Part shown: piece after piece, positions 1 through 14,290 of the stretch
How the letters are laid out: each line of letters begins with the position of its first letter
Numbering within the stretch: the stretch's first letter is position 1
DNA from: a virus
Lineage: Duplodnaviria; Heunggongvirae; Uroviricota; Caudoviricetes
Strand: one strand, 5' to 3'
IMG/VR virus record: IMGVR_UViG_2778261163_000002
Coordinates: 1-14,290 of that record
Length of the DNA stretch: 14,290 bases
The notes under the pieces: generated by a model
The model's database searches: none
What the model saw: only the letters and a program-made list of their open reading frames with translations
What the model was told of the DNA's origin: nothing
Made by a program: the position numbers and the translations under genes

Positions 1-73
1 TGTCCGGCGCACGCACTCCACCTCACCCGTGGAGAACTCCTTAATTACCAACCTTAGCTTCGTTGGTTAGCTA

Positions 74-292
74 TTAACGCGGGTATGTAATCATTCTGGC
101 AATGCTTAATGCCGCTGCTTTTTCCAGCCTCGTGATATCCTGCTCCAGAGCGGACAGATTTTCAGCCTGCTTAGCCCTGGCTTCATTGGCCCATTTCAGA
201 TCCTGCGCTGCATTAATTTTCTGGCGCATCCACTCATAAAGTTCATCATCGGTATAATCTGGCGCGATGATGACGGGTTCTCGTTTCTGCAT
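74..292 (-). CDS. small prophage protein, 72 aa, YdfC-like by size and synteny
   Basis: Intact 72-aa ORF, charged helical composition; GAGG 8 nt upstream of the ATG on the minus strand; third gene downstream of the DicA-like repressor, matching the ydfA(51)-ydfB(42)-ydfC(72) layout of Qin. Family assignment is by size and position only, not sequence recall. Confidence 0.6.
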   Translation of the reverse strand: MQKREPVIIAPDYTDDELYEWMRQKINAAQDLKWANEARAKQAENLSALEQDITRLEKAAALSIARMITYPR

Positions 293-321
293 ACTGATTC
301 CTCGCGGTGTTGCTTCGCTTA

Positions 322-450
322 TCAGCCGTTAGATTTTGCCGAGCTGGAAAGCGCCTGTTTAAACTCACTGAAGCTGAGAGCTTCTTCGCCTTCGGCAAGG
401 CCTTCGAAGTATTCTTCGTAAGCCTTTTCCATGATTGTGTCGAAATCCAT
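322..450 (-). CDS. small acidic protein, 42 aa (MDFDTIMEKAYEEYFEGLAEGEEALSFSEFKQALSSSAKSNG), YdfB-like by size and synteny
   Basis: Hand-translated minus-strand ORF below the 60-aa cutoff of the supplied track; ATG at 450..448 lies 1 nt after the TGA of the upstream gene (TGATATG), with AGGTGG inside the upstream ORF. Confidence 0.45.
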   Translation of the reverse strand: MDFDTIMEKAYEEYFEGLAEGEEALSFSEFKQALSSSAKSNG

Positions 451-451
451 A

Positions 452-607
452 TCACCCACCTGAATTTCTTTCCAGCCAGCGACGCGCTCCAGATTCGGTT
501 TTAAACGTTTTGCTTTTGGTATACGTCATTGCGGTGAACGTACCGTCCTGGTTGGGGAACACGCCACATACCAGAGATTCGCTGTTGCCAAGATTGATAG
601 TATCCAT
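452..607 (-). CDS. small protein, 51 aa from internal ATG (MDTINLGNSESLV...), YdfA-like by size and synteny; ORF extends upstream to 688
   Basis: Minus-strand ORF 452..688; the ATG at 607 is preceded by GAGG with 5-nt spacing and gives 51 aa; the N-terminal extension from 688 looks non-protein-like. Confidence 0.45.
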   Translation of the reverse strand: MDTINLGNSESLVCGVFPNQDGTFTAMTYTKSKTFKTESGARRWLERNSGG

Positions 608-779
608 GCTGACCTCATTTCCCCTTAACGCCGGGGTAGCGGAACAAAAACCTGCTGCATAGTTATTAAAGTTGAACCCTGCCGTCATGTTCTTACGCCT
701 CGGGCTGGCTACTTAACCCCTGACCACTGCCTGGTAACTCGAAGTATTGCCCTGCATTCTGTGGGGCGGGGTGGGTGGC

Positions 780-830
780 AGGTATATAATGTACTTTGCG
801 TTCATTGTTGTAAAGTACTTTTAGTACATT
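780..830 (-). promoter_or_regulatory. candidate promoter/operator for the ydfA-like operon
   Basis: On the minus strand: -35-like TTTACA (complement of 810..815), 17-bp spacer, -10-like CATTAT (complement of 786..791); AATGTACT at 788..795 overlaps the -10 and its reverse complement AGTACATT sits at 823..830. Confidence 0.3.
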
Positions 831-904
831 CTGTGTGTAAAAAAATGAGATGGGATAAAGTGAAGCACAAACCCGGAGGAAGGCGCTACCGGATTTATGC
901 TGGT

Positions 905-1324
905 TTAAGAGGCTTTTTGTTTTTTCTTTCGTGCTAACTCTTCGTAAATTGCATTGTACTTCTGTTTTTTCTCTTCAAGAGTTTTTAAAAGTTCATCTGT
1001 CTCACTGTCAGGGAGCTCGTCCAGAAGGTCAATGATGATTTTTTGTCTTGGATTTAACTCCTGATAGAAACGTACCTGTCCACTTTCTTCTGTATCCTCT
1101 CCCAAAAGATAGGTTGGTGTTGTTCCTATTAGTGTTGCTAATTCCCTTAATTTCTCCCGGCGAGGAATTGTTTCGCCATTAAACCATTTGCTAACCGCTT
1201 TTGGTGTTAATTTCATTCGACGGGCAATTTCTGCCTGCCTTCCATGTTGTTCATAACCAGCGTTTTCACAGGCTAGCGCAAGCCTACTGGCGAACTCTTT
1301 ACGCGCTTTATCTTCATGAACCAT
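905..1324 (-). CDS. XRE-family HTH prophage repressor, DicA/CI-like
   Basis: 139-aa ORF with an N-terminal HTH-like segment (QAEIARRMKLTPKAVSKWFNGE) and an acidic C-terminal region; divergent from the cro-like gene; no Shine-Dalgarno before the ATG, so possibly leaderless. Confidence 0.75.
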   Translation of the reverse strand: MVHEDKARKEFASRLALACENAGYEQHGRQAEIARRMKLTPKAVSKWFNGETIPRREKLRELATLIGTTPTYLLGEDTEESGQVRFYQELNPRQKIIIDLLDELPDSETDELLKTLEEKKQKYNAIYEELARKKKQKAS

Positions 1325-1403
1325 AAGTTCAATGATATTCGCTCTTGAATGTACTGTCAGTTCTGTTATAGCATGTACTCAAAGTTCACATTGTGAGGGT
1401 GAT
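1325..1403. promoter_or_regulatory. immunity-region divergent promoter/operator interval
   Basis: 79-bp gap between divergent repressor and cro-like genes; ATGTACT repeated at 1348..1355 and 1373..1379; inverted repeat TTCAA-N12-TTGAA at about 1328..1349; near-palindrome TCACATTGTGA at 1386..1396. Confidence 0.5.
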
Positions 1404-1658
1404 ATGAACCAGAAAACACTTGAAGATGTAATCAAAACTGTTCGCGTTGCTGTTGTGGCCGACGTTTGTGGTGTCAGCCAAAGAGCAATCTATAAATGGA
1501 TGGATAACGGAAAATTGCCTCGCACAGAATATACCGGCGAAACAAATTACGCTGAAAAAATCGCTCTTGCATCAAACGGATTATTTTCTGCCGATGCAAT
1601 TTTAACTATTGGCAGGAATAAAACTACTACGAAAAAGCTGATGGGAGTTGATTCATGA
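1404..1658 (+). CDS. Cro-like small DNA-binding protein (84 aa)
   Basis: In-frame ATG at 1404 preceded by GAGGGTG with 5-nt spacing; HTH-like segment (VADVCGVSQRAIYKWMDNG); divergent from the repressor; stop overlaps the next start (ATGA). Confidence 0.6.
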   Translation: MNQKTLEDVIKTVRVAVVADVCGVSQRAIYKWMDNGKLPRTEYTGETNYAEKIALASNGLFSADAILTIGRNKTTTKKLMGVDS

Positions 1659-2080
1659 AAATCAAGCATGAACACATCCGCATGGCGATGAATGCCTGGG
1701 CGCATCCGGACGGCGAAAAAGTACCGGCTGCGAAAATTACCAAAGCGTATTTCGAGCTGGGAATGACGTTCCCGGAACTGTATGACGACAGCCATCCGGA
1801 AGCCTTGGCTCGCAATACCCAGAAAATTTTCCGCTGGGTAGAGAAAGACACCCCTGATGCAGTTGAAAAAATTCAGGCGTTGTTACCAGCGATCGAAAAG
1901 GCAATGCCACCTTTGCTGGTGGCCAGAATGCGCAGCCACAGTTCAGCTTATTTTCGGGAGCTGGTGGAGACGCGGGAGCGATTGGTGAGAGACGCTGATG
2001 ATTTTGTCGCAGTGGCAATCGCCGGTTTCAATCAGATGAACCGTGGTGGCCCGGCAGGAAATGCTGTGGCAGTACATTGA
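1655..2080 (+). CDS. YdaT-family protein (CII-like regulator, formerly called a putative toxin)
   Basis: 141-aa ORF starting MKIKHEHI, recalled as the characteristic YdaT N-terminus; position immediately after cro matches racR-ydaS-ydaT synteny. Confidence 0.6.
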   Translation: MKIKHEHIRMAMNAWAHPDGEKVPAAKITKAYFELGMTFPELYDDSHPEALARNTQKIFRWVEKDTPDAVEKIQALLPAIEKAMPPLLVARMRSHSSAYFRELVETRERLVRDADDFVAVAIAGFNQMNRGGPAGNAVAVH

Positions 2081-2151
2081 CTGACAATAGCCATATCGAA
2101 TCGCTTCCGGCAACTCGTGAGTAAAAAGATTCGGTATCAGAAGAGGTGAGT

Positions 2152-3222
2152 ATGGCTAACGCCTGGCTCAGATTATGGCATGACATGCCAAATGACCCTA
2201 AGTGGCGAACAATTGCCAGGGTGTCAGGGCAGCCAATTGCAACAGTGATGGCAGTGTATATCCACCTCCTGGTGAGCGCGTCACGAAATGTCACGCGAGG
2301 TCACATTGATGTCACGACAGAAGATTTGGCAAGTGCGCTCGACGTGACAGAAGAGGTAATTGATTCAATTTTGCAGACGATGCAGGGGCGGGTACTTGAT
2401 GGTGATTTAATCACTGGATGGGAAAAACGCCAGGTGCTTAAAGAGGACAACGGCAATATTTCGCAAACCGCAAAATCTCCTGCAGAGCGCAAGAGGGCGC
2501 AGCGAGAGAGGGAAAGAAAGCAGGAACAAAATGGCGATTGTCACGGCGCGTCACGAAATGTCACGCACATGTCACGACGAGTCACGACAGATAAAGATAC
2601 AGATAAAGATACAGATCAAGAAGATCAAAACACTATGGTCCATGGCGTAAAAAACGCCACGAACCAGGCAGGGGATGTTCAGACCGTCAATCCTGGTCAG
2701 CCAGCAGGCACGACACCGGAAGCCGATTCAGCGTATGCGCTGAAAGCCGATTCGGGCGCTGTGCAGCAGGTGATGACCGCAAGGCCGGAGCAATCACACC
2801 AACTGCAGCAGCCTGAAGCCGATTCCGCCATTCAGCGGGAAGCCGATCGGGTAGTCCCGGAAAACACCGGGCAGCCTGTGGGACGAGTAGATTATCCGGA
2901 TGTGTTCGAACAGGTCTGGCGGGAATACCCGTTGCGTGCTGGGGCAAACCCGAAGAAATCCGCTTTCAGTGCCTGGAAGGCCAGATTACGCGAGGGGGTG
3001 CCACCAGAGGCCATGCTGGATGGTGTGAGGCGTTACGCAAGATACCTGGCGGCTACCGGGAAAACGGGAACGGAATTTGTTCAGCGAGCGACGACGTTTT
3101 TTGGACCGGACCGGAATTTTGAGAACCCTTGGTTGCTCCCGGTAAGCGGCACGAACAACCAGCGTTGTGTGAATCATATTTCTGAACCGGATAACGAAAT
3201 TCCGCCGGGCTTCAGGGGGTAA
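2152..3222 (+). CDS. phage replication initiator / replisome organizer, DUF1376 YdaU-like N-terminal domain
   Basis: ATG at 2152 preceded by AAGAGGTG; N-terminus WLRLWHDMPNDPKWRTIA resembles DUF1376 (recalled); two GTCACG iteron arrays and an acidic DKDTDKDTD linker lie inside the ORF, as with the lambda O gene and its origin. Confidence 0.65.
   Translation: MANAWLRLWHDMPNDPKWRTIARVSGQPIATVMAVYIHLLVSASRNVTRGHIDVTTEDLASALDVTEEVIDSILQTMQGRVLDGDLITGWEKRQVLKEDNGNISQTAKSPAERKRAQRERERKQEQNGDCHGASRNVTHMSRRVTTDKDTDKDTDQEDQNTMVHGVKNATNQAGDVQTVNPGQPAGTTPEADSAYALKADSGAVQQVMTARPEQSHQLQQPEADSAIQREADRVVPENTGQPVGRVDYPDVFEQVWREYPLRAGANPKKSAFSAWKARLREGVPPEAMLDGVRRYARYLAATGKTGTEFVQRATTFFGPDRNFENPWLLPVSGTNNQRCVNHISEPDNEIPPGFRG
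2291..2327. repeat. iteron array A: four direct GTCAC(G/A) repeats at 10/10/11-bp spacing
   Basis: GTCACG at 2291, 2301, 2322 and GTCACA at 2311; an inverted copy CGTGAC at 2354..2359. Confidence 0.7.
2540..2612. repeat. iteron array B (five GTCACG repeats at 10/10/11/10-bp spacing) plus adjacent 12-bp tandem repeat; candidate replication origin
   Basis: GTCACG at 2540, 2550, 2560, 2571, 2581; then AGATAAAGATAC x2 (2589..2612) forming an A-rich stretch; TCACGAAATGTCACG is shared exactly with array A. Confidence 0.7.
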
Positions 3223-3262
3223 GTGTTAATTTCTGGTCATGAGGTAATTTTCAGGAGGGCTT

Positions 3263-3688
3263 GTGGCAAAAGTATTTACACAAGAAGAGCGGGAAAAAAT
3301 TAAGAGGCAGGTTGTTGAACTCGTGCGCCTGAGCGGGCGCGAGACGTTACGACAACTGGAAGCGAAAACAGGTGCGACAAGATATCTGATGAGTGTTCTC
3401 GCCAGAGAGCTGGTTGCCAGTGGCGATGTATACAATTCTGGCTACGGGTTATTCCCGTCTGAACAGGCGCGTAAGGACTGGCAAAATGCCCGCAAAAAAC
3501 TCTCAAGGGCAAAGGTGAAGAAACCTGCAGTGGTTGATCCGGACCTTATCTGGTCGTTACCAGACGGCGAAATACGCCGCTACGACAGGCGCCTGAATAT
3601 AATCTGTCGCGAGTGCCGGAAGAGCGAAGCTATGCAGCGTGTACTGGCATTTTATCAAGGAAATGTTAGGTATTTTAGACGTTACTAG
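3263..3688 (+). CDS. hypothetical protein (141 aa), basic, unknown function
   Basis: GTG start at 3263 preceded by CAGGAGGG; protein-like composition; no family recognised from memory. Confidence 0.55.
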   Translation: MAKVFTQEEREKIKRQVVELVRLSGRETLRQLEAKTGATRYLMSVLARELVASGDVYNSGYGLFPSEQARKDWQNARKKLSRAKVKKPAVVDPDLIWSLPDGEIRRYDRRLNIICRECRKSEAMQRVLAFYQGNVRYFRRY

Positions 3689-3841
3689 ATTAAAGAGCAT
3701 TAGTTCAGATGTGAATTGACATTTTCATGGCGCAGGGTAGAGCCAGCGTGGTTGTCCGCTTTGCGTCAAAACCAGATATTACCAGATTTAGACATATATT
3801 CCCGATAGCCCTGCTCTGATGCTACACTCTGTGCTATTTTC

Positions 3842-4528
3842 ATGACCCCAATAAAAATATTTATGACTATTGCTGATTTCAAACGGCCTAAATTGGAGCT
3901 CCCAAACGGGGCAAACAAACTACTACTGCACTCTTGCTGTGCTCCATGTTCCGGTGAAGTGATGGAGGCGCTTCAGGCCTCGGGAATCGACTACACCATC
4001 TTTTTCTACAACCCGAACATTCATCCTCAGAAAGAGTATTTAATTCGTAAGGATGAAAATATTCGCTTTGCTGAACAACACGGCGTGCCGTTTATCGATG
4101 CTGATTACGACACCGACAACTGGTTTGAACGTGCCAAAGGAATGGAATGGGAGCCTGAGAGGGGGATCCGTTGTACCATGTGTTTTGACATGCGTTTTGA
4201 GCGGACAGCGTTGTACGCTGCTGAAAATGGTTTCAGTGTGATCAGCAGTTCACTGGGCATTTCACGCTGGAAAAATATGCAGCAGGTTAACGAGTGTGGG
4301 CGGCGAGCTGTTGCGCATTATCCGGGTATGGTGTACTGGGATTATAACTGGCGCAAGCAGGGCGGCTCGTCCCGTATGATTGAAATCAGCAAGCGCGAAA
4401 AATTCTATCAGCAGGAATATTGTGGCTGTGTGTATTCTCTGCGCGATACCAATCTACACCGCAAATCTCAGGGACGCCCTCTTATCAAAATTGGCCAACT
4501 CCACTACGGAAAAGAAGAGAAGGAGTGA
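3842..4528 (+). CDS. queH: epoxyqueuosine reductase QueH homolog (DUF208 family)
   Basis: 228-aa ORF with HSCCAPCS near the N-terminus, YNPNIHP, RCxxCF and a C-terminal YCGCVYS motif, recalled as hallmarks of the Fe-S, B12-independent QueH family; start could alternatively be the ATG at 3863. Confidence 0.7.
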
Positions 4529-4765
4529 TTTTATGGATCACCTTTCTGATTGATTTCATATTGGCGAGGTGACGTGAGTTAAGTAGAATGGCTGCGGGTG
4601 CTTGAGGCTATCTGTCTCAGGCATGAACACTGAAAGGCAGATAGAGAAAAGCCCCAGTTAACATTACGCGTCCGGCAAGACGCTTAACATTAATCTGAGG
4701 CTCAATCTATGAACGGCAAATCTAGGTTAGCCTCTTACGTGCCGAAAGGCAAGGAGAAGCAGGCT

Positions 4766-4921
4766 ATGAAGCAGCAAAAGGCGATGTTAATCGCCCTGAT
4801 CGTCATCTGTTTAACCGTCATTGTGACGGCACTGGTAACGAGGAAAGACCTCTGCGAGGTACGAATCCGAACCGGCCAGACGGAGGTCGCTGTCTTCACA
4901 GTCTACGAACCTGAGGAGTAA
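4766..4921 (+). CDS. hokD: Hok/Gef-family type I toxin, HokD (RelF)-like, 51 aa
   Basis: MKQQKAMLIALIVICLTVIVTALVTRKDLCEVRIRTGQTEVAVFTVYEPEE matches the recalled HokD sequence almost exactly; AAGGAG 9 nt upstream; the ORF continues in frame upstream to 4709, which is probably not biological. Confidence 0.8.
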   Translation: MKQQKAMLIALIVICLTVIVTALVTRKDLCEVRIRTGQTEVAVFTVYEPEE

Positions 4922-4991
4922 GAGACTTGGCGAGGGAGAAATCCCTCGCCGCCTCTGATGTGTCAGGCATCCTCAACGCACCCGCACTTAA

Positions 4992-5010
4992 CCCGCTTCG
5001 GCGTTTTTTC
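4992..5010 (+). terminator. rho-independent terminator after hok
   Basis: CCCGC-TTCG-GCG stem-loop followed by TTTTTT. Confidence 0.55.
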
Positions 5011-5064
5011 CGTTGATTAACTCTAGTTATTAGAGAACCGAACTTTTATTGATGGGGCAGGGAG

Positions 5065-5457
5065 ATGAAGAAACTTGTTTTAGTCGCAGGTGTAATGATT
5101 GCAACAGTAATGTTGGGAGGGTGTGCAGCAAAGGTCGATCCAGCGTTGAAAGCAGAAGCAATGAAGCCACTAACATGTAATGATGAAAAGCAATGTGACT
5201 TTTATTGGAAACGAGCGCAATTCTGGTTGGCTAATAATTCCTCATGGAAAATTCAAACGGCGACAGACACGCTAATTTCCACTTATAATCCCTCTCCAAA
5301 TAGTCCATTCCTCGCTTATCAAGTGAGTAAAATGCCAAATGAAGATGGATCCTCAAGAATTTTCATCAAGCCTTTTTGCGATAATATGTTTGGCTGTCAA
5401 CCAAACCCCTATCAGGCAGTTGTTTCCTTTAAAAACTTCGTTAAAACAGGGCAGTAG
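5065..5457 (+). CDS. putative lipoprotein (130 aa), four conserved-looking Cys, unknown function
   Basis: Signal peptide with lipobox LGG-C (MKKLVLVAGVMIATVMLGGC); GGGAG before the ATG; AT-rich codon usage compared with flanking genes; terminators on both sides. Confidence 0.7.
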   Translation: MKKLVLVAGVMIATVMLGGCAAKVDPALKAEAMKPLTCNDEKQCDFYWKRAQFWLANNSSWKIQTATDTLISTYNPSPNSPFLAYQVSKMPNEDGSSRIFIKPFCDNMFGCQPNPYQAVVSFKNFVKTGQ

Positions 5458-5655
5458 TGTATAGCTTGGACGATAAATTATTAGTGAAAACGCCGTAAAC
5501 CCTCACCCAATGTGGACTAAGCCTATCAAACATGACTGTGATGATTAGTCCGTAGTTGTTGCCTATGAAATCTGGATTGAGTCAGGGTTTAATCCAATAA
5601 TTATTCTATCGTTCCTTTACAAGTCCGGTATATTACTTTCAGTTTGTTTTAGCAT

Positions 5656-5681
5656 ACCCGCTTCGGCGGGTTTTGTTTTTT
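5656..5681 (+). terminator. rho-independent terminator
   Basis: CCCGC-TTCG-GCGGG stem-loop followed by TTTTGTTTTTT. Confidence 0.65.
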
Positions 5682-5753
5682 CCTGGCATTCTGGTTTACA
5701 ATTCGCACGCCAGCCTGAACAACTGGCACCTGCTGCGCCAGCAGAGACAACCG

Positions 5754-6032
5754 ATGGCGCACGATACCAAATTACACAATTCTAATGATTCTGCCGTCTT
5801 TGCCAGCAGGCGCGGACGGCGTTTTCACGTATTCAAATCAGACTGGTTCCAGCATCCTCCATGCACTGAAGAGCAGGCGGAATGGATAATTCAGTGTTAC
5901 CGCAGGCGCGGATACGAGGTTAAGAAAGCCCTCAGCCTCGATTATCGTCACTGGATAATCTATGTCAGGCTCCCTTATTCCGAACGCCCACCGCGCCCAT
6001 CCCGCACATACCAGCAACGGATCTGGAGGTAA
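5754..6032 (+). CDS. hypothetical small protein (92 aa from internal ATG), position equivalent to rem in Qin
   Basis: ORF 5673..6032; the upstream part overlaps the terminator, so an internal start is assumed; its stop TAA at 6030 overlaps the GGAGG of the next gene. Start and reality uncertain. Confidence 0.35.
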   Translation: MAHDTKLHNSNDSAVFASRRGRRFHVFKSDWFQHPPCTEEQAEWIIQCYRRRGYEVKKALSLDYRHWIIYVRLPYSERPPRPSRTYQQRIWR

Positions 6033-6033
6033 C

Positions 6034-7089
6034 GTGCGGATATTACTTCGACCTGTTCTGGTACCGGAACTTGGGCTGGTGGTCCTTAGGCCGGGCCGTG
6101 AATCCATGCAAGTATTTCATAACCCTCGAGTGCTGGTGGAGCCTGAACCGAAAAGCATGCGCGGTCTGCCGTCCGGAGTCGTCCCTGCCGTTCGCCAGCC
6201 GCTGGCGGAGGATAAATCATTACTGCCATTTTTCAGCGATGAGCGGGTGATTCGTGCTGCTGGCGGCGCTGGGGCACTGTCTGACTGGCTGTTGCGTCAT
6301 GTCAAATCCTGCCAGTGGCCTCATGGTGACTATCATCACAGTGAAATCGTCATACATCGTTACGGTACCGGCGCGATGGTGTTGTGCTGGCACTGCGACA
6401 ACCAGTTGCGTGACCAGACATCCGAATCACTCGGGCAACTTGCTCATCAAAACCTGTCAGCATGGATGATTGACGTCATACGCCATGCAATGAATGGCAC
6501 GCAGGAGCGGGAATTGTCGCTGGCTGAATTATCCTGGTGGGCGGTCTGCAATCAGGTGGCGGACGCGCTTCCGGAGGCAGTATTACGTCGTTCTCTGGGG
6601 TTACGTGCGGAAAAAATCCGCTCCTTGTACCGCGAAAGCGACATCGTACCGGGAGAGCAGACCGCCACCAGCATACTGAAGCAGCGCACAAAAAATCTTG
6701 CGCCGTTGCCTCATGCCCACCAGCAAAACCCGCCACAGGAAAAGACGGTGGTCAGCATTGCCGTTGATCCGGAGTCACCGGCTCAGTATCTCCAGCGCCA
6801 GAAACCACAACGGGAAGAGATGCCTGTATACACGCGTTGGGTAAAAACGCAGAAATGCATGACGTGCGGTAATCAGGCAGATGATCCGCATCACATCATT
6901 GGTCATGGACTGGGAGGGATGGGAACAAAGGCTGATGATTTGTTTGTTATTCCGCTGTGCCGTAAATGTCATAACGAACTGCACGCCGGGGTAAAAGATT
7001 TTGAAGAAAAACACGGCAGCCAGCTGTTGTTGCTGATTCGTTTTTTAATGCACGCGAGAAATTCGGGTGTCCTGAAGTGGAAAGCATGA
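6034..7089 (+). CDS. DUF968-family protein, YdfU-like, with C-terminal HNH-like Cys/His motif
   Basis: GTG at 6034 preceded by GGAGGT; C-terminus CMTCG...DDPHHIIGHGLGG...CRKCHNELH; the ORF is open upstream to 5962, so the start is uncertain; sits between hok and rusA/Q as in Qin. Confidence 0.65.
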   Translation: MRILLRPVLVPELGLVVLRPGRESMQVFHNPRVLVEPEPKSMRGLPSGVVPAVRQPLAEDKSLLPFFSDERVIRAAGGAGALSDWLLRHVKSCQWPHGDYHHSEIVIHRYGTGAMVLCWHCDNQLRDQTSESLGQLAHQNLSAWMIDVIRHAMNGTQERELSLAELSWWAVCNQVADALPEAVLRRSLGLRAEKIRSLYRESDIVPGEQTATSILKQRTKNLAPLPHAHQQNPPQEKTVVSIAVDPESPAQYLQRQKPQREEMPVYTRWVKTQKCMTCGNQADDPHHIIGHGLGGMGTKADDLFVIPLCRKCHNELHAGVKDFEEKHGSQLLLLIRFLMHARNSGVLKWKA

Positions 7090-7455
7090 ATGACTGAACG
7101 CATAGAATTTGTTTTGCCTTACCCGCCGACGGTGAATACCTACTGGCGACGTCATGGCAATACGTATTTCATCTCGGAGGCCGGAAAGCGTTATCGCCAT
7201 GATGTGGCGCTAATTGTTCGCCAGCAGCGGTTGAAATTAAACCTGTCCGGAAGGCTGGCGATAAAGATTATTGCAGAGCCACCGGATAAGCGCCGTCGTG
7301 ACCTGGACAATATCCTGAAAGCACCACTGGATGCGCTGACGCATGCCGGACTACTCATAGATGACGAGCAGTTTGATGAAATCAATATTGTGCGCGGTCA
7401 GCTCGTTCCTGGTGGGCGGCTGGGGATAAAAATCACAGAACTGGAGTGCGCATGA
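7090..7455 (+). CDS. rusA: RusA Holliday-junction resolvase
   Basis: 121-aa protein with the RRRDLDN motif and overall similarity to recalled RusA; typical nin-region position upstream of Q. Confidence 0.85.
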   Translation: MTERIEFVLPYPPTVNTYWRRHGNTYFISEAGKRYRHDVALIVRQQRLKLNLSGRLAIKIIAEPPDKRRRDLDNILKAPLDALTHAGLLIDDEQFDEINIVRGQLVPGGRLGIKITELECA

Positions 7456-8141
7456 ATAACCAGTATTTACAGTTTGTGCGTGAGCAGCTCATTATCGCCA
7501 CCGCTGATTTGAGTGGGGCAACAAAAGGTCAGCTTGAAGCCTGGCAGGAGAATGCCATGTTCGATACAGGGCGTTACAGGCGTAAAAAAATCCGGTACCG
7601 AGATGAAGTGACCGGAAAAATGATTACGCGGGATAATCCACCAATCCCGGGGAAACAATCGCTGGCGAAGGGGACGTCAATTCCTCTGGTCAGTCCGGTT
7701 GAGTTTTCGACATCATCGTGGCGGCGGGCTGTTCTGTCTCTTGAAGAACATCATAAAGCCTGGTTGTTGTGGTGTTACAGCGGGAGTATTTGTTGGGAAT
7801 ATCAGATCGCGATAACACAGTGGGCGTGGAATGAATTTAATACTCAATCCGGTACCAGAAAAATTGCAGGGAAAACGCAGGAACGCCTGAAAAAATTAAT
7901 CTGGCTGGCGGCGCAGGCATTAAAAGCAGAACTTTTTGGTGGGGAAGGTTATGAATACCAGGAGCTGGCATTACTGGCGGGAGTGACAACTAAAAACTGG
8001 TCCAAAACATTTACTCGTCACTGGGTTGCAATGAAACACATTTTTCACCGACTTGATAGTGAGGCTTTATTGTTTGTAATGAGAACACGTTCAAAACAAA
8101 AGGCGGCATTTTCAAAGCAAAGTGTTGCAAAAGTAGATTGA
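7452..8141 (+). CDS. late-gene antiterminator Q-like protein (QuuQ-type), 229 aa
   Basis: Start ATG overlaps the rusA stop (ATGA); located directly upstream of a promoter/terminator pair, the tRNAs and the lysis genes; no lambda-Q zinc-finger motif, so the call is mainly positional. Confidence 0.55.
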   Translation: MNNQYLQFVREQLIIATADLSGATKGQLEAWQENAMFDTGRYRRKKIRYRDEVTGKMITRDNPPIPGKQSLAKGTSIPLVSPVEFSTSSWRRAVLSLEEHHKAWLLWCYSGSICWEYQIAITQWAWNEFNTQSGTRKIAGKTQERLKKLIWLAAQALKAELFGGEGYEYQELALLAGVTTKNWSKTFTRHWVAMKHIFHRLDSEALLFVMRTRSKQKAAFSKQSVAKVD

Positions 8142-8153
8142 AAGGCATATATT
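8125..8153 (+). promoter_or_regulatory. pR'-like late promoter
   Basis: -35 TTGCAA (8125..8130), 17-bp spacer, -10 TATATT (8148..8153), overlapping the 3' end of the Q-like gene; a terminator lies about 55 nt downstream. Confidence 0.45.
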
Positions 8154-8204
8154 TCATGCAAATCTGATATTTTGCCGATTTTGTACGTGATGGCAAAAGC
8201 AAAC

Positions 8205-8230
8205 AAAACCCGCCCACAAGCGGGTTTTTT
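8205..8230 (+). terminator. tR'-like rho-independent terminator
   Basis: AAAACCCGC-CCACAA-GCGGGTTTT stem-loop followed by a T-run. Confidence 0.65.
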
Positions 8231-8297
8231 GTGCCACTTATCTCGGATAGACATGGTGAATGCGCTGGTGGAGGAGATAAGGGTGATTTTTGAATGC

Positions 8298-8326
8298 TTG
8301 CAACATTGATTTCGTAACGTTATTAT
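8298..8326 (+). promoter_or_regulatory. candidate sigma70 promoter for the tRNA cluster
   Basis: -35 TTGCAA (8298..8303), 17-bp spacer, -10 TATTAT (8321..8326); predicted start about 8333, just before the first tRNA at 8336. Confidence 0.5.
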
Positions 8327-8335
8327 CCTGCGCCC

Positions 8336-8411
8336 GGCCCTTTAGCTCAGTGGTGAGAGCGAGCGACTCATAATCGCCAGGTCGCTGGTTCAAATCCAGC
8401 AAGGGCCACCA
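8336..8411 (+). tRNA. tRNA with anticodon CAT, closest to tRNA-Ile2 (lysidine, ileX/ileZ-like); Met not excluded
   Basis: Cloverleaf folded by hand: acceptor GGCCCTT/AAGGGCC, D arm GCTC/GAGC, anticodon loop CTCATAA, T loop TTCAAAT, encoded CCA; close to recalled E. coli ileX. Confidence 0.8.
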
Positions 8412-8412
8412 G

Positions 8413-8489
8413 CCGCCACTAGCTCATCAGGAAAGAGCGTCAACCCTTTAAGTTGAGTGTGCGAGGTTCGAGTCCCCGATGGCGGTCCA
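8413..8489 (+). tRNA. tRNA-like gene with aberrant features, anticodon loop CCTTTAA (UUU, Lys-like); possible pseudo-tRNA
   Basis: D arm GCTC/GAGC, anticodon stem TCAAC/GTTGA, T loop TTCGAGT, encoded CCA; but C at position 33 instead of the invariant U, a mismatch in the T stem and a mismatch at acceptor pair 7-66. Confidence 0.5.
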
Positions 8490-8491
8490 GT

Positions 8492-8567
<76 letters not shown>

Positions 8568-8570
8568 TAT

Positions 8571-8645
<75 letters not shown>

Positions 8646-8651
8646 GTTAGA

Positions 8652-8697
8652 GTCTTTCAGTCTGCGATGATGGGAAATCCCGGAGTGACTGAAAGAC
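8652..8697. repeat. perfect 11-bp inverted repeat (GTCTTTCAGTC / GACTGAAAGAC) with 24-nt loop
   Basis: Arms at 8652..8662 and 8687..8697 are exact reverse complements; located immediately after the tRNA-Gly gene. Confidence 0.7.
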
Positions 8698-8705
8698 GTT
8701 TAAGT

Positions 8706-8776
8706 TATGAATGATCGCTTTTTTTTGCAAAATTGCTGTGCAGAAATACTAACCTTCGGGCAGGCGATCATTCATA
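8706..8776. repeat. perfect 13-bp inverted repeat (TATGAATGATCGC / GCGATCATTCATA) flanking a 45-bp core
   Basis: Arms at 8706..8718 and 8764..8776; a T9 run follows the left arm. Confidence 0.7.
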
Positions 8777-8852
8777 AGCACTCTGCTTTTATTCCGATTA
8801 ACTGTGGGTGGTTTGTTGGATAGAGTGCTTTCCTTACTGTATATATTGTTTC

Positions 8853-8877
8853 GCCCGCTTTTGCGGGCTTTTCTTTT
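8853..8877 (+). terminator. rho-independent terminator upstream of the holin gene
   Basis: GCCCGC-TTTT-GCGGGC stem-loop followed by TTTTCTTTT. Confidence 0.65.
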
Positions 8878-8937
8878 CAAATCCCTTTCATTTCTCAGTG
8901 TAAAACTACGCCATCCGTTATTTGCGGAGGTGAGGCT

Positions 8938-9153
8938 ATGAAATCCATGGACAAAATTTCAACGGGCATTGCCTATGGCACCTCCGCAGGCAGTGCTGGC
9001 TACTGGTTTTTACAGTGGCTTGATCAGGTCAGTCCGTCACAGTGGGCTGCGATTGGTGTGCTGGGGAGTCTGGTTCTGGGCTTCCTGACTTATCTGACAA
9101 ATCTGTACTTCAAAATCAGAGAAGACAAGCGTAAGGCTGCACGGGGAGAGTAA
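8938..9153 (+). CDS. class II holin / pinholin, phage-21 S-like, dual-start motif MKSM
   Basis: 71-aa protein matching the recalled S21 pinholin; GGAGGTGAGG before the ATG; Met1/Met4 dual start typical of antiholin/holin pairs. Confidence 0.85.
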
Positions 9154-9157
9154 TTCA

Positions 9158-9508
9158 ATGACTCAAAACTATGAACTGATTGTGAAAGGGATCCGCAATT
9201 TTGAGAATAAAGTTACGGTAACTTTAGCGTTACGGGACAAAAAACGCTTTGACGGTGAAATTTTTGACCTGGACATCTCGCTGGACCGTGTTGAAGGTGC
9301 CGCGCTGGAGTTTTATGAGGCAGCAGCCAGAATGAGCATCAGACAGGTCTTCCTGGATGTTGCTGCCGGGTTATGTGAAGGGGATGAGCAGTCGCCGGAA
9401 AAGCGCCCCGTAATTTTAGAGGCGCAGAATGTATGGATAACCTACAAAGGAAAGCTACCGGGAAGAATTACTGGTTCTCTGAAGACTCCTCCGGAATCAC
9501 AACCTTAA
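9158..9508 (+). CDS. hypothetical protein (116 aa) inserted between holin and endolysin
   Basis: ATG 4 nt after the holin stop, GGAGAG 7 nt upstream; no TM segment or signal peptide evident; no family recognised. Confidence 0.55.
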   Translation: MTQNYELIVKGIRNFENKVTVTLALRDKKRFDGEIFDLDISLDRVEGAALEFYEAAARMSIRQVFLDVAAGLCEGDEQSPEKRPVILEAQNVWITYKGKLPGRITGSLKTPPESQP

Positions 9509-9571
9509 GTCACTGACCGGAACAGATAAACCTGTCCGTGGGCAGAAACCGATAAATCCTGATAAATATCC

Positions 9572-10105
9572 ATGAACGCAAAAATCAGATACGGCCTGTC
9601 GGCTGCCGTTCTGGCACTGATTGCCGTCGGTGCGCCCGCGCCTGATATTCTCGACCAGTTTCTGGATGAAAAAGAAGGTAACCACACAACGGCATACCGC
9701 GATGGGTCCGGCATCTGGACCATCTGTCGGGGTGCCACGATGGTGGATGGAAAACCCGTTTTTCCCGGTATGAAACTGTCGAAGGAAAAATGCGACCAGG
9801 TCAACGCCATTGAGCGTGATAAGGCGCTGGCATGGGTGGAGCGCAATATTAAAGTACCACTGACCGAACCACAAAAAGCGGGTATAGCGTCATTCTGTCC
9901 CTATAACATTGGCCCCGGTAAGTGTTTCCCGTCGACGTTTTATAAGCGGCTGAATGCCGGTGATCGTAAGGGCGCATGCGAGGCGATTCGCTGGTGGATA
10001 AAAGATGGTGGGCGCGATTGCCGCATACGTTCAAATAACTGCTATGGACAGGTTATTCGTCGTGACCAGGAAAGCGCATTAGCCTGTTGGGGGATAGAGC
10101 AGTGA
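9572..10105 (+). CDS. SAR endolysin (phage lysozyme, R21-like)
   Basis: N-terminal signal-anchor-release segment [18 protein letters not shown]; overall similarity to recalled phage-21 R; stop overlaps the Rz start. Confidence 0.8.
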
Positions 10106-10563
10106 GCAGAGTCGCCGCGATTATTTATGCTTTGGTTATCTGCATCATCGTCTGCCTGTCGTGGGCGGTCAATCATTACCGTGATAACGCCATCGCCTAC
10201 AAAGAACAGCGTGATAAAAAAGTCAGTGAGCTGAAGCAGGCGATCGCCACCATCGCTGACATGCAACAGCGTCAGCGTGATGTTGCTGCACTCGATGCAA
10301 AGTACTCGAGAGAATTAGCCAATGCGAAAGCTGAAAATGAAACTCTGCGCGCTGATGTTGCCGCTGGTCGTCGTCGGTTGCACATCAAAGCAGTCTGTCA
10401 GTCAGTGCGTGAAGCCACCACCGCCTCCGGCGTGGATAATGCAACCAGCCCCCGACTGGCAGACACCGCTGAACGGGATTATTTCACCCTCAGAGAGAGG
10501 CTGATCACTATGCAAAAACAACTGGAAGGAACCCAGAAGTATATTAATGAGCAGTGCAGATAG
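10102..10563 (+). CDS. Rz: Rz i-spanin
   Basis: GTG start giving MSRVAAII..., near-identical to recalled lambda Rz; N-terminal TM segment; C-terminus ...QKYINEQCR. Confidence 0.85.
10322..10504 (+). CDS. Rz1: Rz1 o-spanin lipoprotein, embedded in Rz in the +1 frame
   Basis: 60-aa ORF with lipobox VVGC and a PPPPP run, near-identical to recalled lambda Rz1. Confidence 0.85.
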
Positions 10564-10594
10564 AGCTGCCCATATCGATGGGCAACTCATGCAA

Positions 10595-10888
10595 TTATTG
10601 TGAGCAATACACACGCGCTTCCAGTGGAGTATAAATGCCTAAAGTAATAAAACCGAGAAATCCATTTACGAATGTTTGCTGGGTTTCTGTTTTAACAACA
10701 TTTTCTGCGCCGCCACAAATTTTGGCTGCATCAACAGTTTTCTCCTGTCCAATTCCCGAAACGAAGAAATGATGGGTGATGGTTTCCTTTGGTGTTACTG
10801 CTGTCGGTTTGTTTCCAACAGTAAACGTCTGTTGAGCACATCCTGTAATAAGCATTGCCAGAGCGGCAGAAAACAACATTTTTTTCAT
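10595..10888 (-). CDS. bor: Bor lipoprotein (serum-resistance, Iss family)
   Basis: 97 aa from MKKML...ITGCAQQTFTV...LEARVYCSQ, near-identical to recalled lambda Bor; start taken at the internal ATG (10888), preceded by AGGA. Confidence 0.85.
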   Translation of the reverse strand: MKKMLFSAALAMLITGCAQQTFTVGNKPTAVTPKETITHHFFVSGIGQEKTVDAAKICGGAENVVKTETQQTFVNGFLGFITLGIYTPLEARVYCSQ

Positions 10889-11068
10889 CTTATTATCCTG
10901 CATTGTTAAAAACGGCAGAATCCTATGTGACAACAATTAAACGATAGTTAAATGGATTGATGAAAATTAAAACTATATAGGTGGATGCTCAGCCTATTGG
11001 AGGTAGTCAGGATTTGAATGTCAGTCTGTTGTCGGCATTCTGGCAATGCAATTTGGATAAAGCGGGGA

Positions 11069-11191
11069 TTAAAAAGATAGAGGCGAGCCGGTCAGGTAGA
11101 AATGAATCAGGCTCAAAGTGAAGCGGAAAAGGTCTGTGGCACAAGCTGATGCAGCCATAATTACAGCCTGATGATTTGTGGAATGAAACAT
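11069..11191 (-). CDS. small ORF, 40 aa (MFHSTNHQAVIMAASACATDLFRFTLSLIHFYLTGSPLSF), hypothetical
   Basis: Hand-translated; AAGGAGGT Shine-Dalgarno 6 nt upstream of the ATG on the minus strand; below the ORF-track cutoff. Confidence 0.35.
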   Translation of the reverse strand: MFHSTNHQAVIMAASACATDLFRFTLSLIHFYLTGSPLSF

Positions 11192-11413
11192 GTTGAACCT
11201 CCTTAATTGATGTTATTCGAGTGATGAAGGCATTCTGTCCTTCTATAGTGTCCAGTAAATCAAACAGGAAACTTGTCCAACGTGTTGGACAAGCCTCTCC
11301 ATTAGTGAGTTGTATTGATCACAACTCTACAAAGAATTCATTACTGGGTAGATGAAAATAGTTTCACTATGAATGGAGGAGGCTATGTCGGTGGCTTCTT
11401 CATTGGAGTACAT

Positions 11414-11764
11414 ATGCCCCCACGAATCCCACGCGCCTGCCGTAAGCGTGGATGTGCAGGTACAACCACAGACAGTTCTGGTTACTGCGATAAACATCGT
11501 GGCGAAGGATGGGTACAGCATCAACGCGGACTGAGCCGCCACCAGCGTGGCTATGGCTCGAAATGGGATGCCATACGTGCGCGCATACTGAAGCGTGATA
11601 ATCATCTGTGTCAGAACTGCCTGCGCAATGGGAGAGCCGTTGAAGCCAGAACTGTGGACCACATCATTCCGAAAGCTCATGGTGGCACGGATGCAGACAG
11701 TAACCTGCAGAGTCTGTGCTGGCCCTGTCATAAAGCAAAAACAGCGCGCGAACGCATCAATTGA
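11414..11764 (+). CDS. HNH endonuclease (packaging-associated)
   Basis: Cys/His motif CQNCL...VDHIIPKAHGG...NLQSLCWPCHKAK; GGAG 5 nt before the ATG at 11414; the ORF is open upstream to 11315 (alternative ATG at 11369); located just upstream of the terminase genes as in HK97-like phages. Confidence 0.75.
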   Translation: MPPRIPRACRKRGCAGTTTDSSGYCDKHRGEGWVQHQRGLSRHQRGYGSKWDAIRARILKRDNHLCQNCLRNGRAVEARTVDHIIPKAHGGTDADSNLQSLCWPCHKAKTARERIN

Positions 11765-11911
11765 TAACAGTTCCCATCTGTAGGGGAGGGGCAGGTCAAA
11801 TCTCTGCAACCCTGGCTGCTCAGTACCGCCGCCTGACCTTTCCTCGCATCGCCGCAGGTTCGAAAACTTTTTTTTGGAATGTGATTAAATGATTGATAGG
11901 TAAAACCGATT

Positions 11912-12394
11912 ATGTCTGGACCCCCGAAAACCCCGCCACGCCTGCATTTGATACGAGGTAACCCCTCAAAGCGGCCAGTTAAAGACTCCAAAAAAACCGC
12001 TAAAAAGGATGAAAAAGGTCTCCCTAAAATTCCGCAACATTTAGGGGCGCAGGGGAAGTACTGGTTCAGGCGAATGGCGGAAGAGCTGAATGCGGAAGGG
12101 ATCATTTCTCAGCTCGATGCACGTGCGCTCGAGTTACTGGTGGAAGCCTACACCGAATACCGGCATCACTGCGAAATACTCGATGTTGAGGGTTATACCT
12201 ACCGCACGGAAACGCAGAATGGCGATGTGCTGATCAAGGCACACCCGGCTGCTGCGATGAAGGCTGATGCCTGGAAGCGGATTCGGGCGATGCTTGCAGA
12301 GTTTGGTATGTCACCGGCAAGCCGGGCGAAAGTAAATACCGCCGGACCGGATGATGTTGATCCGCTGGCAGAGCTTTTAAAAGCGAGAGACTGA
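11912..12394 (+). CDS. terminase small subunit (P27-family-like)
   Basis: 160-aa basic protein directly upstream of and overlapping the large terminase gene (TGATG); recalled similarity to P27-family small terminases. Confidence 0.7.
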   Translation: MSGPPKTPPRLHLIRGNPSKRPVKDSKKTAKKDEKGLPKIPQHLGAQGKYWFRRMAEELNAEGIISQLDARALELLVEAYTEYRHHCEILDVEGYTYRTETQNGDVLIKAHPAAAMKADAWKRIRAMLAEFGMSPASRAKVNTAGPDDVDPLAELLKARD

Positions 12395-14151
12395 TGGCAA
12401 AAGTGGCTGACGGGATCCGCTACGCCGAACGTGTTGTTGCAGGAGAAATTGTTGCTGGCGAATTTGTCCGTCTGGCCTGCCAGCGTTTTCTTGATGATCT
12501 GAAGTACGGCGAAGAGCGGGGGATTTATTTCAGTGAACCTCGTGCACAGCACATCCTTAATTTCTACAAATTTGTACCCCATGTGAAAGGGGCGCTGGCA
12601 GGTCAGCCCATTGAGTTGATGGACTGGCATGTGTTTATCCTCATTAATATTTTTGGTTTTGTCATTCCGCTGGTGAATGAAGAAACCGGGGAAGTTGTCA
12701 TGCGCAGCGATGGCAGTGGACGCCCGGTGATGGTGCGCCGGTTCCGGACAGCATACAACGAAGTTGCCCGTAAAAACGCAAAATCAACCCTGTCATCGGG
12801 TATCGGTCTGTATATGACGGGGGCAGATGGTGAAGGCGGGGCTGAGGTGTATTCAGCCGCAACCACGCGTGACCAGGCCAGAATTGTGTTTGAAGACGCC
12901 AAAAATATGGTCAGAAAAGCCCGGTCGACACTCGGGCGGTTGTTTGATTTCAACAAGCTGGCGATTTACCAGGAGCAGAGCGCATCAAAATTTGAACCGC
13001 TTTCCTCGGATGCAAACAACCTGGACGGTCTGAACATCCACTGCGCCATTATTGATGAGCTGCATGCTCATAAAACCCGTGACGTGTGGGACGTTCTGGA
13101 AACGGCAACCGGTGCCCGTCTGCAGTCTCTGTTATTTGGCATCACCACGGCTGGCTTTAACAAGGAAGGGATTTGCTACGAGCAGCGCGATTACGCCATT
13201 AAGGTATTGCGAGGCTATAACAGCGACGTGGAGGGCGCGGTAAAAGACGACTCCTACTTTGCGATCATTTACACGCTCGATGAGGGAGATGATCCGTTTG
13301 ATGAAACGGTCTGGCAGAAAGCGAATCCTGGCCTGGGCATCTGTAAACGCTGGGATGATCTGCGTCGTCTGGCGAAAAAAGCGAAGGAGCAGGTCTCTGC
13401 GCGGGTGAATTTTTTTACCAAACACATGAATGTGTGGGTCACTGCCGAATCTGCCTGGATGGATATGATTAAGTGGGAGAAGTGCGAATACATTGCTCCA
13501 CAACATGAGCTGAAAACATATCCCATGTGGGTCGGCGTAGACCTTGCTCATAAGATTGATATCTGTGCGGCGGCAAAACTCTGGCGAACCGATAACGGAC
13601 ATGTTCATGCTGATTTTAAATTCTGGCTTCCGGAAGGACGGCTGGAGCGATGCTCGCGGCAGCAGGCAGAACTTTACCGGAAGTGGGCGGAGATGGATAA
13701 GCTCATCCTGACGGATGGTGATGTTATCGATCATGCTCAGATAAAAAGTGACTTACTGGAATGGATTGGCGGTGAAAACCTCAGGGAACTGGGATTTGAC
13801 CCGTGGAGCGCAATGCAGTTCAGCCTGGCACTGGCTGAAGAAGGGATACCGCTGGTGGAGGTTCCGCAGACGGTCCGCAATCTGTCAGAGGCCATGAAGG
13901 AAACGGAATCACTGGTTTATGCCGGGCGTTTCCATCACAGCAATCATCCGGTCATGAACTGGATGATGTCTAACGTTACGGTAAAACCGGACAAAAACGA
14001 CAACATCTTCCCGAATAAATCCACGCCTGAAGCCAAAATCGACGGCCCTGTTGCGCTTTTTACGGCCATGAGCCGCTTTCTGGTAAATGGCGGGGGCGTG
14101 AATGACTTTCTGTCCACGCTTGATCCTGATGAGGACCTGTTAATTCTGTGA
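12394..14151 (+). CDS. terminase large subunit (HK97-like family)
   Basis: 585-aa ORF coupled to the small subunit; size and position typical of large terminases; Walker-like and nuclease motifs not individually verified. Confidence 0.8.
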   Translation: MAKVADGIRYAERVVAGEIVAGEFVRLACQRFLDDLKYGEERGIYFSEPRAQHILNFYKFVPHVKGALAGQPIELMDWHVFILINIFGFVIPLVNEETGEVVMRSDGSGRPVMVRRFRTAYNEVARKNAKSTLSSGIGLYMTGADGEGGAEVYSAATTRDQARIVFEDAKNMVRKARSTLGRLFDFNKLAIYQEQSASKFEPLSSDANNLDGLNIHCAIIDELHAHKTRDVWDVLETATGARLQSLLFGITTAGFNKEGICYEQRDYAIKVLRGYNSDVEGAVKDDSYFAIIYTLDEGDDPFDETVWQKANPGLGICKRWDDLRRLAKKAKEQVSARVNFFTKHMNVWVTAESAWMDMIKWEKCEYIAPQHELKTYPMWVGVDLAHKIDICAAAKLWRTDNGHVHADFKFWLPEGRLERCSRQQAELYRKWAEMDKLILTDGDVIDHAQIKSDLLEWIGGENLRELGFDPWSAMQFSLALAEEGIPLVEVPQTVRNLSEAMKETESLVYAGRFHHSNHPVMNWMMSNVTVKPDKNDNIFPNKSTPEAKIDGPVALFTAMSRFLVNGGGVNDFLSTLDPDEDLLIL

Positions 14152-14290
14152 AACAGCTTATTACCTAGATTCTACGTCAGTACTTCAAAAAGCATAATCA
14201 AAGCCTTGATAAATATGCATTCCTTCGAAATTCAGCTTTCACCCATTGGGTGAAAGAAAAGTGCTCAAAAATATGTTAAATTATCAGCTT

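Follow-up and report, generated by a model that had tools for sequence, protein, structure and literature searches.

Two GTCACG iteron arrays inside the initiator gene of a lambdoid E. coli prophage: a probable replication origin within coding sequence

The window, the whole stretch of 14,290 bp that was analysed, originates from a lambdoid E. coli prophage and covers its immunity-replication and early-to-late region. A cI-like repressor gene on the minus strand (905-1324) is followed by a Cro-like helix-turn-helix gene (1332-1658), a YdaT/CII-like gene (1655-2080) and, on the plus strand, the gene of a 356-aa 'replisome organizer' initiator that starts with GTG at 2146 or ATG at 2152 and ends at 3222. 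Downstream are located a DUF977/Ren-like gene (3263-3688), QueH (3842-4528), then hok/sok, and further on, in this order, DUF968, RusA, Q, four tRNAs, lysis genes and terminase. A P-like gene or helicase loader after the initiator was not found in the window. The initiator gene is 98-99 % identical in the phages Tritos, Evi and vB_EcoS-689R5, among others, where it is labelled 'DNA replication protein O', 'replisome organiser' or 'primosomal protein I'; the first of these is the depositor's label only, present in some phage records. The gene was matched in 2651 of 5426 complete E. coli genomes, mostly with the label 'hypothetical protein', and many of the prophages carrying such initiator genes may be defective. 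Rfam revealed no RNA family over 2146-3222, and a promoter and terminator scan of 800-3900 yielded nothing exceeding the shuffle expectation. The scan listed a weak minus-strand promoter-like match within the second of the two arrays described below and a minus-strand hairpin at 2636-2666.

The hexamer GTCACG is present 14 times in the window at an expectation of 5.4, a number reached in 0 of 200 shuffles. Nine of the 14 copies are located within 2280-2586, whereas in 1000 dinucleotide shuffles any 310 bp held at most four. This concentration confirmed the presence of two GTCACG arrays inside the initiator gene, as had been proposed in a preliminary description of the sequence. Array 1 (2280-2316, plus strand) consists of four direct iterons, GTCACG at 2280, 2290 and 2311 and GTCACA, with one mismatch, at 2300. 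Its beginning had been placed at 2291, 11 nt behind the first copy at 2280. An inverted copy on the minus strand (2343-2348), 32 nt past the last direct copy, is missing from the preliminary description. Array 2 (2540-2586, plus strand) comprises five direct GTCACG iterons with starts at 2540, 2550, 2560, 2571 and 2581, detected by TRF as a period of 10 with 5.0 copies at 2539-2589. The supposedly common spacing of 10/10/11 bp holds for array 1; array 2 has 10/10/11/10. Apart from such small corrections the preliminary description of the arrays is accurate. Both arrays share an exact sequence, as had been observed, which is however a 21-mer (GCGCGTCACGAAATGTCACGC, 2276-2296 and 2546-2566) and not a 15-mer. 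The gap between the arrays is about 230 bp, and both are enclosed in the ORF 2152-3222, where array 1 codes for aa 43-56 (ASRNVTRGHIDVT) and array 2 for aa 130-145. The copies of the 21-mer, 270 nt apart, have the same reading frame. The individual hexamers occupy the codon phases 3, 1, 2, 1 in array 1 and 2, 3, 1, 3, 1 in array 2, and are read as VT (GTC ACG), as C/G/R-H (xGT CAC G) or as SR (xxG TCA CGx). Since the hexamer appears in all three codon phases, the repeat belongs to the DNA and not to the peptide.

Array 2 is followed by an AT-rich tandem repeat (2587-2630), the proposed DNA-unwinding element, which contains 2.9 copies of ACAGATAAAGAT (2587-2621, TRF) and then GATCAAGAAGATCAAAA. 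It codes for DKDTDKDTDQEDQN; the tandem repeat encodes the peptide DKDTDKDTD, in agreement with the preliminary description. Nearest-neighbour calculation gave a dG of -44.7 for the 40-bp stretch from 2590, compared to a gene mean of -58.7 (sd 3.8). Of all 40-bp duplexes, the stretch 2590-2630 ranks first in instability within the gene and second within the 14.3 kb, at a modest AT content of about 68 % over 40 bp. In most related loci, a (GATAAA)n, (GATACA)n or similar purine-rich simple repeat is located directly 3' of array 2, and the AT-rich repeat is also kept in two loci from hosts with 66-68 % GC (L018, L019). An easily melted segment beside the repeat block is a property of array 2 only; array 1 is without a strongly AT-rich neighbour.

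The protein was expected to be a DUF1376 initiator, an identity that was not retained: Pfam gave no family at E<=0.01 for the initiator, and DUF1376 (PF07120) as well as the lambda O-type families were absent even at E<=10. Phage_rep_org_N (PF09681) aligned with aa 1-129 over positions 1-118 of the 121 of the model, with 16.3 bits (E 0.0099) below the gathering threshold of 23.3 bits; a more distant relative that bears the arrays (L116) scored above this threshold. The PHROG matches of the initiator were families of 'replication initiation protein' and 'replisome organizer' (4880 and 5968 are replisome organizer). An AlphaFold2 model, built from 84 sequences, has an N-domain at aa 4-93 with pLDDT above 90, comprising helices at aa 4-14, 16-25, 29-45, 56-63 and 67-77 and a beta wing; this domain is predicted to be a winged helix with a DnaD-N-like fold. 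The remainder is modelled as a basic helix (aa 110-128), a disordered linker (aa ~134-224) and a helical C-terminal domain. The gene probably encodes a DnaD-N-like 'replisome organizer' initiator, not a DUF1376 protein, and the N-terminal winged-helix domains of DnaD and DnaB of Bacillus are among the closest known systems. In the model, the residues coded by array 1 form the end of helix 3 and the loop preceding the helix-turn-helix, and those coded by array 2 are at the start of the predicted disordered linker.

The C-terminal 24 amino acids (aa 333-356; 3148-3219, plus strand) are DnaT-like (NCBIfam NF002770, E 7e-4) and near-identical to the C-terminus of DnaT from E. coli (RCVNHISEPDNEIPPGFRG vs RDINSVSEPDNHIPPGFRG), with matches in the PDB to 6aep (E 0.003), 2ru8 and 9zbt_D. 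The protein as a whole falls outside the DnaT family: only the last 24 residues are concerned, the NF002770 score is 19.2 bits at a cut-off of 201 bits, and PF17948 gave no match. Sister alleles of the gene possess the PF17948 DnaT domain. As the C-terminal domain of DnaT docks on PriA (PMC13377028), the DnaT-like tail may couple the initiator to the host primosome; judged from 24 residues, it might provide a contact to the primosome of the host or to the machinery that loads the helicase.

With the N-terminal 160 aa as query, 812 relatives were retrieved, and a scan with one genome per species resulted in 56 loci with a GC content from 33 to 68 %, originating from gamma-, beta- and alpha-proteobacteria, Acidobacteria and one Solirubrobacteraceae MAG. 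All loci with at least ~57 % identity have GTCAC at the gene positions 129, 139, 149 and 160, with one of the four missing in some, and an array 2 of 3-5 copies at gene position about 370-500. An inverted GTGAC at gene position 193 (194 in two loci) is present in 18 of 22 loci (L002 to L024), including 15 of the 20 loci of the codon analysis, and is less well conserved than the direct copies. Neighbouring iterons in 20 homologs have a spacing of 10 bp in 84 of 112 pairs and of 11 bp in 25. A fixed helical phasing between the arrays was sought; the array distances of 209-319 bp have no common phase, a result that neither supports nor excludes looping. The iteron copy number varies in frame-preserving steps of 21 nt. 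Array 2 of the window carries a 21-nt insertion, equal to two iterons, relative to other homologs, and array 1 is enlarged in alleles of E. albertii and E. coli O157, which contain six GTCAC instead of four.

The codon alignment comprised 20 loci with a pairwise nucleotide identity of 61-87 % and a host GC content of 35-68 %. The invariant residues of the family, S44, N46, V47, T48, R49, G50, H51, V54, T55, H131, S134, R135, V144 and T145, are those coded by the hexamers in the three-frame readings SR, VT, GH and CH, with the exception of the spacers N46 and R49. The codons within the hexamers are fixed as well: in array 1 V47 is GTC (20/20), T48 ACG (20/20), G50 GGT (20/20), H51 CAC (19/19), V54 GTC (20/20) and S44 TCA (19/20), in array 2 S134 is TCA (20/20) and V144 GTC (20/20). 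Invariant residues outside the hexamers use 3-6 codons each, e.g., six for R7 and five for L8, and R49, placed between two hexamers, is coded by CGA (8), CGT (5), CGC (6) and CGG (1). The relative codon entropy is 0.10 inside the hexamers vs 0.82 at the other invariant residues (Mann-Whitney p=1e-7), and TCA and GGT are retained even in hosts with 64-68 % GC. The synonymously frozen hexamer codons, with TCA and GGT kept at high GC, indicate that both arrays are under purifying selection as DNA. The invariance of the encoded residues in the family and the identical 21-nt in-frame stretch common to both arrays would also suit a repeated peptide (SRNVT...VT) that is needed for the function of the protein, the DNA periodicity then being a by-product, perhaps of an internal duplication. 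This explanation is contradicted by the synonymous sites, frozen in the hexamers and near saturation at other invariant residues. The three-frame reading of the hexamer furthermore results in different peptides (SR, VT, GH/CH), homologs with another motif encode quite different peptides at the same spot, e.g., NATERGRTQN, and array 2 is situated in a predicted disordered segment. We assign a negligible probability to the peptide repeat.

In more distant homologs GTCACG is absent, and a different hexamer occupies the two sites: GTAACG in L023, L027, L033, L040 and L041, and GAACGC in L030, L032, L034, L036, L038, L039, L043, L047-L050, L053 and L054. The presence of another hexamer at the same places supports the iteron reading and does not refute it. 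Among these distant homologs every genome uses a single motif class for both arrays, again with a spacing of 10 bp, and the motif class (GTCACG, GTAACG, GAACGC) tracks the lineage of the N-domain of the initiator. A clean switch between GTCACG and GTAACG was considered for the subfamily of L023, L025 and L027 and rejected, because both variants are mixed at homologous sites (GTMACG). The array 1 peptide shifts with the class, from SRNVTRGH to NATERGRT; thus the loop accommodates any residues imposed by the iteron. All classified homologs have array 2, those lacking array 1 included. Array 1 is missing from L035, L037 and L052, hence it is dispensable in some lineages. The loop coded by array 1 was rejected as specificity determinant, since L035 and L037 have the same array 2 class with quite different loops and no array 1. 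Two arrays, considered unusual in the preliminary description, represent the norm in a widespread family that extends from gamma-, beta- and alpha-proteobacteria to Acidobacteria, and are not peculiar to this phage.

The presumed recognition helix of the winged helix (aa 67-77) is acidic and variable, and DnaD-type N-domains are known chiefly as oligomerisation modules. The clearest class-specific difference beyond the iteron-coded residues is in the basic region aa 100-122, which makes the basic region aa 100-128 a candidate DNA reader. The initiator is the sole ORF family common to 22 of 22 GTCACG-class loci, the next one being a generic cI-like HTH family in 17 of 22, and the hosts of these loci range from Enterobacteriaceae to Bordetella, Pseudomonas and Stenotrophomonas. 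In 12 of 22 related loci the gene right after the initiator codes for a lambda-P-type loader (PF06992). In L019 this gene codes for an IstB/DnaC-like ATPase and in L015 for a DnaB helicase; the primase-helicase-like ORF following in L013 was assigned by sequence inspection only. The genomic context is a replication module. The selection analysis does not identify the binding protein, and with an acidic recognition helix predicted for the N-domain, a host factor or a phage regulator, e.g., the upstream CII/YdaT-like or Cro-like protein, might bind the arrays, whose location in the initiator gene would then be incidental. Against such a binder stand the limitation of common families to the initiator, the breadth of the host range and the dependence of the motif class on the initiator lineage: a host factor leaves unexplained why GTCACG, GTAACG and GAACGC occur in related hosts. 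Another binder than the initiator is very unlikely. Most likely the initiator binds the GTCACG repeats inside its own gene, and we infer from the comparison of the sequences that replication starts at the arrays.

The distribution of the pattern was determined by a scan of viral contigs with GTCACG-N4-GTCACG-N4-GTCAC, which matched at least 120 loci. Among the 120 matches listed, 84 are within a homolog of the initiator N-domain, most of them with two matches 260-300 bp apart. Many of the remaining 36 listed matches are in linkers of other initiator-type ORFs, preceded by a basic stretch and followed by a simple repeat. Seven of ten such ORFs tested match PHROG families of replication initiation, replisome organizer, DnaD-like helicase loader or primosomal protein, one of the tested ORFs also Pfam Phage_rep_org_N and DnaB_2. 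Intergenic arrays adjoining AT-rich DNA constitute a second group among the 36. In view of the matches in other initiator-type ORFs, GTCAC arrays with a 10-bp period look like a common origin signature of the superfamily, while array 1 appears to be specific to the WLRLWHDMPNDPKWRT subfamily. A literature search of incomplete coverage found no description of an origin of this initiator family.

The locus shows several marks of an origin embedded in an initiator gene: at least three repeats in the initiator ORF beyond chance, an adjoining AT-rich segment at array 2 and a repeat that covaries with the lineage of the DNA-binding domain. The comparison of the homologs argues for a core origin formed by array 2 and the AT-rich repeat, with array 1 as an auxiliary block for the same initiator, and we consider this arrangement probable. 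The ORF 2152-3222 would be the replication initiator, with a C-terminal domain recruiting the helicase-loading machinery, and the GTCACG hexamers would be its iterons, embedded in its own coding sequence. As the iterons are one helical turn apart, bound protomers would be aligned on one face of the DNA. In the core origin, array 2 (2540-2586) would serve as binding block and the adjoining low-stability (ACAGATAAAGAT)n (2587-2630) as unwinding element. Array 1 with its four direct and one inverted copy (2280-2348), ~230 bp upstream, would offer the same protein a further block, which most likely would join one cooperative or looped nucleoprotein complex and raise the occupancy of the core; alternatively it may act as a control site by roadblock or handcuffing.

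The control function may also be extended to both arrays: binding of the initiator, or of its dimer, would serve solely to restrict expression of the initiator (as a transcription roadblock) or to bring copies together (handcuffing), and the unwinding site would be elsewhere. Iteron plasmids offer the precedent, with P1 using one array for firing (incC) and one for control (incA, which pairs copies by handcuffing), and in such plasmids an arrangement with an inverted copy is typical of operator sites. Array 1 resembles a control site in this respect, as it includes an inverted copy and has no strongly AT-rich neighbour. For array 2 the position directly before the least stable AT-rich repeat speaks against it, a repeat found in most homologs even in hosts with 66-68 % GC. 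Both arrays are 130-430 nt inside the ORF, away from the promoter. In the complete 46-kb genome of Tritos, with a 99 % identical gene, there is no GTCAC cluster (at least three within 60 bp) beyond the two arrays; a third, distant cluster like oriR of SPP1 was also sought in this genome and is absent. Overall a control function of both arrays is unlikely, but for array 1 alone it is a live option.

A further reading is a bipartite origin in coding sequence. An oligomer of the DnaD-N-like initiator would connect the two blocks, ~230 bp apart and placed in the sequence for a surface loop of the N-domain and for the linker, and the resulting looped complex would melt the adjacent (GATAAA)n. The 10/10/11-bp spacing steps through the three frames, so that the origin would dictate the invariant residues (SR-VT-GH-VT), and the iteron number would be alterable only in steps of 21 or 30 bp. 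GTCAC arrays with a 10-bp period would then mark the origins that belong to replisome-organizer-type initiators of phages across several bacterial phyla, a general signature hitherto not described and a simple means of annotating phage origins. We propose this reading tentatively, with somewhat more doubt than confidence.

A resemblance to ori-lambda had been suggested in the preliminary description and gained weight from the selection at the DNA level, the covariation of the motif with the initiator lineage, the least stable duplex after array 2 and the P-, DnaC- or DnaB-like next genes. The O gene of lambda contains the origin, with four iterons and an AT-rich region of 39 bp (PMC6022878). 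As in ori-lambda, the iterons are in the ORF of the initiator itself, between the N-terminal DNA-binding and the C-terminal recruiting parts, with an AT-rich region next to them. The prophage position after cI/cro/cII-like genes is also the same, as is the lambda-P-type loader following in the 12 of 22 related loci. In lambda, the four iterons are 18-bp palindromes that form a single block, and an O dimer binds to each of them. In contrast, the gene studied here has two blocks of short, asymmetric direct repeats with a 6-bp core every 10-11 bp, the first of them within the sequence for the folded N-domain. Unlike lambda O, the initiator has no Pfam match to O and a predicted DnaD-N-like fold, and it is not followed by a P-like gene in the window.

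In phage SPP1, G38P binds repeats beside an unwinding element inside gene 38 (oriL) and a second region (PMC5737612). The similarities are the replisome-organizer-type initiator, repeated boxes in its own gene next to an AT-rich element and a second discrete block. However, the second site of SPP1 (oriR) is distant in the genome, whereas here a single gene contains both blocks at a distance of ~230 bp; the repeats of the two systems are unrelated in sequence, and the protein of the window stays under the Phage_rep_org_N threshold. Iteron plasmids (P1 incC/incA, R6K, F) and phage P4 with its ori/crr likewise combine, for a single initiator, an array at the unwinding site with another that has an auxiliary or regulatory role. 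The occurrence of one direct repeat in two distinct arrays is a common trait, but in those systems the arrays flank the rep gene or are kilobases off, and the iterons have about 19-22 bp (8 bp in P4). Protein homology to them is absent, and both arrays of the initiator gene are also protein-coding.

The reading of the arrays as iterons of a putative origin has strong comparative support. Iterons inside an initiator gene are a classical concept, thus no new principle is involved. The layout differs from that of lambda and SPP1: short asymmetric repeats at helical-turn spacing, in two blocks per gene, one of them in the sequence of a folded domain. Relatives of the gene are present in prophages of many Proteobacteria and beyond. 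At the sequence level, the origin would be defined by a 6-bp core repeated at helical-turn spacing in two blocks, the second of which is followed by an AT-rich hexamer repeat, and such a definition would allow the annotation of phage and prophage origins from sequence alone. GTCACG, GTAACG and GAACGC would represent natural specificity classes for studying the co-evolution of initiator and site, and the gene would be a clean example of a binding-site array that fixes the amino-acid sequence of the overlapping protein.

Two Dam sites (GATC), 9 bp apart at 2614-2617 and 2623-2626, lie within the AT-rich segment proposed as the unwinding element. Immediately to the right of this segment, at 2636-2666, the minus strand holds a hairpin with a 13-bp stem followed by a T-rich tail; it resembles a terminator and amounts to no more than the shuffle expectation for the region. 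The disordered linker of the initiator carries a direct repeat of 36 nt with 75% identity (2716-2751 and 2812-2847), encoding PEADSA...(K/E)AD, and units of the GAAGCCGAT type occur four times.

Many homologous initiator genes, including those of loci L006, L008, L012, L014 and L023, possess directly after (GATAAA)n an element of the form CCCCC-N3-6-CCCCC, e.g., ACCCCCCTAACCCCCCGC, which is absent in the initiator allele of the window itself. The reading frame of this element differs between L008 and L012, a hint that it may be a further element on the DNA level. Both the hexamer arrays and the DKDK repeat are missing from the homologs L044 and L056; repeats of the CTACGTAG type are present instead, at nt ~320-420 of the initiator gene in L044 and at nt ~320-400 in L056. 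These two genes also have an inserted segment, GIY-YIG-like in appearance (YVYxV...VGIS.NPW.R). In P0056 and records H19-H24 (the P. aeruginosa phages phi1, phita81A and others), the N-domain with the arrays was annotated as an ORF of its own of ~160 aa, and a second 'hypothetical protein' comes after it. The initiator of the Pseudomonas phages may have been split into two genes directly after the putative origin, where modules are exchanged.

Intergenic GTCAC(G) arrays with 10-bp spacing adjoin AT-rich DNA at five loci (L076, L093, L142, L155 and L156), of which L076 originates from a giant-virus MAG contig with 25% GC. A homolog of the initiator N-domain was not detectable in the contigs of these loci. 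The intergenic arrays may be origins of unrelated elements using the same motif.

The nin-like region of the prophage includes a gene for the epoxyqueuosine reductase QueH (3842-4528; Pfam E 1e-65), a tRNA-modification enzyme, and the same phage encodes four tRNAs (8336-8642). A sok antitoxin RNA (4596-4771; Rfam RF01794, 111.9 bits) overlaps an ORF of 70 aa at 4709-4921, and the two apparently constitute a hok/sok module in the prophage. In the related 46-kb phage Tritos, the early region that corresponds to this one has a HokD toxin annotated farther downstream.

The C-terminal tail of the initiator, RCVNHISEPDNEIPPGFRG (aa 333-356; 3148-3219), matches the extreme C-terminus of E. coli DnaT almost residue for residue (PDB 6aep, 2ru8, 9zbt_D). 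The window has no helicase-loader gene after the initiator, and sister alleles of the initiator contain a complete DnaT-like domain (PF17948). Taken together, the DnaT-like tail, the lack of a loader gene in the window and the PF17948 domain of the sister alleles suggest that the phage borrows the PriA/DnaT primosome route of its host.

Follow-up and report, generated by a model that had tools for sequence, protein, structure and literature searches.

We propose that a gene lying between the replication module and a toxin-antitoxin module of a lambdoid prophage probably encodes a working epoxyqueuosine reductase (QueH), and that this gene is carried as mobile cargo. The protein would be an iron-sulfur, cobalamin-free enzyme that reduces epoxyqueuosine (oQ) to queuosine (Q) at position 34 of tRNA-Asp, tRNA-Asn, tRNA-His and tRNA-Tyr, and the gene, equipped with its own promoter-like sequence, would be cargo rather than a core gene of the phage. 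The QueH family and the RefSeq name of the protein are already known; what is new is the mobile setting. The window (the whole stretch of 14,290 nucleotides that was analysed) contains a plus-strand open reading frame that, in its longest reading, spans 3842-4528 and encodes 228 aa. The conserved start is the ATG at 3863, common to all homologues compared, which yields a protein of 221 aa; the ATG at 3842 is not kept in the plasmid copies. An identical 221-aa protein is held in RefSeq as WP_000150294.1 under the annotation 'epoxyqueuosine reductase QueH'. The gene and the motifs of its protein are laid out as follows.

Positions 3836-3862, plus strand: leader, short and A/U-rich, with no obvious Shine-Dalgarno sequence by direct reading; it holds the non-conserved ATG 3842.
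Positions 3863-4528, plus strand: queH coding sequence, 221 aa and stop, supported by Pfam, RefSeq, a PDB match, AlphaFold/Foldseek and dN/dS.
Positions 3929-3949, plus strand: H30-S-C32-C33-A-P-C36 motif (228-aa numbering), corresponding to H7, C9, C10 and D13 of Thermotoga maritima QueH.
Positions 4172-4183, plus strand: C111-T-M-C114 (CxxC) motif, both Cys invariant in a 30-sequence alignment.
Positions 4406-4429, plus strand: Y-Q-Q-E-Y-C194-G-C196 motif, with Y, Q, Y, C, G and C invariant in the same alignment; the codons of C194-G-C196 occupy 4421-4429.

The open reading frame matches the Pfam QueH profile along its full length [profile search against PF02677: E 1.1e-65, 221.5 bits, profile positions 1-174 of 175], and, with a curated cut-off of 23.5 bits, this match is far beyond chance. 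The protein also matches the solved T. maritima enzyme in the PDB (7lc5, E 8e-22), and an NCBIfam HMM search of it gave no match, despite the RefSeq name QueH. We aligned the window protein with 29 QueH sequences from Thermotogae, Nitrospirota, Synergistetes, Dependentiae and Gammaproteobacteria. All invariant columns of this alignment are kept in the window protein, including the His and six Cys (HxCC, CxxC, CGC) that we take to be the ligands of the metal centre, following the solved T. maritima structure, and further columns of several Asn, Pro, Glu, Arg, Ser, Lys, Tyr and Gln; within HSCCAPC, the H, CC, A and P are invariant across the 30 diverse sequences. An AlphaFold model made from the QueH alignment has a mean pLDDT of 93, and in Foldseek this predicted model matches 7lc5 closely [TM 0.93 (target-normalised), rmsd 1.2 A, 180 columns], with the next matches being PP-loop tRNA thiolases, e.g. 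TtuA, at far lower scores. The earlier note had assigned the frame to DUF208/QueH from its CCAPC and CGC motifs and had suggested the profile search reported here; sequence, conserved residues and predicted fold all bear this assignment out.

The alignment agrees only in part with the expectation, also expressed there, of iron-sulfur Cys residues and a catalytic Asp. The six Cys are kept, but the position of T. maritima Asp13 is occupied by Cys36. This last position of HSCCAPC is D in Thermotoga-type QueH and C in all of the gammaproteobacterial QueH aligned, as well as in those of Dependentiae. Because Cys is present in every aligned gammaproteobacterial QueH, the replacement of Asp13 is a trait of the clade and not a loss or a defect, and because it recurs in the Dependentiae sequences, the column is not one that defines the family. 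The PDB includes C9S and D13N mutants of T. maritima QueH, which marks both positions as mechanistically important.

The gene is common and it is mobile. Among complete E. coli genomes, the queH frame is found in 995 of 5426 (about 18%), with nearly all copies being chromosomal and with carriers that include O157:H7 and ST131. In IMG/VR, 188 viral contigs encode a QueH relative, and in all 80 of the 80 loci fetched queH comes after DUF977 and before hok and/or DUF968, with variable replication genes. One isolated phage with the gene is Escherichia phage HannyBb, where queH occupies the same slot and is annotated as a 'hypothetical protein', and the PHROGs family phrog_3217 (L002 6095-6781) corresponds to the QueH family under the label 'unknown function', its profile starting after the HxCCAPC motif. 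By tblastn, queH is also present on 305 plasmids (Klebsiella 99, Escherichia 68, the remainder in others); the three plasmid loci examined are all IncF, and in each queH is a lone cargo gene with different neighbours. The other 'phage' matches of the tblastn search are mostly short faecal contigs that carry no annotation, or bacterial DNA under a wrong label, and were left out of phage carriage. Two records named 'Acinetobacter phage MD-2021a' (328 kb and 378 kb; L166, CAKLQH020000001.1) contain soxR, tadA, transporters and other chromosomal genes, and look like bacterial chromosome rather than phage.

To describe the constraint on the protein, we compared the window gene with four copies from other elements. 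The differences are 6 non-synonymous and 33 synonymous against HannyBb (dN/dS 0.040), 2 and 18 against a Shigella prophage (dN/dS 0.026), 9 and 49 against a Salmonella IncF plasmid (dN/dS 0.035), and 21 and 88 against a Klebsiella plasmid (dN/dS 0.026), and in none of the 166 copies examined is the frame interrupted between the conserved core and the stop. Since the differences are almost all silent and the frame stays open, QueH is under strong purifying selection while residing on mobile DNA.

The gene moves between contexts as a unit of about 0.8 kb that consists of an extended -10 promoter-like motif and the open reading frame. The edges of the unit were placed by aligning the window with HannyBb, two Klebsiella plasmids and one Salmonella plasmid. 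The similarity common to these contexts extends from 75-110 nt before the ATG to a few bases past the stop, with a left boundary at about 3747-3798 and a right boundary at about 4535, which gives the module sharp edges. The elements of the unit outside the coding sequence are the following.

Positions 3754-3777, plus strand: degenerate inverted repeat GTCCGCTTT ... AAACCAGAT, recognised by eye and by alignment with four other copies.
Positions 3799-3828, plus strand: promoter-like region, with TTCCCG (3799-3804, weak -35-like), an 18-nt spacer and an extended -10 TG-C-TACACT.
Positions 4529-4540, plus strand: right edge of the queH unit, where the plasmid similarity stops; the hok/sok module begins at about 4531-4576.

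The inverted repeat marks the left edge of the region that the window has in common with the Salmonella IncF plasmid and HannyBb; in HannyBb the repeat is perfect (GTCTGCTTT/AAAGCAGAC), and it may be the remnant of a hairpin that insulated the unit. The extended -10 motif, TGCTACACT at 3820-3828, predicts a transcript start near 3835. All prophage and plasmid copies retain this element as TGCTACACT, or as TGCTAAAAT in one locus (L005), it reads TGCTACAAT or TGCTACACT in the copies of Enterobacter, Kluyvera and Scandinavium, and the variants seen in other copies are TGCTAAAAT, TGCTACAAT or TGCTATATT. Within the 60-nt upstream stretch, TGnTAnnnT occurs at 29 of 85 loci, in comparison with 2.8% of control stretches, and the genera without it have, by eye, other promoter-like sequences at the same place. 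A consensus promoter scan of the window called nothing specific at queH; it missed the candidate promoter because the -35 is weak. With the upstream motif conserved as part of the unit, queH seems to carry its own native promoter along. A terminator scan of the window detected none on either side of queH, and when the sequence after the stop was folded for four queH copies, the hairpins were no better than those of shuffled sequence. The most direct view of the unit in two unrelated settings comes from an IncF plasmid of Klebsiella (L003 5894-6726) and the chromosome of Enterobacter hormaechei (L088 5912-6744), which share 833 bp at 95% identity; beyond these 833 bp the two loci have no similarity, and there is no transposase nearby.

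Pfam scans of the window's open reading frames, together with Rfam, identify in order a CI-like repressor (minus strand), a cro-like gene, YdaT, a replication initiator, DUF977, QueH, sok/hok, DUF968, RusA, antiterminator Q, tRNAs, a holin, DUF1327, a lysozyme, Rz, Bor (minus strand), HNH, TerS and TerL. The window is a lambdoid prophage, as the earlier note had supposed and as both the neighbouring genes and the related prophage loci confirm, and queH is an accessory gene placed between the replication module (DUF977) and hok/sok. Directly 3' of queH, at 4596-4921, lies a hok/sok type I toxin-antitoxin.

Positions 4596-4771: sok RNA (Rfam RF01794, 111.9 bits).
Positions 4709-4921: Hok-family open reading frame.

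This right flank, and not queH, is the part that matches 933W and many Stx phages: the hok/sok module is common to many phages without QueH, and 59 other phage records match only this flank, without queH. In an Rfam scan of the window and the three plasmid loci, no cobalamin or preQ1 riboswitch lay near queH, the only hits being sok, CopA-type RNAs and tRNAs, and PADLOC returned no defence-system match for QueH or its neighbours. Several further features of the prophage and its relatives are recorded here in their own right. The open reading frame at 5065-5457 (130 aa, G+C 0.40) belongs to phrog_16082 of unknown function, has no match in a Pfam search, occurs in some of the related prophages only, and could represent a further cargo insertion. 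The gene for Bor lipoprotein, at 10595-10936 on the minus strand, follows the lysis genes on the opposite strand; bor is a classic lysogenic-conversion gene of lambda, and in related prophages its slot holds a GNAT acetyltransferase instead. A closely related QueH prophage has, at the tail-fibre end, the genes cdtABC for cytolethal distending toxin type I (L167 7029-9129, equal to NZ_AP017610.1 2115028-2117128).

Outside mobile elements, the nearest relatives of the gene are chromosomal queH. The protein is 87-91% identical to the chromosomal QueH of Enterobacter, Kluyvera and Scandinavium and 77-86% identical to that of Erwinia, Serratia, Pectobacterium, Rahnella, Proteus, Providencia and Photorhabdus, and these close Enterobacterales homologues all have HSCCAPC; the chromosomal QueH of Acinetobacter, about 78% identical, has the same motif. 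The upstream flanks are alike within each genus, which indicates stable chromosomal queH loci. To account for this pattern, we propose that the queH unit was captured from a chromosomal queH of Enterobacterales and would now circulate in E. coli, Shigella, Salmonella, Klebsiella and Enterobacter, on plasmids and in lambdoid prophages.

In E. coli this mobile gene meets a resident enzyme. All 5426 complete genomes contain queG at an identity of at least 95%, and hence a mobile QueH in E. coli is always a second reductase. QueG is described as cobalamin-dependent in the abstract of the source (PMC5175355). The statement made from the window alone, that enterobacteria normally use QueG, holds for E. 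coli, but it is too broad for the group, since many Enterobacterales, including several Enterobacter, have a chromosomal QueH.

E. coli is not known to synthesise cobalamin de novo, and oQ accumulates in the absence of B12. Given that QueG needs a cofactor that E. coli has to obtain from its environment, the element would provide its host with a cobalamin-independent route to complete Q, such that a lysogen or a plasmid host may finish Q whatever the B12 supply. What a host would gain from a second oQ reductase is conjecture, and we grade any particular benefit, be it to the host, the phage or both, below the proposal that an active QueH is carried as mobile cargo. Our tentative extension of that proposal, which we regard as possible but somewhat doubtful, is that queH, equipped with a promoter, is a fitness gene under selection, spread by the prophages and conjugative plasmids of Enterobacteriaceae in the gut, and that it uncouples Q completion from the supply of B12. 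If true, the step from oQ to Q would be a control point exploited by mobile elements; it would influence how NAU-rich genes are translated and might also bear on colonisation or on phage-host dynamics, in lineages that include ST131 and O157:H7.

Decoding at the codons for Asp, Asn, His and Tyr is influenced by queuosine. The same activity might serve the phage. Were that so, most QueH would come from the early rightward transcript once the phage is induced, raising Q and lowering oQ on host tRNAs so that NAU-rich phage mRNAs are read well or a host response is altered. The gene is co-oriented with the replication and nin-type genes, and since the scan placed no terminator between it and DUF977, early rightward transcription after induction should extend through queH as well; as part of the rightward early operon, queH would thus also be transcribed during lytic growth. 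The isolated HannyBb is a viable phage with the gene, and a preprint reports that infection of Shewanella by phage induces queG, the enzyme of the oQ-to-Q step, with a rise in Q (bioRxiv 10.64898/2026.03.05.709803), a result which shows that regulation of this step can form part of phage-host encounters. In the phage genes of the window, 58-64% of the codons for Asn, Asp and His are NAU; however, these NAU/NAC ratios, taken from the window genes alone, are unremarkable, the unit is equally conserved on plasmids and on an Enterobacter chromosome, neither of which has a lytic programme, and it keeps a promoter-like element of its own. We consider service to the phage unlikely as the principal role, though it can be true together with a mobile QueH that is active in its host. 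A recruitment of the protein to some other substrate, such as 7-deazaguanine in phage DNA, another epoxide, or the countering of a host defence that targets tRNA, is highly improbable. Phages do use queuosine-pathway enzymes for DNA modification (PMC6884629), and the exchange of Asp for Cys relative to the solved enzyme makes another substrate conceivable, but the protein shares 77-91% identity and the same motif with the chromosomal QueH of related bacteria, PADLOC identified no link to defence, and Hutinet et al. found no oQ-type DNA base (PMC6884629). Scans of the window's open reading frames revealed no DpdA/TGT-like transglycosylase and no preQ0-synthesis genes, and the annotation of two complete QueH prophages likewise contains no DpdA/TGT, no preQ0-synthesis gene and no other queuosine or 7-deazaguanine gene, which makes a role in DNA modification unlikely; one of these two prophages carries cdtABC. 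Redundancy with a universal queG might also suggest a passenger without function, decaying or hitch-hiking. The substitution pattern contradicts this (dN/dS of 0.026-0.040, and no interrupted frame among the copies), all of the invariant residues are kept, and the unit has been captured repeatedly together with its promoter-like element, so that we regard it as the least credible reading of all.

The earlier note had further suggested that QueH and nearby phage tRNA genes form one co-selected translation-tuning package. It had reported Ile2-CAU, Thr-UGU and Gly-UCC less than 4 kb away; the distance is right (3.8 kb downstream of queH), but there are four genes, Lys-UUU having been missed, and the CAU gene is called Ile by PGAP.

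Positions 8336-8645: tRNA cluster of four genes, CAU, Lys-UUU, Thr-UGU and Gly-UCC (ARAGORN and Rfam).

Both components concern tRNA and both lie in one prophage, but the package does not survive closer comparison. Queuosine occurs only on tRNAs with GUN anticodons (PMC5372724), and since there is no GUN anticodon among the four phage tRNAs, none of them can carry it. The tRNA sets also vary: among 36 QueH prophage loci with downstream sequence, surveyed over a range of 6 kb, the same four-tRNA set is present in 7 and a three-tRNA version of it in 1, a CAU/Arg-UCG/Arg-UCU set in 11, and host tRNAs only in 1, while the other 16 are without a tRNA gene within 6 kb. The full tRNA cluster is present in 602 E. 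coli genomes, against 985-995 for QueH (985 being the count for most of queH). The tRNAs are located beyond Q and a strong T-run hairpin, their transcription unit differs from the early operon of queH, and on plasmids QueH occurs alone. The queH gene and the tRNA cluster are independent modules of a mosaic phage, and their joint selection is more improbable still than a change of substrate. Within the cluster region itself, a hairpin with a T-run lies at 8207-8232 after Q, and a promoter-like TTGCAA-17 nt-TATTAT at about 8289-8317 stands just before the tRNAs, which may therefore have their own promoter. The phage tRNA-Lys(UUU), at 8413-8489, scores 37.7 bits against the Rfam tRNA model, where its three neighbours score 65-74, and its anticodon loop reads CCUUUAA by eye, with C in place of the usual U33; this tRNA may be a variant able to evade an anticodon nuclease directed at tRNA-Lys.

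We return to QueH as mobile cargo and to what it adds. Our literature search, which combined QueH, DUF208 or epoxyqueuosine with phage or prophage and included the accession, found no paper on a prophage or plasmid QueH, and likewise no prior description of queH on lambdoid prophages and IncF plasmids, of how frequent it is, or of its coexistence with queG. A 2019 survey reported no homologues of QueA, QueG or QueH in the viruses that it analysed (PMC6884629). A strongly conserved, B12-independent enzyme is carried on mobile DNA by nearly a fifth of complete E. coli genomes and by hundreds of plasmids, and such wide and conserved mobile carriage suggests that completing Q matters enough in nature to be selected. 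The mobile gene offers a simple genetic handle on the difference between oQ-tRNA and Q-tRNA, and its recognition closes an annotation gap in the phage tools based on PHROGs and in HannyBb, where members of this family have gone unnamed.

Among known systems, the phage morons and lysogenic-conversion genes, such as bor and lom, offer one comparison. Like them, queH is a small extra gene with a promoter-like sequence, situated between conserved modules and missing from related phages, and bor itself is present in the same window. No terminator, however, was detected after the window queH, and we infer its expression in lysogens. The Dpd-type clusters, in which DpdA is accompanied by FolE, QueD, QueE and QueC, offer another, in that both borrow enzymes of the queuosine pathway (PMC6884629). 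Those clusters insert preQ0-type bases into DNA, whereas the window holds only the last, tRNA-specific step, without a transglycosylase.

The closest likeness is to the QueH family itself (DUF208, PF02677/IPR003828; 7LC5), shared in the full-length match, the predicted fold and the invariant His and six Cys, and the window copy differs from the T. maritima enzyme in having Cys for Asp13 and in being borne by a prophage or plasmid instead of a chromosome. With the chromosomal queH of Enterobacterales it shares 77-91% amino acid identity and HSCCAPC, and with the closest genera also the same extended -10; those genes keep genus-conserved locations, whereas the window copy lies between phage modules and recurs in unrelated contexts. 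QueG of E. coli performs the same reaction, as far as family annotation and the published abstracts describe it, but it is a protein unrelated to QueH, it requires cobalamin, and it is a core gene (5426 of 5426 genomes). In the usual pattern, which membership of the family does not require, QueH replaces an absent QueG, whereas the QueH of the window stands alongside it.

Follow-up and report, generated by a model that had tools for sequence, protein, structure and literature searches.

The segment at positions 5004-5655 (plus strand) of the window analysed here, a 14,290-nucleotide stretch of the virus record IMGVR_UViG_2778261163_000002 (Caudoviricetes), is with high confidence a horizontally acquired gene cassette, or moron, that carries one conserved lipoprotein precursor gene. 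The encoded protein belongs to a large family without homology to any protein of known function, and the kind of add-on gene that it represents is ordinary for prophages.

A gene cassette inserted at the hok terminator

The cassette measures 652 bp between two 13-bp repeat cores (665 bp for the insert together with one repeat). Alignment with phage Evi, which lacks the insert, revealed the empty site with a single intact terminator, and in Evi and two other phages the flanks are joined within ~104 bp. The left neighbour of the cassette is a hokD-type type I toxin gene of 51 aa (4766-4921, plus strand; Pfam HOK_GEF, E 6.4e-22; phrog_251, E 7.9e-32) with its hok/sok regulatory leader (4596-4771, plus strand; Rfam RF01794, 111.9 bits, E 2.9e-25, model positions 1-157 of 157). 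An earlier note on this DNA had already placed hok just upstream of the lipoprotein gene, and the RefSeq annotation of strain 042 has hokD in the same place.

The same note described the gene as bracketed by two terminators, which holds for the right side only. The right terminator (5656-5681, plus strand), an ACCCGC-UUCG-GCGGGU stem-loop with a T-run, is strong and intact, having six pairs (five of them G-C), a loop of four and a folding energy of -13.1 kcal/mol (z -3.1). The only terminator at the empty site of Evi is identical to it, and the right copy represents the original hok intrinsic terminator that now ends the cassette. The left copy of the terminator core (4991-5010, plus strand), ACCCGCTTCGGCG followed by TTTTTTC, is degenerate: it reads ACCCGCTTCGGCG^TTTTTTCC and lacks, in the alignment, two G's of the 3' arm that both the right copy and the empty site possess. 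This copy folds at -4.5 to -5.5 kcal/mol with z about 0 and forms no stable hairpin, against -12.8 to -15.3 kcal/mol for its counterparts in Pantoea, Enterobacter and Evi; a terminator scan missed it and picked up the intact element in Evi. All four E. coli alleles share the broken form, as do the IMG/VR loci of the E. coli type. This form is identical by descent in all of these copies, and its apparent conservation is no sign of selection for read-through.

The point of entry into the lambdoid prophage lay within the hok terminator, and the insertion left the crippled core copy on the left and the intact terminator on the right. It is a clean case of moron movement by recombination within a shared terminator hairpin, with a crippled duplicate left behind.

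The composition of the segment sets it apart from its surroundings. Its GC content is 39.0% compared to 48.8% for the window, and every other 652-bp stretch of the window is richer in GC. The coding sequence has 40.2% GC and a GC3 of 0.37, and the comparison of GC content and codon usage with the neighbouring genes (GC3 0.45-0.69) bore out the AT-rich codon usage noticed earlier, the exceptions being bor (10595-10888, minus strand; GC3 0.32) and the cI-like repressor gene. Likewise, the roughly 200 bp of AT-rich non-coding sequence described after the gene correspond to a 3' tail of 198 bp with 36.9% GC (5458-5655, plus strand), in which indels distinguish the alleles, among them a 69-bp deletion and one further deletion. 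We considered this tail as a possible second gene or RNA element and rejected it: it contains no ORF and no Rfam match, its fold z-scores are unremarkable (+0.75 on the plus strand and -1.87 on the minus strand), and large deletions separate the alleles. The tail also showed no similarity to the downstream genes of relatives, including the second lipoprotein genes of Pantoea and of the IMG/VR viral contig L078. Short ORFs overlapping the lipoprotein gene or its borders (5030-5176 and 5231-5356 on the minus strand, 5049-5180 and 5339-5464 on the plus strand) were left without support.

Among 5426 complete E. coli genomes, 255 carry the cassette and 4178 carry the flank. All cassette copies examined sit after hokD, and the gene order hokD - lipoprotein gene - DUF968 - rusA - Q was observed in five of five annotated E. 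coli or phage loci inspected; at one further locus, in strain 503440, IS1203 lies between hokD and the lipoprotein gene and separates the gene from its leader. In the window, the gene is located in the N-antiterminated nin region with no receptor-binding gene adjoining. A tblastn search against 50,697 phage records matched two induced E. coli prophages only. Thus, the earlier assignment as an independently expressed moron is upheld in its second half by the presence or absence of the segment among collinear phages, its distinct composition, its downstream intrinsic terminator and the differing positions of the homologues in other prophages; independent expression is discussed below.

A predicted outer-membrane lipoprotein

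The lipoprotein precursor gene (5065-5457, plus strand) encodes 130 aa (WP_000737636.1), and the lipobox reported earlier for a protein of this length was recovered. Residues 1-19 form a signal peptide of the n-h-c type that ends in LGG immediately before Cys20 (codon 5122-5124), and the lipobox sequence, MKKLVLVAGVMIATVMLGG followed by C, fits the pattern [LVI][ASTVIG][GAS]C. Judging from these sequence rules, the protein would leave the cytoplasm through Sec, receive its lipid at Cys20 and be processed by signal peptidase II. With alanine rather than aspartate at residue +2, and hence no Lol avoidance signal, it would be sorted to the outer membrane by the Lol system. We hold the prediction of a lipoprotein as firmly as that of the cassette itself.

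The four cysteines counted previously are those of the mature part (C38, C44, C105 and C111), making five in total with Cys20. They form two CX5C pairs, are conserved in the relatives, and would stabilize the mature domain of ~110 aa through two disulfides. The AlphaFold2 model (pLDDT 84; residues 30-130 mostly above 90) has an alpha/beta two-layer fold in the order helix, four to five strands, helix.

The gene is real and under purifying selection (dN/dS 0.11-0.26). Among E. coli alleles, which differ by up to 10% at synonymous sites, dN/dS is 0.12-0.26, and it is 0.11 in the comparison with Enterobacter; between E. coli and other genera, at 63-85% protein identity, synonymous sites are saturated.

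Homology search placed the protein in phrog_16082, matched over the full length (E 2.6e-84, positions 1-130 of 130) and without functional annotation, and no homology to a protein of known function was found. A total of 1141 cluster representatives at 50% identity match with E <= 1e-3, and 532 with E <= 1e-10. A lipobox, in most cases LAG or LSG, is present in 124 of the 147 best-matching representatives, with aspartate never at +2 and alanine there in 97; exactly four further cysteines are present in 106, and C-terminal extensions are fused in 22. A Pfam scan of 34 diverse members identified no domain but PDZ, which occurred in six, all of them fused members. Scanning species-representative genomes with alignment A3 found no relative.

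Pfam returned no family for the protein at E <= 0.1 except a chance C4 match, the NCBIfam scan was uninformative, PADLOC matched no defence family, and the PDB sequence profile search gave chance matches only. A literature search by accession numbers and topic found no paper on the protein. Foldseek against the PDB and BFVD produced nothing at E < 1e-3. The nearest fold match was to Flpp3/DUF3568 of Francisella and the N-terminal helix-grip domain of BamC, with 13% sequence identity and a Foldseek E of only 1e-2, and Pfam DUF3568 itself did not match. Because eukaryotic KA1 domains score as well as Flpp3 and BamC, this similarity is at the level of the fold and says little about function.

Transcription of the lipoprotein gene

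A textbook moron carries its own promoter. In the cassette, by contrast, a scan for sigma-70-like promoters found none at 5004-5064, and no copy examined has an intact upstream hairpin, so that the gene may instead depend on the hok promoter or on antiterminated transcription. The leader (5011-5064, plus strand) aligns with those of the Pantoea and Enterobacter homologues and is conserved with them. It comprises the palindrome CTCTAGTTATTAGAG at 5021-5035 and a G-rich Shine-Dalgarno region at 5054-5064. In place of the E. coli palindrome, the relatives have TGnTAGGAT, TGgTAAAAT or TGgTATGAT, an extended -10-like element at -38/-37 that is absent from the E. coli version. A weak promoter missed by consensus scans may nevertheless be present, for example at TATTAG (5028-5033), which matches the consensus at four of six positions. 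A sigma-E-type promoter was also considered by eye and rejected, as GAACTT at 5040-5045 has no matching -10 and is not conserved in the relatives.

With the left hairpin broken and the -10-like element of the relatives lost, the independent expression proposed earlier is not supported; the E. coli version would be expressed by read-through and probably has no promoter of its own, a reading that we hold with middling confidence from the sequence. In a lysogen, the gene would be transcribed by read-through from the hok promoter; the site TTGGCG-17-TAGAAT (4561-4589, plus strand; 9 of 12 matches), just upstream of the hok/sok leader, is a candidate source of such transcription into the cassette. 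During lytic growth, transcription would come from the antiterminated early operon. In both cases it would end at 5656-5681. Read-through would also give a longer hok mRNA; the 3' end of this mRNA is important for its regulation, and the extension could be deleterious. Recombination within a terminator may in this way switch a moron from independent expression to riding a neighbouring transcript.

Genomic contexts of the relatives and possible functions

The relatives were found in 12 other lineages, in phage-only contexts and at positions quite different from that in the window; like the E. coli cassette, they end in terminators. Many are associated with tail genes. The Enterobacter homologue lies between the tape-measure gene and gpM, the homologue in L085 between gpM and gpL, and that of Bordetella between a DUF1833 gene and a gpJ-like gene. 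A metagenomic member (L020) is inside a tail module, a PDZ-fused member adjoins the tape-measure gene, and in L086 the order is tape measure, a 114-aa ORF, the lipoprotein gene and an integrase gene. The Pantoea gene is in a tail region beside Arc and antirepressor genes, and the Phytobacter gene in a prophage remnant beside gpM. Others are close to regulatory genes: the Yersinia homologue lies between ParDE and the SieB and repressor genes, the L083 homologue overlaps an HTH_3 repressor gene by 4 bp, and the L087 homologue is at the start of the early region. Homologues 76-79% identical were present on the IMG/VR viral contigs L078 and L080/L081, which were read over the leaders and the immediate downstream sequence.

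Because the relatives occur only in prophages, within tail modules or beside or overlapping a repressor gene, we consider superinfection exclusion the most likely role, although as a best guess drawn from genomic context it is a tentative one. An envelope protein made in the lysogen or on infection would bind a component of the host envelope, and this binding would block the adsorption or DNA entry of incoming phages. The association of contexts fits any lysogenic-conversion function, exclusion being one.

Next in order, the protein could serve host fitness or virulence in the manner of Bor, Iss or TraT, altering the outer membrane for serum resistance or stress tolerance. The gene resembles bor, elsewhere in the window, in being a low-GC moron for a lipoprotein predicted to be outer-membrane-sorted; many E. 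coli strains of avian-pathogenic or clinical origin have it; and Flpp3, the nearest fold match of the protein, is described as a virulence determinant (PDB entry 2mu4). We nevertheless regard such a role as unlikely, given that the sequence matched neither Bor nor any Pfam family, that the phages carrying the family include those of bacteria living in the environment or on plants (Pantoea, Phytobacter, Bordetella genomosp. 9, metagenomes), to which resistance to serum is of no relevance, and that the preferred position in tail modules is typical of exclusion genes.

Action during lytic growth seems less probable again. Here, antiterminated early or late transcripts would be the source of the protein, which would either mask receptors, both on the dying cell and on its debris, in the manner of Llp of T5, or modulate the envelope for lysis. 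Llp is described as made shortly after T5 infection (10.64898/2026.03.26.714494). The lack of a detected promoter in the window, the location in the nin region and the many relatives co-oriented inside the late tail operon would all be in keeping with this timing. However, the positionally conserved extended -10-like element of the relatives and their flanking hairpins suggest expression independent of the operon, and the repressor overlap in L083 and the SieB/repressor adjacency in Yersinia imply expression in the lysogen.

We give little credence to an immunity or inhibitor lipoprotein directed against an enzyme or toxin acting in the periplasm (a tail-associated peptidoglycan hydrolase, colicin, type VI effector or protease), with no receptor masking involved. 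A compact, disulfide-stabilized domain predicted to face the periplasm would suit this task, as would the C-terminal extensions, including PDZ domains, which bind peptide C-termini, and the proximity of family members to tape-measure and NlpC/P60 tail genes. Still, fold searches of the PDB showed no similarity to known lysozyme or effector inhibitors, and there is no conserved partner gene, the downstream neighbours varying by lineage. Finally, a decaying hitch-hiker, a promoterless gene stranded in E. coli prophages and no longer functional, is very improbable: the degraded upstream hairpin and -10-like element, the deletions accumulating in the 3' tail, the frameshifted or truncated copies (P0012, P0006 and P0013) and the IS1203 insertion in strain 503440 would be consistent with it, but dN/dS is low among the E. 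coli alleles, and the ORF is intact in nearly all 255 carrier genomes with all cysteines kept.

Returning to superinfection exclusion, we extend guarded credence to the chain as a whole, from cassette and lipoprotein through read-through to the exclusion role. A more far-reaching proposal, which we regard as speculative and rather doubtful, is that the family constitutes a new widespread class of outer-membrane exclusion lipoproteins, in which a helix-grip domain with two disulfides, in some members fused to PDZ, would bind a conserved envelope component. The E. coli member would then have lost its promoter and hairpin and be expressed from a hok mRNA extended at its 3' end, which would link the transcript of a type I toxin with a gene for exclusion. 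If the exclusion role is true, a structurally distinct and much larger class would be added to the few receptor-masking lipoproteins (Cor, Llp and Rtp45), more than a thousand prophage proteins of Enterobacterales and Burkholderiales now called 'hypothetical' would receive a name, and a new envelope target on which phages depend would be indicated. If the function is another, this is an accessory lipoprotein gene of the ordinary kind, carried by ~5% of E. coli genomes.

Comparison with known systems

Similarly to Llp of T5, Cor of phi80, N15, HK022 and T1, and Rtp45 of Rtp, the known exclusion lipoproteins (PMC12685063), the protein described here is phage-encoded and predicted to be an outer-membrane-sorted lipoprotein with disulfide-forming cysteines, and members of its family are often encoded beside tail-tip or tail-assembly genes. 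Unlike them, it has a mature part of ~110 aa, about twice the ~60 aa of those proteins, folded as an alpha/beta two-layer domain with two CX5C pairs; PMC12685063 gives Rtp45 as ~6 kDa and calls Llp small. The resemblance is thus one of type, and the homology to Cor or Llp that the earlier note had suggested does not hold up: the match to the Cor profile phrog_1119 (E 0.0071, residues 1-44 against profile positions 1-39 of 78) covers mainly the signal peptide, and PDB sequence and fold searches gave no match to Llp or Rtp45. Exclusion by the present protein would resemble theirs without any kinship between the proteins.

As with the morons of lambdoid phages such as bor and lom of lambda (PMC3594210), the cassette is an extra gene between conserved neighbours that is variably present in collinear phages, has a GC content below that of its surroundings, ends in an intrinsic terminator and occupies varied genome positions across phages. 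With Bor of lambda and the serum-resistance lipoprotein Iss it shares the character of a small prophage-encoded lipoprotein moron of low GC3, but differs from them in its unrelated sequence, without a Pfam Bor match, and in its position and strand in the prophage.

A more distant parallel is Ltp of the Streptococcus thermophilus phage TP-J34, a surface-exposed protein of another architecture whose host is Gram-positive; no similarity to the E. coli lipoprotein was detected. Ltp is a lipoprotein expressed from the prophage for superinfection exclusion (PMC3952083), and the exclusion strategy thus recurs in unrelated families.

A foreign cassette in the hok terminator

A foreign cassette has inserted in the hok terminator of this E. 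coli lambdoid prophage and holds a gene under constraint, whose product is a lipoprotein precursor from a large phage-borne family. The genes of the window run, from left to right, cI-like repressor, replication genes, DUF977, QueH homologue, hok, lipoprotein gene, DUF968, RusA, Q, four tRNA genes, holin, DUF1327, lysozyme, Rz/Rz1, bor (on the opposite strand), HNH endonuclease and terminase genes. The order around the lipoprotein gene is the same in RefSeq genomes such as that of E. coli 042, where the ORF is annotated as hypothetical protein WP_000737636.1.

Using megablast with positions 4950-5720 as the query against phage records, we found the full region in two phages and the flanks approximately 104 bp apart in three (Evi, 813R8 and 640R1). 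The empty site of phage Evi, aligned with both junctions, contains one intact terminator, AACCCGCTTCGGCGGGTTTTGTTTTTTCC. In the window, the core of this terminator is found at both 4991-5003 and 5656-5668, a direct repeat that encloses a 652-bp insert (5004-5655), which is the lowest-GC stretch of its length in the whole window (39.0% vs 48.8%). Together with the many phage positions of its homologues (see below), the empty site and the low GC content establish the cassette as a real moron, as the earlier note had claimed.

The same note had placed the gene between two terminators, of which only the right one stands. The intrinsic terminator at 5656-5681 is strong (-13.1 kcal/mol, z -3.1). The left copy (4991-5010, ACCCGCTTCGGCG-TTTTTTCC), taken for the hok terminator, has the same core with a 3' arm that is two G's short; it folds at -4.5 to -5.5 kcal/mol with z about 0, no better than shuffled sequence, and was not detected in a terminator scan of the window. 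In Pantoea and Enterobacter, an intact hairpin built on this core, ACCCGCTTCGGCGGG or AGCCCGCTTCGGTGGG (-12.8 and -15.3 kcal/mol), lies 5' of the homologue, and the leader of ~60 nt that follows it aligns with 5011-5064. Given this hairpin and leader, the left copy is best read as the putative 5' hairpin of the cassette itself, or as part 5' hairpin and part hok terminator; recombination would have occurred inside hairpin sequence common to donor and target.

Among 5426 complete E. coli genomes, 255 carry the cassette and 4178 the flanks, and every annotated locus inspected has the order hokD, lipoprotein gene, DUF968, RusA, Q. Since all four alleles, up to 5% divergent, and nearly all E. coli-type IMG/VR loci share the same degenerate left copy (the right copy being intact), one ancestral insertion accounts for all of these copies. 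A further hairpin (4928-4951, +; GGCGAGGGAGAAATCCCTCGCC), very stable and lacking a T-run, closely follows the stop codon of hok and has been kept on the 5' side of the insertion. For 4920-5012 the folding energy is -34.1 kcal/mol (z -3.3), and this hairpin is probably part of the 3' structure of the hok mRNA.

The lipoprotein gene is AT-rich and constrained

The ORF at 5065-5457 (+) encodes 130 amino acids with a typical signal peptide and, as had been noted, a lipobox (LGG|C). Its cysteines number five, Cys20 of the lipobox and four others (C38, C44, C105 and C111). These four form two CX5C pairs that do not vary among close relatives and hardly do so among distant ones. The suspected compositional difference from the neighbours is likewise borne out: the coding sequence has 40.2% GC and a GC3 of 0.37 versus 0.45-0.69 for neighbouring genes, with only bor and the repressor gene as AT-rich. 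Comparisons between E. coli alleles give dN/dS ratios of 0.12-0.26, and comparison with the Enterobacter homologue gives 0.11; with other genera, protein identity is still 63-85% while synonymous sites are saturated. The AT-rich non-coding sequence of about 200 bp described past the gene measures 198 bp at 36.9% GC. It contains no ORF, Rfam match or significant structure and has no similarity to the sequence 3' of the gene in relatives; deletions of ~70 bp in it distinguish alleles, and we treat it as unconstrained.

Neighbouring genes of the prophage

The QueH (epoxyqueuosine reductase) homologue of the nin region (3842-4528, +; Pfam QueH, E 1.1e-65), a phage-carried tRNA-modification gene, adjoins hok; it is WP_000150294.1, annotated by RefSeq in other prophages. 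Directly past the right terminator lies a 92-aa ORF (5754-6032, +; phrog_1212, unknown function; 'hypothetical protein' in RefSeq), also kept at the empty site; its stop codon and the start region of the DUF968/HNH-like gene overlap. Between Q and the lysis genes, tRNA genes for Met-CAT, Lys-TTT, Thr-TGT and Gly-TCC form a tight group of four (8336-8645, +), with a low Rfam score for tRNA-Lys (37.7 bits). At this position, E. coli 042 carries tRNA-Ile and tRNA-Arg instead. A second low-GC lipoprotein moron, called bor from its translation, lies 3' of Rz/Rz1 (10595-10888, -; 40.8% GC) and has a GC3 of 0.32, below that of the lipoprotein gene. The ORF at 11315-11764 (+), with an HNH-endonuclease-like motif read from its translation, directly precedes the small and large terminase genes, as is usual where cos packaging is HNH-assisted.

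A large family without a name

A word-indexed search returned only 16 close relatives (E. coli, Enterobacter, Pantoea, Phytobacter and metagenomes), and an exhaustive profile search 1141 cluster representatives (50% identity) at E <= 1e-3, 532 of them at E <= 1e-10. A lipobox is present in 124 of the 147 best representatives, and the residue after the lipid-bearing cysteine is never Asp and is Ala in 97; exactly four further cysteines are present in 106, and 22 are at least 190 aa long. A C-terminal PDZ domain, past a Pro- or Ala-rich linker, was found in 6 of 34 members scanned, which had no convincing match to any other Pfam family. Such fusions suggest that the N-terminal domain works together with peptide C-terminus binding in the periplasm. 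Listed PDZ-bearing members are P0034, P0103, P0129, P0141, P0148, P0160 and P0202, with one locus at L022 7001-7702.

The 130-aa protein itself is a full-length member of phrog_16082, a family without annotated function, and has no match in Pfam, NCBIfam or PADLOC. Its 90%-identity cluster (1137 members) also lists many sequence-unrelated 70-aa Hok proteins, probably a clustering artefact via a bridging sequence that inflates the member count. An AlphaFold2 model built from a 12-sequence alignment (pLDDT 84; residues 30-130 mostly >90) has, in order, a short helix, a strand, a long helix, four strands and a C-terminal helix. Foldseek searches of the PDB and BFVD gave nothing below E 1e-2. At the level of fold, the predicted structure resembles helix-grip/TBP-like two-layer domains, including two bacterial lipoproteins, and this indicates no function. 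No homology to Cor or Llp, whose receptor masking the earlier note had mentioned as a common role of prophage lipoproteins, was found: the Cor profile matches the signal peptide only, and Llp and Rtp45, whose complexes are deposited in the PDB (PMC12685063), are absent among the structure matches.

Relatives sit at many positions in phage genomes

Every retrievable homologue context is a prophage or phage contig. In tail modules, the gene lies between the tape-measure gene and gpM (Enterobacter), between gpM and gpL (locus L085), between a DUF1833 gene and a gpJ-like gene (Bordetella genomosp. 9), next to the tape-measure gene (a PDZ-fused member), after the tape-measure gene and before the integrase (L086), or elsewhere inside the module (L020). 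The Pantoea homologue is in a tail region beside Arc and an antirepressor, and that of Phytobacter beside gpM in a remnant. In immunity or early regions, it lies between ParDE and SieB plus repressor (Yersinia), shares 4 bp with an HTH_3 repressor gene (L083) or lies at the start of an early operon (L087). Homologues are usually flanked by hairpins on both sides, and this, with the many positions, is moron behaviour.

Immediately 3' of the homologue, the Pantoea prophage (L079, 7332-7679) and locus L078 (about 7386-7780) have a second lipoprotein gene, joined by a stop/start overlap, TGATATG. These second genes are unrelated to one another and neither matches Pfam, and the loci resemble cassettes of two lipoprotein genes; in the E. 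coli version, the DNA at this place is all non-coding.

Expression of the E. coli version

Relatives have a -10-like hexamer at a fixed -38/-37 from the start codon, often with TG before it (TGaTAGGAT, TGtTAGGAT, TGgTAAAAT, TGgTATGAT, TATCAT). At this place E. coli has a palindrome, CTCTAGTTATTAGAG (5021-5035), with no hexamer containing the critical A2 and T6, and a consensus scan of 5004-5064 found no promoter. With the -10-like element absent and the upstream hairpin broken, read-through is the simplest reading, and the independent expression previously claimed is doubtful for the E. coli version. In a lysogen, transcripts from a candidate hok promoter (4561-4589, promoter scan) would cross 4991-5010, enter the gene and end at 5656-5681; in lytic growth, the antiterminated early transcript would also span it. 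The copies have the broken left hairpin by common descent, and a weak promoter of the gene's own, missed by the scan, is conceivable.

The Enterobacter and Pantoea leaders (L009 and L079) have TAGGATTAGTCCTA and TAGGATTACTCCTA at the palindrome site. A 5-bp hairpin is possible in all three leaders, with differing sequences, and could be an operator or RNA element, few sequences having been compared. In E. coli strain 503440 (L013, 1690-2985), IS1203 lies between leader and start codon, right after GATGGGGCAG, and separates the gene from hok and any upstream promoter, making this strain a natural test case for its expression.

Proposed function

Lipoprotein morons are a well-known kind, among which this is a new, uncharacterised family; nothing in the cassette results would surprise a phage biologist. 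The earlier description was largely correct, apart from the crippled left copy, the doubtful independent expression and the missing Cor/Llp homology. A testable prediction follows from where this large, unnamed family is placed in phage genomes. By established sequence rules (lipobox, +2 rule, DsbA substrates), the product would be a lipidated, periplasm-facing outer-membrane protein with two disulfides.

Exclusion and conversion genes are commonly found in tail modules and beside repressors. From the gene context in relatives, we tentatively propose that the lipoprotein binds an envelope component and blocks incoming phages. A Bor-like role in fitness or virulence seems unlikely, and one restricted to lytic growth somewhat more so. 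The inhibitor or immunity role that the PDZ fusions suggest is improbable, and a decaying gene, opposed by the dN/dS values, is scarcely credible. In the proposed superinfection block, the protein would act like Cor, Llp or Rtp45: it falls outside the families of all three, whereas its proposed mode of action is similar to theirs.

Follow-up and report, generated by a model that had tools for sequence, protein, structure and literature searches.

The window, that is, the whole stretch of 14,290 nucleotides analysed here, comes from a lambdoid prophage of E. coli and covers its late-regulatory region. Ahead of the late antiterminator gene Q (7446..8141, + strand; Pfam Phage_antiter_Q, E = 2.4e-91) it holds, in order, an HTH repressor-like gene, YdaT, DUF977, QueH, hok/sok, DUF968 and RusA, and behind Q follow a hairpin with a T-run resembling lambda tR' (8205..8232, + strand, recognised in the sequence and by a terminator scan), four tRNA genes, a holin, a lysozyme, Rz, an HNH gene and terminase. 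We take the hairpin to act as tR', by analogy with lambda and the Stx phages, which would place the tRNA cassette within the Q-antiterminated late transcript. Pfam and PADLOC assign the window ORFs to HTH regulators, YdaT, DUF977, QueH, DUF968/HNH, Q and a terminase-associated HNH only; with no defence nuclease among these ORFs, self-immunity, in which a prophage-borne tRNA nuclease would require a resistant tRNA, was set aside.

On the + strand, ARAGORN calls a row of four tRNA genes with the anticodons CAU (8336-8411), UUU (8413-8489), UGU (8492-8567) and UCC (8571-8645), the second of which, a Lys-like tRNA separated from its neighbours by 1 nt and 2 nt, is the subject of this study. The first gene of the cassette, an ileZ-like tRNA (Rfam 72.5 bits) that NCBI PGAP annotates as tRNA-Ile of the lysidine type, ends 1 nt upstream of the Lys-like gene and is identical to the ileZ of Stx phages. 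The last two, tRNA-Thr(UGU) (73.8 bits) and tRNA-Gly(UCC) (64.9 bits), match host thrU and glyT at 100% identity and are captured host genes, with tyrU, which lies between thrU and glyT in the host operon, missing from the cassette. Many E. coli chromosomes carry the 501 bases spanning the cassette with 99.8% identity, and in these PGAP gives the four genes as tRNA-Ile, -Lys, -Thr and -Gly. The window ORFs are rich in the host-rare codons AUA, ACA and GGA/GGG, which the other cassette tRNAs read, as well as in CGA/CGG and AGA/AGG, for which related cassettes have the tRNAs argN and argO.

A consensus scan places a promoter-like element at 8298..8335 (+ strand), composed of TTGCAA, a 17-nt spacer, TATTAT and a GC-rich discriminator, CCTGCGCCC, that directly abuts ileZ. 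These ~40 nt are 80-99% conserved in 213 loci, conservation further upstream being 20-60%, and transcription probably starts at a stable-RNA-type promoter belonging to the cassette, in addition to readthrough by Q-modified polymerase. Downstream, a terminator scan detects a hairpin, GCCCGC-TTTT-GCGGGC, followed by a T-run (8853..8878, + strand), between the cassette and the holin gene (8938-9153), which is no constant part of the cassette, since an exact copy occurs in only 27 of 230 loci.

Structure of the Lys-like tRNA

For the Lys-like gene, ARAGORN reports a tRNA-Lys with anticodon ttt at exactly 8413-8489 (+ strand), and Rfam RF00005 matches 8413-8486 at 37.7 bits (E = 5.5e-5), above the gathering score of 29, with two non-standard pairs marked in the alignment. 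Covariance-model scoring had been proposed as a check when the gene was read from the sequence alone; the score passes the threshold and is the lowest of the four, making the Lys-like tRNA the outlier of a cassette whose three other members reach 64.9-73.8 bits.

Written as DNA, the gene is CCGCCAC-TA-GCTC-ATCAGGAAA-GAGC-G-TCAAC-CCTTTAA-GTTGA-GTGTG-CGAGG-TTCGAGT-CCCCG-ATGGCGG-T-CCA. Its acceptor stem, CCGCCAC/AUGGCGG, sets C7 (8419) opposite A66 (8479), and its T stem, CGAGG/CCCCG, sets A51 (8464) opposite C63 (8476). The anticodon loop has the normal 7 nt, C32-C33-U34-U35-U36-A37-A38, in which the anticodon UUU (8447-8449) is preceded by C33 (8446) in place of U33, a base that is near-universal in tRNAs and important for the anticodon U-turn. 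The discriminator is U73 (8486), followed by an encoded CCA (8487-8489). LysRS has A73 as its discriminator, and the verified host sequence carries it, so that U73 is a departure from E. coli tRNA-Lys. The sequence-only reading had described the Lys-like UUU cloverleaf with its encoded CCA, C33, the T-stem mismatch and the 7-66 mismatch, and the sequence, ARAGORN and Rfam confirm each of these. U73, the kinship with an anticodon-switched argN, the compensatory changes in relatives and the canonical U33 sister allele go beyond that description.

The remaining conserved bases are kept, namely U8, A14, G18G19, G53-C61, U54 U55 C56 (T54-Psi55-C56), A58 and a purine at 37, and the major LysRS identity element, U34-U35-U36, is present. 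In E. coli, LysRS reportedly reads U34-U35-U36, with a smaller share from A73, while ArgRS is said to need A20 and C35. Checked by hand, no other register of the anticodon stem pairs in a way that gives U at position 33 or a different anticodon. The t6A37-forming TsaBD makes no base-specific contact to U33, the bacterial t6A37 determinant being 36-UAA-38 (PMC13276492), which is present in the Lys-like tRNA. The predicted minimum-energy fold of C33 alleles is not a cloverleaf, and A51G alone restores it, with C33U having no effect; this folding test carries little weight, since the verified host tRNA-Lys and canonical argN likewise miss the exact cloverleaf.

Kinship with argN and allele distribution

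The Stx-phage cluster (933W and Stx2 phages), described here in part from GenBank annotation, has an ileZ identical to that of the window, then argN and argO, downstream of Q. This ileZ-argN-argO cluster lies in the late transcript and has classically been read as codon supply. The ileZ-argN block aligns to the window at ~90%, and the 77-nt gene alone has 83-88% identity to argN. Given the match of the block and the shared slot right after ileZ, the Lys-like gene is a sister of argN, a tRNA-Arg with anticodon UCG. The two have in common the 77-nt length, C1-G72, U73, A20 and the encoded CCA, and the T arm of Stx2-phage argN is identical to the Lys-like one, A51·C63 included. In contrast to Stx-phage argN, the Lys-like loop is CCUUUAA instead of CUUCGAA (U33C, C35U, G36U), and it differs further from Stx2 argN in pair 30-40 (G-C to A-U), in G43 (to A) and in pair 7-66, while in most loci it is followed by the captured thrU and glyT rather than by argO. 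Having kept A20 and lost C35 together with the UCG anticodon, it belongs to a sister lineage and is not itself argN. It is a tRNA on the lambdoid-phage argN scaffold in which UUU (Lys) has taken the place of the anticodon UCG (Arg), an assignment that draws on ARAGORN, Rfam, the ~90% identity to Stx-phage argN and covariation.

IMG/VR was scanned with a pattern in which the anticodon loop was left free, which is biased to the Lys type, and again with an anchor on the ileZ 3' end that left the target gene unconstrained. In 216 loci, sequence homologous to the argN scaffold follows immediately on the 3' end of ileZ, at the same place behind Q. Lys-C33, otherwise intact, fills 78 of these slots; 15 hold Lys-C33 with U8C (plus C11U, and in most cases also C4U), 15 hold Lys-C33 with a 1-nt D-stem deletion (the type of the O157/O55 PPompW prophage), 3 hold a Lys type with the anticodon arm deleted and 1 holds Lys-U33. 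The others are argN (UCG) in many alleles (70 slots), a rearranged allele unrecognised by Rfam (28), UCU forms (4) and sequences that are of another kind or too short for classification (2). By best match, the Lys-C33 type is present in ~773 of 5,426 complete E. coli genomes (about 14%) and the argN type in 1,396; the window's exact 77-nt sequence occurs in none of the 5,426, the best match having 98.7% identity with one mismatch. Among GTDB species representatives, the scaffold was found in Escherichia and Shigella only, and the commonest Lys-C33 allele, carried for example by E. coli 165 (NZ_CP020509) and phage vB_EcoS-689R5 (ON470583), is annotated as tRNA-Lys by PGAP. With the gene recurring at this one position in the ~773 genomes and in >100 IMG/VR prophage contigs, the Lys-like feature is a genuine, if structurally weakened, tRNA gene and no chance match.

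A sister allele, Lys-U33, has the sequence CCGTCAC-TA-GCTC-ATCAGGAAA-GAGC-A-TCAAC-CTTTTAT-GTTGA-GAGTG-CGGGG-TTCGAGT-CCCCG-GTGACGG-T-CCA, with U33, no mismatch in the T stem and compensation at pair U4-A69; its Rfam score is 53.2 bits, and PGAP annotates it as tRNA-Lys. It is rare, being present in ~20 of the 5,426 complete genomes and in a single IMG/VR contig, which makes the C33 allele ~40 times commoner than its U33 sister. Owing to U38, it is without the t6A37 determinant 36-UAA-38 (PMC13276492). Several Lys-U33 variants have an 8-nt loop, CUUUUUAU, or G54, or have lost the CCA, and the alleles with the 8-nt loop, found in several genomes, are still called tRNA-Lys by PGAP. The loop of the host, CUUUUAA in the verified sequence, occurs in no allele of either Lys lineage.

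Separate histories of the three defects

The three defects of the window copy do not stem from one process; compared across relatives, they are a private SNP, an inheritance with the argN scaffold and a lineage-fixed C33. C7·A66 is present in the window copy only and in none of the 5,426 complete E. coli genomes, every other Lys-type copy examined having C7-G66 and canonical argN having U7-A66, and A66 (G66A) is a private SNP, or possibly a sequencing error. A51·C63 is common to Stx2-phage argN, with most argN alleles and Lys-U33 having G51-C63 or G51-U63. C33 is fixed in the Lys-C33 lineage, where no exception was found among the ~773 genomes, and every copy with this anticodon stem in IMG/VR and the JGI metagenomes has C33-U34-U35-U36. 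Loop positions 33-38 are constant in the Lys-C33 lineage, and position 32 varies in three contigs.

Covariation, conservation and signs of decay

Across 36 distinct family members, 96.4% of stem cells form standard pairs, compared with 29-53% after shifting one partner against the other by 1 to 3 columns. Both bases have been exchanged at pairs 4-69, 7-66, 27-43 and 30-40, and three of these pairs separate the Lys from the argN clade, with 7-66 going from U-A to C-G, 27-43 from C-G to U-A and 30-40 from G-C to A-U. A comparison with related prophages for compensatory changes had been suggested along with the first description of the gene, and it is at pairs 7-66, 27-43 and 30-40 that compensation between the clades is found. 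These compensatory changes relative to argN argue that the Lys lineage diverged as a working tRNA.

In 77 loci, nucleotide diversity (pi) is 0.23-0.26 in the mosaic flanks, while the four tRNAs hardly vary, with 0.013 in the Lys-like gene, 0.010 in Thr and 0.014 in Gly. A broken stem pair occurs in 1 of the 77 Lys-like loci, which is the window copy, as against 3 broken copies and 2 indels in the host-identical Thr, the Gly tRNA entering this stem comparison as haplotype counts only, and all other Lys-like stem substitutions are C-to-U changes opposite G that keep a G·U pair. Stem-breaking variants are singletons, and pair-preserving ones reach 14-19 loci; counted as stem events, six are pair-preserving and three pair-breaking, a difference that is not significant and in which a C-to-T bias of one strand is a confounder. 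By its diversity and its count of broken pairs, the Lys-like gene is at least as constrained as its neighbours. This constancy is no proof of selection, since the lineage is young and tightly linked, and the low diversity and the frozen loop could result from recent spread and linkage to ileZ and Thr instead.

Rfam scores of the family form a graded series, from canonical argN (56 bits) through Lys-U33 (53.2 bits), the major Lys-C33 allele (44.4 bits) and Stx2 argN (43 bits) to the window copy (37.7 bits), which is the weakest 77-nt allele still scored as a tRNA; the U8C, D-stem-deletion and rearranged alleles give no Rfam hit at E <= 1. Extra disabling lesions, that is, the D-stem deletion, the U8C allele or the anticodon-arm deletion, are present in 33 of 111 Lys-C33-type IMG/VR copies (~30%), and the lesion-bearing share of Lys-C33-type complete genomes is roughly 40%, a figure inflated by the heavily sequenced O157 clone. 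PGAP gives no annotation to the alleles that Rfam misses, nor to those at 96.1% and 94.8% identity. Dead alleles in the slot also include the rearranged one, anticodon-arm deletions and fusions. Many alleles of the slot, and the window copy through G66A, have lost structure in their own lineage without compensation, although the major allele has a frozen loop and mostly pair-preserving changes. With tRNA pseudogenes and degenerate prophage tRNAs, the gene has in common a low covariance score, the loss of a near-invariant base, stem mismatches and deleted relatives. Unlike them, the major Lys-C33 allele passes the Rfam and tRNAscan/PGAP thresholds and keeps the other invariant bases, and its lineage shows compensatory evolution.

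tRNA-Lys nucleases and phage replacement tRNAs

Host tRNA-Lys(UUU), whose anticodon the Lys-like tRNA shares, is the target of PrrC and the prime target of AriB, and no other tRNA is attacked as often in the phage conflicts of E. coli. PrrC cleaves tRNA-Lys 3' of U33 (PMC2610378), and PARIS/AriB cuts it at C40|A41, for which U39, A41 and U16 are needed, cleavage being lost with U39A and reduced with A41C or U16C (PMC12409363). P2-OLD, whose main target is tRNA-Thr(UGU), also cuts tRNA-Lys once (PMC12445682). By sequence comparison, the Lys-like tRNA has G39, U40, U41 and C16 where host tRNA-Lys has U39, C40, A41 and U16, so that all three published AriB determinants (39, 41 and 16) differ, and the 30-40 change removes both of the P2-OLD CNG motifs that argN has. 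Within the loop, the single difference from host tRNA-Lys is C33, on the 5' side of the PrrC scissile 33|34 bond; a literature search returned no data on a PrrC requirement for U at position 33.

Phage tRNAs that evade such nucleases have been described. The tRNA-Lys of T5 escapes PARIS/AriB (PMC11464382, PMC12409363) and, like the gene studied here, is phage-borne, has the host UUU anticodon and differs from the host at 39, 41 and 16. T5 is a virulent phage with 24 tRNAs whose tRNA-Lys has A39, C41 and C16, whereas the Lys-like gene belongs to a temperate lambdoid prophage, has G39/U40/U41/C16 on an Arg-type scaffold and carries C33, U73 and a T-stem mismatch in addition. Phage tRNA-Lys genes also rescue phages from PrrC170 (PMC11555353), and this finding and a loop-mutation hypothesis (PMC10264068) have the same idea in common, in which a tRNA-Lys with an altered loop replaces the cleaved host tRNA. 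The host tRNA-Lys is cleaved 5' of the wobble base, and it is next to this bond that the Lys-like tRNA has its altered base, C33; neither PMC11555353 nor PMC10264068 reports a change at position 33.

In the conflict of lambdoid phages with P2-OLD, resistant phage tRNA-Thr(UGU) likewise replaces the host tRNA, although host tRNA depletion is left unprevented, so that the phage tRNA substitutes for its host counterpart without protecting it; host thrU gives little protection against P2-OLD (PMC12445682). Unlike that resistant tRNA, the Thr(UGU) of the cassette is host-identical and should be sensitive; the captured host gene retains the CNG motifs for P2-OLD and, for AriB, the site U36AAUC|A41. 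At the same post-Q position, Asn(GUU) and/or Thr(UGU) are found in other lambdoid phages, and the presence of Asn is unexplained by codon bias (PMC3636060). The three AriB targets are the Lys, Thr and Asn tRNAs. The host identity of Thr(UGU) weakens the idea of the whole cassette as an anti-PARIS set.

Interpretation

The Lys-like gene is possibly a phage-encoded, defence-evading tRNA on an argN scaffold. As the best single explanation, which we hold tentatively and at less than an even chance, we propose that it provides a nuclease-insensitive spare tRNA-Lys. The cassette would be transcribed from its own promoter-like element and within the late transcript, and RNase P together with 3' processing would release a 77-nt tRNA already bearing its CCA. 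LysRS would be expected to charge it because UUU is the main identity element, and U35 would remove its arginine identity. The tRNA should decode AAA/AAG, probably less efficiently than host tRNA-Lys on account of C33, A51·C63 and U73. Nucleases directed against host tRNA-Lys(UUU) should not recognise it, its body being unrelated to that of the host tRNA, with AriB evaded through G39, U40, U41 and C16 and PrrC-type enzymes through C33 at the 33|34 bond. Lysine codons may then stay readable because the phage tRNA would replace the cleaved host tRNA.

In favour of this explanation, codon supplementation fits the other tRNAs of the cassette but not Lys(UUU), with which the host is well supplied, and Lys(UUU) together with the lambdoid Asn(GUU)/Thr(UGU) found after Q would make up the three AriB targets. 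The differences at the nuclease determinants, the frozen anticodon loop, a conservation like that of the neighbouring tRNAs and the predominance of C33 over the U33 sister count for it too. Against it, the differences from host tRNA-Lys stem from argN ancestry, for which no selection is required, the adjacent Thr(UGU) has the host sequence and is no resistant variant, U33 is lost, U73 is a non-LysRS discriminator and A51·C63 weakens the T stem. Because decay is abundant in the same slot, our confidence that the gene functions stays below one half. The sequence-only reading had suggested a phage counter-defence role, for which the category itself exists (T5 tRNA-Lys, rescue from PrrC170) and the AriB determinants do differ, but the decoy mechanism that it named is without support.

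If the gene is functional, nuclease-evading tRNAs are carried not by large virulent phages like T5 alone but also by lambdoid prophages of temperate phages, and a natural elongator tRNA works without U33. Function of this kind would also explain why a tRNA-Lys for well-supplied codons sits among rare-codon tRNAs after Q in ~1/7 of E. coli genomes, and lysogens may then blunt abortive infection directed at tRNA-Lys by PARIS or PrrC, whether on their own behalf or on that of the prophage once induced.

It is quite possible, however, that the gene is a decaying or effectively neutral relic, a once-working Lys(UUU) derivative of argN that was hit by U33C and G51A and persists by being wedged between selected tRNAs in a cassette spread by recombination, with G66A in the window taking it one step further. 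The graded Rfam series ending in undetectable alleles, the lesions in nearly a third of Lys-C33-type copies, the close alleles passed over by PGAP and the frequency of dead alleles in the slot (the odd allele at 28 loci; fusions) are all consistent with such a history, as is the damage to the U33 lineage. The 1-2 nt spacers ease hitch-hiking with the neighbours, and the pair-preserving stem changes, which are all C-to-T on one strand, could reflect mutational bias. Yet loop positions 33-38 never vary while position 32 does, stem-breaking variants stay singletons when pair-preserving ones have spread, variability is no higher than in the host-identical Thr and Gly copies, and C33 has spread to far more genomes than the canonical U33. 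Replacement of U33, in yeast tRNA-Phe and in suppressor tRNAs, is moreover said to lower function, not to abolish it. A decaying pseudo-tRNA had been the first suggestion made for this gene from the sequence alone, and the many dead alleles and the private G66A bear part of it out, but the inherited A51·C63 and the lineage-fixed C33 do not belong to one process of decay. Were the gene decaying, it would hold a lesson for annotation, as hundreds of RefSeq genomes name it tRNA-Lys while close alleles are left unannotated.

We regard it as unlikely that the gene is an ordinary supply tRNA, an extra tRNA-Lys for late expression in which C33 and A51·C63 are tolerated quirks without defence meaning. 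Lysine codons are commoner in the window ORFs (AAA 41.6 and AAG 19.3 per 1000) than the ~44 per 1000 of E. coli genes in the K-12 codon table, the remaining cassette tRNAs fit codon supplementation, and a place in the late transcript agrees with the classical view of the Stx-phage cluster. However, the host has a median of 6 tRNA-Lys(UUU) genes, its sole Lys isoacceptor, to which a weakened extra copy would add little, and exact host copies were captured for Thr and Gly as opposed to a foreign scaffold for Lys, with the host-type loop in no allele.

A non-translational decoy, that is, an RNA that binds a tRNA-Lys nuclease uncut or absorbs its cleavage and so shields host tRNA-Lys, is very improbable: the RNA shares UUU and most of its loop with the host target, and C33 at the PrrC scissile bond makes an uncleavable substrate analogue conceivable, but an RNA without the AriB determinants should not bind like the target, and a tRNA active in translation is what the compensated cloverleaf, the CCA in the gene and the UAA determinant for t6A suggest. 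The P2-OLD-resistant phage tRNA was no competitive inhibitor either, as host tRNA was still depleted, and the decoy role proposed in the sequence-only reading thus runs counter to the studied cases, in which phage tRNAs replace the cleaved host tRNA and do not protect it (PMC12445682).

Altered decoding, with C33 or the 8-nt loop of sister alleles causing, for example, misreading or frameshifting on A-runs, is similarly remote, for although the CUUUUUAU loop occurs in several genomes as an annotated tRNA-Lys and an 8-nt anticodon loop is the classical form of +1 frameshift suppressors, the window loop has the normal 7 nt and the 8-nt form is rare and one slippage step away in a T-run.

Returning to the nuclease-insensitive spare tRNA-Lys, a bolder version, which we consider doubtful, would make C33 itself adaptive, in that it guards the 33|34 bond or distorts the U-turn needed by PrrC-type nucleases while decoding of AAA/AAG remains sufficient. 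If so, a lysine tRNA that is broadly nuclease-proof, its non-host scaffold evading PARIS/AriB as well, would be present in about 14% of E. coli genomes, and the 8-nt-loop and U38 sister alleles would represent other outcomes of the same arms race over the anticodon loop. A fixed C33 in a tRNA carried by that share of genomes is in any case unusual.

Alleles of the position after ileZ

The position directly 3' of ileZ, taken in the window by the Lys-like tRNA with C33, is occupied in Stx phages by argN, which carries a paired CNG motif (CAG/CUG) at tRNA positions 28-30 and 40-42 (L002 and L126, among other related loci). This paired motif is the cleavage signature of P2-OLD (PMC12445682). By virtue of the motif, the Stx-phage argN is a predicted P2-OLD substrate, whereas the Lys-type allele would not be.

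The same position accommodates further alleles. Three related loci (L140, L164, and L205) present a fusion tRNA with the anticodon UCU, whose 5' half comes from argN and whose 3' half comes from argO, an arrangement that points to a deletion by recombination between the adjacent paralogous tRNA genes. Meanwhile, L133 (approximately 2716-2819) and 27 other loci, including L138 and L142, harbor an allele with a rearranged middle but with the argN acceptor ends kept (GAGCAGACGACACGATAACAGGGTTGTTGGTGCGGGGGCGGGTCCCCG); an Rfam search of this allele gave no tRNA match, and the allele may represent a dead gene or have some other nature.

Among the rare sister tRNA-Lys(U33) alleles, those of L231, L232, and L233 (E. 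coli PG20180057, M18, and A39, positions 401-478) present an 8-nt anticodon loop, CUUUUUAU, the classical form of a frameshift suppressor. PGAP retains the tRNA-Lys label for two of these three alleles, whose main source is mouse-associated strains.

Host-derived tRNAs and downstream elements

Further along the cassette (window 8492-8645, plus strand) lie a Thr(UGU) and a Gly(UCC) gene whose sequences match those of host thrU and glyT base for base. A 3-nt spacer joins the two, and the tyrU that lies between them in the host operon, ordered thrU-tyrU-glyT-thrT, is absent. This pair is a clean case of host tRNA gene capture by a phage.

The stretch that separates the Gly tRNA from the holin gene contains two sizeable inverted repeats (window 8646-8790, plus strand), GTCTTTCAGTC...GACTGAAAGAC and ATGAATGATCGC...GCGATCATTCAT, neither of which has an Rfam match. 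Shortly 3' of the cassette, several related prophages carry tandem copies of the STnc100 sRNA family (RF02076), scoring up to 161 bits (L130 3121-3798, L228 3203-4318, L126 8044-8233, and L133 3592-3782); none is present in the window.

A tRNA modification gene and a toxin-antitoxin module

Upstream in the window, a gene for a QueH-type epoxyqueuosine reductase, an enzyme of queuosine-tRNA modification, lies at 3842-4528 on the plus strand (Pfam PF02677, E = 1.1e-65), and its product may represent a second tRNA-related function of this prophage. Such a function may be of interest because tRNAs bearing Q34 are targets of colicin E5-type nucleases. Adjoining the QueH gene on its downstream side is a hok/sok-type toxin-antitoxin module (4596-4921, plus strand), in which Rfam detects sok at 4596-4771 with 111.9 bits; a 70-aa ORF at 4709-4921 overlaps this match.

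Follow-up and report, generated by a model that had tools for sequence, protein, structure and literature searches.

A predicted structured RNA joined to the 3' end of tRNA arrays in lambdoid prophages

The interval from the Q gene to the holin gene

The DNA analysed here (the window) is a stretch of 14,290 nucleotides from a virus of the Caudoviricetes (IMG/VR record IMGVR_UViG_2778261163_000002). Its Q gene is located at 7446-8141 (PF06323, E = 2.4e-91). A pR'-like late promoter on the + strand at 8125..8153, matching the consensus as TTGCAA-17-TATATT, overlaps the end of this gene. It is mentioned as context, as is the tR'-like hairpin with a T run at 8205..8234 (+ strand, AAAACCCGC-CCACAA-GCGGGTTTTTTG), which would terminate a short transcript of about 70 nt from pR'. 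At 8157-8230, Rfam gives matches to isrK and isrJ that stay below threshold. A second promoter-like site, TTGCAA-17-TATTAT (9/12), is present on the + strand at 8298..8326 and is followed by a GC-rich discriminator. This site, assigned to the tRNA operon, lies about 8 nt upstream of the first of four tRNA genes (8336..8645, + strand) that were detected with ARAGORN and with the Rfam tRNA model (37.7-73.8 bits): CAT, Lys-TTT, Thr-TGT and Gly-TCC. The CAT tRNA is called Met by ARAGORN and Ile in the RefSeq annotation of relatives (Met/Ile2-CAT).

The 292 bases between the last tRNA and the holin gene (8646-8937) contain three hairpins on the + strand, namely H1 (8652..8697), H2 (8705..8777) and H3 (8778..8830), each based on a perfect inverted repeat and each showing covariation. 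They are followed on the same strand by an A/U-rich linker (8831..8852), unpaired in the minimum-energy fold and different in sequence between clades, and by an intrinsic terminator (8853..8878). The terminator comprises six G-C pairs (GCCCGC/GCGGGC at 8853-8868) and a 4-nt loop, then TTTTCTTTT. The 5' leader of the holin gene (8879..8937, + strand) carries a Shine-Dalgarno sequence, GGAGG, at 8926-8930. Within this leader, GCCAUCCG pairs with CGGAGGU in a small predicted hairpin that is not significant alone (z = -1.2). The holin itself (8938..9153, + strand) is of the P21 class II type, with 71 aa and a MKSMDK dual start (PF04971, E = 1.4e-35).

The initial annotation of this interval had described an 11-bp inverted repeat with a 24-nt loop, which is exactly what is found (perfect arms at 8652-8662 and 8687-8697), and a 13-bp repeat around a 45-bp core. 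The length of this core is correct, but the perfect repeat extends over 14 bp (8705-8718 / 8764-8777). The T run within the core, given as T9, is a T8 in this copy (8719-8726) and varies from T6 to T9 in relatives. The third perfect repeat has 9-bp arms at 8776-8784 and 8822-8830, spaced by 37 nt. A terminator had been indicated just before the holin, and it is indeed there, ending 60 nt ahead of the ATG at 8938. The statement that the interval has no ORF essentially holds. Of the two mechanical ORFs (43 and 45 aa) that overlap 8646-8937, the 43-aa one, on the minus strand, has no Pfam match and no conserved frame. The repeats had also been judged unlikely to occur by chance, and the shuffles agree. 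When the 292 bases were shuffled 2000 times with their dinucleotides preserved, 0.35% of the shuffles had a perfect repeat of 11 bp or longer, none had one of 14 bp or longer, and none had three repeats of 9 bp or longer. The predicted fold of the + strand has an energy of -83.1 kcal/mol (z = -6.6), and none of 200 shuffles folded as well.

Conserved base pairing and strand

As judged from sequence comparison, the segment 8646-8830 is one member of a family of structured RNAs of about 185 nt in lambdoid prophages. Over the 59 predicted pairs and 27 distinct relatives, base pairing is kept in 97.5% of the cells, versus 39-48% in slid controls in which the partners were moved by 1-3 columns. Compensatory changes were found at 11 pairs of this alignment. 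The covariation score is 0.226 versus 0.155 for shuffled alignments, none of 500 shuffles reaching the observed value, with a statistic that ignores phylogeny. The compensatory signal largely splits two main clades, H3 having at least five stem versions, and therefore represents fewer independent events than one would assume from the cell counts. The same fold was obtained with another alignment, which comprised 34 H2-H3 sequences. Covariation across related prophages had been proposed as a check, with lack of conservation of the repeats as the outcome that would speak against a structured element; the repeats are conserved in the relatives. Cells with G-U largely outnumber those with A-C (202 versus 17), which assigns the RNA to the + strand. 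The earlier suggestion of a small RNA, or of a regulatory RNA in the late transcript, thus pointed in the right direction, to the extent that compensatory changes and G-U bias reveal a conserved + strand RNA. Conservation is higher in the loop sequences than in the stems. A covariance model, R1, matches positions 8698-8833 with 146.8 bits, as a single copy in the window.

H1 consists of an 11-bp outer stem, an asymmetric internal loop (GAUGA / GA), a 4-bp inner stem (UGGG/CCCG) and a variable apical loop. Two of its pairs show compensatory changes and a third one goes from A-U to G-U. Across the 27 sequences, GAUGA and GA show no or almost no variation, with GAAGA / GA in locus L121. The order of elements in this internal loop is a C-G closing pair, a GAU bulge, G-A and A-G opposite GA, then U-G, and it appears to fit the kink-turn consensus. 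In H2, a closing stem of 14-15 bp surrounds a three-way junction. Arm one, UUUUUGCA/UGCAGAAA, carries an invariant 9-nt loop, AAAUUGCUG, and arm two is short (CC-UUCG-GG). Compensatory changes affect five pairs of the closing stem, and pairing of the inner stem is complete (100%). H3 has a basal stem of 8-9 bp, with compensatory changes at four pairs, and two short upper stems. Its 3' side, GGGUGGUUUGUUGG, is G/U-rich and almost invariant. Yet another version of the H3 stem is found in L121, as an isolated copy distant from lysis gene starts. H1, H2 and H3 are found in differing combinations among loci, and could therefore be three small elements independent of each other instead of a single RNA.

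Several other products of this segment were considered and rejected. An RNA from the minus strand would fold less well (-65.0 kcal/mol, 18 kcal/mol worse than the + strand), and the bias of G-U over A-C favours the + strand. The 43-aa minus-strand ORF has its frame broken by 1-nt indels from clade to clade, and no conserved ORF was detected in the element. H1-H3 as decayed tRNA copies were also discarded, local alignments to each tRNA being no better than those of shuffles (p = 0.22-1.0). The sequence GATGATG is common to H1 and to the variable region of tRNA-Gly. Finally, TTGCAA is present in the H2 loop; by inspection no conserved -10 follows it on either strand, and a promoter at this place was not retained.

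Distribution and linkage with tRNA genes

The element is present in 530 of 5426 complete E. coli genomes, i.e. about one in ten, with a median of one place and up to five copies per genome. There is one copy per prophage, always in the prophage late region, and it is either unannotated or mis-annotated as a 43-aa hypothetical protein. Hosts of the family are Escherichia, Shigella, Enterobacter, Citrobacter, Yokenella and Phytobacter. Carriers include E. coli 042 and the phages phi467, PhiR47_1 and HK639. The Q proteins and the lysis cassettes that accompany the element differ between loci, a mosaic pattern that is characteristic of morons. When 50,697 phage records were searched with blastn ('distant' mode), six matched, including four near-identical phages and HK639. 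The comparison with Stx phages that had been suggested for locating cargo boundaries gave no Stx phage match in these records. The interval had been placed where Stx phages carry stx; this holds as synteny only, in that it is the moron site between Q or the tRNAs and the holin, the sequence itself being absent from Stx phages.

The element typically starts a few bases past the CCA of the last tRNA, and here H1 begins 6 nt after that of tRNA-Gly. CGCTCCA, a tRNA 3' end, is found just 5' of the element in 59 of 66 distinct family members. In HK639, L124, L125 and L127 only a 3' fragment of the decayed tRNA is left, and the linkage is nevertheless kept; in L121 the element is downstream of a tRNA-Met instead. 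The layout of a -35, a 17-bp spacer and a -10 before the first tRNA is kept in 10 further loci with divergent spacers. No tRNA promoter is recognisable in HK639 and L125, so that the RNA would be made there from pR' only. At the other end, other clades have a terminator of unrelated sequence at the same position after H3; L047, L073 and L144 have none there. The variants of the terminator stem form an allelic series, with GCGGGC, GCGGGT, GCGGTT and GCGTTT as natural alleles. In many copies this stem is eroded beside an intact holin gene, and tight termination is therefore not essential. The third hairpin, the tie with the 3' end of the last tRNA and the terminator that closes a tRNA operon with its own putative promoter come in addition to what the initial annotation had pointed out.

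An additional transcription unit that stands between conserved phage genes, carries a promoter and a terminator of its own and is present in some relatives but not in others is called a moron (Juhala et al. 2000, cited in PMC4104026). The tRNA genes and the element together form such a unit, with a putative promoter, and it is absent from Stx phages and DLP12. The element is directly 3' of the last tRNA, on the same strand and before the terminator, which is the position of a 3'ETS-type trailer.

Possible function and comparison with known RNAs

We see about an even chance that the H1-H2-H3 RNA is the 3' trailer of a self-contained prophage tRNA operon, i.e. a moron, and is released as a stable trans-acting non-coding RNA. 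This moron, located between Q/pR' and the lysis cassette, would comprise the promoter at 8298-8326, the four tRNA genes, H1-H2-H3 and the terminator at 8853-8878. In the lysogen the operon would be transcribed from its own putative sigma-70 promoter, transcription stopping before the holin gene. During lytic growth, Q-modified RNA polymerase coming from pR' would read through the whole unit. Endonucleolytic processing of the 3' end of tRNA-Gly, six bases 5' of H1, would then free a stable RNA of about 200-230 nt, which may act in trans. Contacts with an RNA or a protein of the host or the phage would likely be made through the H2 loop AAAUUGCUG and the H3 sequence GGGUGGUUUGUUGG. The transcription of the element, its processed 5' end, its stability and its action in trans are predicted here from sequence features.

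The element could also be a cis-acting part of the late transcript, which we regard as rather unlikely. The hairpins would in that case protect the 5' end of the lysis/structural mRNA from RNase E, or be RNase III sites, with RNase P and RNase E excising the tRNAs from a Q-antiterminated pR' transcript and no separate functional RNA being made. As H1 is 6 nt past the CCA, it would be at the very 5' end of the mRNA once the tRNA is processed. The element is co-oriented with the late operon and immediately upstream of it, its long stems broken by internal loops resemble RNase III substrates, and HK639 and L125 are without a separate tRNA promoter. However, most clades have an intrinsic terminator between the element and the lysis genes. 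In addition, a 5' hairpin suffices for protection, and the near-invariant loops of H2 and H3 are left unexplained. The lysis cassettes are unrelated, other RNA modules may intervene (STnc100 in HK639), and the isolated H3 of L121 is not close to a lysis gene start.

A classical Hfq-dependent base-pairing sRNA is similarly improbable. GGGUGGUUUGUUGG would be its seed, like the G/U-rich R1 region of GcvB, and would target C/A-rich sites in host mRNAs (transporters, phage receptors) to the benefit of the lysogen. This 14-mer is invariant whereas its pairing partner is variable, the terminator is U-tailed and follows an A/U-rich linker, and STnc100 is a neighbour. Hfq-bound sRNAs are known from the Q-to-holin region: AgvB and AsxR (PMC4104026) and Pas (PMC8550237). 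But an RNA of about 200 nt that is heavily structured would be atypical. In the consensus fold, most of the 14-mer is paired and the conserved 'seed-like' sequences in general are partly engaged in base pairs, a feature that classical Hfq sRNAs do not usually show. No site complementary to either invariant loop was found within the 14-kb window.

Doubtful as it is, the hairpins may represent a new functional RNA class on phage tRNA arrays, with a compact fold made of a kink-turn-like arm, a three-way junction and a G/U-rich hairpin, to which a factor of the host would bind. This factor might be an RNA chaperone, a ribonuclease or a tRNA-targeting defence nuclease. If true, this binding would assist the prophage or the function of its tRNAs, be it in the lysogen or in the lytic cycle, and would be distinct from the action of an ordinary base-pairing sRNA.

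Kink-turn-like loops occur in several riboswitch classes, and one is possibly present in H1. A structured RNA, then an intrinsic terminator, then genes is also the usual layout of a riboswitch or attenuator leader. In such a leader, the fold would set the 8853-8878 terminator and gate read-through into the holin and endolysin genes. We consider this very unlikely: the linker and the terminator are not conserved across clades, and by inspection there is no conserved alternative pairing between H3 and the 5' arm of the terminator. L047, L073 and L144 would have no terminator to control, HK639 has a further sRNA module and two more terminators before the lysis genes, and the lysis genes are already under Q antitermination. 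It is hardly credible that the repeats act at the DNA level, be it as the scar or boundary of a lost cargo cassette that the initial annotation had envisaged, as a miniature transposable element or as protein-binding palindromes. They are long and perfect in this copy, and cargo genes are known to insert preferentially at this site (PMC4104026), but their arms co-vary with an asymmetry of G-T over A-C that fits an RNA helix and not the symmetry of DNA. The element is a single copy per prophage in a constant context and never dispersed, it is lacking in Stx phages, and its arms enclose a conserved sequence and not a variable cargo.

A defined structure with specific invariant loops is directly open to mutational testing. 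Phage tRNA arrays are increasingly viewed as answers to codon bias and to tRNA-cleaving defence systems, and a conserved RNA attached to the end of such arrays is an obvious candidate for an accessory. This RNA family appears to be uncatalogued, being outside Rfam 15 and unlike the PasA/PasD2 and DLP12 regions. No Rfam 15 family reaches its gathering score in 8646-8937, and at this level the whole window contains only sok and the four tRNAs. At E values up to 10, the segment 8657-8830 is free of listed matches, and the sub-threshold matches are restricted to 8831-8876 (RyhB, anti-hemB and CRISPR-DR28, E = 0.66-5.3). In the divergent members HK639, L020, L128 and L121, no Rfam family matches the element at gathering score; istR-like sub-threshold matches cover H3 and the terminator (E = 0.24-0.42). 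Nothing named AgvB or AsxR appeared in the scans to E = 10, the coverage of these families by Rfam being unconfirmed. The Q-to-holin region of E2348/69 PP2, which carries PasA and PasD2, gave a best E of 0.8 with blastn at word size 7, which is at chance level, and R1 has no match in this region (L149). Likewise, the quuD-essD region of DLP12, including the nmpC-essD spacer, gave no significant blastn match and no R1 match (L148). Among 8 million papers, none contained an exact match to six diagnostic strings of the element, and no description of it was found in connection with HK639 or prophage tRNA-spacer sRNAs.

A parallel in layout is offered by the E. coli glyW-cysT-leuZ tRNA operon, whose trailer, 3'ETS-leuZ, is a little structured RNA of about 50 nt that sponges RyhB and RybB. 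In both cases a non-coding RNA follows the last tRNA, is co-transcribed with it up to the operon terminator and is freed by 3' processing, as predicted for the element. 3'ETS-leuZ is chromosomal, whereas the element is phage-borne, about 185 nt long and made of three conserved hairpins, the two being set apart by description. In the T4 tRNA cluster, rnaC and rnaD ('species 1 and 2') are stable RNAs co-transcribed and co-processed with the tRNA array. They resemble the element as phage RNAs tied to a phage tRNA array, for which co-processing is predicted here; however, T4 is virulent and the likeness is by description, not by sequence. GOLLD and ROOL are ornate prophage RNAs of 400-800 nt, often near tRNA genes, mostly in Firmicutes and other phyla. 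The element is likewise an ornate structured prophage RNA near tRNAs, but it is shorter and the Rfam models of GOLLD and ROOL do not match here.

In prophages of pathogenic E. coli, the gap between Q and the holin gene houses toxins and regulatory sRNAs. AgvB and AsxR of EHEC lambdoid prophages are anti-sRNAs of 51-60 nt with a short 5' seed. AsxR is antisense to stx2AB, and convergent sRNA pairs are the arrangement in which the group is found (PMC4104026). Like the element, they occupy the moron site that lies between Q/pR' and the lysis genes; the element is much longer and is set apart from them by description, not by sequence. PasA and PasC of EPEC prophages, of about 80 nt, are on the strand opposite to the late operon and beside a sialate esterase gene, PasA being processed from a longer transcript (PMC8550237; bioRxiv 10.64898/2026.05.13.724894). 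They are likewise found in lambdoid prophages, directly upstream of the holin-lysozyme operon, whereas the element is on the holin strand; PasC (prophage PP5) is set apart by description. The STnc100 / PasD / StxS group consists of sRNA modules with their own terminators in the Q-to-lysis interval (RF02076; PMC7547250). STnc100, above its Rfam gathering score, adjoins the element in HK639 and L121 and is absent from the window. It is a separate module with another sequence and structure. The counterpart of a StxS-type RNA would be the pR'-tR' transcript at about 8157-8234 and not the element. To this Q-to-holin repertoire, the element would add a sense-strand, tRNA-linked and far more structured RNA.

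Inverted repeats, fold and covariation

The initial annotation of the interval between the last tRNA gene and the holin gene (8646-8937) is accurate apart from small corrections. The 11-bp perfect inverted repeat with a 24-nt loop was found at 8652-8662/8687-8697, as was the terminator before the holin, which has six G-C pairs (8853-8868) and a T tract and ends 60 nt before the holin start. The repeat described as 13 bp long is perfect and has 45 nt between its arms, but it extends over 14 bp (8705-8718/8764-8777), and the T run given as T9 is T8 in this copy. A third perfect inverted repeat, of 9 bp (8776-8784/8822-8830), had not been listed. That such repeats exceed chance was borne out: when the interval was shuffled 2000 times with dinucleotides preserved, 0.35% of the shuffles contained a perfect repeat of 11 bp or longer, whereas one of at least 14 bp, or three of at least 9 bp, arose in none (0/2000 each). 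The plus-strand RNA folds into precisely three hairpins (H1, H2 and H3) and the terminator (-83.1 kcal/mol, z = -6.6); the minus-strand fold is weaker (-65.0 kcal/mol).

Folding and covariation across related prophages, the check put forward with the initial annotation, revealed a conserved plus-strand structure. The RNAalifold consensus of 27 distinct full-length versions of the element (H1-H2-H3, 8646-8830) has closing stems that coincide with the two repeats first described and with the third one, and predicts extra inner helices. Standard pairs occupy 97.5% of the cells over its 59 pairs, versus only 39-48% when the 3' partners are shifted by one to three columns, the fold being derived from the very sequences scored. 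Both sides have changed at 11 pairs, and 0/500 shuffles match the observed covariation score or count of doubly changed cells, in statistics that ignore phylogeny and with a large share of the signal separating two main clades. The same fold came out of a second alignment, of 34 H2-H3 sequences that include members without H1; 7 of its 40 pairs are compensatory. At least five versions of the H3 basal stem exist (ACUCU/AGAGU, AUCUC/GAGGU or GAGAU, ACUCC/GGAGU, ACCUU/AAGGU, AUUUC/AAGGU), and an isolated H3 copy has a sixth. One-sided changes on the plus strand gave G-U in 202 cells of 28 pairs versus A-C in 17 cells. Being so overwhelmingly G-U, these changes fix the plus strand as the RNA strand and argue against a DNA-level palindrome. 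We are highly confident that the element is a conserved plus-strand RNA structure.

Hairpin modules and distribution

H1 (8652-8697, plus strand) consists of an outer stem of 11-13 bp, then an asymmetric internal loop, an inner stem of 4 bp and an apical loop that varies. Its internal loop, 5'-GAUGA-3' facing 5'-GA-3' with residues invariant or nearly so, fits a kink-turn in sequence (canonical stem, 3-nt bulge, tandem G-A/A-G, then U-G). In H2 (8705-8777, plus strand) the 14-bp repeat closes a three-way junction; in one arm the T run pairs with GCAGAAA around an invariant nine-base loop, AAAUUGCUG, and the other arm, CC-UUCG-GG, forms a short hairpin with a longer counterpart in the HK639 clade. 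H3 (8778-8830, plus strand) is an extended hairpin with a nearly invariant 3' side, GGGUGGUUUGUUGG, and a variable 5' partner whose pairing is preserved through G-U. Since the loops are more conserved than the stems, the pattern points to sequence-specific contacts.

De-duplication left 66 distinct versions, which combine the modules as H1+H2+H3 (40), H1+H2 (12), H2+H3 (12) and H2 alone (2), some of those scored as lacking H3 being regular-expression misses of a G-to-A variant. The three modules are thus separable. A covariance model of H2+H3, which has a single hit in the window (8698-8833, 146.8 bits), also recovered a stand-alone H3 in locus L121, with an H1-H2 unit about 1 kb downstream. 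This isolated copy (5555-5635 of L121) keeps the invariant GGGGUGGUUUGUUGG on a different, compensated stem; the H1-H2-terminator unit downstream of it is without H3, and the gene content of the locus seems only partly lambdoid.

Of 5426 complete E. coli genomes, 518 carry the interval at 95-100% identity (530 at any identity), always on the chromosome and at up to five places per genome. Among sequenced coliphages, four have it, and phage HK639 has a copy at 77% identity. A 16-mer taken from the H2 loop retrieved about 90 true loci from IMG/VR. With a related 20-base degenerate pattern and one GTDB genome per species, positives were E. coli, Shigella flexneri, Enterobacter hormaechei, Citrobacter sedlakii, Yokenella regensburgei and Phytobacter ursingii; about 14 other matches, in unrelated phyla, were discarded as evident chance.

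Prophage setting and tRNA linkage

The window comes from a lambdoid (Qin / phage 21-like) E. coli prophage, of which it spans the late-regulatory and lysis region. A hok/sok locus, a type I toxin-antitoxin pair of the early-right region, is marked by sok (4596-4771, Rfam, 111.9 bits) and by the hokD-type toxin gene beside it, so named from the annotation of the E. coli 042 relative. A DUF968 protein and RusA precede the antiterminator Q (7446-8141); then come four tRNA genes (8336-8645), the interval studied, a P21-type holin of 71 aa (8938-9153), a DUF1327 protein, lysozyme and Rz, and the small and large terminase subunits. RefSeq and GenBank relatives carry matching annotation with nothing marked in the interval, except that the record of phage vB_EcoS-689R5 (ON470583) calls a hypothetical protein from a 43-aa TTG-start ORF on the minus strand (8749-8880) across H2, H3 and the terminator; it is probably spurious, its frame being disrupted by indels in other clades and a Pfam search giving no match.

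Directly after Q lie a promoter-like site (8125-8153) and a hairpin with T6 (8205-8234), here pR' and tR', which would yield an RNA of only about 70 nt, comparable to lambda 6S RNA, StxS or PasD. Rfam isrK and isrJ reach only sub-threshold scores on 8157-8230 (22.7 and 24.5 bits), and isrJ scores 34.6 bits at the equivalent position of HK639, against a gathering score of 37.

In 59 of the 66 versions the element starts a few bases 3' of CGCTCCA, the 3' end of tRNA-Gly(UCC); by position it is thus a tRNA-operon trailer. H2 directly abuts CCA in five loci without H1 (L020, L029, L031, L047, L144), and in L121 the element follows tRNA-Met instead. The linkage persists where the tRNA itself has decayed: before H1, HK639 (2940-2994 of locus L002), L124, L125 and L127 retain no more of tRNA-Gly than its 3' third (the T arm and the acceptor strand through CGCTCCA), which suggests selection on the junction or recent decay of the array. 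The array order is Met/Ile2(CAU), a variable tRNA, Thr(UGU), in some cases Arg, and Gly(UCC). The second tRNA of the window (8413-8489) is a weakly scoring Lys-UUU (37.7 bits). Its anticodon is hypervariable in relatives (L008, L020, L023, L031, L046, L107, L115), being Phe-AAA, Phe-GAA, 'stop' UUA or a loop too unusual for ARAGORN to assign, with Met/Ile2, Thr and Gly constant; suppressor tRNAs or evasion of anticodon nucleases might explain this.

Just 5' of the first tRNA (8298-8326 in the window), 11 loci conserve a sigma-70-type promoter layout with divergent spacers: TTGCAx, a 17-bp spacer, TATyAT and a GC-rich discriminator. This promoter was not found in HK639 and L125, where tRNA-Asn directly follows tR'. 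Beyond H3, a non-conserved A/U-rich linker leads to an intrinsic terminator (8853-8878 in the window) that differs by clade at the same position (GCCCGC-UUUU-GCGGGC in the window, CCUCGC-UUCG-GCGAGG in HK639, GGCUGCC-AUAU-GGCGGCC in L008). Its 3' arm forms an allelic series in the window and about 55 related loci (GCGGGC 22, GCGGGT 13, GCGGTT 13, GCGTTT 3), a shorter stem going with a longer T tract, and the 71-aa holin downstream is intact in nearly all copies. Intrinsic terminators also lie 60-90 nt 5' of the class II holin in K-12 DLP12 (L148, ~3760-3800) and E2348/69 PP2 (L149, ~4140-4180); as these loci are unrelated, such a terminator appears to be a general trait of the junction rather than element-specific. 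The structured interval represents a real, conserved RNA family, except for its last 60 nt, which are only holin leader. There (8905-8947), GCCAUCCG can pair with CGGAGGU and hide the Shine-Dalgarno sequence, in a fold that alone is not significant (z = -1.2). The holin N-terminus, MKSMDK, with two Met codons three codons apart, resembles the dual-start motif known from the holin of phage 21.

The unit of tRNAs and element is combined with four or more different Q proteins and with several lysis cassettes that are unrelated. Taken together with the tRNA linkage, the promoter and the terminator, this leads us to describe it, from sequence features, as a putative self-contained transcription unit ('moron') between pR'/tR' and the holin.

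A candidate trailer RNA and known RNAs

In the mechanism we propose, the unit's own promoter would drive its transcription in the lysogen, with termination before the holin; upon induction, Q-modified polymerase from pR' would pass tR', the tRNAs, the element and the terminator and go on to the lysis genes. As the 3' end of tRNA-Gly matures, the trailer would be released as a separate RNA, about 200-230 nt long, whose structured 5' end (H1) and 3' terminator hairpin would both favour stability and which would act in trans via its invariant loops. The structure, its strand, the tRNA linkage and the promoter and terminator signals are the established part; transcription, processing, stability and action in trans are predicted. 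Accumulation as a discrete RNA seems to us rather probable, and the entire mechanism, from conserved trailer to released trans-acting RNA, has about an even chance.

It is attractive to suppose instead that the element acts in cis, as a 5' stabiliser or processing site of the lysis mRNA once the tRNAs are excised, with H1 occupying the new 5' end. This is weakened by the terminator between the element and the lysis genes, by the invariant loops and by the element's indifference to which lysis cassette comes next. A classical Hfq sRNA pairing through a G/U-rich seed is plausible from the neighbouring modules, but the RNA is long and the 'seed' mostly paired. For a riboswitch-like attenuator, a further rival, the terminator showed no alternative pairing that is conserved. 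A DNA-level scar, miniature transposable element or operator is contradicted by the G-U bias, by the one fixed context and by the absence from Stx phages, which leave the lost-cargo scar of the initial annotation unsupported.

The element lies in a recognised moron site: between Q and the holin, EHEC/EPEC prophages carry stx and several sRNAs, including AgvB and AsxR (51-60 nt), the latter antisense to stx2AB (PMC4104026). PasA and PasC are antisense RNAs of about 80 nt adjoining the holin, and PasD and STnc100 form a separate group (PMC8550237; bioRxiv 10.64898/2026.05.13.724894); StxS is the short pR'-tR' RNA (PMC7547250). The element corresponds to none of the regional sRNAs compared. Rfam 15 gave no match on 8657-8830 down to E = 10 and, for divergent members, only sub-threshold istR-like ones on H3 and the terminator (E = 0.24-0.42); no similarity was found to regions holding PasD2, PasA or DLP12. 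Six diagnostic strings were absent from about 8 million full-text articles. STnc100 is a distinct module, directly 3' of the element's terminator in HK639 and 5' of tRNA-Met in L121; several RNA modules can therefore follow one another in such gaps, each closed by a terminator of its own. This Hfq-binding RNA (RF02076) scores above its gathering score at 3254-3459 of L002 and 6455-6567 of L121, and the Q-to-lysis gap of HK639 has four annotated terminators.

In one respect, what emerges goes beyond the initial annotation: a conserved, widespread and uncatalogued family of structured RNAs tied to prophage tRNA arrays. By its predicted mode of making, the family would come closest to 3'ETS-leuZ, from the glyW-cysT-leuZ operon of E. 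coli, and to the stable RNAs encoded in the tRNA cluster of T4. A further analogue is provided by the small RNAs that lie between the dual terminators of rRNA operons (PMC8144298). The element belongs with the non-coding RNAs of prophage moron sites and of tRNA-operon trailers.

Follow-up and report, generated by a model that had tools for sequence, protein, structure and literature searches.

Background

The lysis cassettes closest to the one described here are those of phage 21, of VT2-Sakai and of the Escherichia coli K-12 prophage Qin. In phage 21 the pinholin gene S21 and the endolysin gene R21 abut, with no ydfR between them, and in VT2-Sakai, which carries an RrrQ-type endolysin, S and R likewise abut without ydfR. 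A preliminary description of the present locus had held that the holin and endolysin genes of phage-21-type cassettes are normally adjacent, and these two phages bear it out. In Qin, the order is essQ-ydfR-rrrQ-rzpQ/rzoQ, with ydfR (b1555; protein P76160) lying between the holin and endolysin genes.

Recent work has linked YdfR to the host ribonucleases. Codons 1-72 of K-12 YdfR were recovered three times when RNase G served as the bait in a bacterial two-hybrid screen (Göpel et al., RNA Biol 2026, PMC13232886). This 1-72 fragment interacts with RNase G, and its interaction with Rne constructs is stronger, while a full-length short-linker YdfR fusion gave a signal only with Rne1-597; moreover, Strep-YdfR co-purified chromosomally encoded Rne1-598-FLAG, which the PtsN control did not, and the Strep-YdfR eluate contained large amounts of DNase-resistant nucleic acid (PMC13232886). 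In the same study, overexpression of K-12 ydfR caused no growth defect and changed few transcripts. Other reports are scattered. The Keio ydfR deletion is found among the envelope-leakiness listings (Paradis-Bleau 2014, supplement); in our view, the kan cassette may have produced this phenotype through polarity on rrrQ. In a 2026 screen, cells overexpressing K-12 ydfR had a 3-fold higher streptomycin MIC (PMC12924614), and when sigma-S was used for in vitro transcription, a CFT073 ydfR probe came out as enriched.

Results

Gene order in the window

The window, by which we mean the whole 14,290-nt stretch of DNA analysed here, comes from a lambdoid E. coli prophage. The Q antiterminator gene (7446-8141) is separated from the lysis cassette by four tRNA genes (Met-CAT, Lys-TTT, Thr-TGT and Gly-TCC; 8336-8645), at a site upstream of S where phage 21 has tRNA-Asn and tRNA-Thr. 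About 70 nt upstream of the holin start, at 8853-8868, there is a GC-rich perfect hairpin (GCCCGC-TTTT-GCGGGC) followed by a T-rich tail. It is located within the late transcription unit, and the Q-modified polymerase presumably passes through it.

The cassette begins with an S21-type pinholin gene with a dual start (M1/M4; 8938-9153, + strand; Pfam Phage_holin_2_1, E 1.4e-35), the product of which is 98.6% identical to phage 21 S21 and 82% identical to K-12 EssQ. Its TAA stop codon (9151-9153) is followed after only 4 nt (TTCA) by the ATG of the gene under study, a + strand open reading frame of 116 codons that extends from 9158 to a TAA at 9506-9508. Next comes the endolysin gene (9572-10105, + strand; Pfam Phage_lysozyme, E 1.4e-24). 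Its product is 94% identical to K-12 RrrQ and is predicted to be a SAR endolysin, having on inspection an Ala/Gly/Ser-rich N-terminus and an E-8aa-D-5aa-T motif; the phage 21 endolysin is a different allele, 34% identical to it. The i-spanin gene Rz (10087-10563, + strand; Pfam Phage_lysis, E 9.7e-50) and the embedded o-spanin gene Rz1 (10322-10504, + strand; Pfam Rz1, E 2.8e-20) complete the cassette. The location of a 116-aa reading frame between the pinholin and SAR endolysin genes, as given in the preliminary description, is thus confirmed.

Downstream of the cassette the resemblance to phage 21 continues: its Rz is 85% identical to that of the window, and in both a bor gene follows on the opposite strand. 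In the window this bor/iss-type lipoprotein gene occupies 10595-10936 (- strand), just after Rz, a placement that matches both lambda and phage 21; its RefSeq relatives are named Iss, for increased serum survival protein. Beyond it lie an HNH gene and then the terminase genes.

Signals for translation and transcription

Inspection of the last holin codons identified a Shine-Dalgarno element, GGGGAGAG, at 9143-9150 (+ strand), with its GGAG core 9 nt before the ATG at 9158; together with the 4-nt gap, this agrees with the tight packing and Shine-Dalgarno equipment noted at the outset. In an alignment of the junctions between S and the next gene in the window, VT2-Sakai, K-12 and 2H10, the same element serves R in cassettes without ydfR, of which VT2-Sakai is an example. 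In the window, R is instead preceded by a leader (9546-9571, + strand) ending in AAATCCTGATAAATATCC ATG, in which no Shine-Dalgarno sequence was recognisable on inspection. This leader is conserved in the compared cassettes that carry ydfR, except those with K-12-type alleles; in K-12 itself ydfR and rrrQ overlap (ATGA), and in the window 63 nt separate ydfR from R. Because the start of R differs between cassettes with and without ydfR, the insertion of ydfR alters how translation of R initiates. The spacer between ydfR and R folds no better than shuffled sequence (z = -0.13), giving no sign of RNA structure there.

No terminator-like site was found between S and R, and therefore the ydfR-family gene belongs to the Q-dependent late transcript, in keeping with the proposal that it is expressed together with the late lysis genes.

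Two database proteins of 187 aa (P0034 and P0041) are in-frame fusions of pinholin and YdfR, with the junction AARESNSMTQ. The loss of a single G from the GGGG run at 9143-9146 would yield exactly this fusion, and these entries may be homopolymer sequencing errors or real mutants. Such a fusion is topologically possible, since the C-terminus of the holin is cytoplasmic.

Family identity and distribution

The 116-aa protein matches Pfam DUF1327 (PF07041) over residues 1-112 with 142.4 bits (E 5.3e-42), far above the Pfam gathering cut-off of 25 bits. It also matches five PHROG families, among them 406 and 2091, all annotated as unknown function; these share the first 77-113 residues and differ in profile length. 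RefSeq entries 100% identical to it carry the label "YdfR family protein", NCBIfam has no model that matches it, and a literature search on the family turned up one incidental mention of DUF1327. From these sequence comparisons, it is close to certain that 9158-9508 is an intact allele of the YdfR/DUF1327 family. K-12 YdfR is its closest known counterpart.

That the reading frame is real, far beyond chance, follows from the Pfam score, from the 319 homologues found in the databases and from a frame that stays open across deep alleles. Alleles with a dS of up to about 0.8 keep an uninterrupted frame, free of gaps, across 112 codons, and pairwise dN/dS is 0.15-0.40; for the N-terminal domain taken by itself, the estimates of dS go as high as 1.4-2.6, which is near saturation. 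These values, with the intact frame in relatives, speak against the suggestion that the reading frame might not be conserved as coding. Many truncated or frameshifted copies are also present in the databases.

Within E. coli the gene is very common. A megablast search found it in 4314 of 5426 complete genomes, with at least 80% coverage in 1903, and the 116-aa allele was present at 99% identity or more in 539 records. In a phage collection it occurred in 101 records, against 438 with an S21-type holin (~23%). Carriers include many Stx1a and Stx2c and some Stx2a converting phages, as well as H-19B, BP-4795 and mEp460. In every case checked, ydfR directly follows the holin gene, and in the window and all 12 Escherichia/Shigella loci compared it lies between an S21-type holin gene and an RrrQ-type endolysin gene. 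The gene is nevertheless optional, because phage 21 and VT2-Sakai lack it. It is, then, an optional late gene of Escherichia lambdoid prophages that is very common in these cassettes.

Outside this group the family is narrow, with 64 clusters at 50% identity among 1.84 billion representatives. A scan of one genome per species returned Escherichia/Shigella loci only, plus two mislabelled MAG contigs. These two (L010 and L012, labelled as Veillonella parvula and Bacillota MAGs) carry an E. coli-type S-ydfR-R arrangement with N-terminal domains 74-80% identical to that of the window, and their labels almost certainly reflect binning contamination. Rare distant members were found in Yersinia rohdei and Cronobacter malonaticus.

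The preliminary description had treated the gene as an unexplained insert. It is in fact a catalogued family member, and the S-ydfR-R arrangement, present in K-12 Qin and in the phage records counted above, was already known; the window adds no new kind of element. The comparison of related cassettes that had been proposed thus gave a clear result, with ydfR present in Qin and absent from phage 21 and VT2-Sakai. The suggestion that it might prove to be a known accessory lysis gene holds in one respect, in that the family is catalogued, yet it carries no known lysis function, and neither PHROG nor Pfam places the 116-aa protein in a lysis-category family.

Domain organization of the YdfR protein

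The product is an acidic (pI 5.2), soluble cytoplasmic protein. No transmembrane segment or signal peptide was detected, the highest 19-residue Kyte-Doolittle mean being 1.03, which agrees with the earlier reading of the sequence. Three parts can be distinguished: an N-terminal domain, a module shared with longer alleles and a short tail specific to this allele. The N-terminal domain (N-domain; residues 1-75, 9158-9382, + strand; pI 4.8) is what stays constant across the family, and it is autonomous: there are homologues of 72-76 aa with no other part. An AF2 model of residues 1-76, built from a diverse alignment, predicts three antiparallel strands (5-14, 18-27 and 34-43) followed by a long helix (50-72), with a pLDDT of 90.6. 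Family alignments show Y5, E6, G47, Y53, E54 and A57 to be invariant. Residues 1-74 are 80% identical and 95% similar to K-12 YdfR, and the region mapped in K-12 YdfR as interacting with RNase E is this same domain.

Homologues of the N-domain are also found away from pinholins. In Cronobacter, a 72-aa homologue (50% identity) comes after Rz in a cassette whose holin genes are of the Phage_holin_8 and holin_3_7 families, and in Yersinia-type phages homologues of 72-104 aa (31-39% identity) lie between the tail genes M and L or I and J.

The remaining 42 residues are unrelated to K-12 YdfR, which has instead a 29-aa tail predicted to be helical. In the window they comprise a basic segment that we call module B (SPEKRPVILEAQNVWITYKGKLPGRITGSLKTPP; residues 76-112, 9383-9493, + strand) and the terminal ESQP. 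Module B, at the end of which (9493) homology to the long alleles stops, is common to the 114-, 176-, 183-, 211- and 268-aa alleles and absent from K-12 YdfR. It is modelled at low confidence (AF2 pLDDT below 50). One database protein, P0146, has module B without the N-domain. Judging from the aligned alleles, the C-terminal module is exchangeable.

The homology and structure search that had been suggested therefore succeeded in part: it established the DUF1327 identity and a confidently predicted N-domain fold, but yielded no significant structural neighbour of the N-domain, the structural scores being at the level of noise and BFVD giving nothing significant. A sequence profile search of the PDB gave no matches at E <= 10. 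A double-stranded RNA-binding domain (dsRBD) was considered and rejected: YdfR has no counterpart of the first helix of the alpha-beta-beta-beta-alpha fold, and the start of its helix is acidic (EGAALEFYEAAA) rather than a basic KKxAK-type motif.

A variable segment between ydfR and R, and convergent genes in relatives

DNA homology between the window and the long alleles stops at 9486-9497 and restarts at 9543-9549, some 25 nt ahead of the R start codon; in loci L003-L007, L012, L022 and L024 it restarts at 9543-9557, and with K-12 only at 9562. These BLAST breakpoints define an allele-specific segment (9494-9545, + strand) that holds the last four codons (ESQP), the stop codon and the spacer. 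It thus amounts to about 50 nt in the window, compared with 320-900 nt in relatives. The distance from the start of ydfR to the start of R takes at least eight values between 308 and 1259 nt, that of the window being 414 nt.

In each of the non-minimal DUF1327 contexts examined, the DNA immediately downstream encodes a small protein of 77-186 aa on the opposite strand, and the 3' end of that gene overlaps ydfR by up to 53 nt or lies within 50 nt of it. In the coordinates of their own loci, these convergent genes (- strand) are at 2477-2791 in L003, 2243-2503 in L004, about 2232-2498 in L005, about 3311-3589 in L007, 3269-3829 in L014, 3284-3517 in L015, 696-1001 in L016, 3744-4025 in L017, 2479-2739 in L022 and 2311-2583 in L024. 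The equivalent position in the window, 9494-9545, is empty, and the window and K-12 alleles are both "solo" in having no convergent partner. Solo alleles, both the 116-aa and the K-12 type, are abundant and under purifying selection.

The partners differ from one allele type to another. That of the 176-, 183- and 211-aa alleles belongs to phrog_2572, that of a 114-aa allele to phrog_2411 and that of Stx2 phage 86 to phrog_1853, with 35718, 25324, 10490 and 18578 found besides; all seven are PHROGs of unknown function. BLASTP detected no homology among the partners, and none had a Pfam or PADLOC match. A search with an E. coli partner found no more than 18 proteins, all from E. coli and nearly identical, too shallow a set for profile comparison. 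The pairing of a ydfR homologue with a convergent gene recurs at four late-operon positions: at the S/R junction, after Rz, between M and L, and between I and J. Taken with the exchangeable segment between ydfR and R, this pattern constitutes a previously undescribed accessory-gene hot spot inside the lysis cassette.

Discussion

Possible roles of YdfR

The best explanation overall, which we put forward tentatively, is that ydfR is a late, moron-like gene whose product acts on RNase E. The gene shares its transcript, which starts at the Q-dependent late promoter, with S, R and Rz/Rz1, and its translation begins from the Shine-Dalgarno element at the 3' end of the pinholin gene. The protein would serve as a moron-like host-interaction factor outside the lysis machinery, and its N-domain would bind host RNase E in the catalytic N-terminal half, perhaps along with RNA. 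In this way RNA decay might be adjusted late in the lytic cycle, affecting for instance the long late transcript or certain RNAs; no global shut-off of RNA would be expected. The specific RNase E mechanism, carried over to the window N-domain by analogy with K-12, is itself possible but doubtful. It comes from one study of the K-12 allele, by two-hybrid assay and co-purification in vivo, in which RNA bridging could account for the contact; few transcripts changed when YdfR was overexpressed; the C-terminal 42 residues of the window protein differ from those of K-12; and the N-domain is acidic, unlike the usual direct RNA binder.

Several phage proteins are reportedly modulators of RNase E with demonstrated effects on RNA decay, namely the T7 gp0.7 kinase, T4 Srd and phiKZ Dip. 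YdfR may share with them a mode in which a small phage protein contacts host RNase E, and K-12 YdfR resembles T4 Srd in contacting the N-terminal catalytic half. In contrast, those three are products of early or middle genes of virulent phages, whereas YdfR is a late product of temperate phages, and there is no sequence relationship between them. YdfR-family genes, those of Shiga-toxin phages among them, occur in about 80% of complete E. coli genomes, and their expression accompanies that of the lysis genes. The RNase E data raise a testable question, whether lambdoid phages adjust host RNA decay late in infection.

The position of the gene invites a role in lysis timing, one of three roles that the preliminary description had proposed. 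On this account, which we consider improbable, YdfR would be a cytoplasmic regulator, its acidic N-domain binding the basic C-terminal tail of the pinholin, or else it would affect the release of the SAR endolysin from the membrane. T4 RIII, a cytoplasmic antiholin cofactor that acts on holin T, would be the parallel: like YdfR it is a small, soluble, cytoplasmic phage protein, and no homology between the two was detected. The architecture is suggestive. All 12 Escherichia/Shigella loci start ydfR 8 nt after the last sense codon of the holin gene and continue into the same RrrQ-type endolysin gene; ydfR is translationally coupled to the holin gene; a pI of 4.8 for the N-domain stands against a basic holin tail; and the insertion moves R from a Shine-Dalgarno element embedded in the holin gene to a leader without one, by which the endolysin dose could change. 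The holin tail, RKAARGE, is however identical in cassettes with and without ydfR, and this constancy, together with the absence of the gene from phage 21 and VT2-Sakai, argues against a dedicated regulator of pinholin or SAR endolysin. The distant N-domain homologues, some among tail genes and others following Rz next to Phage_holin_8 and holin_3_7, likewise argue against a pinholin-specific role. Overexpression had no growth effect, no PHROG of the gene is in the lysis category, and the envelope leakiness of the Keio deletion (Paradis-Bleau 2014), which would favor a role in lysis, may be the polar effect on rrrQ noted above. Among the three proposed roles, that of lysis regulator is accordingly weakened by the homologues in tail clusters and beside other holins, and that of a moron-like accessory fits best.

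The convergent genes suggest another arrangement, in which YdfR would be the constant half of a two-gene module and would neutralise or regulate a variable, convergent cargo expressed in the lysogen, the window allele being a solo remnant. We think this unlikely, and equally so a broader reading in which the S/R junction would be a cargo-exchange slot serviced by YdfR and empty in the window; the N-domain would be a late binder of RNase E or RNA, or an antidote, paired with a variable, lysogen-expressed convergent gene, and the pair would have been inserted at several late-operon positions in enterobacterial temperate phages. In favor of the two-gene module, a small opposite-strand gene is present in every non-minimal context examined, each partner matches a real PHROG family, the pairing recurs at the four positions given above, and the window has 9494-9545 in place of 320-900 nt between conserved flanks. 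Against this, the partners have neither homology to one another nor Pfam or PADLOC matches, the two genes could be neighbours simply because cargo tends to insert there, and the abundance of solo alleles under purifying selection indicates that YdfR functions without a partner. Should the broader reading hold, YdfR would be either the first late protein of lambdoid phages directed at RNase E or the first member of a new kind of two-gene accessory module in prophages.

The third proposed role, in defence or anti-defence, found no positive support. As an anti-defence or superinfection factor, YdfR would be a small acidic inhibitor of a host or rival-phage enzyme other than RNase E, a quite improbable reading. 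The N-domain does diverge faster than its neighbours (window and Stx2 phage 86 are 55% identical in the N-domain, compared with 77% in S and 94% in R), the C-termini are modular and swapped between alleles, and the 3-fold rise in streptomycin MIC on overexpression (PMC12924614) indicates that the protein can perturb host physiology. Most anti-defence genes, though, are expressed early and ydfR late, the structural scores do not rise above noise, and PADLOC-DB gave no match at E <= 0.1 for the window protein and two long alleles. It is very improbable that ydfR is a largely neutral passenger kept by linkage at a recombination junction. Phage 21 and VT2-Sakai do without it, its taxonomic range is narrow (the 64 clusters, and the Escherichia/Shigella loci among species genomes), and many database copies are truncated or frameshifted; but the dN/dS values and the frame intact across deep alleles, the retention of the N-domain at 31-39% identity in Yersinia-type phages and 50% in Cronobacter, and its confidently predicted fold are hard to reconcile with neutrality.

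Additional observations

A 3128-aa repeat protein from a 664-kb ENA contig (P0161) gave six matches to YdfR residues 7-62 (31% identity, E 3e-9), at residues about 790-850 and in five further repeats, with the motif IFELD-x-SQAEIVGSELEFFTNAAL corresponding to IFDLDISLDRVEGAALEFYEAAA. This similarity is probably due to chance and amplified by the repeats.

Two antisense open reading frames, 9497-9874 and 9505-9846 (- strand), lie within the endolysin gene and were rejected as annotation artefacts of a highly conserved gene. The second of these matches phrog_22558 (E 1.8e-46), a family that was probably built from mis-called antisense frames and not from a real gene.

Elsewhere in the window, at 4596-4771, an Rfam match to the sok antitoxin RNA (111.9 bits) indicates that the nin region of this prophage has a toxin-antitoxin locus of the hok/sok type.

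Follow-up and report, generated by a model that had tools for sequence, protein, structure and literature searches.

The locus poses the question of whether a 40-aa minus-strand open reading frame (ORF), preceded by a very strong Shine-Dalgarno (SD) sequence, is a real gene, and if so, which RNA polymerase would express it. The window (the whole 14,290-nt stretch of phage DNA that was analysed) covers the late region of a prophage of E. coli that is HK97-like or lambdoid. The ORF is present as described in the first-pass annotation, running from ATG to TAA. The spacing of exactly 6 nt between SD and ATG given there is correct when counted from the GGAGG core, but is off by one for the complete octamer, which is followed by the 5-nt spacer TCAAC. 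The intergenic stretch between the ATG codons of bor/iss and of the HNH gene, which flank the ORF, is 525 nt long instead of the roughly 480 bp first estimated. It is mostly non-coding outside the ORF, as had been proposed, but not entirely: a relic of an Rz1 gene covers the 3' half of the ORF, including its stop codon, and 65 nt further downstream.

Table 1. Features of the locus and its surroundings in the window (P1 and P2, upstream and downstream promoter).
Feature	Position	Strand	Remarks
40-aa ORF, putative effector micropeptide	11191-11069 (incl. stop)	minus	ATG start, TAA stop; translation MFHSTNHQAVIMAASACATDLFRFTLSLIHFYLTGSPLSF
Shine-Dalgarno AAGGAGGT	11197..11204	minus	5 nt before ATG
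P2 transcript leader, 52 nt	11192..11243	minus	5-bp 5' hairpin (11243-11226), then unstructured
6-codon uORF in P2 leader	11233-11213	minus	
Promoter P2, K1-5/K1E (Vectrevirus, SP6-group) type	11238..11260	minus	ATTTACTGGACACTATAGAAGGA; predicted +1 at 11243
Stem-loop at 5' end of P1 transcript	11267..11300	minus	GGAGAGGCTTGTCCAACACGTTGGACAAGTTTCC; terminator-like match
Promoter P1, T7/Berlinvirus type	11295..11317	minus	CAATACAACTCACTAATGGAGAG, -17 to +6; predicted +1 at 11300
Relic 3' end of SfIV/Klebsiella-type Rz1 (o-spanin) gene	11004..11121	plus	antisense to ORF 3' part
Endolysin		plus	
Rz	10087-10563	plus	
Rz1	10322-10504	plus	
bor/iss	10888-10595	minus	ATG at 10888
HNH endonuclease	11414-11764	plus	ATG at 11414
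P27-family small terminase	11912-12394	plus	
Large terminase		plus	
hok/sok-like locus	about 4596-4920		

Besides the ORF at 11191(-), only two ORFs in the window reach 35 aa and have a strong SD, which makes three in all; the one at 4766(+) is hok-like, and the one at 8938(+) probably encodes a holin. A Markov-random window contains 0.54 such ORFs on average, and 34% of these windows contain at least one, so the bare observation of an ORF with an SD is not significant. The case for a real gene therefore rests on comparative evidence and not on the ORF and its SD. None of the RefSeq E. coli matches listed annotates the ORF, and one GenBank phage record labels it 'hypothetical protein'. Among ~5.8 billion predicted proteins, the search recovered a handful of 40-aa clusters, whose members come from E. 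coli and Klebsiella only. Searches of Pfam, PHROG, PADLOC and NCBIfam with the ORF peptides gave no credible match. Specifically, none of ten peptide variants (0/10) matched the known anti-phage defence families of PADLOC-DB at E <=1. Capture of a lytic-phage gene was also considered and rejected, as tblastn found the peptides in temperate phages only and in no lytic Autographiviridae.

Judged by sequence, P1 and P2, two elements within 130 nt directly upstream of the ORF and on its strand, are promoters for the single-subunit RNA polymerases of lytic Autographiviridae. A matrix derived from the 13 annotated promoters of phage Yepe2, which themselves score 24.9-35.5 bits, gives P1 a score of 27.1 bits, and P1 is nearly identical to the Yepe2 phi9 promoter TAATACAACTCACTAATGGGAGA. 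The second-best site in the window reaches 5 bits, and the score of P1 was never reached in 5 Mb of random sequence. P2 scores 35.1 bits, which equals the K1-5 consensus and the top of the ten K1-5 sites (matrix range 26.8-35.1). The P2 region TGATTTACTGGACACTATAGAAGGAC is identical at 25 of 26 bases to the K1-5 site at 12587, and the P2 motif occurs at 4-8 places per genome in Vectrevirus phages. Two hundred shuffles yielded zero matches within 3 mismatches of the SP6 consensus. For both matrices, the rest of the window stays at or below 8 bits; the ceiling in 5 Mb of random sequence is about 21 bits. A promoter of sequence TATTTACTGGACACTATAGGAGGA is used in vitro by an SP6-group polymerase (PMC13029058).

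Other alleles carry related promoters at the same positions. In SfIV and DG341, the P2 position is occupied by ATTTAGGTGACACTTTAGAAG, the SP6 consensus with one mismatch, and the P1 position by CAATACGACTCACTAATGGGGAG, which in SfIV scores 30.9 bits. Mutated alleles are found as well, with CTCGCT in O157 (22.3 bits) and an A>T change at -3 in an SP6-type copy. Compared with the promoters of Autographiviridae (T7/Berlinvirus, SP6, K1-5/K1E, K11 and KP34), P1 scores within the range of its cognate phage and P2 at the top of its own. Both match the roughly 20-bp consensus of the cognate phage, with its specificity region (-12 to -8) and initiation region, as expected of a T7/SP6-class promoter, and the motif of each recurs on the gene strand of a lytic genome that encodes the polymerase. 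Such strand-specific recurrence is seen for the motifs of Yepe2 (13 annotated), K11 (13), K1-5 (10), SP6 (8), vB_KpnP_ZK1 (13, with 0 on the other strand) and KP34 (4).

The position and orientation of these promoters are highly specific. Across 50 distinct related loci (447 kb), 99 of the 107 matches of at least 20 bits are within 320 nt upstream of the ORF and on its strand; the remaining 8 are part of a second, tandem copy of the array, and the opposite strand has 0. The presence of two phage-polymerase promoters in front of the ORF entirely changes the regulation that is likely for it. Scanning of both strands of 10500-12000 for sigma-70 promoters found none; the scan is conservative and left the bor promoter unflagged too. 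No terminator was detected 3' of the ORF, so that in the window transcripts would run on into bor.

The layout downstream of Rz1 is the same in temperate Klebsiella phages, in which tandem promoters precede other small ORFs. The first promoter of the Klebsiella array is either of the K11 type, AATTAGGGCCCACTATAGAGA (29.9 bits), or a T7-group variant, AATTAAGACTCACTATAGG, TAATGCGACTCACTATAGG or AATTAGGTAGCACTATAGG. The second, AATAGTGGCGAGTATAGAA, is the promoter of the lytic phage vB_KpnP_ZK1, and the third, TAATGTTAC(A/C)(C/G)GAGTA, is the KP34 strong promoter. The latter, T(A/G)ATGTTACAGGAGTA, has been defined experimentally and works in vitro (PMC6834552). The fourth is an SP6-like motif, AAGTTACACAATAGAA, for which the 15-mer scan is unspecific, and is followed by an SD and a small ORF. 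Three architectures are distinguished by promoter order: Yepe2-type followed by K1-5 (34 distinct loci), Yepe2-type followed by SP6 (5), and K11-type or T7-like followed by ZK1 and KP34.

The promoter types match the host. Arrays of E. coli and Shigella have promoters of E. coli and Salmonella phages, and arrays of Klebsiella have promoters of Klebsiella phages. The specificity octamer of the first promoter exists in the variants ACAACTCA, ACGACTCA, AAGACTCA, AGGGCCCA, AGGTAGCA and GCGACTCA, and reassorts with at least four ORF classes. An exact scan for TTAAGACTCACTATTAGGA recovered temperate loci only, while a looser pattern recovered lytic T7-like contigs carrying CATTAAGACTCACTATAGGGAGA. 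Because a single lytic genome uses only one of these promoter types, the arrays must have been assembled in temperate phages. In our judgement of these sequences, the Klebsiella arrays make an explanation of the promoters as relics untenable.

Comparison with relatives, for conservation, for synonymous substitution and for disrupting frameshifts or stop codons, had been proposed in the first-pass annotation as one way to check the ORF, and the ORF withstands it. Related loci were retrieved with a 22-mer from the 3' end of the ORF, independently of whether the frame is open upstream. An intact 37-40-aa ORF with a strong SD is present in all but three of the 56 distinct sequences retrieved, and the three exceptions are a decayed copy (L059), a truncated locus and an unrelated chance match. 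In genome contigs, the 22-mer gave a single chance match, in an unrelated metagenome-assembled genome (L011). In 117 of 118 related mixed promoter arrays, from temperate phages of E. coli, Shigella and Klebsiella, a strong SD and a hydrophobic ORF of 36-40 aa with an ATG start come next. A copy interrupted by an IS insertion (L006) and the decayed copy show that the cassette is dispensable.

The encoded peptides fall into at least six classes that are unrelated in sequence and all hydrophobic (GRAVY 0.65-1.7). The E. coli/Shigella class has the form MFH/MLR...PLSF; the Klebsiella classes are MLK..., MLE...PLSF, MLE/MLA...LQYF and MSH...RRS; and a further class, MHK..., is that of locus L080. 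The peptide in the window had been described as moderately hydrophobic, which agrees with a best 17-residue window of 1.3-1.8 for the E. coli class, in which D20 and R23 are located mid-sequence. The Klebsiella classes have a clear transmembrane-like segment, with a best 17-residue window of at least 2.0 in most. A strong SD precedes every other ORF class as well.

Patterns of substitution argue for a protein-coding function. The stretch from SD to ATG is nearly invariant (pi 0.011, 41 distinct E. coli-type sequences); the ungapped diversity profile is distorted further upstream by indels, and only the SD and ORF parts of it were used. In 22 distinct E. coli-type sequences, codons 20-40 have a pN/pS of 0.10 in the ORF frame, while all changes in the overlapping Rz1 frame are nonsynonymous. 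Codons 2-19 of the same class have a pN/pS of 1.74 and no indels, which may reflect diversifying selection or relaxed constraint. In four Klebsiella classes, for which pN/pS was calculated on the non-overlapped two-thirds of each ORF, the ORF frame is the lowest of the six frames, with values of 0.48, 0.43, 0.07 and 0.46. From this comparative evidence, the 40-codon ORF is a real, conserved tiny gene under purifying selection in its own frame. The suggestion that a small protein had been missed by annotation is thereby borne out.

Two RNA leaders are predicted upstream of the ORF. The transcript from P1 would begin with a predicted stem of 13-15 bp. Across 14 distinct variants of the stem, 96.2% of cells pair, three pairs have compensatory changes on both sides, and the G.U pairs are valid on the ORF strand only. 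The core of the stem, GTCCAACACGTTGGAC, also precedes promoters in lytic Molineuxvirinae. The stem-loop could stabilise the 5' end, serve as an RNase III site, insulate against read-through from the host or act as a partial terminator. Its terminator-like match suggests that it may insulate the ORF from read-through; being located between P1 and P2, it could also terminate P1 transcripts short of the ORF. A role as terminator of an upstream minus-strand gene was rejected, since there is no such gene and the antisense strand of HNH lies upstream. In the transcript from P2, the SD is essentially unpaired in the predicted fold, and the leader is no more structured than shuffled sequences (z = +1.08). 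The order of promoter, 5' stem-loop, strong SD and ATG in the cassette resembles the T7 phi10 leader. An Rfam search of the region gave no match at the gathering threshold or at E <=1. A small RNA or RNA element as the cause of the near-invariant 3' half of the ORF was rejected too, as the Rz1 relic and purifying selection in the ORF frame explain it.

The plus strand at 10981-11121 encodes ...QCNLDKAGIKKIEASRSGRNESGSK, the C-terminus of the Rz1 of SfIV and Klebsiella phages, and the relic protein aligns with Rz1 of SfV, SfIV and Klebsiella phages (...QCNLDKAGIKKIE...). Homology to SfIV begins at about 11002. In the window this stretch is a relic, the remainder of the gene having given way to lambda-type Rz, Rz1 and bor. 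The co-linearity of SfV and SfIV ends at ...DKAGIR.IE. Beyond it, only 26 nt separate the Rz1 stop from the HNH ATG in SfV, whereas SfIV has about 290 nt between Rz1 and HNH, which carry the module. The module is thus a moron-like insertion. The unrelated ORF classes share the position of their stop codon because the ORF runs into the ancestral 3' end of Rz1 and stops there.

The idea that the ORF is a moron together with bor is retained in part. It is a moron-like insertion, absent from SfV and present in SfIV, and is co-oriented with bor; but the module is independent of bor, being found without it in SfIV, in E. coli RM10466 and in all Klebsiella versions. No sigma-70 promoter was detected in the scanned region, which speaks, though weakly in view of the conservative scan, against a moron expressed in the lysogen as bor is.

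The cassette is common. At least 80% of 10940-11320 is present in 601 of 5,426 complete E. coli genomes, about 10%, O157:H7 strains included. It is also present in prophages of clinical Klebsiella pneumoniae strains, two of them from carbapenemase producers. When the K1-5 promoter from the lytic phage itself was used as the query, matches were found in 539 genomes at 543 places, about once each, and all matches listed have the same 29-nt alignment. The one match examined, the weakest listed, is between HNH and an Rz1-like gene, at the same type of locus. A search of literature available in full text, with few subscription journals among it, retrieved no description of prophage-borne arrays of phage-polymerase promoters.

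We lean towards the view that the ORF would be the payload of an infection-triggered cassette carried by HK97-like or lambdoid prophages, in which the polymerase of an invading phage switches on a membrane peptide, probably for abortive infection or exclusion. On the ORF strand, the cassette consists of a T7/Berlinvirus-type promoter, a long stem-loop, a K1-5-type promoter, in place of which other alleles have an SP6-type one, a short, open leader bearing a very strong SD, and a gene for a 36-40-aa hydrophobic peptide. In the lysogen, the promoters would be silent, as the host polymerase would not recognise them, and the stem-loop may also stop read-through. Upon infection by a lytic member of the Autographiviridae, the single-subunit RNA polymerase of the invader would transcribe its cognate promoters, even when the host's own transcription has already been shut off. 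The peptide would then be made in quantity, and its insertion into the inner membrane would abort or exclude the infection. Stacking of promoters with differing specificity would widen the range of phages sensed, which in Klebsiella would comprise phages with K11-type or other T7-type, ZK1-type and KP34-type promoters. We infer three of these steps, namely transcription at the locus by the polymerase of the invader, action at the membrane and a defensive outcome. Several observations weigh against this view: the moderate hydrophobicity of the E. coli-type peptide with its D20 and R23, the pN/pS of 1.74 in its N-terminal half, the promoter mutations of some alleles, a possible stop of P1 transcripts at the stem-loop, and the dispensability of the cassette; the conservative sigma-70 scan also leaves room for expression driven by the host.

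Several known systems resemble parts of this cassette. It differs from the promoters of lytic phages, and from the T7 logic of BL21(DE3) and pET, in being located in a temperate HK97-like or lambdoid prophage and in having mixed specificities stacked. The promoters point against the late operon of the prophage, unlike their use in lytic phages, and no gene for a single-subunit polymerase was seen in the prophage stretches examined. Lambdoid morons such as bor and lom, in the concept of Juhala and Hendrix, bring along a promoter of host type and a terminator, and are expressed while the prophage is repressed. Like them, the module is small and separates genes that lie side by side in a relative, as the comparison of SfIV with SfV shows, and it occupies the classic moron site behind the lysis genes. 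Unlike them, it has no sigma-70 promoter or terminator detected by the conservative scan, and only promoters for foreign phage polymerases are recognisable.

The peptide recalls type I toxins such as Hok, TisB, Ibs and Ldr in that it is shorter than 60 aa, hydrophobic, probably single-pass and preceded by a strong SD, although a toxin-like action is hypothetical. It has no sequence similarity to these toxins, however, and control would be exerted by promoter specificity instead of an antitoxin. In contrast to type I toxin-antitoxin loci, no opposite-strand promoter or antisense RNA was found, Rfam gave no match, and the SD is not sequestered. A holin/antiholin relationship also fits poorly, as the ORF is on the strand opposite to endolysin, Rz and Rz1 and the peptide has no holin-family match.

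The closest parallels to the proposed logic are found among elements that respond to another virus. Late promoters of P4-type satellites are activated by the helper, the mavirus provirophage carries late-promoter motifs of CroV, and phage-inducible suicide cassettes have been engineered in Lactococcus. All have the same logic, namely a resident element with cis-acting signals that are read by the transcription apparatus of an invader. P4-type satellites and mavirus, however, are parasites of the virus that activates them, and the Lactococcus cassettes are man-made, whereas here the resident is an unrelated temperate phage and the promoters, placed ahead of a single micropeptide gene, are those of several lytic groups. 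No replication or packaging piracy by the cassette-bearing prophage is evident. Membrane-acting systems of abortive infection or exclusion are also encoded by prophages, with lambda RexAB and P22 SieA/SieB as examples; they are made in the lysogen and rely on proteins to sense infection. The cassette is likewise carried by a prophage, and its putative effector at the membrane would give protection from heterologous phages. Unlike RexAB and SieA/SieB, it would stay transcriptionally silent until the polymerase of an invader is present, and it has no PADLOC match.

Other readings of the locus have to be weighed against an infection-triggered defence. Real promoters and a real gene that fire on superinfection might serve a purpose other than defence, such as modulation of lysis or spanins, prophage signalling or exploitation of the invader. 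The constant location of the cassette at the end of the lysis cassette, with antisense overlap with the 3' end of Rz1, is in line with such a purpose, and in SfIV and Klebsiella phages its transcripts would continue, in antisense, through Rz1 and Rz to the endolysin gene. In the window, however, bor has taken the place of the neighbouring lysis gene without loss of the cassette, which is intact and common. Moreover, peptide classes without sequence relationship are better explained by a generic membrane effect than by a specific partner. We therefore consider a non-defensive purpose rather unlikely. We have stronger doubts that the RNA made by the polymerase of the invader, as a long antisense or decoy transcript, is the functional product and the peptide incidental. 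Such a product would account for the covariation of the 5' stem-loop, for G.U pairs that are valid on this strand only and for an N-terminal half of the E. coli-type ORF without purifying selection. It would not account for the near-invariance of SD and ATG, for the retention of a strong SD and a 36-40-codon frame by at least six unrelated ORF classes, or for pN/pS values that are lowest in the ORF frame in all Klebsiella classes and in codons 20-40; the empty Rfam search, even at E <=1, also speaks against it.

Two further readings dismiss the phage-polymerase promoters, and both seem to us very improbable. In an extension of the view taken in the first-pass annotation, the ORF would be an ordinary moron for a small membrane or toxin-like protein, expressed in the lysogen from a host-type promoter, together with bor or in the same manner, and the phage-polymerase promoters would be irrelevant. 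Expression driven by the host is conceivable given that the sigma-70 scan missed the bor promoter, and the moron-like insertion, the co-orientation with bor and the strong SD would all fit. But that scan found no promoter on either strand, a terminator-like hairpin is located upstream, and most lineages have the module without bor; nor does this view explain why all of the strong promoter matches (107/107) are here and point at the ORF. Alternatively, recombination of temperate phages with lytic Autographiviridae could have left the promoters behind as non-functional scars, next to a frame that is open by chance. Homology of the hairpin and P2 segment to an intergenic region of lytic Molineuxvirinae would be expected of scars, as would decayed and IS-disrupted copies, and ORF and SD by themselves are within chance. 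Scars do not, however, readily yield arrays that join two to four polymerase specificities never co-occurring in one lytic genome, a strict orientation, agreement of promoter type with host genus, purifying selection on the frame of the ORF, compensatory changes in the stem or peptides that are absent from lytic phages.

On the reading of the locus as an infection-triggered cassette, its wider meaning may be that of a widespread prophage 'promoter trap', a generalisation for which we regard the case as evenly balanced. Such a trap would carry promoters copied or mimicked from several unrelated lytic groups, and the polymerase of the invader would switch on a membrane-active micropeptide. Sensing would be achieved by cis-regulatory mimicry, with neither a sensor protein nor an antitoxin, and would be immune to the shut-off of host transcription. 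Sensor and effector modules would reassort, and the specificity bases of the promoters would be engaged in an arms race.

The phages that the cassette would sense, namely K1-5/K1E-like, SP6-like, T7-like, K11-like and KP34-like podophages, belong to groups used in phage therapy, and, if it works as proposed, it could therefore predict failure of therapy or guide the choice of phage. It would also be a natural record of the polymerase-promoter specificities that circulate in a host, and a source of ready-made orthogonal sensor parts. In addition, the locus suggests that a regulatory device may have as its sole payload a tiny ORF of the sort that standard annotation passes over. If the proposal is true, it would represent a new principle in bacterial immunity, in which a virus is sensed via its own transcription specificity.

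The stretch of the module between P1, the T7/Berlinvirus-type promoter, and the start codon of the HNH gene is found in SfIV and is missing from SfV, indicating that this segment is part of the inserted module. On the plus strand, it is covered by an open frame that begins with a TTG at 11315 and is continuous with the HNH gene. In L005, the locus of E. coli DG341-1, the interval between the promoter array and the HNH gene holds an additional insert of ~325 nt, which includes a 64-aa gene annotated as hypothetical (locus positions 1753-1947).

Features of the window and of related loci (window coordinates unless a locus is named)
Feature	Coordinates	Strand	Description
sok antisense RNA	4596-4771	+	Rfam RF01794, 111.9 bits
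51-aa ORF	start 4766	+	AAGGAG Shine-Dalgarno (SD); downstream of sok RNA
Four-tRNA cluster	8336-8645	+	Met-CAT, Lys-TTT, Thr-TGT, Gly-TCC; upstream of lysis genes
71-aa ORF	8938	+	strong SD
uORF MPSSLE	11213-11233	-	six codons; within P2 leader; same frame as 40-aa ORF
Module part between P1 and HNH start codon	11322-11413		92 nt
HNH-to-small-terminase gap	11765-11911		147 nt
Fourth motif AAGTTACACAATAGAA	e.g. L007 2665-2685	-	conserved; Klebsiella-type arrays; immediately 5' of SD
IS1203 (IS3-family) insertion	L006 1478-1530		E. coli O157:H7 F1273; few bases upstream of SD

The sok RNA, together with the 51-aa ORF, forms a hok/sok-like type I toxin-antitoxin locus within the prophage. The 71-aa ORF probably encodes the holin. 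By analogy with HK97-type phages, the interval that separates the HNH gene from the small-terminase gene is where the cos site would be expected.

The leader of P2, the K1-5-type promoter, contains a short uORF. Its stop codon is replaced by TCA in the O157-type allele (L004), where translation may read through the uORF into the 40-aa ORF and yield a 54-aa fusion. Klebsiella-type arrays contain a fourth motif, AAGTTACACAATAGAA, which is weakly SP6-like, scoring 18-20 bits in a few loci; a search for a lytic phage cognate to this motif identified none.

Several cassettes are duplicated, decayed or disrupted. Specifically, the array (P1, hairpin, P2 and SD) is tandemly duplicated in L035, L067, L076 and L103, where a second copy precedes the main array by ~290 nt; the duplicated unit also takes in a fragment from the 5' end of HNH, and the ATG is missing from the upstream copy. 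The Klebsiella-type cassette of L059, an IMG/VR contig, is decayed: the ATG is changed to ATA, in-frame stops are present, and every promoter motif scores below threshold. In L006, IS1203 separates both phage-type promoters from the ORF, so that the sensor part is naturally knocked out in this allele.
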